A stretch of DNA of 64,000 nucleotides from Rhina ancylostomus (taxonomy: Eukaryota), in contig JARFYF010000074.1 in the NCBI GenBank assembly GCA_030265395.1, positions 45,236,645 to 45,300,644 of the forward strand. Reading direction: 5' to 3'. This document shows, piece by piece, positions 1-64,000 of the stretch; position 1 is the stretch's first letter; every line of letters begins with the position of its first letter. The notes below the pieces were generated by a model. That model was not told the DNA's origin and ran no database searches. It saw only the letters and a list, made by a program, of their open reading frames with translations. The position numbers and the translations under genes were made by a program.

Positions 1-150
1 CTTAGAGCAGGAGAAAATATCGACACAACATTATGGGCCAAAGGGCCTGGATTGTGCTGTAATGTTCTATGTTCCGTTTAAGACAGTATCAACTAATTTT
101 AAATAGTTTTTTTATTGGATTTTTCATCGCATTTCTTCTGCTTTTCATAT

Positions 151-480
151 GGGTTGCATGGTGACACAGCAGTTAGCACAACGTCGTAGTTCCAGGATCC
201 TAGGTATGATCCTGACCCCGAGTGCTATCTGTGTAGAGTCTGGACATTCTCTATGTGCTCTGGTATTTCCCTTCAATGTTCTGGTTTCTTCTCATATCTG
301 AAAGGTGTACTGGTAGGTTAATTGGCTGTTTTGAATTAACCCTTTGTGTAGGTAATTGGCAAAAGAATTGGAGCAGGGATAGGTATGTGATAAAGAATAG
401 GTAACAGGGATATGGGACTCATGGAAATGCTTTGCTGGGAGCTGGCATGGTTCTGAGGGGCTGAATGGCCTTCTGTGCTT
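151..480 (+). mobile_element. tRNA-derived V-domain/HE1-like SINE (decayed)
   Basis: tRNA-like head, V-domain-like core (tgtgtagagtctggacattctc...ggtttcttctcatatc) and CR1-like tail. Confidence 0.65.
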
Positions 481-654
481 TAATAGATGAGAATATCTGC
501 TGTCTTGATAACCTGCTTTTGAATGCCTCAATTATCCTGCCATGGTCACCTCCAACTCTACTGAGTAGCGGCAGAGTTGGCTGCCTTTTTATGCTTTGAT
601 CAGGGAGTCTATCTTGAAAGCAAGAAGACAAAAGAGGCTGCAGGTGCTCAAATC

Positions 655-753
655 TAGAACGAAAACAGAATGCTGCAAGAACTCAGCTGGTCAGGCAGCA
701 TCTGTTTATTCTTTGACCTGCTGAGCTCTTCCAGCATTCCAGTTTTTGTTCTA
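655..753. repeat. Inverted repeat formed by a Penelope/MER6-like short element
   Basis: tagaacgaaaacagaatgctgcaagaactcagctggtca pairs imperfectly with tgacctgctgagctcttccagcattccagtttttgttcta. Related copies at 5935-6110, 6240-6350, 25040-25380 and 60750-60850. Confidence 0.75.
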
Positions 754-2261
754 TCTGAAAGCTAATCAGAATGAAATCATTCTGAGAAGGGCAAGATTTA
801 TGATTAGCAATGTAATTTTCTGCGATCTGATCTTGTGGAAGGCATTCCACAACACTACACTAATGATTCTAGCTGAGGTTACTCAAGTTCTGGGAATATG
901 GTTACCACACGTCCAGTTGAAGTGAGATGTCATCGAATTTTTCTTGGATGTCCCAGAAGGGGGTCATGATTGAACTTCCACCTACCAGCTAAACCACAAT
1001 TTGACTGCTTTTCATTTTTACTGCATATGCAAATTCTACTCCCAGTAATATCTCACTCGTTCCAAAGTTGCCAAGAAGAGGCTATTATGTTGATACAGAG
1101 CACCAGCTGCAACACCTGAGAAAGGTGTTTTTTTTAAAGAGATTAGAAGTAGCCTTAGTGGCCCCAAGTTATCCAGTTCTTAATTCTGAGAGTACTGTAA
1201 AAAGTAAACACAAGCAGGTTATATAACTGGGACTCTGAATGTGGAATTAGAGGATACAAATACAGAATTAGCAAACTGAACAAGGATAAAAGGAGCTTTT
1301 TATAAATAATAAAAATTTATAATACGTAACTGGACTTGCAAGTGTTTGTTCCTGCTTTTTGATCAAATGTTAAAAATAAACTGAATAATTAGCTGGTTAG
1401 GAACAGGATTGAAGGTGATAAGCATAAGCACAGATTGAAATGATACAATACTCAATAGACTACAATAACTCTTGAGCAGCTGATGCAATGGAAATGTCAT
1501 GTGCTGGCAAGTAATTAGTCAAACATAAGTAAGATTGGATAGATATTCTGCAGTTTCACTTAATGATCCTTGAAAAGACTTTATAGAAAGTTCTTCCAGG
1601 AGATTAAACAAATTAAACCCAAATTACCCATCTCTTAATCGTCATTCCTTAAACACCTTAATATTGATTGACTGCATGGCCCTAGATCAAAGATTTATTT
1701 AAAATCAAATTTGATACAACCAAGATCATTCCCATTTCTCTCCTTCCAATGTTTGGTGAAAGCCTCTTCATCATTTACTGAATTCAACAATGCAGTCTTT
1801 TCTTTCTATCTCTTGTTCTGATTATTTTATGAAATGTTTTGAGATGTTTGATTTCATGAAGACTTTAAAATAAAAAAATCATTATTGTTGAATCCCTGTT
1901 ATTCATTTCACACAATCTAACATTAATAGACCAGTTCTTATTCAATGTTATATTTGGATTTATTCGAGCATTGATATGAAACAGTTGCGTATCAGAGTAT
2001 CCTTTCACTGAGTTCTGAGTTTCATTGCAATACATTCTATTCTTAACCAATTTCTACTGCCTTTATCATTGAAACACAACTGATCTGAGGGAATTTAGAC
2101 CAAAGTGAGTTAGAACATTTGCAAAGAGCACATGGACTTAATAAATGATAAAATTTAATAATGTACTGTATCAAATTTTATAATTATTCTTTGATTTGAA
2201 TGGGCTCAATTTATCGAGGTGGCAAAGCCGATTAACTGGTCTGAATTCTTTTTCTCCACAG

Positions 2262-2317
2262 GGCCCTGTACACTTACGAAGATAACACTGACAATCTGAA
2301 ATTAGCCGATTCAGGAG
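2262..2317 (+). CDS. DBN1: Drebrin coding exon 2 (ADF-H): (W)[18 protein letters not shown]
   Basis: tttctccacAG|G...GGAG|GTacgt, 56 bp; matches human WALYTYEDGSDDLKLAASG. Confidence 0.93.
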
Positions 2318-5300
2318 GTACGTGACTAATACAGGCTAGATTTATGCTTCTTGTTAACATTAGCCCTTTCCATCTGGATTTGATCCAGACTTGCCATCAT
2401 TTGTAAGTAAAAATTGCAGTATACTTGGCAGTAAAGCAATTAATTACACTCTTATAAGGAATTGTGTGCCTGCCTAATCTACAGAAGGTTTCAAGGATTT
2501 GCACTCCATGGGTTCTGGGCATTGATCTGCAGAAGACATGGACAATGACAGCTTTTAAATAATCTACGACTTTAATTTCAAGTTGTTGAATTGCTGTTCA
2601 GATATGTGATGCATTGGCAGGTAGCTAATTATAAGGGTCCATAACCTTACAACATCCTTTTAATATCTAAACCTCTTGGGATATGTAATTTTGTTCACTG
2701 AGCTAAAGAGACAAGTGGAATGTTTTGCAATGTCAGTAGCTGTTGGAATTCTTTTTCTGTCAAGGTGGAGCAAGGTTGTGCAAGACCTCTGCTGTTAAGG
2801 CATTGAAGTTAAAGATGAGAACAGTCCATTGACTCATTATCCTTGTGTTATCGGCAGACTATGTCAGTGCAGAATGCGATAATAAGGCAATGTTCTGAAA
2901 CAGTCCAGTTGTCATCACCCAGTTGCCAAGATTGGGAAGTGGATGGAATAGGACATTCTGTCCTTGATTTGTTGGGGCTCTACATGTAATCCACATGCTT
3001 CATTTCTATTTTTAGACTCTTAATAATGCATTTTCTATCCTAATATTTTGATATTAGTAATTTAGTTTTTTGTCTTGGCTACATTTGTCCGAGGTTTCAT
3101 AAGAGTGGAAGAAACCTTAGCTATAAATTCCATAACCAGAGTTAATGAGCAAAACAGAGACAATGTCAGCTTTTAAGAATTAGTTAAGTGGATGGTTAAA
3201 TAAAATAGGAATAAAGAAAAATAGAATAGGTGAGCATGAGACTACTGCTCACATGAAAAAAAACACCAACAGTATGGTTGTCTTAAAATACCCATTTCCA
3301 CATTGCAATTTTTAACTCTACAATGTGATGCCAGCAGTTTCATAATTATAAACAATCTAATTTAAAAATAAAATCAATCAACTTTTCTACACTGAAAGTT
3401 AAGTTGCCTGAGGTATATTTCTAGATGTTAAATGATTTGACACTGGTACCATTTCTCTTTTATACCAAGAAAATTATACACAGCAAAATATTTTCTAACT
3501 TAGATGAGTCCTATAAATGCCTTGAGAGATGAGGTCATGAGGTTTGTGGCCACTTTTGCAAATTTGAGAACGGTGAAGCTCGGTAGAGGATGTGAACTGT
3601 CCATTCTTTTAATAGAGAATTGAGAGGAAATTTGATAGCACTGAAGTGAGGCGTGCAGATAAATAGCAGTGCAGAAGAGAGAGATCTAGAGTTTAAAAAG
3701 TGGAGAAGTAAAAGTTATGGACAGAAACTTAGAAGATAAAGATGTGTATGTTTGATAGAGAAGTAAGGGGATTCATAGTAAAAGATGGGGGAAAAATATG
3801 AAAATACAGAGTATAAACGGAGGAAAGAGAAGGTAATTACAGACACATGATATCAGTTCAGTTTACATCTGGGTGACTTTATTCTGAATTATTTTTGCAG
3901 TGATAGTCCACAGACTCTGGGTTAATTCAGAAGGACACTTGTATTTTCAGTAACAAATAAAATAAATAATTTTTTTTCTTTTACATTTAATTTTCATTTA
4001 TGTAGCCCTTTTAAATATTCCTGGGCAAATCATGGAAACATTTTTGATCAGAAAAATTGTTGTCAAGATGCATAAAGATAAATTAGGGCAGGAGAAGTTT
4101 GGGGTAGGGTGGGGATTTCAGAGCTTGGCGCATTGCAATGATGGATCGAGTAAATTAGGGGATGCTGAAGAGAGCAGAATAGAAGGAATGTAGATTTCTT
4201 GGGGTTATTAGGGCTAGACTCTAAAAATGCTGCTGTAATGTACAGCCAATTTGTAAACAGCAATTAAGTTATGTGTCAAGATACTCAGCTTTAGTAGAGG
4301 CATAAATGTTGGCCCAGATACTGGAAGATACAATACTGTCTTGGAATCTTTTACACTCATTTGTAGCATTTGTGGCGGGAGATACAGACTTAATATTTCA
4401 GGTCAACTACTTTTAATTGAACTTGAACTTCTGGTTCATACTTGAAAGATATTTTAATATTTTTTCATTTAATTAATCTTTATTGTCAATGCCCCTGTTT
4501 TTAATGAGATGGGCCAATTTTCTATTCTTTGTTAACTTGCTTCCTATTCTTGTGTCTTTTATTCTGCCAGTAATTGCTATTTTTCAAACTGACATTGAAT
4601 TGTCCATTATTGGAAGGGAGTGGGTGTCTGCTTTTAAGTCATCAATGTAAATTCTCCAGCTGAAGATTTCTCTGCTGCCTAAGAATGATAGTTTTGCTAC
4701 TTGGATGCAAGACTCAGACATGATTAGAATGGCTTTATTACCTTTTCACTTAGTCCCAATTTTTCAAGCTGGTTATTTTGTATCTGCAACATGACAAATT
4801 TATTATTAAATGGAGTACAGTTTATTGCCTGCATATGTCATTGAAAATAGCATTCCATAAATGATGCATCAGGCTGCTGGATTTATCATATATTAATAAA
4901 AATTAAGGTTAATTGCTTGGTAACACAGCAAATTAATTGGGGTCTTCCATCTGGGGAAAGTTTAGTCATGTTAACTTGATTGAATCAGAACAAAGGAATT
5001 ATCACAAAACAGAAGGAGACCATTTGCCCCATCAAGCCCTTTGTAAGAGCATCCAATTATTCCCATTCCCTGGTTCATTCCCCATTACCTGGCTATGTTT
5101 TTAGTCCCTCTATTATGCTCTATATATTCAATTCCCTCTTGGAAGCTCTGGTTCTGCTAACACCATTTCCTACAGTGAATTCCAGATCATGACTGCTAAC
5201 TGCAGGAAAATGTTTCTCCCTTCCCAATCACACCTGGTTCTTTCTGGTTACTATTAAGGTGCATCCTCTGGTTCTGGACTCTGCTACCAATGGAGACAGT

Positions 5301-8300
5301 TTCTTTTTGTTCTCTTTGTCTTTATAGTTGTTAATTTGCACACTCCTAACAAAAGATTCCTCGACTTTAAGGAGAAAAGCCCATTTTCTCCAATCCATCC
5401 TCTCTCTTTCCTCAGGACCATCTTGCTATTACCATAAAATTGAATCCATTAGTACTCATTTAGTACCTGTGTCTGGCTTCTGCTCTCCTGTTTGCTGTAC
5501 CAACATGCTCATTGATAGTCTTGTATTTTTTCTGTGCCCTTGTTTTTTTTCACTAATCTCTCTTTGCTTTTTTAGTATTTTTGCCTGATCTTCACCTCGT
5601 GTTTATCATTTAACCCATTCTATTCTTCTTACTCTTTTATTGTCTAATATTTACCCCTAAAGGCATGTATCTACAATGTTCCAAAATCATTCTTTTGAAG
5701 ATGCTGATTGTTCACTTACAATTTTGTCACCAACTTTTGTTTCCATTTTCAGCGGACTGAAATTGCCCTTTTTCCAACCATATATTTTACCTCTGATCAC
5801 GTTGTGTTATTTTCCATTCCCAAATAAACCTGATGATTAGATGATCAATTTTCCCATAGTGATACCTGTTCCACTTAAACCATCTCATATCTCAGAACTA
5901 ATCCAGCAATGTCTCTTTCCCTTAAAAAGCAAAAAAAACCTGCAAAAGTTGGACATCTGAAGGAAAAACAAAAATTGATGGAAGTACTTAGCAGGTCAAG
6001 CAGTATCTGGGGAGTTTTGATGAAAGGATCATGCACCTGAAACATAATTCAATTTCTCTCTTCAGAGAGATTTGCTTGATCTACTGAGTATTTACAGCAG
6101 TTTGTTTTTGTCATGTTTCCTTTCTTAATAGGCTATAAACACATGGATAAAGTTCTCATGAAGCTTGTTTAGAAATATTTTGCTCTTTGCATCTTTCTTC
6201 CATTGTCACTTTTCTATATAGTAAATGAAACTCAAACAACTACAAATCTGAAATAATAAAAATGTTTGATACACTCAGCAGGTCAGGCAGCATCTGTGGA
6301 AAGAGAAATAGTTAACATTTTGGGTTGAAGATCTTTCACCAGAACTTGGAAAGAGAATGAGTTAGTTTGAAGTTGCAGAGAATGCAAGGGAAGGAATGGA
6401 AAGGGAGTATTGTTAGGGTGAGATCAGGGTCACTGAGGATAAGTAATTGGTAAAGTTATCTGATATGCAAATAAGGGGAGAGTAAATTGCACCTGGTGGT
6501 GGAATCTAATAGAATGGGGTGGAAATTGCAAAGAAATACTTCCTGCACTGTTGTGAGGAGTCCTAACATAAGCTTGAGTAACAGTACCTCATATTCCATC
6601 TGCACATTGCAGTCTTCCACACTCAATATCAAATTCAACAGTTTGGTAATTCACTTTCTCATGTGTGGGTCACTCATCTGCAATATTGATTGTTTTTCCC
6701 TCTCTACTAGTATGGCCTGGCTTGCTGGGCATTTCCTACAGTTCTGGGTTTAGGAAAGAAATTAAGAGGGCATAAAGAGGCCATCAAATATCCTTGACAT
6801 GAGATTAAGGAAAATCCCAAGATGTTCTCATATGTATATGGGAGCAAGAGGATAGCCAGAGAAAGAATGGGTCCCCTTAGGAACCAAAGTGGTAACCTAT
6901 GTGGGCAGGGTCCTAAATTAACATTTTTCATCTGTACTCACCAGCAAGAAGGACCTGGAAGATGGTGAATTCAGGGAGGGATGCATGGATAATCTGGAGC
7001 AGGTCAGTATTAAGAAGGATGAGGTGTTATATGTCATGTGATGCATTAGGGTTGATAAATCCCCAGGGCTGGACGAAATATCTCTCAGGTTGCCATGGGA
7101 AGCAAGAGAGAAGATAGCTGGGGCTCTGGTGGAGATTATTACATCTTAGTTAACCACAGGTGAAGTGGCAAAAGACTGGAGGATAGTTAATGTTATTCCT
7201 TTGTTTAAGAGGGCAACAGGGATAAGCCAGGTCACTACAGGCTGGTGAGTCTTGGGTCAGTGGTAAGGAAATTATTGGTGAAAATCCTAAGGAATAGACT
7301 TTATAGAAAGTCAGGGGCTCGTCAAGTATAGTCAGAATAGCTTTGTGTGGGAAAATCCTGCCTCACTAATTTGACTGAGTGTTTTTTTGAGGAGATAACT
7401 CAAAATGACTAATGAAGACAAGTGGGTAGGTATCTATATGGACTTTAATACGGCCTTTGACAAGGTCCCATGTGGTAGGCTGGTCCAGAAGGTTATGGTT
7501 AATGGGATCTGAGGCAAGCTGGCTAATTGGAACTAAACTTGGCTTGATGATAAAAGGCAGAGGGCAATAGTGGAAGGATGCTTCTCTGGTTGGGGCACAA
7601 AATATAAAAGTTGAGGTGTTGTGTTGCAACTTTACAAAATGCTTTGTAAAGTTCCATAGAGACTGCAGTGGAGTGTTGTGTGCAATTCTGGTCCCCACAC
7701 TATAGGAAGGATGTGGTTGCGTACAAGAGTGCAGAGGAGATTCACCAGGATGTTGGCTAGATTGGAGGACTTTAGAAATGGGGAGAGATTGGATAGAATG
7801 GTTTGTTTTCCCTGGAACAAAGGAGGCCAAGGGGGCAACCTGATAGATGTAAATAAAATTATAAGAGGCATAGATGGAGTAGATGGTCAGAATCTCTTTC
7901 ACCATGATGGGGGTATCAAAAACCAGGGCATAAGTTTAAGGTGAGAGGAAGAGGTTTTAAAGGAGATTTGAGGGGGAAGTTTTAATAAACAGTCACTGCC
8001 AGAGGAAGTGGTAGGGTCATATACCATCACTACATTTAAGAAACATTTAGACAGGCACTTAAATAGGCAAGGTAAAGAAGGAAATGGACCTTGTCCAGGC
8101 AAATGGGATTGGTACAGATGGGGGAAAAGGTGGGCATCGACATGGTGGGCTAGAGAACCCATTTTTGTGCTGTACAACTCTGACTCAAACAATGCTGCTG
8201 TAATGTGCAGCCAATTTGTAAACAGCAATTAAGTGACGTGTCAAGATACTCAGCTTTAGTAGAGGCATAAATGTTGGCCCAGATGCTGGAAGATACAATA

Positions 8301-11300
8301 CTGTCTTGGAATTTTTTTACACTCATTGATGTTTTGGCTTAATGTCTTATTGAAAAAGGTGGTACATCTAACAAACTAGCTGAAATAATAGTGTACACAA
8401 CATCCTGGCTGCAAGTATAAACTGCAAGAAGAGTCATGACTGATATATCTATCACTCTTCTGAAGCATATATGGTGGGTATTTTCATAAAGCTTCACAAG
8501 TTATCATGAGTAGTTTCACATAAAAGTTACATGCCTATTGCAAAGCACATTGCTTTATTCAACACTTGATTAAGATGAGATAAGATTTCTTTATTAGTCA
8601 CATGTACATCGAAACACACAGTGAAATACATCTTTGCGTAGAATGTTCTGGGGGTAGCCTGCATGTGTCACCATGCTTCCAGTGCCAACATAGCATGCCC
8701 ACAACTTCCTAACCTGTACATCTTTGGAATGTTGGAGGAAACCAGAGCACCCGGAGGAAACCCACACAGTCACGGAGAGAACATACAAACTCCTTACAGA
8801 CAGTGGCCAGACTTCCACCTGGGTCGCTGGTGCTGTAAAGCGTTACACTAACCGCTACTCTACCATGTTATGTAATTTGGTACTTACTGTAGGGGTGGCA
8901 GAGGTTACCAAATTGCTTCCAAGCTCTCTGTGTGGACAGTGCAATGATGCATAGAGATACATGTGTAATAATGTTCAACACATCTTTGGACATCACTCTC
9001 TTAAAAATTGTTTTGCACATGTGTGGCCCATGATTATCACGAACCACTCCTGCACAACGTCTGTGAAGCCATTTGTAGCAAAACTTAAGAAACTAGCTTA
9101 ACCAGATGATGGCATTCAATATTTGGATCTACCTTTAGGTTTGTCACTTTTAGGTTATCTACTTGAGCCTTACTCCCAACCCCCACCCGTTGCCAGCAAT
9201 TGCTGACAACTCTGACATCACCCCCATCCCTCAGTCATTCTTGTATTTTTCCGGTCTGTATCTTTTTGTATTATTAAGATCAGAATTGTGTATAGTACTC
9301 TGCCTTTTTTAAAGTTCTTTATAGGTTTAATGTAACTTCCTGTGTTTTTCAATTCTATTCCTCTAGCAATGAATCCCAGTGCTTAGCTTGCATTTTTATG
9401 ACTCTTAATGTGCATTATTACTTGTACTAATTTGTGAATCTTTATCTCTATTTAAGCTCTTATTTTCTAAGAGGAGATGCATACAATATTTGCCTTATAC
9501 ATTTATCAATTTGCTAACTTTTGCTTTAGTTTTGCCACCTCTATATTAACATCTAATTTCTGTCGCCCGCATATTTTGTTATACTGCTTCCAACTTCCAA
9601 CTCCAATTCATGATACTGTCAATAGTGAGTTACTGTGGACCTGAATTTGATTTCAATGGAGCAGCATTTCCCAAACTTCTGCTTTAATCTTTGATCTCAG
9701 TTTTCTTTTTTGTGGCCAGCATGCAATCTACACTCATCCCCCAACTCCAGCTTAGTCCTGAGTAGGCTTTGTTAATGGCCCTTTGAAATTTGTTGCCTGG
9801 TAAATCATTCTTGGCCAGTAGTGCTCAGTCAGGGATGTATTTTACTGCACTTATGCATTATATCCACTGCATTACAATTGTTACTATGTTAAATAAATCA
9901 ATAATTGGACAAAATTGACCTTCACTATTAAATCTGTGTCTATTCTTTATTATATTCTGAGTTTCTAACTCTATTCCTGTTACACCATTGAGCAAATATT
10001 CCATTATATTTCTCTATATACAAGTTGATCCTGAATTTACAACTTTTGACCTTTTACCCATAACCTGCAGTAGATCATATGACTTTGCCTTTGTACTTTG
10101 CTCAAATTGAAATTTTGCTTACTTCACATACACTGACTCACCAGCTATATAAATAAGTAGTCTATCTCTCACTGCAAGCTTCACTAATTTGAATAATGAA
10201 CAGTTATTCTGCAATCTAAAACCCAATGTCCAATATCACTGACAGATCCTCTTTGTATTTATTAGCAGCCCACGCATACAAAAAATCATCATAATGTTTG
10301 GTTGCTGTTTTTATATTGTTTACTACTGAGATATGTAAGTATTTCACAATTAGTTGGGCTAATTCATACAAAGATCAAATAATTCATTTATGGACAATTA
10401 ATTGATTCTCCTGTATTTCCAGATTATTGAATACATTTAAATAACATTAGAAGTATAACAAGACATTTTTGATCAATGTGTTGATCTAGTAGTTAGTTTT
10501 ATGAGTGAGATTACATTGCCAATCACACTTGAGTCATGGAGTTATATAGACCCTATGGCCTATCATGTGCATGCTGACCTTCTATACTAATCCTATTTAC
10601 TAGCATTTGGTCCGTAGCCTTTTATGTATTGTTGGTTCAAGTCCTGAGTGTCCTCATACACAAATCACTGAAAATTACCATATAGGTACAGGAGGCAGTA
10701 AGGCAAATGGTACATTGTCCATTTTACAAGAGGATTTGAGTACAAGATAAGGGTATAATTTTACTCCCATTTCAGAGGGTGCTGGTGAGAGAGCAGCTGA
10801 AATATCATGCACAGATTGGAGCTTCCTACCTAAGGAAGGATATACTTTTGAAGTGCAGTAAAGGTTCACTGGATTGATTCCTGGGATCTAGGATTTGACC
10901 TATGTCAAGAGATTAAGCAGACTAGGCCTTATTCTCTCTTGAGTTTATAAAGAAATGGTTAATGTTTCAGGTCAATGACTTATTCATCAGATCTAGGGGG
11001 TGTTTTAAGCAGGAGAGATGGAAAGAAAAAAGAGGATGTCTGTGATTTTTTTTTCCCCCCTTGTCATCAATTTCACCACCCCTTCCCAGCTGTGCTCTTA
11101 GATTGAAGCTGACTGTTCATCACCTTTGCATCCTATTTATCCTTGAGCAGCCTTTTTGTAAAGTAAAAGCCATAGGGTTATTACAGAAGGAGGCCATTCA
11201 GCCATTTGAGATGTGGTGAGTTTCTGTGAGCGCCATTCATCACATCTCCCCTGTTTTGTCCCTGTAGTCCTGTAAATTTATGTCTAATGCTTACCAAATT

Positions 11301-14300
11301 CCTTTTGTGCATCTACCACCCATACAGCCATCATAATCCAGATCATAATTACTCACTAGTGATTGAGTCTTCCTCATTTCTCCTTTGGTTCTTTTGCAAG
11401 TCACCTTAAATCTATGTTGTTTGGTTTCCATTCCTCACACCAAGGGGAATAGTACCTCTTTATTCATTTTGCCTAAATCCTTCTTGATTTTGAGTACATC
11501 TTCCAATTTTTTTGGCATAAGGAGAACAACCATATTTTATCCATTTATTTGAGTTCACTCATCTCCCGAACTATTCTAGTAAATCATTTCTGCACAGAGT
11601 TCAACATAACTTTTATATTCTAGCCTTATCTATAATGTTTAAGATCCAATGCGTTTTATTTAACTTGTGCTGCTGTCATCAAAAATTTGTGCAGGTTTCA
11701 CTCCAGGTTTCTCAGCTTCTGCAGCCCCCTTTGGAATAGTATCTTGTATATTATTTTACCTCTGTGTTTTTCCACCAAGAAGGCTTCATTTTGCAATTCT
11801 CATTCCTTATTGCTTCTTCACCACCAAGGTTAATGATGTGCTGATAGTTGCAGGGTTTATCCTTAGTTTCTCGATTCAACAATGTTGGAACATTTGTAGT
11901 TTTCCAGCCCCCTACCACCCTCTTTGTCAAAATAGAATTGAAAGATAATGGATAGTAGTTTGCAGGTTTGCACTTGTATTTCACTGAGCAANNNNNNNNN
12001 NNNNNNNNNNNNNNNNNNNNNNNNNNNNNNNNNNNNNNNNNNNNNNNNNNNNNNNNNNNNNNNNNNNNNNNNNNNNNNNNNNNNNNNNNNNTTCTGAATA
12101 TTATCATCGGCAAGCTTCACATTTACTGCTGTGACGTGATCTTGCTGTTCAGGTAGCTTGGACAGTCACTTCCCTTATCTGGGAATTACATTAAACAGCA
12201 TAATAATTTCCAGACCTTGGTGACCGTGACGCACACTCCTGCCTCTCAGGATTTCAAAATCTGATACTTGGCATCAGATCAGCTATCTGCAACAGCACTT
12301 TGAGCCAGACCATTTCGTATAAAAATAGCTCTCAAGATTCAGCCAGCTGTGATGTTTGACATTAAAGCACAGATAGATTGGACTGTGCTCATTTTGCTCT
12401 TTGCTGTAATAAAACATAAAGCAACACATTTTGTTACTCATGATTAGTAGAGATGTAAAGGAAAGGCTACACTTATGTGGGACTAACATTCAATTATAAT
12501 GTGATAGAATATTCATGAATGGTCAAGATGGATGATGTGTTGTCATAATGTGTTTTAAAAAATGAATTGGTTTGAAGTTGTTCAGAGAATTGTTTTGGTG
12601 TAAGTGATTCTTTGATTTAAAACTTAGCCTTTGATGACATGTGAGTACTCTTATTTTTCAAGGAAGCAAAACGTTTTCAAAATGTTGATAAATCATGGAT
12701 CAAAATTATGCAGCGAGCTCATGAGATTCCAGCTGTGGTCCAGTGTTGTGTAGGAGATGACATTATGGGGCAGCTTCTGCCTCACTTACAAGAGCAACTC
12801 GAAGTCTGTCAGAAATCACTAACAGGGTAAGAATTTTCTTTGTTATTTATTCATTCATGGGATATGAGTGCTTCGTGCAAGCCCAGCTTTTATTGTTTGC
12901 CCTTAATTGCTCCTGAACTAATGGCTTGCGAAGATGTCATTCAGACCAGTTTACATGTAACTCCAGTCCTACCAGTCTGGCTGCCTATAGCAAACCACTC
13001 AGTTCAACCAGCATAGCTCTCTAAAATTCTCCCAGTCCTCTGGGGTTTTACTTTTCTTGGCAACTTTGTTAGCCTCTCCTCATAGTTCTTATTAGTCCTT
13101 TATTAACCACATGGAGCTTTTATTTTTCAGTGGAATTTTGAAAATGCAAATTTAAAATCCCAACGGAAAATCATCTAATCTAAACGTGCTTTCTCAAAAC
13201 AAAATAGCCAGGTTAGTTGGAATCATAGAATCTTGAAAATTTATGACATTAAAGGGAGCTATTTAACCCATTACATGCCAAACAGACATAGCCTTCTCTT
13301 AGCAAATCAGAGGCATCTAAAACTAGAAGGCATAGAATTAGGGTAAGGGGCAAGAAGTTTAGAGGGAATCAGAGGAGAGGAACCTAATGACCCAGGGAGT
13401 GGCTGGAATCTAGAATGCGTATGGGTGTGGTGGAGGCACATTCTCTCACAACATTTAAGAACTATTTACATGAGCACTTGAATTGCCAAAGCATATAAAG
13501 CTTTGGCCCAAGGGCTGGTAAAAGGGATAGGTATAGATAAATACTTGACGATCAGCATGGACATGGTGGGCAAAGGGCCTTCTTCTGCATGACTCCACAA
13601 CTCAGGCTTGTATGTGACACCCTATCTACAGCAATATGGTTGCTCTTAGCTTCCCTGTGAAATGGCCTAGCAAGCCACAGAACTTGTGCAATTAGAGACG
13701 TGCAACCAGTGCTGGCCTTGACCAGTGACACCTAAAGTCTGAACACTAAATAAAAGGAAGATTGGGAGATGGGTTTTCCCTCAGCAATGTAGGATGCATT
13801 CCATCTAGACCTGGTGACTTACCCACTTAATGTACATCCAAGATTTTCAGTATCTCCCTTCTATTAAGTTTTTCTCTATCCAGTAGCTCTCTGCATCCTT
13901 TTTTATTATGACTTTAGTAGCATCTTGTTTTGTGCAGATAGATGGAAAGAACTGGATATAAGAGGTTTTAGGACCCCCTTTTGCTTTGCCCCTCTCATCT
14001 CATTTTTCACTTTAACTCTGATTTTTCTTTATTTAAGCTGGTTCTTTCATGTATTGTCATCCAGACATTGATCTTATTGCCCTTTTTCTGCATCATCTTA
14101 CTTTTTATCTCTTTTATCACACAGGGGCTCTAGCTTTTATTGCCATATCTTTTTTTTCTCATAGAAATATACCTAAATACAACCTGAATAATTTGCTTTA
14201 CAAATCTTTAAAAATGGCAGGCCAAGACAAGAATCCAATATTTAAAAAAAAATATTTATGGGATCAGGATCTTTGTAAAAGAGGTCAAGTGCACTGAACC

Positions 14301-17300
14301 AAGGAGTTACACCAAACGTCTATAAAACACTGGTTTACCCACAAGCCGAGTACTATGTCCAGTTATAAAGAAAGGACCTCCAGGCCTTGGAGAGGGTGTG
14401 CAGAAAAGTTTTGGTGGAATATTCCTCGGGATCAGAGACTGCAGTTGTGTGTTTGAGCTTGTTCTCCTTGGAGCAGAGAAAAGTGAGCAATGTTTGATGC
14501 AAGTGATCAAAATCATCAAGGGTCCGGACTGAATAAATAAAGAGAAACTGCTTCCATTGGTAGAAGGTCAAAACCCTAGTAAAAGAAGCAACAGTGACAC
14601 AAGAGAAATCTTATTTTGCACTGTGATTCAGTGCATATATGTGCTGTGAATGTAAATTCAATAGTCATTTTCAGAAATTGGTTACATGCTTGAGGGAAGA
14701 AAATTGCTGGGCTGTCAAGAAAGAGGTGAAGAATGGGAATAACTGGATTGCTCCTGCACAGAGCTAACACATTCTTGATGGGCTGAAAGGCTTACCTATG
14801 TTCTATAACATTTTTGTGATTGTTGTTGCCCTCCTGGATCAATTTCCCAACTCTGTGAAATTGACCCTCTATCAACTAAATATTTTTATTCTACATTTCT
14901 CCAGCACCCACTCACTCCATTTACTCTAGATGAAACCTCTCACCCACTTGTTCAGAGTGGCCTCGTCCTCCCTGTCTCTGAAATCTCTTCCTGCCCTACA
15001 AAGGAGAATCTGAACCCCCAGCTCTGGCCTCTTGTCCATCCTTGCCCCATTGTTAGCAGCTTTGAACTCAGTCATCAAGGGAAACTGGAATTTCTCTCCT
15101 AACCTCCTCTGCCACTTCACCTTTCATGGACGCCTACTTCAAAGTTTCCCCTCAAAAATTCAATGATGCTTTTGAATACCCCCTTCTTTGGCACCATGGC
15201 AATGAATTTGCATCAAATTCCATACTCTGAATCATTTGGAGATGTTTTGCTATTTAATTGCAAGGTACTTTTAAAAAGAAAGCTGTCCTGGCACGCAAGT
15301 AACATTAATAAAGTAACATTTTGAGATTTTCTTTCAGGCTCAGTGATTTATGTGATTCTGAACCGATTTGTACAGTAATGTAATCTAGTCTGACGTACAC
15401 CATCTGCTATGAAAGTCCAAGCTGTCAAACAGCAACTCACACTGACTTCAGTTTTTATCCCAAGCACAGTCCCTCTCCTTCCTACCAGCCTCCTACTGCT
15501 GTCACCCCAGCCTCAATCACTGTACCATGGTGAGAAAACAGTCTTATGCGACAAAGTAGAGAGGATTTATTCTGTTGGATTAATGTCACTTTAAAAGGCA
15601 GTGGTTGTTCTTTTTAAAATGGCATCAGGCTGCTGTGCCTCTTGGATGCCTTTAAAGTAATTCCCTTTGATCTGTACTTTAATTGGCACTCCACAGGCTA
15701 TTTTATGTGACTGGTTGAAATGTAAATAGCCTTCAATGGATCGTTTAAAAATGTTTTAAATATTTGTCTGTGCCCTAAGTCGGTTGAAGCTTTATTGCAA
15801 ACTCATTATGCTGTGTGGATGTCTGAGACTGTATTGCTAAATGTGTGATCTAATATTTTTGGTATTGTTGCCTGGAGGTGCATTTTAGCATGAATAAATT
15901 ATCTGCCTGAAATACCGAGCTCTTTGATCTCGAGCTAGCTGAGTAAGTGAAGCTCCATTAAAATTGAATTTTATTTAGACTGTTTGGTGCTGGCACATTC
16001 AGCAAAGTAAAAGAAGAATGATGTCTAATCTGGAAGGCTTTGTATTAAGCACAGGGAAAAGGTCACTGACATTGTTTTGCCTGCATGAAGCAAGCCCTAG
16101 CCAACACTAAGGTACATGCTGATAAATGGCAAGTGACATTCATTCCAGTGAAGTGCCAGGCAATGAACATTACCAGTGAGGGAGACTATAAGCCAACTGC
16201 TGCTGACATTCAATAGCAATACTATCACAAGCTGCACTGTCAAAGCACTGGGAGTCACAATTATCCAGGAAGTTTACTGGTCAGATCAGAGCCTGGGTAT
16301 CTTACACCCTTGACTCGAGTTCAGTACCCCAATGTTTTCTACTGTCGACAAGGCACAAGTCAAGGATTGAATACTCTTCACTTGCCTGGATGTGTGCAGC
16401 TGCAACAATGATAAAGAGTCACGGCATTATCCAGCACTATGTTTGATTGCTCACTCACCGATCCCACTGATCATTCATTCTTTCCACCACCAATGGACTG
16501 TGGTTGCAGTGTAGACAATCTATAAAATGAGGTGCAATTACTTACCAACGCTACTCCAGTAACTCCCAAACCTGCAACCTTTATCACAAAGGCAGCAGGC
16601 AAATGTTGTTCTCTAAGTAGCACACCAGCTTGAATTCAAAATGTATCATCCATTTTTCACTGTCATTGGATGTTTAAATCTGGGAACTTCCTGCCCAACA
16701 GCATCAAGCATTTACCTTCACTAAAAGCTATTATGGTTCAGGATAAAGCTTTCTCAAGGGCAATAAGGGATGGGTAATATATGTTGGTCTTGTCAGCAGT
16801 GTCCATGTTTCATACATGAAAAGAAACTTGGGAATAAGATCTTATTTTTCGTGTTAACATCAAAAAACTAATTCAGTTTATTAGAGCTTTTTAAAAAAAT
16901 TGAGAAAAGATAAGCCAACCCTCATTAGCATATCCATGGCAGTATTACTCTTATCTCTGAATTGAAATTGGGAGGAGAAAGAATGAGATGTAATGCAAAA
17001 TCCAATGCGCAAAGTTAATCCAAAGTAGAGTATTTGTTACCTCAACCAAAGAGGGAAATCTCTCTCACAAAGATCAGATGAATTTTAGGGGCAAGGGATA
17101 ATGACATTAGAATGTTTGTTTGGTATTGTTTTCCGTGATGGGGGAAAAATAATTTCTTAATGCTGGAAAGTGAGATTTTAAACTATTGGATATCTAGGCA
17201 TCTCTTTTTTTAAAAATATGTCTTGTTTCATCATCATTTCATTAATACAAACATTCTTACAGGGCTTGACAGGGTCGATGAGGGTTTGTTTACTCTGGCT

Positions 17301-20300
17301 GAGATGTCTAGAACCTGGGCCCACAGTCTCAAAATAAGTGGTCAGCCATTCAGGACTAAGATGAGAAGAAACTTCTTCACCCACAGGGTGGTAAATCTTT
17401 TAATTCAACCACCCAAGAGGGCTGTGGAGATGAGATGAGATGATGAGATATCTTTATTAGTCACATGTACATCGAAACACACAGTGAAATACATCTTTTG
17501 CATAGAGTGTTCTTGGGGCAGCCTGCAAGTGTCGCTGAGGGCTATGGAGGCTAAGTTCACCATTAATATGTTTTTAGATATTAAAGAAATCAAGGGATAT
17601 GGAATTAATTCAGAAAAGTGGAGCTGAGGTAAAAGACCAGCCAAATGACAAGAGTAGGCACAATGGGCTGAATGGCCTAGTCTTTCTGTTTCTTATGTTA
17701 TCATATTCTTTCTTTGCCCTTCCCTGTCAGTATGTCTGTTCACCTGGGTCATCCCCTTGCTGTGATGTAGTAATGATCCAACAACCAGAGTTTCACACTG
17801 GCGGCTGATATTTGTTTACTGGCCTTGCATGAACACATTATGACTATGAAATATAGCTTGCTGAAGTGAACCAAGTAAACTTGAGCAACCGATGGTGTAG
17901 AGCCTCAGATCCCAGCTTTCTCCTGCCTTTCATAAGCTAAAATGTCACACTTCCTGCTGAATTTTTATTTAGCTGAGACTTGAGCTGTGCAGACAGGTCC
18001 TGGTCTTTGTTTAATTCTGACAAGCCCATCAATAAAGCAAGGAATTTGTGGAGTGACTGGCTAATCCCTCAGATGTGTATTGACTAAGACCTATTTGCTG
18101 GCCATGTTATTTCAAATGATGACTCGGCTCTGTGGAAAGACCATGGTAATTTTGCAGTTTCAAATATAAACAGTATTTGTTATGTGCTCTTAACGTCTCT
18201 GACAAGTTTTTCCTTCTCATTGTTCAGCGGGTGGTCTTCAGGAAATTGCCACAAAGTTTGACAATCAAAGTGTGATGTATGGATTCTGCAGCATCAAGGA
18301 CTCTGGTTCTGGCCTGCCCAAATATGTCCTGATAAACTGGGTATGTCATTTTTCATTTCAGTTGCACTGTTTTTAATGGATGCAAATCATCAACAATTAA
18401 TGTTCCAGATTATACTGAGTAAGGACAAGACTGCAAGCGTTCACGCTGAGACTGATAGGAACAAAGGTTTTTAGGCTTGTGTGGAAATCCCAAAGTTGAG
18501 GGGGTGAGTGAACCAGTGTAAATTTGCAGACTGTGCTGTTTGGACCCTTTGTCAGTAGAACTGAAGGAAATCACTTCCCTTTCAGATGTATCCAGAAACA
18601 CTTGCATTTAGTTGCATTAGGTCAAGAAAATTTTTAGGTAATAATTATTGCTTATGACCTATCTGGCCCTAAAAAATATCATGAACAGTAAGTTCCTAGC
18701 ATGTCAGTGATGGGCAGCCTGCTGTTACTGCTGACCTACAAAAAGTCTTCAGACTTGCCTTGTGCAATCCTCTGGCTGAAAGAAGCTACTGCCCACTGCA
18801 GCTTATTTAGAATGGTTCAACACTTAACAGTAAGCACTGCTGCTTGATGGCTTCAGGGTTCAATCCTAACCTCTGCTCCTGTATGTATTGAGTTTGCACG
18901 TTCTCCCTGCTGCTGGGTAGGTTTTCTCCCACGTCCCAAAAGTGTGCTGGTAAGTTAATGGGTTACTGTCAATTACCTGGTGGTTAACTGGCAAAAGAAT
19001 TGAAGACGAGATCATGAGCATGTGAGAGAGAATAAGTTGGTACATGGAAAGTGGGCAGGCAAGACCTATTCACAAAAAGATGGGAAGTAACTGTTTAAAG
19101 AGCTGTGTGAAGTTTTTAAAAGATTTTAAATTATTAAATAAAAAAACGAAAAATAATTGAAAAGTTAGTTGGCTTTAAAGCATTAAAATTAAAACAATTT
19201 TTAAAATCTATGAATACCATTGCTTACTTTGGACCCAAAAATCCTGGTTGTCCTCCAATAAAATGTGTCAGGTCCAATCACTGGTTGTTCATGAAGAAGT
19301 TCCACTGTAAATGTTGGCACACTGGATTCCATGAGGAGTCCGCTGTTGGGCCATGGAGAAAGAATCACTGGCCAACAGCTACGCTGCAGATTTTGGGCTT
19401 CCTCATTTCCACATGCACACATGGAAATCCTGAACTTGCTCTTATGTAGGGAATTGGTGGCAGTTAGCTGCAGAGCTATTGGCACATCTCTGCAAAATAC
19501 CAAATCATTATTTCAAATTTTAAAGAACCTTAAATTAATTTTATAAGTTCATTGCACACTTCAGCTGCTTTAATTATGTGCATTTTCCAACTGAAATTCT
19601 TTATTTTTACCTAACAACATATGATAACAGAAAAAAATAGTTACAGGGATGACTTGAGTTTGTGGGAAATTTCTAAACCATTCCTTACATTATCCTGCAG
19701 TTATCCCAGTAGTGACTCCCTGTTAACTGGGCCTACAGCTCTATGCTGCACCTCTCTCAGTATCCTCTGAAAAACCCAGCAAGCCTCGTTCCATCAGTGA
19801 CCCCCTTCTACTCTTTCACCAACCTCCTGAGGGGGCTAATTTTACCATTCTCCTTCCCATTCAATGTGGACAAGCATTTGATGTGAGAGTGACCAGAGAG
19901 ATAAATTCCCTATAATCTGCTGCATATGAAGTTGTATATTTTAGTTAAACCATTGCTTTGGTGGGGCTTTCACCTTTTAAATCTTTTCCTTAGGTGGGTG
20001 AAGATGTGGATGATCATCGAAAATGTACATGTGCTAGTCACGTGCCCACAATTGCAGACTTCTTCCAGGCAAGCGTGCTTCTTTGTGTACTTCTGCATAC
20101 CCATCATTATGTCTAAGTAAACTGTCCCAGATATAATTCAGTCATTGACAATGACTTGTTAGATCAGGGAAATGCAATTCCTTCACAATTATTCACTTCT
20201 ACATTGTCCACTTTTGTAGAATGCATTGAATGAGATCTACTCATCAACTGTTTAGTGCTTACTTGTTAAATCTTAGTCTGCTGCAGATGATTAAACAGAA

Positions 20301-23300
20301 TGATTAAAATGAGAGAAAAACATCAAATGTAAAAGATATTTCAGCTTGATCATTGGGAGCTGCTGCTAGATACAATTGCCGTTGTTATGAAGTGTGAACC
20401 TTCAAATGAATAATTAAAAGGTTTAGAAACTTTTAGACTGTTGTGAAAAATATATGCCTTTAAGGATCCAGGATATGATGCTATGTGCCTGTGATGCTGT
20501 TGCAAGTAAATTTTTCATTACACCTGTGCATACATGTACTTGTGCATGTGATAATAAAACTCGACTTTGACTTTCACTTTGACTTTTAAATCTTCTGGCT
20601 ATTGCTAACTAGAGCTGGGATGTATAGAGCTGGTGGAGGAGTTAGTCTAGTTATGGCGCAATGATGTTTTGTTTTGAGCTCTCACTTGTTATGCAGTGAT
20701 CTCTGCAGAATTGCAGGAATATTGATGTCAGGGCTCAGCTGCAGTACACTACATGTGAAATATCCGACTGATGCTTGCTGTCAAGGCTCATATATGAAGC
20801 CTAACTACTTGTGCATGTAAAAAGGAAGCAGCAATAGGTCATTTAGCTGTACAAGCAGAAATTACTACTCATTTAGATCATGGGTGATATTCTTTGTTTT
20901 CTTATTCTAATACATAAGGAGCCCATTCATCCCATTTAATCTATACTGGCTCTGAGTATTCCCATCTGAGTCCTTTCCCCAATTATTTCCTTGTAGCCTT
21001 TTCTCACTCGGTGTCTATCGGCTCCCCTAATTCTCTTACTGCCCACCTACACTCGGGGTAATTTATAATAATCAATTAACCCACAGCACATCTTTGGGAT
21101 AGGGGAAAAAATCTGAACACACAGGGAAGCTCACAAAGTCACTGAGCGAATGTACAAACTCCATGGACACAGCATTTGAAATTGGAATCAAACTTGGGTC
21201 GCTGGTGTTGTACAGCAGGAGCACTAGCAGCTAAATCATTGTGCCATGGTATTCTGTCTCCATGTCCCTTAAATTATTTAGTATCCAAGAATGTATTGTT
21301 CATGTTCTGAAAAATACACAAGCATTCGTTGTCTTCTGGGATAGAGAATTCCAAAGGTGCTTTGAGTGAAGAAATTTCTCTTCATTTAATTTCAATCCTA
21401 AGTACTCAACTCTTTATTTGAGATAGTGACCCTAGTGTAAGTCATCTTATCCAGGGGTAACATCTATCATATAAGGATATGCGTGTTTGCAAAATATCAC
21501 CTTTCTAAACTTTAGGAAATATGGACACGGTCCAATCAATCTGTCCACTTAGCACAATTGTCTGATCTCATAAATTTATTTTAGAGAATCTACATTGCGC
21601 TACTTAAATCCTTCCTTGGGTAAGTAGGCTAAATTGCACACAGTATTCCAGTAGTCAAGAGCCCATGTAGTTCCTGCTTGTATGCTCACATCCAGTTTTA
21701 ATAAAGGCTAAAATACATTCCTGAGTGCATTTTGTTCCTGCATGTAAACTTCCTAATATAAATGTAAATACCTCCAAATAACAATATCAAAAAGTCTCTA
21801 ACAATTTAAAAATATTCCACTACTTTATTTTCCCTACCAAAATGTATATTTCTGCACATTTTATTTCATTTGCCACATTTTTGCCTACTCATTTAACCTG
21901 TCTTATCCTTTTGTCCCCTTGTGTTGTCCTGACAACTCATTTTCCTATTTGGCTTTGTATTGTCAGCAATACTTTAATTTTTTTTGGGATCCAGGCATTG
22001 TTGGCAAAGCCAGCATTTAATGCCTATCCCTAACTGCATTCAGAAAGTAATGGTGACCTGCCTTTTTGAATGACTGCAGTACTTCCAGTGAAAGTATTCC
22101 TACACTGCTGTTGGTTAGGATTTAAACCCTGGGATGATAAAGTGCCAGAAATACATTTCCAAATCAGAATGGTGTGCAACTTGGAGGAGAACCCACAGGA
22201 GGTGGTGGAGATTCATCTGCTGTCATTGTCCTTGTTGGGGTGGAGATCCCAGGTTTGAGAGGTATTTGGATACTTTACGTACAGTACCTTCATTGAATAA
22301 ATTTAAGTAGCTGAGCCTCAACTGCTGATCCTTGCAGAATCTGCAAAAATATTTATTCCATAGTCAATTAACCAGTGCCCAGTCTCTTGACTGCTAAGTT
22401 GGTGCCCTCTTGTGTAGTACCTTATTGAATGCTTTATGGAAAGTATTGGCTTTCCCTTATCGACATTCAAAAATTTCTTCACAAGCTTGTTTTCATAAAT
22501 CCGTGTTGACTCAGTCAGTCATATTTTCAGGTGTCCTACTACAATATCTCTGAAGAGAGATCCCTAGCAGTTCCNNNNNNNNNNNNNNNNNNNNNNNNNN
22601 NNNNNNNNNNNNNNNNNNNNNNNNNNNNNNNNNNNNNNNNNNNNNNNNNNNNNNNNNNNNNNNNNNNNNNNNNNTGAAGAGAGATCCCTAGCATTTCCCA
22701 TACCATTGGTGTCAATGCAAAGTAAAGAAGATGAGCAACATTCTCAAGCAAGAATCAGTTCTTTCAAGAGGTGGAGATGACGAAAGAAAAGGGAGGGGAG
22801 GATGTTTTGTACAATACTTTTCAGCTTCCTTAAAAAGTTTGTGCTTAATTTTCACCCTCTTTACCCGCTCTCTTTTCCCAATTCCAATCAGGGGGCAAAT
22901 GTTATTGTTAATGCCAGCAGTCCTGAGGATGTGGATTCCACTGCTATCCGGCAGAAGTTGACTAATGGCACGATGCACGTTTCAAGCCCAGTCTTGCGCC
23001 GACTCCACCTTAAAGAGGATGAAGACTTGCTGGGTCCAGTGGTGAGTGAAAGACAGAGTATCTGACAATAACTAAGGTACGAGGTGCTGGAGGCTGGCAG
23101 TGGAAATCGTGAATGTACAGGTTATTAGTCAACTGCTTTTTAGTTAATAAAAGTTATTAGCTTTAATGTTAAATAAATCCACCACCTTCAAAACCAAGCA
23201 ACCATGGCATTTATTCAAAGAGAGTAGAGCTTGAGTGTAAAATGACCTCTTTACTGTTTTACTGTATTTAACTATTATGTATTGGAAGTTTAATAAGAAT

Positions 23301-26300
23301 AGGAAAGCTTAAATACTCAGTCTGTAGAAATAGCTGGGCTCTAGAGTGGGGTTTTGTGCAAAAAAACTAAACATCTTGGGGATGGGTGTGGTATTAGTAC
23401 TGAGTTGTGTCAAAGCTGAGGTCTGCCTGCAGACAACATCAGAATGTGTGTGAATAGACAGCCAAGGGGTCAATGGTATGGAAAATGTAGCCTTAAAAGT
23501 TTAATTCTTTAAAGTGTGACAACTGTAGTCATAACTCGTTTATCAGTCTCAAAACATTCAACAATGTACAGTATTAGGATTCCTAGTACCTGACTTCATT
23601 GATATTCAGAAGGTTAGCAAAATGTAAATAGGAGGTGTGTAGAACCAGAGATATTTAGCTTCAACTTCCCCTCTCTGTGTCAAATGCCTGTAGATAGGAT
23701 TAAATGGTTAATTATGCAACATTATAAATTTCAAAGTCATATAGTTCCCGCAGAGCAGCTTGTCTTTCAGTGGCAGTAATCTGCATCTTTCAATGACAGT
23801 TGATTTTTTCTTTTCTTTAATGTTTGTTCCCTTGTTGCAGGGAACAACATACCAAAAGACCAATGCTGCAATTGAAATGAAGCGAATCAACCGAGAATTA
23901 TTCTGGGCACAAGCAAAGGTACAACTCACCATAATCATTAGACATTAGACATTACCAGCTGGGGGAAATTTCATATTTGTAAGGAAAAGTTCAGATTTCC
24001 TGTTACCTTTCTGCTACATAGTGTTGTTTCATTAACAAAATTCTTGTCAGAGGAATATAGAGGACTTTTTAAGTCTGGTGGAAGTTAATAGCACTTTTTT
24101 GAGTAACTTTTGCTGACCAGGGCAAGTCTGGGTTTTCTGCATCTGCCCTGATTAGCTGTTTTTCACAGGCCTGATCTGAGTTGTTTGCATTGGTTCCAAA
24201 TCTGTTCATAAATTCAGCCATGCAATCAATAATTTTAAATTATGATTTTACATAAAAATGTACTTTTAAAATTGTTGTGAAACAAAAACAGCAATTGGCA
24301 TCAGTGTGGTAAGTCAATTTCACCTGTGGAACTTTGTTTTTAATTATTGTCTTATTGACTTGGACAACAATTTTCTTAAGAACCAGAGTGGATCTCACAT
24401 TTCATGTCTGATCATCATCACTGCATTTACTTGGAAGTGTGCATCAGGTTGAAGATTGACTTTGAAGATAAGCTATTGAAAATTGTAAATTTGACAATTT
24501 ACAAATTTGACTGTGACTATTAGTGCTGTATAAGTAGTGTGGTATAAAGTATGCTGTTATTATTTGAGGAGATTGGATTAACACAACACTCACAAAATGA
24601 CAATGGTATTTAACCCATTTAATGGTTGGAAAGGATACCATATAATTTATATGATGACAGTAGAAACCAAGATATTTGCCTTTGCCTTTTCATTGGAAGA
24701 CTTGCAAAATAGCATGTTTTCTCAAATCTAGTTTCTGGAGCTACATCAACATCAGCCCAATTCACTGTGTCTCCATTTTTATTTTTTGAAAATGCCGGAT
24801 ACTGTCATCAGAATGCAGGGAAGTCTTTCAGTAACCTCAGATGAACCTTGCAAGCAAATGACACAAACTATAAACATGGCTTCACCATGACTGATATTTT
24901 CCCTCTTCTGCTAAATTTTCCTTCTACCAGTGTATTTGAGATATCAGGGATGAATCTCTGACTTAATTAATTGTCCAGATGAAAGTTAATAATTAGAATA
25001 TTAGCAATTAAAGTGAAATTTGAATAGTAAATGCTTTAAGACTCAGAAGCTCAGGCAGCACCTGTGGAGAAAAAAACAAAATTAATGTCTCAGGTTGAAG
25101 ATACCTTGGGCTGAGATCCTCTTTCTCTCTATGGAGCTATTGAGATAGAGGATCAGCTGTTCTACAGTGGAACAAGGCTTGAAGGGCCAAATGGCCTCCT
25201 CCTATTTTTCTGTTTCTGTGAAAATCAATAAAAACTGCGGATGTTGGAAATCTGAAATAAAAACAGAAAATGCAACCTTGAAGTTCTAATGAAAAGTCCC
25301 AGATTTGAATAATTAACTATTTCTCTTTCCACTGTGCAGCATGCCCTGGTGAGTTTTCCAGCATTTTCTGATTTTATTTCTGTTTGTCCTGTTAATGCAA
25401 AATCATTTTTCTTCCATTAAGTATGAAGTGGCTTCCATTCCCTCTTGAAGAGTGCACCATTCATTCCTCTTGAACAACTGCAGTGTGTTATTTCTAATCT
25501 CACATGTTTTTACTATTTCCCCTTCTCTAGAGAGAGGAGGAGCTGAGAAAAGAAGAGGAGCGCAAGAAGGTGATTGAAGAAAGAGAAAAATTTGAGAGAG
25601 AGAGAATGGAGCAAGAGAAGAAAGAACAAGAAGATAGAGAGCAAAGATACAGAGAACGAGAGAAACAGATAGAAGAAGAAAGGTATGGTTGATGCTTGGA
25701 ATGCATGTTCCAGACATGTGGGTAGTGGAAAATTATCTTGAAGTCAGTGCTGTGAGTTGCTGAATGCTTGATGTCTGTTTCCTAGAGTTAATCACCTCTG
25801 CACAGTAAAGCTATACTTTAAGAATGGCACTCTCGCTTTGAGATGGCTGCTAATAATTCAGTGATTTTGAAGAGCAGAAAGAATAACAGCATGGAATGAT
25901 TATAGACTGTTGTATTTTGCTTTAAAGGGTGCTGGGATCTTGTGAGTTTTGTGACATCATCGAATGACAAATGGAAATACTTCCTCTAAGCTATTGTAAT
26001 CTTTTAAATTGTTACTAATTGTTAGGTGATTCAAATTGCAAAAGCACTTTTGCCTCTACATTTTGCTTGAATATCCTTGTGCAAAGGAAGTCAGGGATAT
26101 AGGAGAATAAATTGATAGTCACACAGGAATAGCAGTATCCAATCAACCCATGTCTGTTGATTGATATCTATACATTGCCTGCTGATAAGCATGAATGCTG
26201 TATGTAATTAGTTCCAATGTCATTCTTCATTGGCTGCACACATCAGCAGGAAGCCTAAAGTCATAACTTGCTGGCACTACTTCAAGTTGGGAGATGTGGA

Positions 26301-29300
26301 TTGTGCCTGGGGAGATGTGGATTGTGCCTGAAGAGATGCAGGAAGTGAATCTGACCTGAGAAACAGTGAAGGATAGTACAACGTGAGAGATTGTGAGCAC
26401 TAAAGTTTTAAGGAAGGAGAAGATGCCCAATATCTACACGGTGGTACATCAGACCCACAGTTAATAGCTACTGGGAGCAAATAGCTATGGAGGTCAATGA
26501 CAGGTCTAGCCCTGAGACCTGGATGTGTCCTAATCTTTAAGTATGTTCAGTCCCTTTAAGTAGCATTGGTGGCGGGTTCTGTGCGAGGCTGGCCAACATC
26601 ATAAGCTGGAGAATGGAACTCCAGAATGGTAGAACTGGTGCCAAATCAGCATGTCCACTAGTCAATGACATGATCTGCCTACTCTATAAACATTCAGTGT
26701 TTGTTAGCTTTATATGCACTGGTGCTTTCACCCTGAAGGCATGTGGCAGGATACATTCTGTGCATGGTTTTGGCAAGTACGTAATGTTACCTATTTACTT
26801 GACCAGCAACTATAGCACCAAACATTAGGCGCTGCCAAAGTCAATTTTGGACCACAGGAGTGTTCAGTTGGACAGCTGGTTAGTCCAACCTGCCAGGCAG
26901 ACCTGAGATATCTCCAAGTTTGAGAGAAAATTGTTCTCAGAGTGTTGTTGCATATCTCTGAGTTCTTGGCATAGTGCAAGTTATTGGCTGCTTACTCCCT
27001 GACATTACACTTTATTTTTTCAACATTCTGTTCATATTTTGTCTTATTGCACGTTTGTGCATCTGCATCTGCTTCAAGTTCTTATAAATACTGAATGCCA
27101 GAAACTTGATATGTTACTCCAAATCTAGCTGCTTCCTCCTCTGGTCCAAAACCAGTGACTTACTGCTCTTGTCCTGAACCCAATTTGTCATGTGGTACCT
27201 TTGATTTTAAAAGTATTCTGAATTAATTTATGTTTTCATTAAGAAGTTAATTTAGTTAGTGCTGTTAAAACAGCTATTTATCCCACAATATGGTTTAAGA
27301 TGGGAAGCTTTTTGCACCTGTTTGGAATATTATATTAACATAATGGTTCTACGTGGGAAAAGGAGAGGCAGGAATGGATATCATCACAACACTTATTTAA
27401 CCTGTACAGTGTATTCACTGATAAAAGGAGCACTGGAGTAGGCTGAGGTAGGAATCGAGATGAGAGATTCAAAAACATCAGCAATCTAAGTATGCAAATG
27501 GTACCACTGTATTACTGCAAGCAAAACCCGTGAAAGGCAAAGTTGGGAGTGTGGGAATTGGTCTGTATGAAAGATCAAGAACGCAAAAGTTTATGCCATC
27601 CAGAACTCCAAACAGATTTATGTTTTGGCATATAAATGTCAGACATTAGAGATGTAATGTGGTGAAATGGAGGAATAGAGAAGGCAATTCTGCTTGGCAA
27701 ATTGGAAGGAAGCAAAGAAAGAGGAAGATGGTCAACACTCATAAGTATATCTGCAGTATCCTTGAGATGTAGTTGGCGATAGATTGTTATGGAGAGAATG
27801 GACTCAAAATTTCCTTGCACAACTCCACAAAAGAACTGGGCTGTGCAGCTGCAAATCAGCATAACCCAAGGAGAGCAGTATTGTACACATTTCTTAGTGT
27901 CTGACCACCTACTGGGAAATTTAACTCCTGACCTCTCAGTGGGACTTTGATTTGTCCTTTGACCTTTTCTCTGGTGTCAGCAGTTGTGCAACACCTTAAG
28001 CATGTCTCCATTGTTATTTTACAGCCTAAGTGATCTGCAAAACAACAGTTTTTATTCACTCACTGAACAACCAGATTTTTCCCACTCCATTTTTCCTGAA
28101 ACCATGCTTATTAAAGGACCAAGGCTTAAACTGCATCTTTGTCCTGACTGAGATCAGTGACCTCCTGCAACCTCACAGTTGTCCCTGTCTGCTTTCTCTG
28201 CGAAGTTCAAGGTCGTAATAACTTTCGGCTTTCTAATTTCATGGTCATTCCAGGTTGCTGCTGCTGATCTATTGCCACATCTCACTGCTTGTTGCTCATT
28301 AGTTAGGTACTCTGTACTCTAGCCAGGAGAACCTGTAAATTTTCTTCCACATATGGGAACAGGGAGCCATGTGTGGACATTGCCAGAATTGCAGACTTTC
28401 TCAAACTGCAGATGTTCATCAACTCTCTTTCTTGCAGAAACCTCCCTGGTAACTGCCAGCCAAGGGCAACGGGTTGTAGTGTTGGAGGACCTCCATAGCT
28501 CCTTGCATTTCAATAAGAAAACATGCCTCCAATGGTTATCATCCTGACCTGGTCCTCCTAATTCATTTGGACCATTCTCTTGCCCTTCTCCCATCACTAC
28601 AGCATCCATTCATTAAGAAGCAACATTCTCATACAGCTATAAAAGAGTTACTTATGGTACATTCCTTTCAGAATAGCCTACAGAGATCACATCTCCTGGA
28701 CTAATTGCTGGCAGCTGAGAGAAATTGAGTTGAAGATCTCAATTAATAGAAACACATGACATTGATCTGACAACATTAAATGGTTGTCAGTAATTTCTAG
28801 GCTAGTTGGTCTACTGGGTTGCTAGGAGTTGACCCTGGCTCAATAACATTTTGATGTTACAGGCCGCAAATGAATTGGATGAAATTAAAAATTTTGGAAG
28901 AATCATTTGTTACTTAATGATGAATCTGTAAAATTTTGAAGTTTTTAAAATTTTAATGTCACTAAAATGGTAGAAAGGTTATTGGTGTGAGATGCTTTGT
29001 ACTGAGTATTTACCATTGTATTCTAAACTTCATTAAAAATTCCTCTTGTATGCTTTTTCCCCTTCATGATCCTTTAATATTTTAATTATAATGATATATT
29101 ACTTGTTCATCTTTATTTCTGCAAATAGGTATTTTATAATGATCGATAAATGCATGGGCTGGTATCTAGTTTTTGCCACTTTTCCTGGAGTCCACAGTGT
29201 CATTCCACTGGGTTAGTTTCTTTATACTGCAGGTTTTAGAGTTTTTACCATTTTGTAATGCAGTGAAAGTGAACAACAATGAACCAATCAACATGACTGT

Positions 29301-32300
29301 GGCAAATTCTGAGCTTAATAACAGTAAAAATACGTACAGCAATAGTAAGTTTATGTGATGGGGTTGGGTAGAAGCTCCATTTAATGCTGTTACTTCTTAT
29401 TGCCATATTAGCATGATAATTGCCTTTTGTGTGTTGAATTGATTACTTTTTATATATGTGTTTTCTAATTTTAGGAAAAAATTGCAAAGCCTTGAAGTCA
29501 ATGAAATCCAAGATGCATTGAGCCAGAACAGCAACAGGGTCAGTGAGGTTCCTAGTTCTTATTATTGTATTCTTAGTAACTGCATGCTGCAAAACAATTC
29601 ACTTCGGCATTGTGACTTGAAGCCAAAGAGAGAGATGAGCCAGTGTAGCAAGATCCAACACTGACCACAGGTATTCACTCACCCAGCAGGATGGATATAG
29701 AAAGCCTGGACCACCTCACAGTCAAAACCAACACCCATCCCACCACCACTGCCTGCTCTCTTGCCCTCAACACTCACACATACAACCGAATTGAGAATAG
29801 TATGAGGTTATGAGCAGAGCTTTGTATCATGACAACGAATGACACTCACTGACCTCAGCACTTTCCAGCAAACCTGCTGATCTTTCTGATGCCTCTCCAT
29901 AAGTCCACACAGGAAGCGTTTGAAGTGCTCTTGCATTCTAGGTACAGTCAACACAATATCCCAACACCATCACTTTGTGGATTAATTATATTCATTCATG
30001 ACATGATGTCAGAATATATTGTCCATCCCTCATTCAAGTTCAAATATATCATGTTCAAGTTTATTGTTGTCAGGGGCATACGTGCCCAGGGTATAATGCC
30101 TTGAAAATTAGCTTTTACAGCAGCAGCATAGTACAAGAACAAACATGTTAACATAAACTTAAATTAACATAAATTATACAAAGTAAACGACATCCACACT
30201 AGTCCAAGACATTTTGCAGCTGACTCCCAAGGGAACACCAGAATATTCTAGTTCTTACCATTTTAAAAATAATCCCTAATCAACCACATTGGTGGACCTG
30301 GAGTTACATGAAGTCCAGACAGGGTAAGGATGGCAGATTTACTTTCCTCAAGGGCTTTAGTGAACCAGATTTTTTTTACAGCAATCCAGTTGTTTTTTTT
30401 TGTAGTCAAATTTACATTCCCCATTCGTCATTATGGAATTTGAATTCTCATTTCTTGACCAGTGATTCAGAACTCTTGAATGGCGATCCAGTAATTTAAC
30501 CATGGCACTAGTGTTCTATAAATAATTAGTTTAATATTTTTATTATGTATGTCATTTAGTTTCAATAAAGTGACTGTGACACTTTACTCTGTTTTCTGTT
30601 ATTGTTTTTACCCTGTGCTACCTCAATGCACTGTGTAATGAATTGATCTGTACGATCGGTATGCAAGACAAGTTTTTCACTGTACCTCGGTACAAGGGAG
30701 AATAATAAACCAATACCAATACCAATTTGCCTGCATTTGGCCCGTTTCCCTCTAAATCTTTTCTATCCATGTACCTGTCCAGCTGTCTTTAAGAAGTTGT
30801 TATTGTACCTTCCTCTGGCAGCTCATTCCATGCATGTATCGCTCTCTCTGTAAAAATATTGCCCCTCAAGTTCCCATTAAATCTCCCCCCTCTCACCTTA
30901 AACCTATGCCTTCAAGCTCTTGATTCCCCAACCCCTGGGAAAAGTACTGTGTTCATTCACCCCATCTCATGATTTTATGCACCTCGATAGGAGTCACTTC
31001 CAGTCACTTCCAACATGTAGCTGCACCTGGTCTGAGGGACAGGCCAGACCCAAGCCAACCAGCTGGTGATGGCTGATTTATTAATCCATTTGAGCCAGAT
31101 GGCAATGATTACAGCTTCCATTTGTCTCTCCACCTCAGAGCTCTCTCAGCTACATCATGCTGCCTTGGATTTCTGCATTATAAATGCATCTCCTGCTATG
31201 GTCATATAAAGATCATCAACCAAGCACAGGAGGTAGGAATGATGTTGGTGTTGAGCTCCCCCCACTGCCCCACTCGATTTAATTTCCCTAAGAGAGAGAG
31301 AAAATGCCACAATGAAGCAACATGCAGAGCAGACGGCACATCTGAAAATGATTAACAGGTCTAAATATTGCTGCTTTGGTATTCTGATCCTATTTTAGCC
31401 CGGTAACTGGTATAGAATGGACATGGATCCATATGATCAAATGTTAACATCACCTCCTCGCAGTGTGGGACAGAGGAAAGAGGAGCAAATGAACATTGAG
31501 GTCAGTACTTGTGTGCAGGCACAGGAGAGAGTATTTCACAACAACTCCAAACTGTAAGCTATGACTTGGAATCCCCTTCAAAAGAAAAAAATCTTTCCAT
31601 TACACCTTTCACATCCCTTTTCAGATGTTGGAATTGAGATTGGTGGAATTCGTTGCCACAGAGGGCTGTAGAGACCAGGTCACTGGGTGCATTTAAGAGA
31701 TTCATAGGTTCTTCATTAGTAAAGGGGTTGAGGATTGTGGGGAGAAGTTGGGAGAATGAGGCTGAAAAAAATGGGGTTCAGCCAATTAGACCATAACACA
31801 CAGGAGCAGAATTAGGCCATTAAGCCCATCGAGTCTGCTCTGCTGTTTGATCACGGCTGATTTATTTTTCCCTCTCAAACCCATTCTCCTGCCTTCTCCC
31901 CATAACCTTTGACACCCTTGTTACATACCAGCAACAAAAGAAACACCGAGACACAAATAAGTGTTCAANNNNNNNNNNNNNNNNNNNNNNNNNNNNNNNN
32001 NNNNNNNNNNNNNNNNNNNNNNNNNNNNNNNNNNNNNNNNNNNNNNNNNNNNNNNNNNNNNNNNNNNNNNNNNNNNNNNNNNNNNNNNNNNNNNNNNNNN
32101 NNNNNNNNNNNNNNNNNNNNNNNNNNNNNNNNNNNNNNNNNNNNNNNNNNNNNNNNNNNNNNNNNNNNNNNNNNNNNNNNNNNNNNNNNNNNNNNNNNNN
32201 NNNNNNNNNNNNNNNNNNNNNNNNNNNNNNNNNNNNNNNNNNNNNNNNNNNNNNNNNNNNNNNNNNNNNNNNNNNNNNNNNNNNNNNNNNNATTTTGAAG

Positions 32301-35300
32301 CAGGAAGCGCAGAAGGAGGGATTGGAAGAGGATGAAGAGAACAGAGGATCCAAGATCAGCGATTCAGCTGAGAAAGCAGCAGTGAGTAATTAATAGGGAT
32401 CAAAATGCAATGCATTCAGGGGTTTAAAACTGGCCTGTGGACAGGATACCAAAAATAAAGGCATCATAGATGCCCTAATCTCTAAACCTCTATAGTAACA
32501 AATAATGGTACTAAAAAATGCTGAGCCAGAAAAGATTGGATCTGACAGCAACTCCTGAGGACTTAGCCAGTGGCTGAGGCAGAGTTTAGAATAGAGCCTA
32601 GTTCTACCAGGCTTTCAGCCTCTCATTTTCACTGGTGCAGATTTCTCATTAACAAGGTCTTCTTGTGCACACAGTCTTTCCATGGTGTTATCCCTGGAAG
32701 AGGCATGACTGGATGAGTGACGACAGTCATTGAAACTTTTACTAATTCCGCCTCAGTTGACCCTGCCACAACAAGATGGGAGAAGTGTGGCCAAACGCCT
32801 TTCTCAAATGGCTAGTTCCCTGCTGTAACCTCTAGAGAAGTGTGAAGATTGAATTCCAGCACCTATAACTCATATTCTCAGGCTGCACAATAGCAGTTTA
32901 CCAGAGTAAAGCATGAACCCTATATCACAGTCACACTGGGATAGTACCAGTACTCACCCCAATTGTAGATTAGCCTGGACCCCAGATTTCAGGCAGGATC
33001 AGAATGTAAGCACTGGCTTGGTAGAAGTTCCATCTCATTACTCAGGTCCCCCCAGCCCCNNNNNNNNNNNNNNNNNNNNNNNNNNNNNNACACACACACA
33101 CACAGTGCCTCCTGGAATGTCTGGAGAAGTTTTTAGAATGTTTCTAAAAGGTTTCAAATATGTGATCTTTGTTCATCGAGGGAATAGCCTTGGTGAGGAT
33201 GATCAAATAATGTGAAGAAGCCTTGAAACGGCCATAAGGTTCTCCTTCATGTGTGATTAAAAATCTCTCTGATTTATAAACAGTGATTTAATGTTCTAGC
33301 CCAACCTCTGTGATCTCCTAAAAAGGGATTAAGCTGAGGATTTCAGTGAGATGAAACAAGCTGTAATTATGTCACTGAATGTTTTTCTATTTGTTTCAGA
33401 TTACTGAACAATCTATGCATAGGGTACAGGAAAATATGGATATTGTATCTTTTAGTGCAATAATTTTATGCAGGATGGTTGAGTTTCACAGGAAATTCAT
33501 CGGTGACTGCCATTTTCCTTCCAGGGCCCCTGACCTAGACCCACACCCTCAGAGCATGTTAGATGTGCAAAACTTCTTCCATGGCCTACACATCCTCATA
33601 CTCAATAGAATTTTGTACTGTTGTCAAAGCAAAACATTGATTGGCCAGGTGCTTAAGATTTTCTAGGCCGTAATACCTTGAAAACAACAACAAACTAAAA
33701 GCATGGGCATTTAAGTGGAATATATAATGCCTGATTTTTCTCCTATTAATAGCTGATGAATAACATTGCAAATTTCAAAGTTGCACATTTTAATAGCTGA
33801 CCATTGATTATGGGGAGAAAAATCAAGTTGCCTGTAATTGTTTTGTCAAAAGGAACCAACACACTCCTTGCCACCATCAGAGACATTATGCCGTTATTGC
33901 CTTATTATGTGCAACAAAATATTCACCTGATTTAGTCATAACTTGGTCTCTGCAATGCAGTTGGCCTGACTGAGAAGTATTAGGAAGGCGATTAGGAGTT
34001 GAGTGGTATCAATGGAGAATTCTCTTTTCAGATTGCTGATCTTTTATCAAAACTGGGTATTTGAATGGAACAAGTTTTCAGATGTAGGGGAGGGAGGGAA
34101 AGAAAGTTCTGTGTTAGGCTGGAGGATACGAGAGGTTAAGTGACAAACGAGATGATAGTACAAAGTGAAAGGTAGTAGTAGTAAGAGAGGGAGTAAGTGA
34201 AGAATAAGTATTTAAAATTATCAGACAAATGTAGAGTGACTGCTGAAAATCCAAAATAAACATACCAGAGAAGCTCGGTGTTTGCAATTTCTGAGTCCAG
34301 CGTTGTTCAGAGGAAGTAATGTGCCAGGAGGAAGATGAAGTGCTGCTCATCAAGCTTGAGTTGAGCTCTTTTGGAACAGTGTCGGAGGTGGAAGATCAAT
34401 GTCAGAGGGGGTGAGGCAAGGAATGATACAGGACTGGGAAGGAGATATGGGTGGAAATGATGATTGAACCAGAGCCAGGGGCAAGCAAACCCTCCAGAAT
34501 GCTGAAGGGGTGGTGGGGGAGCAGGGGCGGCAGTGGTGAGGTGAGGAGGAGGTGTGTCTGCTGGTGGCATCATTTTGGAGGTGTTGAAAAATAGAATTAT
34601 CTATTAGATATGACAGTTGGGTGGATGGAAAGCAAAGACGAGGTGAACTTTATCCTGGAATTAGCTGGGAGGAGTAGGAGTGAAAGAAGGAGTGTAGCAA
34701 ATAAACAGATCCGGTTGAGAAACCTGCTAACAATGGTGCTGGGGTATCCATGTTTGTAGAAAGAGAAAGATATATCGGAGGTATGGAAGGTGCATCATGA
34801 GAATGGGTGGAGACAGGGGAACTAGGAGAATGGAATGGGGTCCTTGCATAAAGCCATGCTAGAGGAAATGCACTCAAGGCAAGCGTGTGGTGGAGACACA
34901 AAAAAGACTGCATATGCTGGAAATCTGGAGCAACACACACAAAATGCTGGAGGAACTCAGCAGATCAGGAGGCATCTATGGAGGGAAGTGAACAGTTGGT
35001 GTTTCAGGCTGAGACCCTTCATCAGCGTGTAGTGGATATTGGCTGCTAACTTATTGCCTGGAGGAAGTAGAGAAATTGAGGAAGGTAGGACTGTACGAAG
35101 GTGTGATGGTGGAAATCAGCAGCAGAGTTTCTTGAAATCTTCTACTTCAGGACAGAAGCAGAAAGCAACACTGATACAGTCACCAATGAATTAGATAAAG
35201 AAGTAAAGGAGTGGACTTGAGTAGGACTGAAACAATAAAGGTTCCACATAGAGTATACCACAGAGAAACAGTATTGCTGAGGCAGAAAAGAATGGATCTG

Positions 35301-38300
35301 ACAGAAACTTGTGAAGATTTAGCTAGTGACTGCGGCAGAACTTGGAATAGAGCCTAGTTTTGTGACGCATCCAGCCTCTCATTTTCACTGGTACAAATTG
35401 GCATCAACAAACTGCTCGTGCACAGGTTCCCATAACAACACCTTTTATTTGCAGAATGTGAGTGGAGTCAAAGGACATTTTTTTGTGTGAGACTGATTCA
35501 ACCCAGCAGAGGAGGGTAGTGATGGAAGAGGACTACATGGACTTCTGATTGAGGAAAGGACTTTTCCTTCAAGGATGCTTTTGTTCATTCTTCATCTCCA
35601 CCAATACCCACTCCATTTCTCAGGTCAACTTCCTGCAGAATTGCAGGAGATGCAACAGCTTCCCGTTTACCTCCTCCTTTTCCACCAGGGCTCCAAATGT
35701 CTTTCCAGATGAAGCAGCGATTTGTTGTACTTTAGTGTTCTATATTTGAGGCTCATGATGTTGCCGCCTTTTCAGGGGNNNNNNNNNNNNNNNNNNNNNN
35801 NNNNNNNNNNNNNNNNNNNNNNNNNNNNNNNNNNNNNNNNNNATCTCCATTAATTCTGCAAACATGATCCAAAGCCTCCAGTCACTTGTCACTTTTCCCA
35901 CCTGATTCCCACTCCAAGCTCTTACACTCTTGCAGTGAAGCTCAAATGTAAACTCCAGGAATAGCACCTCATCTTCCATTAAGGCACATTGTGTGAAAGG
36001 GGATTAGCCAAAGCTCCACAACCCTGCATATGAAAATGCCAGAAGATTATTAAGATAGTAGCTCTCTCTTCAGTAGGTCAACTCTGTTTCTCACCTCCCA
36101 ACAGGAAGCTGCCGCCCTTATTGCACTGCGGGATGGAAATCCAAGGGAATTCTTTAAGCAGCGAGAAAGAGCCATGACAACAAGTTTTGAGACTGCACAT
36201 TTTTCAGGTCAAAGACCAGGTATGAAACAATCTCTACTGTTCCTATTGCCAGATCTCCAACCCCTCATTCCCCCTGCGACCTCTCATTCTCCATGAAAAT
36301 TCCTTCCATCCAAATGGCAGAGTTAATGGTTCTGTCCATCCTGTTATCATCAACTCCATTTCAGGATCAGTAAACATAAAATGGTTGTTTACATTGCAAC
36401 CTGTTTAGATGCTTGTTGAAATTATTGTGGCAAGGTGATCAACATCCAGATTTGAGCTAAATAACTCAACGTAAAGCCAAATGCCACTCGTAAATCATTA
36501 ATTATGTGTCATTAATGTTTTTGACTTGGTACTTGATTGTTGCAAATAATGTCAGTGATTCACTTGGGCTATAACTGATCACAACAGCCAAATGATGGTG
36601 GCATGGAGTGATATCTGATCTTTTCAATCAGCTAAATGGGTGGGAAGGCCAATGAAGTAACCTCCGCATGGAATGGAATTAATTGTGTTGAATGACCTGG
36701 TCTGGAATTATGCAGAGTGATGTGAATATTATTAGGTAGGATAGTTAAAATTGGTGATTGAATCAAGTAAATCATCTGAAAAAAGTTGAGGGAAAGCCTG
36801 CTCATACCAGAAGGAAATAAAACGGAGAAGAACATTTAGTTATCTGAAGTCAAGTAATTAGACATGGGGGTGAAGATGTAATCAGCTGGACCAACTGGTG
36901 TAATTGAGGCTGGGATAACGCGTGCCTGGGTGTGATGGTTAGTTTAACTGGTTGAAGTTGAGCTGCTTATGGACAATTTGAACCATGTTTGGGGAAGAAG
37001 TTTTAATGAAAATTGAGCACCCCAAAATGTTTTCATACTGCGTGCACCTTGAGCCATTTTTCATGGTACAATTAACAAGTGAAATTACGATTGAACGTTC
37101 TGATGAACAGGGCTCCACTGTATAAAATATCTTCCTGCTGTAAAGGTTTATGGTTGGAGCAGAAACAGAACTCAGTCAGCACTTGTTGCAGCTGCTGTCC
37201 ATTACTGTACACTTGGGTTTATAACTCTTAATTAAACAAGGTCACAGTACTGTACTGTTTTATTTTAGAATAATAGAGGGATACTTTGAGGAAAGAAGAT
37301 GCCTACAGCAGGCAAACTATTAATAAATGCTTAATGATATTAATTTGTCAAACCTATTCTTCTGTACTTTTCTTCAGCATTGCATGTACAGCTTGGTTTT
37401 CTGATGTATCTCAAACTGAAATGGAAGCAATCTGATGTTTAAAAATTTTCATATCTGATTACTAATAAACAATGCAGTTGAGTTAAAACTCTTTAAGATG
37501 CTTATTTGGTTAAAGCATGTCAAACCTTTGTAAGAAGTGTGAAAGGAGAAATATTTTGAAGGATTGCTTTAAAAGCAGAGAAAAAAAATTACAGGAAGAA
37601 CCCTTCTGGTCCCTTATTATTGGTGGTAGTTTCAGCCCTACATTACAGTACTTGTCTTGACTTTCTTCCCAGTGATGCTGTCAATGATGTGAGACTTCTC
37701 ATATGCATCTAGCGCCAACCTTCCCAAAGCTGCACTCAACAATATGGTACTCCAACATTTCGTCTGGGACCTGCTTCCCAGTACTGCTCTCAGAAATGTA
37801 GAACTCTCTTGTTAACATAAGGTCTTTAACAATACATTGCCCTCTGCATCTTATCTATTTTACCTATAATTAGAATCCATACTAATCTCAGGTGATGGGT
37901 AAATAGTTCTGGAGCACAATTTTCCTGACTATGTTATAAGTGAATGTCGGAAAAATGGCTTAAACTTTGGGCTATTTTGTTTTTTTTTTAGCAAGAGCTC
38001 AGTTTGGGTTCTTGAATTTTATAGGAAAAAGATAAATGCATCAGTCAGTACAGCTCTCATTTAAGTTTACATTCAGGATCATTTCAACAAGTCCATTCTG
38101 TTTTCTTGTCATATGAAAATCGGTAATCTGTCCATTCCATAACTTTCAAACTTATCAATTTTGGTTTTGTTGCATAACTGCTTATTCCAACTGATTTTTG
38201 TGCCAATCAGTGGTCTTCTGTAGCCAAGACCCACTCATCAAATTGATAATCAATTTCTCCTTCCTAGGCAGTCCCTCGGAATTAAGGGTGACTGGCACCC

Positions 38301-41300
38301 ACTGCGGTTCTGAGGGTTCTGAGGTGGCCAATGATACCATTATGGGAACTGAAATTTTTCCATGTGTGGGGCAGGTGTGATGTCTGAGTGGGTAGTTTGT
38401 GAGATGCTGCGCTTCTTTTGCCATTTATACTGGATTTCTGTGTGCTTCAAATGCAGGGACTTGAGGTTCAGGGGCCAGATATTCCCAAGAATCAGCGAGG
38501 TTGTTACATTTTTCCAAAGCGGATTGGAACATGCCCTTGAATCTTTTCCTCTGTCTACCTGATGATCTCTTCCCTTATCTGAGATTGTAATGAGTGGTGT
38601 TGGACATGACCAGCCTAATAAACCTGACAGAGCGTAATTGGGGCCTCAGTGCTGAGGATGTTGACCTGAGAGAGGACACTGACTTTGGTTCACACATCCT
38701 TCTGGTGAATTTGGAGAAGTTTGCAGAGATGGCTTTGGTGGTCTTGAGATACCTTCAGAAACGTATAGGAGAACAGGAATCAACCCTGCCCAGCGGACCA
38801 CAATGTTAGTGCCAGGGTTTACACCAGACAGGTTATTATAAATTCAGATGATAGCAGATTGCATTTATAATGCTGGATATCTGTCAATTTCAACAGATTG
38901 TATTCAGTACTATATGTGGCAACATACACAGTTGAGTTTACGATGAATACTCTAGATGGCATTTCATTAGCTAATATCGTGACAAAGTGATGTGTATTGG
39001 GCTCTGGGCTTTGTTTTGTTGGGCAAACCCTCGGCTATGGACCTGTGGCCTGTCTACTGCTCTGATCATACAATGCAGGAAGGATCAAAAGGATGATGAA
39101 AATCCAGCATCTTCCCTGAATCTCACTTAGAATGGTTTTCTTTTGTTCAGATTTTGAAAATCTCTTTATAATAAGTGCAGCCCAATCAATTGAAAGTTGT
39201 GGAGCAGTCTCTTGAAATGAGAACACTTTCTTACACTGGTGAACAGGTGTTCACAAGTTATCTGGAGGGATATAATGATTTCTAGTACAGTGGAGCCGTG
39301 TTATTATCATACCCAGCTTACAATGGTTATCGGTTCAGCAAATGAACTGGCTTCAAAAATAATAGAAACATTGGAAAGCAAAAAAACTGTGAAAGTAATT
39401 GCACCAGAATGAGGGTGGGGGTGCAGGCTGGTGGCAAAGGGTGGGGAATGGAGGAAATTAGAGGGTGAAAGTAAATGGAATTATAAAAGTAGTTGAGAAA
39501 AGGGGATTTAAAAACTTGACACTAGAAAATGGGTATGAGGGAAAAATTGACGGTAGAAGCAGCAGAGGGGTAAGGGGAGGCAATGGCAACTATATATGAA
39601 AGGAAGGGGAAATTATTTTTTTAAAAAAGTGAAATTTCTAAGCCTTAAATGGTTTGGCACAATTTTGGTGCAAAAACAAAATGAAATAACTCTTCTCCAG
39701 TAAGTGGGAGCAGCTCAGACTTAATATCTCTCTGAGGTGACTGGTGAATTAAGTGGCATAGTTCAAGTAAGAGATTAGCCAAAAAGTTTTCAATGACAGC
39801 TACAGCAGTGCATGGAAATTAGTTAAGTGTCAGAATCTTTTAATTAGATATTTAGAATGGTATGACAATAAATGGGTTACACTGTATTAGTTGCATTACC
39901 CACCTCATCAAACCCTTTTGCTACCCCCTTAAACCTCTTAGCTTTTTGCTGTTGTGTGTTACTGACTGATGTGACACATTCTCCCTACAGGTCGAGTGAA
40001 CAGCCCTTTCCTTAAGAATCAGAACAGTCTGCCCGAGCGATCATGGTCCCCTCCAAGATCCCCTTGCCCTCGAATTGCTGCTAACCATAGCCCCTTCCAG
40101 TCTTTCCCCTCATGTATGTATACTTTCTAATTAAATATAGAGTATCATGTTTCTTGGAATAGAAGCATGCACTTTCTAAGTATGGAGACTCTTATGGGCT
40201 TCCATACACTGCGCAGTTTCATCTAATTTACTAATCAGCTTTGCATTTAAGAAATGATGCTGCAGTTCTAAACCAAATCCTAATGCCCGTGGCTCGGAGC
40301 CTTAGGAAAACAGAGAGTGCTCTTCTTTTGAAAAGAGATTTATCAGTGGGAAATTAAATAAGCAGACTTGCCTGCTTTTTTAATTTTTTTTAAATTGAAG
40401 ATATGGCATATAGCTCTGTTCCCAACATTCTCCTGCCAGTGAAAGTCACTTGAACATCCACGATGCTGAAGATGCAGAAGAAGGAGAGGGGCTTTGCCAG
40501 GAGCAGTAAACACTAGTCAGTGCGGACTGCAGTCGTGTGTTATGAATATTTAATTAACCATTTTTTTCTTTAATTTATGACCATTGTTTGATGCCTGTTT
40601 CTGCTGAATTGATNNNNNNNNNNNNNNNNNNNNNNNNNNNNNNNNNNNNNNNNNNNNNNNNNNNNNNNNNNNNNNNNNNNNNNNNNNNNNNNNNNNNNNN
40701 NNNNNNNNNNNNNACAAATGACCATGTTTGACCCTCTGGTGGATGAAAAAGGTCCCACGAAAGGCGAAGATTTGTTCTCTTTTAGTCTTGATCAACATTA
40801 TCATTCATTCAACAGCACCAAAAAATTGCTGTTGAATGAATGGTAAATGTTGATCAAGACTAAACAAAAAGCTTGGTGTCCTCCGTGTTTGTGCCTGAAT
40901 GCAGTCATCTTGATTTAAACTAAATACTCAACTTTAAAGGTCGGAGCTTTAGACAAAATTGAATATGTGCATACCTTTGATATGCCTAAATCTCCTTGAT
41001 CTTTTGCCTTCTGTCTAAATAAATTTCTGCCAACAAAATCAGCCATGCTTCTCACACTCAGACATGGGTATAATTTGACACTGGCAACTTGGGTGTAATA
41101 CTGCAATATCGAAGCTAAATTGTAGTGAACCGAACAAAAAGCAACATCAGTCAAAAACTGTGGATTTTCCACTCCCATTTCCTTCTCATTTGGACAATGA
41201 GGTTTGATGTTGTCAATGCTGCCATTACTACTTGTGGGCATTACTGTATTTCCCTCCATTACAACAGTATTGGCAATTTAAAATGCACATAATTGATCTT

Positions 41301-44300
41301 AAAGTGCGTTGGAAATCCAGGGGTCTTGAAAGATGCAATGCAATCTAGCTTCCTTTGGTCCTTGCTATTTGTCACAAATTTCTATTTGTTACTGCATGAA
41401 ACTTGCCTTGGATGAATTCGTGCTTTGCCAGCAACAGATTCACACACCCAACAACAGCCCTCATGTACAGGATACTAATCAAGAAACTTTTATAATAGCT
41501 TTTCAGCTTGATAACCATCTATTCCTGGGTGACCCACTCAACTATTCTGCCTTGTAGATCCAGTCTTCTGCTCCAAAAGATTGAACATTGCTAACATCTC
41601 TGGGACCTAGCTAGAAATTTGGCCAAAACAAAGGTTTTCTGTCTTTGTTAAAGTTAAATAACTTCAGATTCTTCCAAACTGCTGCAATTTAGTTTATAAG
41701 TAGTCTACAGAAGTTTCCTATAAATTTAAGATCATAAGAGTTCTATAAAATTTAAGTATGGATATGTTAGGTTTTCAGGCAGTGTAGCAGGTACCTGATT
41801 TTTGAAATGTCTCCTACTCAACGTGCATAGTAAAGAGCAAACCTGGAAGGTATTCTCTCTTGCACTCCTCTGTGATTAATCTGGTATAAAATCACAAGCT
41901 GTTGCACAGCAAAGACAAAACCCTTGCTTTACCCTTCAAAATGATATTTGCCTTATTTATTTAGCTGGGGAATTCTACTGAATATAAGATAAGGTAGCAA
42001 CATAAACTGAGTTGCATTGAACTTAACAAAGAGCAACATCAACCAAAGACTATGGATTTTCTGCTTCGATTTGTCATTGTTTCCATTTTTACAATTCGTA
42101 TCCTTCTCATTTGGACAATAAGGCTCAACCTGTGACATATTGTCTTGCAAAACAGAAGGATGAATGAAGTTACCTAAAATTTTAATATCATAGCTCCAAT
42201 AAGAGGTGGGCTTTTTTATGTATTCATTTTTCAAGATTTGGGTGTCGAATTTATTGCCCATCCCTAATTGCTCTTGCCTCTATTTGATTTGAACCACCGT
42301 AATCCTTCTGGTGAAGGTACTCACACAATGCTGTTGGGAGACAACATTTCAGGATTTAGATCCAGAAACAATGAAGGAACAACAATATAATTCCTGGTCA
42401 AGATGCTGTTCAACACGGGGAAACTGCAGGTGGTAGCGTTCCCATGTGCCTGCAGTTCTTGCCCTTGTAGTAGAGGCTGTGGATTTGGGTGGTGTATTTG
42501 GTATAGCCTAAGCAATTAAATGCAGTGCATTTTGTACATGGTACACACAGCAGCCACTGTGTACTGGTAGTGGATGAGGTATTAATCAAGTGGGCTGCTT
42601 TGTTCTGGATGGCATCAAATTTCTTGAGTGCTTTTGGAGTCACCCTCATCGAGACAAGTGGAAGGCATTCTTTCACGCTCCTAATTTGTGTCTAGAAGAT
42701 GGTGGAAATGCTGGTGAGTGACTGACACCCAGAATCCATGCACGGGGGAAAGACCATAATTTAAACACGGTTACCCTCACAGAAAGGGAGAAAAACTGGA
42801 AAATGAATGGATCTGTGCCAATCTCAGATGCTTCATGGTGGCTGTTTAATGCCAGATGTCAACCGAGGTCTAAAATCCTGGCAGCTGTCACTTGCTTAGT
42901 AGGGCACCCATGCAAATTCCAAGGGGATCTGCAAGACAGAAGGAAAATTAATCAATTAAAAAGTTTATTGAAATTATTACAGAGGCAAGAGATCTGCATT
43001 TAAAAATAACTTGCATGTGTTGAATCATGTGAAAAGGCAGAAAAAGATAGTTAATGTGTGAGAATAATAATAGACTGGGTGGGTGTAATAATGAGAGTGG
43101 GGCTGAAGGAGGTGATGTTGCTTTAGTTTTCAGTCTCATCTTTCCTTGGGCCAGCTTCCTTCAGTTTAAAAATAGATCACATACATGCATAAGTTTGTCT
43201 TTTTAAAATTTGTTTCCTGCACTTGGGCTGTATCCTCTTCTGGCATTTCAGCTTTTATTTTCTGTATCTCCTGCTATTGGTACATCCTCCAGACACACCT
43301 TCACCAAGCCGTTCTCAGTCAGCACCAACACTGCTTCTTTCATTCAATCTCTCCTAGGCTCCACCCTATCACAGACATTTTTTTGCTCTTATCTTTCCTT
43401 CCCACTTTTCTCTATGACTTACAACTAGTTTCATTTCTAACTTTCCCCAGCTTTGACAAAAGACCATCAACTTGAAATGTTAAGTCTGTTTGCTTTCAGT
43501 TTATGCATTAACCAATGCAAACCATGTCCACTTGAGTGGTATCCCATTTGTCACACTAGACAACCACTGGTGCACCATGGCTGTGGAGTGTGCATCTACA
43601 ACATGCCTTCAAGCAATTTACCAAAACATCTTCAGTATTTCCAAACTCTAACTGTCTGCCAGTGGGTGTGTGAGAACACCACCACCTGTAGGTTGCCCTC
43701 TAAGTTGCCCAGCATCCTGAATTGATGATATATAGTGAATCCTTTGCAGTCATTGGCTGAGAATCCTAGGGCTCCCTGTTTAACAGCACTGTGGAAATAT
43801 GTTCAATGCAAGAAAAATTCAGGATGGCAGCTCACCATCACTTTCTCAAGAATAATCAGAGATGGGCAATGAATCGGCTTTGCCAGTAAAATCCTACTTT
43901 CCACAGGAGTGTTAATAATGTCCGTGTTTTAAACTTTGGAAGGTGCAAGAGCTGTTCAGGCTAAACCTTGGGCCACAATTCTGATATATGGCTGCTGATT
44001 AGGCAGCTTCTGAGTAATGACCCAAAAATCTTTAGTGAAAGAATTTCCATGATTCTCTCCCAATTTCACAACTGAGTGCCCGTGGAAGATCACTAGAAGT
44101 GCTGTAGAAATAAAGTCAGTGTGTGCAGCTATTATTAATATGGTTAATCAGGGATTCTACTGATGCACTAACTAAACAGACAATCACAAAGTACTTGAAG
44201 TGTACTTGGAAACAGTCACATTTTTAATAAAGAAGAGAGTTTATAAAATAAATCATTTGTTTCTGTACTTTGAACAGAAATGCATATTGTAAGCAAGATT

Positions 44301-47300
44301 TCTTTATCTCACGTATCCTAAAAAAGGGGTCATAATGCTTGGGTAGGTTCTATGTGCAGCATCATGTTCAGGTACCTTACCATCTAACTTTTGGTATACA
44401 GCCTGGATAGTGAGTGTGGATGATTTATCCATTTGTTGGAACCACCATAGACCAACCAGCCATTTGAATCCTAGCTTCCAACAGATAATGGCCAGAAATG
44501 AGGCTTCTGATTAATTCTCTCTCACACATAATGGGTAGAGCTATCCTAGTTGAGATCATGTAACTCAAGGACAAAACTTGCAGTTTCATGGCTCAGTTCT
44601 CTTCCTTTATCAGTGCATTTTTTCATTAAGCCATTCAAAGACAATTTACTATTTCTGATAAATCAAACCTTTTTTAAAAAAAATAATGCATATAGTCATG
44701 GGGATATTACTGTTATTACAGCCACCTCATAAGTCAAATCAAACACAGCAGGGAGGATTTTGAGGTTACAAACAATATTACATGCTACTTTGAAATGTGC
44801 CAGGAATAAAATGGGGCGGGGGGTGAGCTGGCCCAGGTTTGTGACAAAATTGTCATTCAGAGCATCTATTATTGCTCATATCTGAGCTTCCAAATGTAAA
44901 CACTGTCCAATGAGGGTGAATTGAATGTGGGAGCATTTATCCAGATTAATACACACTTGGAAGCTTCTAAGGAGACACAATATGTATGTTTGATGTTGAT
45001 CATGGTTAAAATAAATGGAAAGAACATCTCAGTAAAAATTGTGGTAAATATGTATGCGTACTACTTTCACTTAGTCCCTCAAACTGGAAAGTGTTCATTT
45101 GTGGAATATTAATGGCTGGTAAGTTAGAAATTTCTAAAAAAAAAATAATTTTGGTGTGGAAGTCCCAGTGGATTCAATCTCCGTTTCATCATTTATCCTG
45201 AAGTCCATGGAATATTATGCTATCTCTAGGAATGTTCTGTGTATGGACACATGGCTCACTTGAAGCTTGCCCCATCCCTACCAACCACTCTCAGCTGCAC
45301 CAGTGATTCTGTTTTTTGTATGTATTAGTGCTTCATTTCAACTGTCCTGCTGTCCATACATGGTTCAAAAACGTTTTATATTCCTGCCTTTCTTGTCTCC
45401 AGAAAGCAGTTTCATATTCCTATCATACACATACCTGAAAACCAATTGCATCTTCTTTTGCATGCTACAGAAAGTAAGTTCCACCTTCCTATTTTTGTTG
45501 TTTACCTCAAAGTAAATTTCGTCTTCTCTGTGTGCCAGAAAAGCAGTTCCATCTTTCTGTCTTCTGTTTGTGCATTAGAAGGTAAGGTCCATCTCACTGA
45601 CTTTCTGAAAAGCAGTTCCACATTCTTATCTCCCTTGAGTGCCTACAAAGGTAAGCTGTTGTGTGCTCAAAAGCAAATCCGATACTTAGCTAGCCTGTAA
45701 CATTATATCAAGCTTCACTTGATTATCATACTTGTGCATTGTTTGTGTCCAAACTTCTATCTTTCAAGGTGAATTTGGATTCTGACAATGCAAGTTAAGA
45801 TGTTCATTGATCAATTCCTTGATACTTAACCAGGGGAAAGCAGCCTTTTACAGTCCTTAGTCCAAGCTGTACAGAAGGAATTACTCTGCCTCATTTTCTG
45901 TAATGGGCAGTAAGTTAATTCATTTTATCTTTTTAATCAATCCTTTAATTAAAGGCAAAACCATATTAGAATAAAAGAATAAGGCATTTCAGTCCTTAAT
46001 TAATTATTGCCCCAAATAAGAAAAACCTCTTTTCCAAGGAAAATTCTGATGGCTCCTCTCAGAAAATTAAACCCTCCTTTGTATGTAAGCATGTATCAAT
46101 AGTGGCTGAGAAATATGCTGCGAGGTTATTTATAAAGGACAATTGTTTATTTAATCAGAGCTCATCTAAGAATCATTTTCAATTCTATAAGTTTAGTTCT
46201 GGGTGACAGCACAAGCGTTTTTGACGAAAATATTCCACTATTCAAACTCCCTTATTGGGTGAATTGATCATTTTCTAATCCTTTTAAAATCAGTTGGTCC
46301 CACAAGTTCTCTAGAGATGCATTATTAAAAGTCTAATTCACTTTTTCTGCATAATTGACAAAGCAGTGTCTAGATTTTAAAAATATTAAATTATGATATT
46401 TCATTATTTTTCCTTTTAAGTTTCAGGTTTGGTAGTTATTCTAGGTTTATATTGATTTTTACTTTCAACCCTCTACAGCCCACCAGACACATTTTGAATC
46501 TACCAGACTGGAAGATGTAACGTCCTTCAGTGCTCCAGATCCAAGCATTGTTGCAACGCCAATATATGAGGAGAGTGAAGAGGCTGTAGAGGAAGAACTT
46601 CCAAATTTAATTCTGGATGCAGGTATTGTTGGAGGATGGATCACATTGCTTAAAAAAATGGATAGTTTAATCACCAAAGTATGATTGTAAATTTTGGATT
46701 CTTGCCTGATGTGAATCCATCAAGCAAAGTCCAAAGAATGATAGGAGATTGTTGTTCTCTACTTCACCTAATAATGGCCATTTCTCCTTTTGCTCTAATA
46801 TAACTCTACCAAACATTCTGTAATCTATTTAAATTCCTTTACAGTTGAAGTGGACTCAGAAAACCAATGAAAACACAACATAAAAACTAATAACAAATTA
46901 TTTCAGTGGCAATTTAGCATGGCTAATAATCTGAAATCTGCTTAATGTAAAGGATGACATATTGCCAAAAGCAGTGCCATCTTTCTAGGCCTTGAAAGTC
47001 CTTCTCATAGGTTATTAAAGATTATAAGCATTGTTATAAAAATTGTTCTGTGGATGTAAGTTTTAGCCAATGAGTAATTATAATTATTTTCTCTGTAAAG
47101 CATACTAAAACATTGATTAAAAACATACAGAAGAAACCAGAGTGCAAGAGAGTCCACAGATGCATTTAAGGGTTGTCATCATTGTTGTTCAAAGAGATAT
47201 GTTATCACTTATCTTGATACATGCATATCCTGATTATTTTTTAAGAAAACAGTGTTTAATTATGCTGATATAAAATAACTTGCTTAACCACAGCAATTAG

Positions 47301-50300
47301 GGACTTGGATCCAGGAGTAGAATATGGCTATGCCTGGGAAGGAATGGGAGCTTAACAGCTCATGAGAACCAAGGCAGGATTAGACTATGGTTACAGGGAA
47401 TATATTGTTCATATATATTTAAAGTAAGTGCACAGCAGTTTTCAGAGGAAAGTGACAACTTTATTGTTCATTGAGCATTGCATGTGACTAATGATGAGAT
47501 GGGAACAGTGAATGTCCAAATGAAGGGAGATTTATGTGACTTTGACTGCAGCTTGATGATTTGATTATGGCTGTAAATGTAGAGGAATGTGAATATCTCT
47601 ATTTGGGGAAGTGCATCAGTGCACCACAGAATCCAACAGCAGGAATATTAACTAACCTATATAAATCAAGTGTTTGGACTNNNNNNNNNNNNNNNNNNNN
47701 NNNNNNNNNNNNNNNNNNNNNNNNNNNNNNNNNNNNNNNNNNNNNNNNNNNNNNNNNNNNNNNNNNNNNNNNNNNNNNNNCCTATATAAATCAAGTGTTT
47801 GGACTCATTTGTAATATTGAATCACATTCTAGATACCAAACTTAAGAGAATGCCAAGGCCTTAGTGAGGGTCTGGAGGAGATTTACCAGAATGACTTCCA
47901 GGATGAGAGAGTTCACTTATGTGAAGAGACTAGAGATATGGGGTTGCTCTACTTAAAAGCAGAGAAATATGATTAAATAGAGGTGTTCAAAATATAGGGT
48001 TTTGATATTGAGGACAGGTGGCAATGTCAAACACAAAAGGGAAGAGATTTAAAGTGACAGAAAGGAGTGTTTAAACAAGATCTGAAGGGTAAAACTTTTA
48101 CACAGAGTGGTTGATATCTGGAATGTGCTGACAGAGAAGGTGGGGGAATCAGACATGTGTAAAAGGACATTCAGACATAGGCATAGAAAGATACAGTCCT
48201 AATGTGGACAAATAGGATTAGTGTAGACGAGCAAAAAAATGTTGGCATAGATGTGGCACACTGAAAGATTTGTTTCTGTGACTATGACAGCGAGTCAGGT
48301 GATGGTAACCAGGTAATTTTGAGCAATCTGAGAATTTATACACAAGCTGACGTGATTAGGAAAGCAGCTACAGATTGGCAGGTATGATGTTGTGACCATC
48401 ACTGAGATGTGGCTAAAGGATGGATGCCTTTGGGAGTTGAACGTCCAAGGATACACGGTGTATCAGAAGGATAGGCAGGTAGGCAGAGGGGCGGTGTGAC
48501 TTTGCTGGTAAGAAATAATATTAAATCATTAGAAAGAAGTGACATAGAATTGGAAGGTGTAGGATCTTTATGGGTTGAGTTAAGAAATCACAAGGGTAAA
48601 AGGAACCTGATGACAGTTATAAACAGGCCTCCAAACAGCTGCCATGATGTGGACTACAAATTACAACAGGAAATAGAAAAGGCTTGTCAGAAGGGCAATG
48701 TTATGTTAATCGTGGGGGATTTTAACATGCTAGTGGATTGGGAAAATCAGGTTGGTACTGGATCTCAAGAGAGAGAATTTGTAGAATGTCTCTGAGATGG
48801 CTTTTTAGAACAGCTTGTTCTTGAGCCCACTAGGGGATCAGCCGTACTGGACTAGGTATTGTATAATGAACCAGAGGAGGTTAGAGAGCTTAAGGTGAAG
48901 GAACCCTTAGGAGGCAGTGATCACAACATGACTGAGTTCACTTTGAAATTTGAGAAGGAGAAGCCAAAATCCGATGTGTCATATTTCAGTGGAGTAAAGG
49001 AAACTACAGTGGCATGAGAGAGGAACTGGCCAAGGTTGACTGGAAAGGGACACTTGCAGGAAGGACGGCAGAGTAGAAATGGCTGGAATTTCTGTGAGAA
49101 GTGAGGAAAATGCAAGACAGATACAGTATATTCCAAAAAAGAAGACATTTTCGAATGGAAAAAGGACACAACCATGACTGACAAGAGAAGTCAAAGCCAA
49201 AGCAAAAACAAAGGAGAGGGCATACAAGGAAGCAAAAAATAGTGGGAAGATGGAGGATTGGGAAGCTTTTAAAAACTTACAAAAGACAACTAAGAAGGTC
49301 ATTAGGAAGGAAAAAATGAACTATGAAAGGAGGCTAGCAAATAATATCAGAGGACACTAAAAGCTTTTTCAAGTATATAAAGACTAAAAGACAGGCAAGA
49401 GTAGATATAGGACCAATAGAAAACAACTCTGGAGAAATTGTAATGGCAGGCAAGGAGATGGCAGAGGAGTTGAATGAGTATTTTCCATCAGTCTTCACTG
49501 AGGTAGACATCAGCAGTATACCGGACACTCAAGGGTGTCAGGGAAGAAGAGTGTGTGCAGTAACAATTACAACAGAGAAAGTACTCAGGAAACGGAATGG
49601 TCTAAGGGTAGATAAATCTCCCAGACCAGATGGAATGCACTCTTGTATTCTGAAGGAAGTAGCTGTAGAGATTGCAGAGGCTTTAGTAATGATCTTTCAA
49701 GAATCAATAGTTCTGGCATGGTTTCAGAGCACTGAAAAATTGCAAATGTCACTCCGCTATTTAAAAAGCAAATTATAGACCTGTTAGCCTGACATTGGCG
49801 GTTAGGAAGTTGTTGAAGTCAATTGTCAAGGATGAGGTTATGGAGTACCTGGAGGCACATGACAAAATAGGCTGAACTCAGCATGGTTTCTTTAAAGGAA
49901 AATCCTGCCTGGCAAACCTATTGCAATTATTTGAGGAAATTACAAGCAGGCTAGACAAAGAAGATGCAGTGGACGTTGTGTATTTTGATTTTCAGAAGGC
50001 TTTGGACAAGGTGCTGCACATGAGGAATTACAGGAAAGTTACAAGCATGGATAGAGCATTGGCTGATTGGCAGGAAGCAGAGAATGGGAATAAAAGGATC
50101 CCATTCTGGTTTGCTGCCAGTTACCAGTTGTGTTCCGCAGGGGTCCATGTTGGGACCACTTCTTTTTACGTTGTATATCAACTATTTTGAGTATGGAATA
50201 AATAGCTTTGTGGCTAAGTTTGCTGATGACACAAAGATAGTTGGAGGTGCAGGTAGAGTTCAGGAAACAGATTCTGCAGGGAGACTTGGATAGACTAGGA

Positions 50301-53300
50301 GAATGGGCAAAGAAGTGGCAAATGAAATACATTGTTGGAAAGTGTATGGTCATGCACNNNNNNNNNNNNNNNNNNNNNNNNNNNNNNNNNNNNNNNNNNN
50401 NNNNNNNNNNNNNNNNNNNNNNNNNNNNNNNNNNNNNNNNNNNNNNNNNNNNNNNNNGTTAAGGCAGAGATTGAAAGGTATCTGAGTAGCCAGGGCATCA
50501 AAGGTTATGGTGAGAAGCTGGGGGAGTGGGGCTAATGGGAGAATGGATGAGCTCATGATAGAATGGCAGAGCAGACTCGATGGACCGAATGGCCAACTTC
50601 TGCTCCCTTGTCTTATGGCTTTGCCCACGAGTGATAGAAATAAATTCAGTTTTAAATTTCAAAAGGGAGTAGGATAAAAATTATAGAGGAATATTTTTCA
50701 GAGCTATGTTAAATGGTCAGGGGAATGAGACCAATCGAATAGCTCTAAAAGCTGGCAGAGACACGATGGGTCAGGTGGCCTTCCTGTATGCTGCAAGATT
50801 CTATGATGTGGGTCATTTTTAACTCTGATCATTAGAAAGATTAATATAATTCATAAGATGCAGAGAAAAGGACCAGTGTATAGCTGTGAGATGGGTAGGA
50901 GGGGCCAGGATTTGGCTTTCTTTTTGATAGGGAGAAATGGTGATGTAGAACGTACAGTTTAATTAAGGGGAGGCTGTCCAAGTTCAAACTGGACTTACTG
51001 CACATTGTTGATGCATGTCCTCCCTCAAAACCTGAAGAAAAGTGTTTGGATACTTGATTATGGAAATCTATGACTTAAAAGTTCTGTGCTTTTTAAAAGT
51101 TTTCACTACCTGTGGTAACGAAAGAAGTCGGCAATCTATTTTGGTACAGTATATTCCTATGGGCAGAGAGTGCATGCAATTCATTACAACAAAAAAAATA
51201 GATAAGTAAATGGAGAACATGTATCCAAAGGATTAATGGTGTTATAGGCAAAATATGTACATTAAAGAATGCCCCGTGTTTAATATCATGATTCTTTTAT
51301 TTGTGGTCAATCTAGACAAGGCTGCACCTAGCTTTCCAGAAAAGCCACCCATTCGATGTGAAGAGCCTCTGCCAGCACAGAATGTGCCAAGCTATACTGA
51401 CGAACCTGCTCTGGTAGATATGGATGCTCCAAATCCTGTATGGCCTGAGGCACCCAGCTTTGTACACACTGAAGAGTCAGTGCATATTGAGCAGAGAGGT
51501 TTTACAAGTACTGAGGAACAAAGCCTTGTGGACATTGGGAAGCCACAAACAAATGACAATTTTCCACAAGTGAATGAGAATTTACTGGACCTTTTGGAGG
51601 CTAATGGAATAGACCAGCTACCATCCGAATCACACAGTGAGATAGCAGAGAAGCCATTGATCTACACCAGTACTGACGAAATGGAATTGATTTTAGACAT
51701 GAAAAGGCCACCACTGGATGAGACACATGCAGACATTGATGCAAATAGCCAACTACTTGTGAACTTCCAGGAATCAGCAGGGCAATATGCAGAATTAGAG
51801 CCCACTGAACTAGGGCAACAGCAGCAGCCACACAACAGTGGAGGAAGTGAGGAAGACAACTTGCTGTGTTTTGATAACAGTGAAGGGTTACCAGCGCCAC
51901 CTCCAGACTGCCTTGATTCACAGCAGTGGGAGAATATTCCAAGCCTCATAGAGCTCGAAGGCTCTCAACAGATGAGTGAAGACTTTTGCTTTGGAATGCA
52001 GGAGTTGCCCAAGCCCCAGGATGCAGAGGTAAGATGGGATTAAAAGGACAGTTGCAGTGTCACTCATTATTGTACTTGAAAGCAGGAAATATTTTTATTT
52101 TACTTAAAGTTACAGCAAGTGCATGGAGTTCAACTTTGATTTCTTTATTCTGGTTCCATGATATTAATCAAAATGTGCCAGAGTTAGCTTTAGATATGAC
52201 ATAATAGGACAGAGCCTCTTACAACAGGAAAACTGGTTGCAAACAGTAGTTCACAGCAGTGCAGGACAGATTACATTGAGCAAGTCTTTTCCAAAAATTG
52301 AACCTTGTGCAATCATCCTCCTTGTCCGGTTAGGGTAATATCTGAAATGAATGAACAAGATTGGATAGGTTTCTACAGGGTGTGAGCCAACAGTGTACGA
52401 TTTAGCACTGTACTGACAATCATTCAGATTACAGGTTTAGCTGGTGGAAATATATATATGTACTGTAGAATCTTTCTTATTTCCAAATTTCTAATTTCCT
52501 AGTTTGGAAGTAGACATATTGTACAGTAGGACATACAGATCTAAAGATCAGATAAATTGTTGAGGCAGAATAAACTTGGGTGCTGAAAATACCACACAAG
52601 ACATTTGTGCCCAGTGCTAGGACTTGATGTCTTTACAGAGGAAACATTCCATGAACATTGTATAAATAAACCTAGAGTCTGAGTAAATTATCTCTTCTGC
52701 CTTAAGATTTTACGTGTTACAACCTAGTTCACTGAGATATGTGTATACATTTTGTTGATTTGTTTGATGGATGGACTTTCTGATAGTGGGAACAGCTTTT
52801 GCTTAGTTACTCCGTCTCTAATCGTAGGATATAAAATTAATTACAAAATTGATGGTGATGAGTGCTTTGCTGAGATTTAGAATGTCTTGCCCGAAAGATT
52901 GCTGATAGCAGCTTTAATAGCAACTTTCAAAAGGGAATTGCACATAGATTTGAGCTTTGGAGATTAATTAGAACACGATGCATTGGTACACTATTAACAA
53001 TGCTTCAAAGAGCCATTACTGGCATAATGAACCTACAGCCACCTCCTGTGATTCTATTCACCAGGCACTGCAGCCATTGATTTCAAGTCAGAGGAGGGTG
53101 GAGGGGAAAGAGTGTGCAGCTGGGTTAAGTTTCTGTATTTTTCTCATTTTTAAATCTAACACAATTGATCTGTTTCTTTTATCGGCAATATATCATATTA
53201 AAGAGTGAAATGCAAATAAAAACCCCAATTATAAAAGTTTTGTTTCCAAGTTAAATAATCCTGTAAAGCACTGCTGTTTTTATCAGAATAATTTTAGATA

Positions 53301-56300
53301 CAGTTCAGTATAATCTCTTGCATCCTGTAACTTTCATAAATTTTATGGTTTATATTCTATAGGCTGTTGAAGATTTTTTTAATCCACCGCAAGATGAATA
53401 TATTAAATTCCAATCACATGTAGAGGAAACTGGCAGTAAAATCCCAGGTGAGAAGCTGGCTTTTTCCCATCAGCACTATTGTCTTGCATGTTTTGAATTT
53501 CCTGAAAGTACTTTGATTACCATTGTACTTAACACATTTTCTCTATCATATCAATCATTCCATTTTCATTAAGTCCGGGGGGGGGGGGGGAACCTGATCA
53601 GGATATCCAGGGGATTGTCAGCTTCCATCCTGCTCTGTCAAAATGATCGAGTTTTTAGGATGACTTGGAGAACAAAGACGCCAGCCGCCTTATTTTCACT
53701 CCAAACCAGATCCATAAACCATCTCCAATTTTGCCTCCATTATGAAATTCAAAGCCCGAGGAATTTTGTCAGAGTTGGGACCAATTATTTAGATACTCCC
53801 TCTGTAACTCAGGATCTACCCTGTCCTACTTCTGTCCCTGCACCTTTCCCCTTCTGCCTTCCCCCATCCTCTCCCCAGAAACATTTTCTTCACGTGACTT
53901 GCCTCCTCTTCCTTTCACCCCATTCCATGTCGCAGTGCTGCAAGTGGCTCCATTTCATCATTTCTGCCATTTTCACACCTCTCCTAAACCTCCTCCCCAC
54001 CACCCCCAACAAATCTTGACCTGCCTTGCTTCTAAGCTCCTCTTTTGTTCCAAATCTGAGCCCATTTTCTCCATCTTTGTATGAACTTCTCCAATGAAAT
54101 TTTCATCCCTGCCAGAGCACTGGAACTTCTTTAACAAAAAACTGTGTGTCCATATTGCATTAACTCCCCCCATCCTACTTGACCCTTGTGCCTGTAACCC
54201 TTGGCCACCAGGATGGATGTTTTCTCTTGTAGAATCTAGAAACAAGGGTCACTGTTTGAAATAGTCAGTCTCCTATTTAAAACAAAGGGGAAAAGAGATT
54301 CCTAAGGGTGTAATGAGTCTTTGGAACACTCTTCAAAAAGAAAAGGATAAAGGAAGTAGAGCCTTGGAATATTTTTAAGGCAGAGGTTGGGTGGGATGTG
54401 CAGTTGATGTTCTAATCCTATTAGCCATGATCTTATAGAATGACAAACCATTTTTATCAGGCTGAGCCAAACTACTCACAGCTTCAGCATTTTAACAACC
54501 TTAGGCTGAATTTCAAACCACTTGTCCCTAAAAGTGCTATTAATTTCCATCTCTGTAACATCACCTGCTTCCGTCCCTCTGCCTTGTAAATTCATTGTCA
54601 CGTCAAGATTCATCCCTTCCACTGCTTTCCCAGTTGTCCTCCTATTCTTCATTCTCAACAACAGCCTGACGTAGACTCTTCAGCCTGCATATTATCCAGC
54701 ACAAGCCCCACTCACTCATTCTGTATTCGCTGAATCTTGCTCACAGCTGTTGCCCCAGATTTAATATGCTTTAAAATCTATTTAAACATTTTAACTTACT
54801 CCATTTCAGTATCCTCATCTATCTCTTCTATTATTTTTCCACACTTGTTTAATCCCTGCACCCCACCAAACCACCACTTTGAAACCCGTTCTTTTGAATG
54901 TGGCTTCTTGTTCAGCACCTATCCTGGTCTTCTCAACCCTGAATTTTTTTCCCTAAACCAATGCTACCTTCAACCCCATATTTTTGATCAAATTGTTTGA
55001 TTTTGCTGCCTAACTTACCTCCTCCACTTTGAACCTTGTTTTACCCTCATCCTTGAACGTGTTGTTGCCTCCCAAATGCATACACTTCTTTCTGGAACTC
55101 CATGTTTGAAAGCCTCCAATGGAGTTTCTGACCCTACCATGATAATGAAATAACACCCATCAAAGTCATTGATCAATTTGCCTCCACACTATCTGCCACT
55201 GCAACACTCTTGCTGCTCTTTTGCCACCTGTAGACTTAACTCTACTAGCCAGCCTTCAATTGTTCACCCTCCACAAATGAGCTCATTCAAGTGTCTTCTG
55301 CCTGATTTCTAAACTGTAGAAAGTCTCATTCAGCCATCACCACCATGCTCATTGGTCGACATTGGTTAGGAGGACAATGATACTTTGATTCTAAAATTCT
55401 TTGGATCCTTCCATAGCTTCACCACTACCCACCTTTTTGACCATGTCGGAACTCCACAACCTTCCAAGATCTGTACATTTGTCCAATGTGTACTTCTAGA
55501 AAGTTCTTGGTTTAAGAGCTCCACACACAGTAGCTGTGCTTTCAGCTGCTTTATCTTTATTGATACTAACCCAGTTATCCAAGTATCTGTCAATCAACTA
55601 TTTATATCTCACAGGGATAATGAGAACAAATTCAGTGCAATATAAACAGACATTGTAACCATCACACAGATGAAACAGTAATATCTCCTTACTTGGCCTG
55701 ATGTCAAAGTTTGTTTTATGACACCCATATGAAGGCCCTCAAGCATTTTATTACATTAATTACACTATGGAAATACTAGGTATTTTTTGTATTCACTTAG
55801 TTGTTCAGTTTCTCCTTGCATTTTGTTTTTGCAGCCTTGAATTTTTTGTGTGTTAGATACAAATTGTGCAGAATATGCAGTCTGAGGGATGGCATTTTTG
55901 AGCATCCCTTAGTCAAGAGAAGCACAGATACGAGCAAACCTCCTAAATAAACACATTTCAGACATGCACTACTGTGATTAATTTCACTTATCACATCAAC
56001 TTCCCTTTCCATTTAATTCTATGTTTTTGTGGATCTGGTCTGGGATGAGAATGCTTCAAATTCAATCTCCTTTTGTTAGCTTTGGCAGTTCTTAAGTGTA
56101 GAATTATAGGAAAAAATGGACTTAAAATTATTAAGAATTTGATTCCTGTTGTCACTTTTAACTGATTTAACTCTGATTTTCTAATAATGCCTCCCTCCTA
56201 GATTTTCCTGCTAAAATAGTTGTGCTTTGCCTGCCCTGTGCATTTTGATCAATTCAGTCATTTTCTCTCTGAACCACCAACCTCTCATAGGGCAGTCTAA

Positions 56301-58992
56301 CATGGTCAAAGCCAGAAACTTCATAACAGTGATCTTTGATTGGTACTCTCTATAATAGGTTAGCACTTCATTACATTTGTATTCTGCATCTTGTAATGAA
56401 TCCTAGCACAATACGCATCTTCTTAAATTGTTTTCTCCCCCCTCTCCTTAACCACAACTTTTAGGAGGAGGAGTTCAAGAAATACTAAATCCTTTGGGAC
56501 TGTCTCATGGTCTGTAGTTATTTTAATCTAGCGTACCAAGAGAACGAGGTGACCCGAGCAACCATTAGCAAAAGAAAATGTACGCAGAGGTATATTTAGG
56601 GTTTGAATTTTTCTTTATTCTTGGATTCACTTTGGACTGTTTGGTTTATATTAGCATTTGGCAAAATCACACACTTCCAATTATTTAAAATAAAAACTAG
56701 TTAACTTTGTCTCAAGGTGCAACTAAAATTGGAAACTAATAACTTAACACATCCACTTTCAAAGTATTATTATCTTAAATTTATCACAATCACTGTCACT
56801 CCATTGATCCCAAATGTTGGGAAGATGGGCAGTCAATCAGTAGTCTATATACACATTTTGAAAGGCACGTGTTAAATTCTTAAAACTAAGATGAGAGTAA
56901 TTTCTGCGCAAAATAAATACTTTTTTCCACTTGGGCCTTTGGGGTGGTTTTTGTTGATTAAAACTAAAAAATTCACAATCAAAAGTTTATTTTTTGATTA
57001 GTAGATACAAGTATTAATTGCACACTCATTGCTTTAAAGGTTATTTTCAGACAAGAAAAACAGGTTTTTACAGAAAGGCATGTACTCTANNNNNNNNNNC
57101 TAAGCATCTGACAAGTTTGCATCATCTTTATTTCTTGGTAACCTTATCAGATAATGGTCTTAATGACAGGAAGAATAGTTGTCAATACAATTTGATTCTC
57201 AATAATAAGGAAATCCTTAGACTTGGAAATATAATGAAAACTGAATTTGACAATGTTGTCACTGTAAAATCACTCCCATAATGAGCAATACCAAACTAGA
57301 AGCCCAAGAGCAGAACTTGAGTTCATTCATTTATTTATTGGCTATAAAATTGACATGTAGGAATAAGAAGCAGTCCACAATAATGACTACTGACTAAATG
57401 TGGACATGGCCAAGCTTCTTCTTTCCAAGCACAAGGGTACAGTACTGGATGAACAATAAGATATCTATTTTTTTATTCTCTTGAGATTTTGGCATCACTG
57501 ACAAAGTCAGAATTTATAGCCACTCCAGTGCATGGTGAAGAGCCATTTTTTTGAACCATTGTAGAGCTTGCAGGGCAAGTTTTCCTGGAGTGCAACTAGG
57601 TTAAAAAGTTCAAGGATTTTCACATGTTGATGGAGAAAAATCAACATCACATTTCCTGATCAGTGAAGTGACTGTTGGCCTGGTGGTGATGATGGTAAAT
57701 TTTAAAAATAACCCTCACTTTGAAATTAATAATAAGACTTTGAATTTGGTTGCACTTTGAGACTAAAGGATGATGCATCTCTTGAATGGAGCATTTTTGG
57801 ATATTTTAAAAAAAAAACTTCATTTTAGAAATTGTAGACAGTGACTTACTTGTTCACCTGCTTCCTTATGTCTTACAAGATAGAGGTCATGGATTAAGCA
57901 GATGCAATCGAAGTTGGGACAAGTTGCTGCATTGCATTTTGCAGATAATACATAAATACAGTCACGTTACACTAGCGGTGAAGGGAATGCATGTGGACGA
58001 TTGCATGCTGATCATATAGGCTACTCTGCCTTGGATTGTGTTGAGTTTTCTTTTGTTGGAACTCTATCCTTCCAAACAGAGAGTATTCTTTTACATACCT
58101 ATAGCAAGGGAAGAGTCATTTACCTCAGCTCCTACACGTCACTGTTGCCTTTGATGTCAGCAGTAGACAATCACTGCAGCTCTGAAATTTTAAGTTCTTG
58201 TGGCCATGTTTCTACAAAGGCTGTAATGAGAATTAGAGTCATGCTTGTGGAAAAAGCTAAGCAGAGTGCAAGTGAGTAGGCCTTCCACTCTTTCCACCGA
58301 TCATTGGGAATAGATCAAGCAGCAGTAATACCAATGGAATGGTGAACAGGGAACACCATCACCTGATGTGCATCCAATGCAAAATTGTGTCAGATGTGCC
58401 GGAGTGACTCCTGCCAATGAGCATCTGTTTAAATATTGCTTATTGGTGGAAAACAACTCAGAAATGGTTGCTATGGTATTTCATTCTGGGGAAAAGAGTC
58501 CATTTGTAATTGCATATAGCAGAAATAAACATTGCCACCTACTTGAATTTCCAGCTAAACCTTAAGCCAGATGATGGAAGTGAAAATTATGGGATGACTT
58601 TTGCAAATGTGCTCAGCAATTTGTTACTGTTGATCTAAGTTGCCTCAGTCTTTATCTGTCTGCTTTCCCCTGTTCCTGGATTGAAAACTTCTCTTTTCCT
58701 CCCCCACCCCACGTTGTTTTACAGCCTCTCCCCCATTGCCCTTCCTTTTCTCTCTTCCACATAGTATGTCTGTTCAGTTTCTATGAGCATTCAGCCATTC
58801 TCGAGTCTGTGTACATCACATTCAAGACCCAGTGATTATTCCTGACTACAGGGTGTTATAAATAAACTATTTGCATAACTGCAGTGTAACCATGGAAACA
58901 TCTTGCTGTTTCTCCCTTTGTTTTCAGAAATTGATATTACCTATTGCGACAATGATACTGACACAGACCCGGATCATTCCCCTGCAGACTGA
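2262..58992 (+). CDS. DBN1: Drebrin (DBN1-family actin-binding protein), spliced CDS, 5'-partial (first coding exon lies upstream of the window); 14 exons, about 670 codons
   Basis: Exons 2262-2317, 18228-18340, 19994-20068, 22892-23041, 23841-23918, 25531-25682, 29475-29538, 32304-32381, 36105-36219, 39991-40113, 46479-46622, 51316-52028, 53363-53447 and 58928-58992 join in frame (2011 nt = 1+670x3). The translation follows human drebrin from ALYTYE to EIDIT. No C-terminal SH3, which argues against DBNL. Ortholog versus paralog is unresolved. Confidence 0.9.
4217..4361 (+). repeat. About 145-bp direct repeat, copy 1 (copy 2 at 8182-8327)
   Basis: About 95% identical by eye. Confidence 0.9.
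6750..8183 (+). mobile_element. 5'-truncated, internally deleted CR1 LINE
   Basis: [38 protein letters not shown] motifs and a CR1-like 3' tail. The RT core (PQG/ADD) is missing near 7590. Confidence 0.88.
8182..8327 (+). repeat. About 145-bp direct repeat, copy 2
   Basis: Matches 4217-4361 and starts exactly at the CR1 3' tail. Confidence 0.9.
8574..8870 (-). mobile_element. Full-length V-SINE with short-repeat tail
   Basis: ggaggaaaccagagcacccggaggaaacccacacagtcacggagagaacatacaaactcc is the reverse V-domain; tRNA-like head at the right end; a second copy of the tail lies at 17430-17536. Confidence 0.85.
10540..10945. mobile_element. CR1 LINE fragments (both orientations)
   Basis: Minus-strand tail at 10540-10640, followed by + strand [13 protein letters not shown] and QRFTGLIPG-like coding remnants. 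Confidence 0.65.
12663..12826 (+). other. Isolated axonemal dynein heavy chain (DNAH5/DNAH8-type) exon: [54 protein letters not shown](G)
   Basis: ttttcaAG|GAA...ACAGG|GTaaga, 164 bp, open frame. The peptide matches the recalled DHC_N2/linker region of DNAH8/DNAH5. No neighbouring dynein exons were seen. Confidence 0.85.
13310..13610 (+). mobile_element. CR1 LINE 3' end
   Basis: aactagaagggcatagaattagggtaagggg...acatttaagaactattta...atggacatggtgggcaaagggcct; related to 7920-8180. Confidence 0.7.
14300..14820 (+). mobile_element. CR1 LINE 3' fragment
   Basis: gccttggagagggtgtgcagaaaag...ttgttctccttggagcagagaa...gggctgaaaggcttacct. Confidence 0.7.
16090..16830 (+). mobile_element. Second CR1/L2-group LINE family, 3' fragment (KAQVR..EYSxLAWM type)
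   Basis: aaggcacaagtc...aatactcttcacttgcctggatgtgtgcagct and tail ttctcaagggcaataagggatgggtaat. Related copies at 21985-22260(-), 42215-42730(-), 43530-43910(+) and 57470-58190(-). Confidence 0.7.
17235..17700 (+). mobile_element. CR1 LINE 3' fragment (host of the SINE tail)
   Basis: ILTGLDRVD...[26 protein letters not shown]. Confidence 0.85.
17430..17536 (-). mobile_element. 5'-truncated SINE tail inserted in a CR1 fragment, with 13-bp target-site duplication
   Basis: Nearly identical to 8574-8670; flanked by gagggctgtggag (17417-17429) and gagggctatggag (17537-17549). Confidence 0.85.
18228..18340 (+). CDS. DBN1: Drebrin exon 3 (ADF-H): [37 protein letters not shown]
   Basis: ttgttcAG|...TGG|GTatgt, 113 bp; VMYGFCS and LPKYVLINW are drebrin hallmarks. 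Confidence 0.95.
18810..19070 (+). mobile_element. Decayed V-SINE
   Basis: gggttcaatcct B-box followed by gagtttgcacgttctccctg...ccacgtcccaaa. Confidence 0.7.
19994..20068 (+). CDS. DBN1: Drebrin exon 4 (ADF-H): [27 protein letters not shown] donor
   Basis: ttccttAG|GTG...CAG|GCaagc, 75 bp; homologous to VGEDVPDARKCACASHVAKVAEFFQ. Confidence 0.92.
21030..21250 (-). mobile_element. Decayed V-SINE
   Basis: Reverse V-domain (gaatgtacaaactcca...atcaaacttgggtcgctggtgttgt). Confidence 0.65.
21250..21950 (-). mobile_element. Decayed CR1 LINE fragment
   Basis: gagtgaagaaatttctc and aattgcacacagtattcca are reverse CR1 ORF2 C-terminal motifs. Confidence 0.55.
22892..23041 (+). CDS. DBN1: Drebrin exon 5: [50 protein letters not shown]
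   Basis: ccaatcAG|...GTG|GTgagt, 150 bp; retains the SSPVL motif (S142 Cdk5 site in human drebrin). Confidence 0.95.
23841..23918 (+). CDS. DBN1: Drebrin exon 6: [26 protein letters not shown]
   Basis: ttgcAG|...AAG|GTacaa, 78 bp; near-identical to human [26 protein letters not shown]. Confidence 0.96.
25531..25682 (+). CDS. DBN1: Drebrin exon 7 (coiled coil): [50 protein letters not shown](R)
   Basis: ttctctAG|...AG|GTatgg, 152 bp; E/R/K-rich helix matching drebrin. Confidence 0.95.
26289..26330 (+). repeat. Perfect 21-bp tandem duplication
   Basis: gggagatgtggattgtgcctg x2. Confidence 0.85.
29475..29538 (+). CDS. DBN1: Drebrin exon 8: (R)[21 protein letters not shown]
   Basis: ttttAG|G...AGG|GTcagt, 64 bp, phase 2 to 0 as required; aligns to human RKQQTLEAEEAKRRLKEQSIF. 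Confidence 0.85.
30570..31000. mobile_element. LINE/SINE 3' tail with (ACCAAT)n end, adjacent to a minus-strand CR1 3' end
   Basis: tttcactgtacctcggtac...aataaaccaataccaataccaat, then cctgcatttggccc...ctctcaccttaaacctatgcc. Confidence 0.7.
31640..31925. mobile_element. Two tail-to-tail CR1 3' ends
   Basis: + copy ends ggggagaagttgggagaatgaggctgaaaaaa; - copy reads tttttccctctcaaacccattctcctgccttctccccataacc. Confidence 0.7.
32304..32381 (+). CDS. DBN1: Drebrin exon 9: [26 protein letters not shown]
   Basis: AAG/CAG tandem acceptor just after an N-gap, GTgagt donor, phase 0-0. Acidic segment at the position of human GDHRDEEEETHMKKSESEVE. Confidence 0.75.
32520..32685 (+). repeat. About 160-bp diverged direct repeat (second copy 35276-35435)
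   Basis: Shared blocks ggatctgacag, aatagagcctagtt and cagcctctcattttcactggt. Confidence 0.85.
34000..35260 (-). mobile_element. Decayed Penelope-like element (GIY-YIG C-terminal remnant and terminal repeat)
   Basis: Minus-strand [14 protein letters not shown] resembles the recalled PLE endonuclease tail KLEEQHLIFRLG. Confidence 0.6.
34895..35023. mobile_element. Short Penelope-terminal-repeat/MER6-like element with 13-bp TSD and hammerhead-like core
   Basis: gactgcatatgctggaaatctggagcaac...gagacccttcatc, flanked by agcgtgtggtgga (34882-34894) and agcgtgtagtgga (35024-35036). Confidence 0.75.
35580..35995 (+). mobile_element. Penelope-like GIY-YIG endonuclease remnant
   Basis: FQMKQRF...PVTCHF...CKLQE*HLIFH*GT pattern, interrupted by a gap. 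Confidence 0.6.
36105..36219 (+). CDS. DBN1: Drebrin exon 10: [38 protein letters not shown](G)
   Basis: ccaacAG|...CCAG|GTatga, 115 bp; NPREFFKQ motif. Confidence 0.95.
38250..38790 (-). mobile_element. RTE-clade LINE 3' fragment
   Basis: Minus strand reads [29 protein letters not shown], similar to the RTE RT C-terminal CLRKILQIHWQDRRTNVSVLSQANIPSIEA. Confidence 0.65.
39991..40113 (+). CDS. DBN1: Drebrin-A (ins2)-like exon: (G)[40 protein letters not shown]
   Basis: ccctacAG|GT...CAT|GTatgt, 123 bp, phase 1-1. Same position as, and similar to, GRPYCPFIK...SPPRTPFP of drebrin A. Confidence 0.85.
40781..40864. repeat. Near-perfect inverted repeat (37/38-bp arms, 9-nt loop)
   Basis: tttagtcttgatcaacattatcattcattcaacagca-ccaaaaaat-tgctgttgaatgaatggtaaatgttgatcaagactaaa. 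Confidence 0.92.
42215..42730 (-). mobile_element. LINE 3' fragment, same family as 16090-16830
   Basis: Minus-strand ORF fragment [15 protein letters not shown] and tail tttattgcccatccctaattg. Confidence 0.7.
45365..45690 (+). repeat. Degenerate minisatellite (about 30-40 bp units)
   Basis: Recurrent aaagcagttcca / aa(a/g)gtaag units followed by pyrimidine tracts. Confidence 0.65.
46479..46622 (+). CDS. DBN1: Drebrin exon: [47 protein letters not shown]
   Basis: ctctacAG|...GCAG|GTattg, 144 bp, phase 1-1; aligns to human SPSDSSTASTPVAEQIERALDE. Confidence 0.82.
47520..48290 (+). mobile_element. Older CR1 LINE 3' fragments
   Basis: RRFTRM-like segment (ggagatttaccagaatg) and the CR1 3' tract ttttacacagagtggttgatatctggaatgtgctg. 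Confidence 0.65.
48340..50620 (+). mobile_element. Degraded CR1-type LINE ORF2 (APE endonuclease + reverse transcriptase + 3' tail)
   Basis: Fragments [66 protein letters not shown]; several stops and frameshifts; gap at 50358-50457. Confidence 0.93.
51316..52028 (+). CDS. DBN1: Drebrin large acidic/Pro-rich exon ([10 protein letters not shown]...PKPQDAE)
   Basis: Lies inside the 262-aa ORF 51255-52043; tctAG acceptor (phase 1), GAG|GTaaga donor (phase 0). LLCFD..LPAPP matches human LLNFDELPEPP. Confidence 0.9.
53363..53447 (+). CDS. DBN1: Drebrin penultimate exon: [28 protein letters not shown]
   Basis: ctatAG|...CCAG|GTgaga, 85 bp, phase 0 to 1; aligns to human ASEGYFSQSQEEEF...KPP. Confidence 0.85.
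53740..55570 (+). mobile_element. Cluster of old L2-like and CR1 LINE fragments
   Basis: Pyrimidine-rich L2-type segments (atcaccaccatgctcattggtcgacattggtt = ITxxLxxLHW-like) with a CR1 3' piece at about 54200-54450. Confidence 0.5.
58928..58992 (+). CDS. DBN1: Drebrin last coding exon: [21 protein letters not shown]
   Basis: Long pyrimidine tract ending ttttcAG, stop TGA at 58990-58992; matches the drebrin-specific EIDITCWDADP tail. Confidence 0.92.
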
Positions 58993-59281
58993 GCTCATCC
59001 TGTGATGCTCTCCAGTATGACAATTATGCTTCAAGTAAATGAAAATGACAAAAACTGCTAAGTTTTAATTTTAGTCTGTGTTTACTATTTTTAATTGTAA
59101 TAATTTGAATGTATTATTTTCTAAATTAACCTTATTGTATATTAATTCCACTCACAGCTGCTAGGTATAGTCTGCTGAAGCTGATATTATGTGACTAGCA
59201 GTGTTAACTATCACCAATTGCTTTTCAAGTACCATTTTCAAAAGCACAAATTTTGTGAAATGCTAATCGCTGTTGTATGAA

Positions 59282-60260
59282 AATAAACAGTTTCTGAAAA
59301 TCCAGTTTTTCAAACCATACCTCATTTGTACGTACCACACAATCTGACCTTATAGTTCTTTTCCTGTTCCATTTCTTCCCCCCTTGGAAATCTTGCATCT
59401 TGTATTTTGTTTTCTCACAACTCCCATGCCCAATGAGTATTTTCACTTGACCTGGTTTCCAGATAAACACTTGTAGCTCACAAAGATAGCATCTTTAGAT
59501 TGCTTTGAGAAAAGAACAAAGCTAACATTTGCTCTTATAGCCAGCTCAACTACCATGCTAACAAGAATACATTATAGTGTGACTTGGATTTTAACTTCTC
59601 CAGTACCATTTAATAATTTTTAACAAAATAAAGCAACAATAACATACTTCACTAATTGTTAGCTTCATTAGATCTTTGAAGAGAAACTAGTCACTAGTTA
59701 CACAAAGTATTCAGTACTTTTTTTTTAATTCTTAGAAAAATACTTTAAATGTAGATAGTAAATGAGGAGATAAAATTGCACAATTTGATAGAAATTTCTC
59801 ATTGCTTCTGAAATTTGGTTCCAGTGCATGCAACCAGAGTTAAATGTGTATACACCAATATAATTGTTAATTTGGTTCTTCTAACAGAGGAAAAATTTCC
59901 ATCCCTGTGCCCGATTAAATTTGATAGAATCATTTGCTGCTTGTTTCATGCAATTCCAATAACCAAGTTCCAGTTCTTGCTCTTACCCTTTATAAGCCTG
60001 TCTTCAGCTAATGGTCCCAAGGCTCTGTGGAGATTACAAATCGGTATTCAATCTGTCACTCCCCCTTATCTTTTGAGTGAATCTGATCTGGCAACTTGTG
60101 CAAAGCACATGAAACAACTGGGTGAGTAAAGCTTGTATTGTTTGGTGAACCTGGGTGTATGCAGAAAATCTGCAGAACAAGCATGGAGACATACTGAAGA
60201 ATGCAACAAATTGTTATGGAAATTTACATATCTCTGAAGTTGGTAGCACAGTCCAATAAA
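59282..60260 (+). promoter_or_regulatory. Candidate polyadenylation signals in the drebrin 3' UTR (AATAAA at 59282, 59627 and 60255)
   Basis: Hexamers in AT-rich, repeat-poor sequence after the stop codon; which one is used cannot be determined. Confidence 0.4.
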
Positions 60261-63189
60261 TATTCTGTATGCCATTTTAACAGCCTTAACTTTATCAATA
60301 CCTGCATTGATTACAAAAGCAAATTAGCTGCATTTGTGATATCATGCATGTCCTCTAGACTCAAACGATGTCACAAGCCAGAACAAGCACAGCCCATGGA
60401 AAAGCTTCGACAGGATGTGGAACCATGCCCCAAGCTTAGCTGGTTGTCAAAACTTCCAAGAAACTTCCTGCTTGTAGGGCTCGTTCTGTGCAACACTTGA
60501 AGAATGCAGTAGATGCCCAGAATGATGGTGACAGCTCTGCTGAAGGTTGGGCCACAGCCCTTTGCACGATAATCCAAAAATGAGATCATAGGTAGAGGGA
60601 TCCAGAGCATCTCCACACACTGTTCTCATGCAATACAGCCTTCTGGCTCTCGGGAGGCAGCCATACAGGGATCTCCTTGTGGCAGCATTCAAACAACTAA
60701 CCAAGCACAGGGTGATTTCAGTTCGATGTGAAAAGATGAAAAAAAAACAAAAACAGAAAATGCTGCGAACAGCCAGCAGGTCAGGTGGCATCTACTTAAA
60801 TAGAAACTGAATTAGCATTTCAGGTTGAGACCCTTTGTCAAAACTGGTAAAGAGTAAAAAGGAAGAAAATGTTAAATAGAGATTGAGTTTTAAAGAGTTT
60901 TTTGCTGTTGCATTGACGTTCTTGGCTATTTAAAAGACCAACCCAATGATTGCAATATGGAGATGGATCTATGAACTGACTCAGATGGCACGAGTAATGG
61001 TGTACTTCAGGCAGAATTTACTCAAGACAAAGATCACCTCAGTGCCTTTATGTCCCTGACATCACTGCCTCACTTTCCTCCTCTTGGGCTAGCTGCCGTG
61101 TTGGCCACACTGAACTACATAACGATGTGACAAACTCACTCAGTAATATGACACATCTCCTTCCCATTGCTGTAGCAAAAATAACTACAAGAAACAAGTA
61201 GGGCCAGGTCAGTGGTCTCTATAGCCTTACTGTGGTTTATGTTCTCAAGATCTGCCAAAAGTCTCCAATAAAGTTAAAATAGCTATTCAGAGAGCCATGT
61301 TAAAAGGTGGTGCTGAGCCCTGTAGATTCCATTGCCAAGTGTTTGTGGTGTGTTTTCTGAATGATTGATTTAAACACTCCCAAGCACCAGTTTCCCAAAA
61401 GGATCCTATTCAAGCACAAGACCTTCACTTACATATTTTGATAACCAGCATTTGGTTTCAAACATTACAGAAGGGAAATGTCCCAAGGCGTGCCTTTAAC
61501 AATGTGGCAGTGGTCACATTTTGGCAGAACTCCAGGCATAGAGTGCCAACATGGAACTTGGTGCACCAATGTCAAATTAGTGCCCAAAATCTAGCGGGAC
61601 CATGATGGGGGAAATCTGACAAATTTAACTGGAATGTTATGCTGTTAATCAGGCATAGCTATCATGTAATCTACATTAAAAGGCTCAATTTTTGTTTGAG
61701 AGAGGGATTTGAGATTATTTTTAGAATATAAATGTAAGTGATGTCTATATATGTCAGATACTTAAAAATCAAATTATTGCTAAAGCTCTGGAGACAATTA
61801 CTTTGCTTCCCATTATGGGATAACACAGCATTTGAGCTGGGAGAAACTGTGACTGTAAGGATGACGGTTAGAAGCATAGACTATTATAAAAATCTCCTAC
61901 AGAAATCATTCTGAAAGTATATTTCAAGGAAATGCAGCATGTGCAAATTAATAAAAATTTGTTCAGTGACATCACCTCATAATATTAGCAGGAGTGTCAC
62001 TGAATATTCCCTATATACTTGAAATAATTCAAAATTCAGTCAACTCCAGGAAATTAATGCTTTGGTTTATAGCAGTCTCCTTTGGTGACTGGCTCAAGCC
62101 TATTCCTTTTTCCCTTTTTGTTTAGAATATTGTTGTTTTCTAGATATCTGGACAGGTGGCTTCAGAAAGATCTCTTCAAGATTCACTTGATAGAATCACA
62201 GGAGTGGTTNNNNNNNNNNNNNNNNNNNNNNNNNNNNNNNNNNNNNNNNNNNNNNNNNNNNNNNNNNNNNNNNNNNNNNNNNNNNNNNNNNNNNNNNNNN
62301 NNNNNNNNNTGGTTACAGCACAGAAGGAGCCCATCAAGTTGGAGCAATACAGCTAGTCTCACACCCTTGCTTGCTCCTTACAGGCCTGTAAATTCTCTTT
62401 TCAGATACTTAACCAGCTCCCTTTTGAACACTACAAGTGGCTGCGCATTCCAGACCCTAACCATCCACATGGAATAAAGATAATCCTCACGTGACTTGTG
62501 ATTTTACCAGTCACCTTCATCCCACATCCTCTGCCTTTGACCACTCTACAATGGGAACAGTTTCTCTTTGCACCCTTCATAATATTAAATACTTTTATCC
62601 GATTCACTCCAACTGCTTTGTGCAGGAACAACAACCACAACTTCTCCAATCTACCTGCACCTTCATCCTTCAAATCTTTTTTTGGTAACTTTCTCTTGCA
62701 ATCTACTTGACGCCTTTATATCTTTCCCAAAGTAGAGCATTCGAACTGGACAATAACTTAAATGAAGGATACATTGTGAAATTTCCTCCCTTATTTCCCC
62801 TCAACAAACTAAGATCCATTCCCTCTAGACTAAGTGATTTATCCACTTTGAGTGCAGCTAATCATTCTAGGACACTTCAAGCATTTCTAGCCCCCTTCAA
62901 GCATTTCTAGCCCATCCACAATCTCAACCATACCTTCCTTTGAGACTCCAGCAACATTTTCTCCCTTCATGAAGACCAAATAACTAAGCCATGACCTCTG
63001 TCTCAATGCAGAGATTTCCTCATTGTTCACTGGTCAGCTCCATTTCCCCTTATACCCTTCTGTTCAATCCAGAAGCGTAATCCCACCCATATTGTTCCTT
63101 CACTCTGAGTTAGATTCTACCCTTAGTTGCTCCAGGACACTCCAATATTCTCCTTAATCAATACTGCAACTCTTGTTTTTCTTCCCTTT

Positions 63190-63397
63190 CTAAGTGCATG
63201 GAAGTGAAATGTTATTTGTCTGAAATTCCTTGCAACACAATCTTGACAGGAGGGTCTTGTTTAAAAGAGATGATGCAAATTCGGGACTGTCAACAACATT
63301 TGAGGAGGCTGACATATGTCTAATTACATGTAGTTCAGTAACAGTCTGCAACTGGGAAGTGGATCCAATTCTTTCTCTTGATATCTCCCTCAGTGGT
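63190..63397 (-). CDS. Candidate terminal coding exon of an unidentified convergent gene: (R)PLREISRERIGSTSQLQTVTELHVIRHMSASS...ISLPCT*
   Basis: Minus-strand ctgac...actttctctgcAG acceptor, then 69 codons (68 residues plus TAG); does not look like a repeat. Product not recognised. Confidence 0.35.
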
Positions 63398-64000
63398 CTG
63401 CAGAGAAAGTGTTTATGTCAGAAACCAAAAGAGGAACTCAGTGGTGAAGCAGACTCATTGTTGAGTGACCTTTTCTTGTTCTTGTAAATGAACAATTCAT
63501 TTTGGAACACAAGTTCTCGTTAACAAGTTTTTATCTAAATGATATTTGTTCACAAAATAGCAACACAATGAGCATTGGTAATGTGACTCAACCACGTGAG
63601 GAGATAAATACAATATTGTCATTCATTTGGAAATAAATGTCATCCAAAATAATGAGCTTGTTACTTTGGGACATTGTAATTTCAGCAAATGTCATCATGA
63701 AAGGGAATGATAATCCATGAGGGGAACTCCATCAGGATGCTGTCATTCCCCGGTGTTCTCACAAGTTGATTTGTTATCTTCCTGCGCTAATCATCCCTTC
63801 AACTGATCGTGATCCTGTCACTCCCATCTCCAGAATTCAGGTCTTTTGCTGATGAAAGCAGTGGGAGCAACTAGTTATATACAGGGTGTAACATATTTAT
63901 GCTAAACAGCAAGTGCATTTAAACAGGCTACATTATGGTCAGCTCATCAGTTGATATATCTGGAAATGGGAGTCATTCTATGATGTACATTGCCTCTTAT

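What the first reader, a model, noticed from the sequence alone, without database searches (positions are those of the whole stretch)
12663..12826. Intact orphan axonemal dynein (DNAH5/DNAH8-type) exon inside drebrin intron 2, same strand
Seen: a 164-bp stop-free exon with strong splice sites (ttttcaAG / GTaaga) encoding [21 protein letters not shown]...[12 protein letters not shown]. It lies on the same gap-free stretch (12092-22574) as drebrin exons 3 and 4, 570 bp after an N-gap, and is followed at once by a LINE tail (~12840-12930). Knowledge: this peptide is the conserved DHC_N2/linker segment of outer-arm dyneins DNAH5/DNAH8, which are roughly 80-90-exon genes. I did not find the flanking exons (..GGDIAKQLP; YLEKKR..) in the window. 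Inference: this is a recent exon duplication/transduction, an interleaved gene, or a repeat-mediated chimeric contig. Spliced into drebrin's phase-1 intron it reads G-GA AGC AAA ACG TTT TCA AAA TGT TGA, so it would act as a poison exon.
Basis: partly seen in the sequence, partly recalled or inferred. Interest (0 to 1): 0.7.

Follow-up and report, generated by a model that had tools for sequence, protein, structure and literature searches.

The report
Misassembled dynein exon in drebrin intron
The exon is a real piece of a cilia motor gene (DNAH8 type) and fits a hole in that gene on another scaffold of the same genome, so its place inside drebrin is most likely an assembly error rather than biology.

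Summary
The exon is there as described: 164 nt, AG/GT, stop-free, DHC_N2. It is very likely misplaced. On scaffold C2 of the same assembly, a DNAH8-clade gene (locus B) has the exons before and after this one. Between them is a 1,775-N gap. The window exon restores B's reading frame; skipping it does not. Contigs of three other public runs bridge B's left gap edge into window 12096. Contigs of two of them run from window 13821 into B's right flank, through the YLEKKR exon. The implied fill is 1,764 nt against 1,775 N. The false join lies in a multicopy repeat motif at 13775-13821, not at the exon edge. In run X2 the drebrin-side sequence is preceded by other DNA. Contig depth over the piece is not doubled in X1, the run nearest the window (weak evidence). 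A very recent private duplication collapsed by the assembler is not strictly excluded (about 5%). The poison-exon arithmetic is right but moot. The scan noted a similar case elsewhere in this genome (e1-9902338), not tested here.

The parts
12092..13821 (+). Misplaced piece of the DNAH8-type gene at G000:C2 locus B (intron, exon, intron); fills the 1,775-N gap C2:94652946-94654720
   Evidence: gap; same contigs fit this piece and both gap flanks; fill 1,764 nt
12663..12826 (+). Dynein heavy chain exon (DHC_N2/linker), phase 0 to phase 2, 164 nt
13775..13821 (+). Junction zone: multicopy repeat motif shared by the dynein-side and drebrin-side sequence; inferred site of the false join
   Evidence: X3 and X7 dynein-side records fit up to 13821; X2 drebrin-side record fits from 13775; X1 records meet at 13775-13807; 31 other genomic matches, most starting at 13774-13791
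11992..12091 (.). 100-N gap (probably a placeholder of unknown size) at the left edge of the misplaced piece
   Evidence: 2 of the 6 100-N gaps in the window have overlapping flanks
13308..13603 (.). High-copy repeat remnant inside the dynein intron (LINE-like; family name recalled, not tested)
   Evidence: 38 of 40 scored matches fall here, 71-83% identity; depth spike
12839..12896 (.).
   Evidence: 81% match on C119; crossed by X1, X3 and X7 records
11796..11991 (+). Drebrin-intron flank left of the gap; in one related repeat copy it runs directly into the sequence at 13775-13831
   Evidence: L069: 1314-1513 then 1501-1557; 63% and 84% identity
2262..2317 (+). Drebrin exon upstream of the host intron
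18228..18340 (+). Drebrin exon downstream of the host intron (ADF-H domain)
19994..20068 (+). Next drebrin exon (GC donor)

Best explanation
Window 12092 to about 13800 is a stretch of the DNAH8-type gene on scaffold C2 (locus B) that the assembler likely joined into drebrin intron 2 by mistake. Shown: locus B has a sized gap exactly where this exon belongs, the piece fits the gap in length and frame, and contigs of other runs link it to both gap edges. Inferred: a short-read contig or gap-filling step extended leftwards from the drebrin intron through a 33-47 nt repeat motif at 13775-13821, which both introns carry in the same orientation. It crossed into the dynein intron and stopped at 12092, leaving a hole at C2 and a 100-N placeholder here. 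In the animal the exon would be an ordinary constitutive exon of a DNAH8 paralogue, and drebrin intron 2 would carry no dynein exon.
For: (1) Locus B has the upstream exon (C2:94654750-94654903), a 1,775-N gap, then the YLEKKR exon. In 6 of 6 reference dyneins, the residues matched by the window exon are uncovered in the 218 kb of locus B. The four other gamma-type loci each have their own copy of the exon. (2) B-up + window exon + B-down gives 140 stop-free codons; skipping the exon gives stops in 3 of 3 frames. (3) Left edge: the X3 record of 751 nt (depth 16.5) fits L035 6722-6790 with letters 683-751 and window 12092-12762 with letters 1-686. The X7 record of 154 nt (9.7) fits with letters 86-154 and 1-89. 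The loose ends of X2, X7 and X3 at the gap edge match window 12096-12125 at 28, 28 and 26 of 30 letters (counted by eye). (4) Right edge: the X3 record of 1,302 nt (14.2) and the X7 record of 1,281 nt (12.3) fit the window only up to 13821. They then fit B's right flank (L035 4946-4300, including the YLEKKR exon), with 38 letters between. (5) Fill 1,764 nt against 1,775 N. (6) The X2 record of 1,778 nt fits 13775-14684 only with letters 862-1778, so 861 other letters precede the drebrin side. (7) Against paralogue A the exon shows 14 synonymous and 1 non-synonymous codon differences in 54 codons. The neighbouring A-vs-B exons show 15/3 in 51 and 14/0 in 34, and intron similarity is absent, so the exon is not a copy of A. 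(8) Contig depth in X1 is 5.5 over the piece, 6.5 in the drebrin intron and 6.0 at B's flanks; in X2 it is 5.2 and 6.1.
Against: The bridging contigs come from other organisms (B, C, D); they show the ancestral arrangement, not this individual's. X1, the run nearest the window (7 of 8 listed pieces identical), has no listed contig across either edge of B's gap. Its two records at the junction overlap by 33 letters (13775-13807), which neither proves nor excludes the assembled join. Records were matched between by run, length, depth and complementary coordinates, not by id. The tool warns that contig depth is not copy number. A collapsed recent duplication would also leave a gap of matching size at the donor. 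The junction 33-mer occurs only once in the assembly (up to 2 mismatches), so an exact shared repeat is inferred, not seen.
Confidence: 0.93

Rival explanations
1. A very recent, real duplication: 1.76 kb of DNAH8 locus B was copied into drebrin intron 2 (for example by templated repair using the shared repeat motif) in this individual or population. The assembler collapsed the two identical copies, placed one here and left a gap at C2. The copy could act as a poison exon.
For: A collapse would also give a donor gap with matching edges. The right join is continuous sequence in the assembly. X1 records 4 and 5 overlap across 13775-13807. The outer flanks may be one repeat copy, as an insertion would leave. 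Splice sites are intact and the join into drebrin is frameshifting.
Against: No doubling of contig depth in X1 or X2 (weak). X2 has other DNA left of 13775. The left side is only an N-gap, with no sequence joining drebrin to the piece. Other lone dynein exons in this assembly also fall in spans missing at gapped home loci (by position only), which points to a recurring artefact.
Confidence: 0.05
2. An old exon duplication or L1-type transduction from the intact paralogue (locus A), now a conserved or decaying exon in drebrin.
For: The only close DNA match elsewhere in the assembly is locus A's exon (91% over 180 nt).
Against: Similarity stops at the exon edges. The 14:1 synonymous excess in the dynein frame equals paralogue-level divergence, which a dead or out-of-frame copy would not keep. 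Both flanking introns continue into locus B in other runs.
Confidence: 0.01
3. An interleaved or trans-spliced dynein gene whose exon really sits on another chromosome (a move, not a copy).
For: Split, trans-spliced DHC3 genes are described in Giardia and Spironucleus (PMC5100056, passage seen).
Against: The assembly itself sizes the gap at locus B at 1,775, within 11 of the fill, so the DNA is still there. No other dynein exon was found in the window. Relatives have the exon in place.
Confidence: 0.01

Closest known systems
Chimeric contig / mis-join with a misplaced exon in short-read vertebrate assemblies (PMC6211643; bioRxiv 10.1101/2020.05.22.110833)
   Same: A repeat at the join, a matching hole in the home gene and relatives lacking the adjacency. 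Passages seen: chimeric contigs join regions that are not adjacent; NGS mouse assemblies averaged 15,519 misplaced exons; about 5,000-8,000 mis-joins in short-read assemblies; a platypus VTG2 piece was wrongly placed in a Calpain-13 intron.
   Different: Nothing of principle. Which assembly step made this join was not determined.
DNAH8 (DHC3 class, outer-arm gamma-type heavy chain)
   Same: The exon is 85% identical to snake DNAH8 and catfish DNAH8-like, 77% to three DNAH5-labelled proteins, and 97% to a catshark protein over 48 columns. Loci A and B group with the DNAH8 references at 97/94 support.
   Different: This genome holds two neighbouring DNAH8-clade genes (93% identical over 207 columns). 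PMC5100056 lists two human class-3 genes, DNAH8 and DNAH5 (table passage).
Exon shuffling by L1 3' transduction / poison exons (recalled from general knowledge, no call)
   Same: An intact exon with its splice sites inside a foreign intron; inclusion would shift frame and stop.
   Different: The donor locus lacks the piece in the assembly instead of holding a second copy. No poly(A) tail is visible at either edge. Depth is not doubled.

Membership tests
Assembly mis-join (chimeric contig) | Home locus lacks the piece and has a gap of matching size | tested here: met
   1,775 N against 1,764 nt fill
Assembly mis-join (chimeric contig) | Independent sequence links the piece to the home locus on both sides | tested here: met
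   Left edge in 3 of 4 runs laid, right edge in 2 of 4; all from other organisms than X1
Assembly mis-join (chimeric contig) | Join lies in a repeat | tested here: met
   31 other genomic matches to 13700-14000, centred on 13775-13830
Assembly mis-join (chimeric contig) | No molecule of the assembled individual spans the assembled join; single-copy read depth | tested here: inconclusive
   Only contigs were available. No listed record crosses 13774 to 13822; depth ratio about 0.85 in X1 and X2. Whether X1 is the assembled individual is unknown.
Real duplication / transduction | Two copies present (donor and insertion) | tested here: not met
   One copy in the assembly; no depth doubling. A collapsed private copy remains possible.
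Real duplication / transduction | Insertion hallmarks (target-site duplication, poly(A)) | tested here: inconclusive
   No poly(A) visible; the left junction is hidden by N
Poison exon of drebrin | Spliced into drebrin transcripts | not testable with these tools
   Needs RNA reads; see Tried and rejected
DNAH8 clade (DHC3) | Groups with DNAH8 rather than DNAH5 | tested here: met
   Tree of 12 rows, 292 columns, 97/94. The window exon was left out of the tree (48 columns) and placed by identity. Reference names are the sources' own labels.
DNAH8 clade (DHC3) | Full-length intact heavy chain at locus B | tested here: inconclusive
   Collinear exons from C2:94.74 to 94.59 Mb. References covered only the N-terminal and middle parts, and 5.8% of the 218 kb is N (60 gaps).

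The most novel reading that the evidence does not exclude
A fresh, private duplication has put an intact DNAH8 exon with 1.7 kb of its introns into drebrin intron 2 through a shared repeat motif, creating a ready-made poison exon caught at birth; the assembler collapsed the two copies.
Probability: 0.05. Interest if true: 0.45.

Novelty: not a real feature. Interest (0 to 1): 0.06.

Why it matters
As biology it matters little: the exon is an ordinary dynein exon in the wrong place. As quality control it matters for this genome. 'Orphan exon inside another gene's intron' findings here should first be checked against gaps in the home gene. Locus B would be mis-annotated as frameshifted, and drebrin intron 2 as about 1.8 kb too long. 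If the minor rival were true, it would be a rare snapshot of exon capture at its start.

Tried and rejected
No RNA holder listed for 12092-13300; no evidence on expression either way. Runs X3 and X7 gave little or no cover over window 13926-16000; uncovered parts prove nothing and were not used. X1 left holes at both edges of B's gap. Direct blastn of the window against B's gap flanks found no overlap at the gap edges; the assembly's own ends only abut by 3-4 letters on the left and are 38 apart on the right. The junction 33-mer has no second copy in the assembly at up to 2 mismatches. B's right flank did not match any of 15 related repeat loci, so I could not show that it continues the same repeat family. 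Of 8 repeat loci compared, 3 matched both outer flanks, at discordant spacings (about 0, 510 and 560 extra letters), so the true drebrin gap size is not fixed. Locus A as donor was rejected (exon-only similarity). DNAHX (10.1101/2025.01.18.633724, passages only) was considered as a name for an extra locus and not tested. One paper search for a DNAH8 tandem duplication in elasmobranchs (listing only, 10 of 82 shown) and one wider search (11 of 12 listed) showed no such report in the titles and abstract starts shown; this is not proof of absence. Supplements were not read; those of PMC5100056 may list cartilaginous-fish DHC3 duplicates.

Full report
Observation. Window 12663-12826 is a 164-nt stop-free stretch between an AG acceptor and a GTAAGA donor. 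It encodes 54 residues of the dynein DHC_N2 region (Pfam E 2.9e-13; best solved-structure hits are a 4,730-aa chain and DNAH5). It lies 571 bases after the 100-N gap at 11992-12091, on the N-free stretch 12092-22574. That stretch also carries drebrin exons at 18228-18340 and 19994-20068, which join the exon at 2262-2317 in one open frame (best PDB hit drebrin). In 6 of 6 reference dyneins the exon was the only hit in the window.

The home gene. The window is G000:C74:45236645-45300644. The peptide matches five places in the genome: the window, C2:94.28 Mb (98%), C84:102.57, C17:37.23 and C84:39.50. A Pfam scan showed a further gamma-type locus at C2:94.65 Mb (locus B) with the neighbouring exons but not this one. 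Its DNA shows the upstream exon ending in ...GGDIAKQLPK, 29 intron bases, 1,775 N, 314 bases, and then the YLEKKR exon. Across 218 kb of locus B, exons follow in order from 94.74 to 94.59 Mb, and in 6 of 6 references the residues covered by the window exon are uncovered at B. Inserting the window exon gives 140 stop-free codons; skipping it gives stops in all three frames. Loci A and B are 93% identical over 207 columns and fall with the DNAH8 references (97/94; 12 rows, the 48-column window row left out). The window exon differs from A's by 14 synonymous and 1 non-synonymous codon, in line with the A-vs-B differences in the two flanking exons. It has no intron similarity to A. So it is B's exon.

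Independent sequence. Twelve public runs hold part of 12092-13300; I laid four. On the window, contigs of X3 and X7 cover the piece at about 95% identity and stop fitting at 13821, with 940 further letters each. An X2 contig fits from 13775 rightwards and has 861 other letters to the left. On B's gap flanks, records of the same run, length and depth appear with complementary coordinates. X3 751 nt fits the upstream exon end and intron start with letters 683-751 and the window with letters 1-686; X7 154 nt fits with 86-154 and 1-89. X3 1,302 nt and X7 1,281 nt fit B's right flank, through the YLEKKR exon, 38 letters beyond window 13821. The loose ends at B's left edge match window 12096-12125 at 28/30 (X2), 28/30 (X7) and 26/30 (X3) (by eye). 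The implied fill is 1,764 nt against 1,775 N. Matching records across calls by length and depth is an inference, but four pairs agree to within a few letters.

The false join. The zone 13775-13821 is where dynein-side and drebrin-side contigs overlap. It is a multicopy motif: 31 other genomic matches, most beginning at 13774-13791. One related copy matches window 11796-11991 and then 13775-13831 back to back, suggesting the outer flanks are one repeat copy, but two other copies imply about 500 extra letters. The inferred mechanism is an assembler or gap-filler walking through this motif from one intron into the other.

What is not shown. X1 is nearly identical to the window and may or may not be the assembled individual. 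It has no listed contig over B's gap edges, and its two records at the junction overlap by 33 letters without crossing the whole zone. A recent exact duplication, collapsed by the assembler, would also leave a donor gap of matching size. Against it: contig depth over the piece is 5.5 against 6.5 and 6.0 in X1, and 5.2 against 6.1 in X2 (the tool warns that this is no copy number), and X2 lacks the adjacency. I leave it 5%.

A recurring pattern. Searches list seven other dynein pieces far from any dynein locus. I fetched six of them and three home loci. All three home stretches miss a span of the protein and hold N-gaps there. The C84:56.49 exons fall in the span missing at C46, and the C2:39.97 and C112:62.45 exons fall in spans missing at C70 and C51. 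This is by position only, with distant references that can miss exons, and was not tested with reads. An earlier AI note on this genome (e1-9902338) describes a similar lone exon and leaned to a real duplicate; I did not test it.

Comparison with what is known. This is a chimeric join with a misplaced exon, a common error class in short-read vertebrate assemblies (PMC6211643 and 10.1101/2020.05.22.110833, passages seen; listing only). The gene belongs to class DHC3 (DNAH8/DNAH5; PMC5100056, passages). The closest protein is from a catshark (98%), so the organism is probably a cartilaginous fish (inference). The repeat-family label 'LINE' is recalled and comes from no call.

Verdict. Real exon, wrong place: most likely an assembly artefact (0.93). 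Not a real feature; interest 0.06.

Noticed in passing
G000:C2:94.25-94.29 Mb (L037, L038) and C2:94.59-94.74 Mb (L035, L036, L040-L059): Two DNAH8-clade genes about 370 kb apart on one strand, 93% identical in protein over 207 columns, with unrelated introns: an old neighbouring duplication. With C84:102.57, C17:37.23 and C84:39.50 that makes five gamma-type outer-arm loci. X3 and X7 each show two exon versions as well.
   Followed up: partly
G000:C2:39.97, C112:62.45, C84:56.49, C66:2.63, C64:7.86, C52:67.94, C63:51.91 Mb (L088-L093): Other lone dynein exons far from any dynein locus. Several fall in protein spans missing at gapped home loci (C46, C51, C70), so probably the same artefact. 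The C66 piece (83% to a gamma-type reference) matches an exon that all five gamma-type loci already have, and is unexplained.
   Followed up: partly
L081:3163-7224 (G000:C7:501162-505223): Intron-less 1,353-aa dynein-like open frame (DHC_N2 plus AAA_6), divergent: only 2 PDB sequences at E below 1e-50. Could be a large exon, a retrocopy or contamination.
   Followed up: partly
window 20068-20074: The drebrin exon at 19994-20068 appears to use a GC donor.
   Followed up: no
window 22575-22674 and 47681-47780: The flanks of these 100-N gaps overlap by 24-25 letters, so they are negative gaps; 2 of 10 gaps in the window show this.
   Followed up: yes
window 51237-52043 (+): 268-aa acidic, proline-rich open frame, likely the large C-terminal drebrin exon; not tested.
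   Followed up: no
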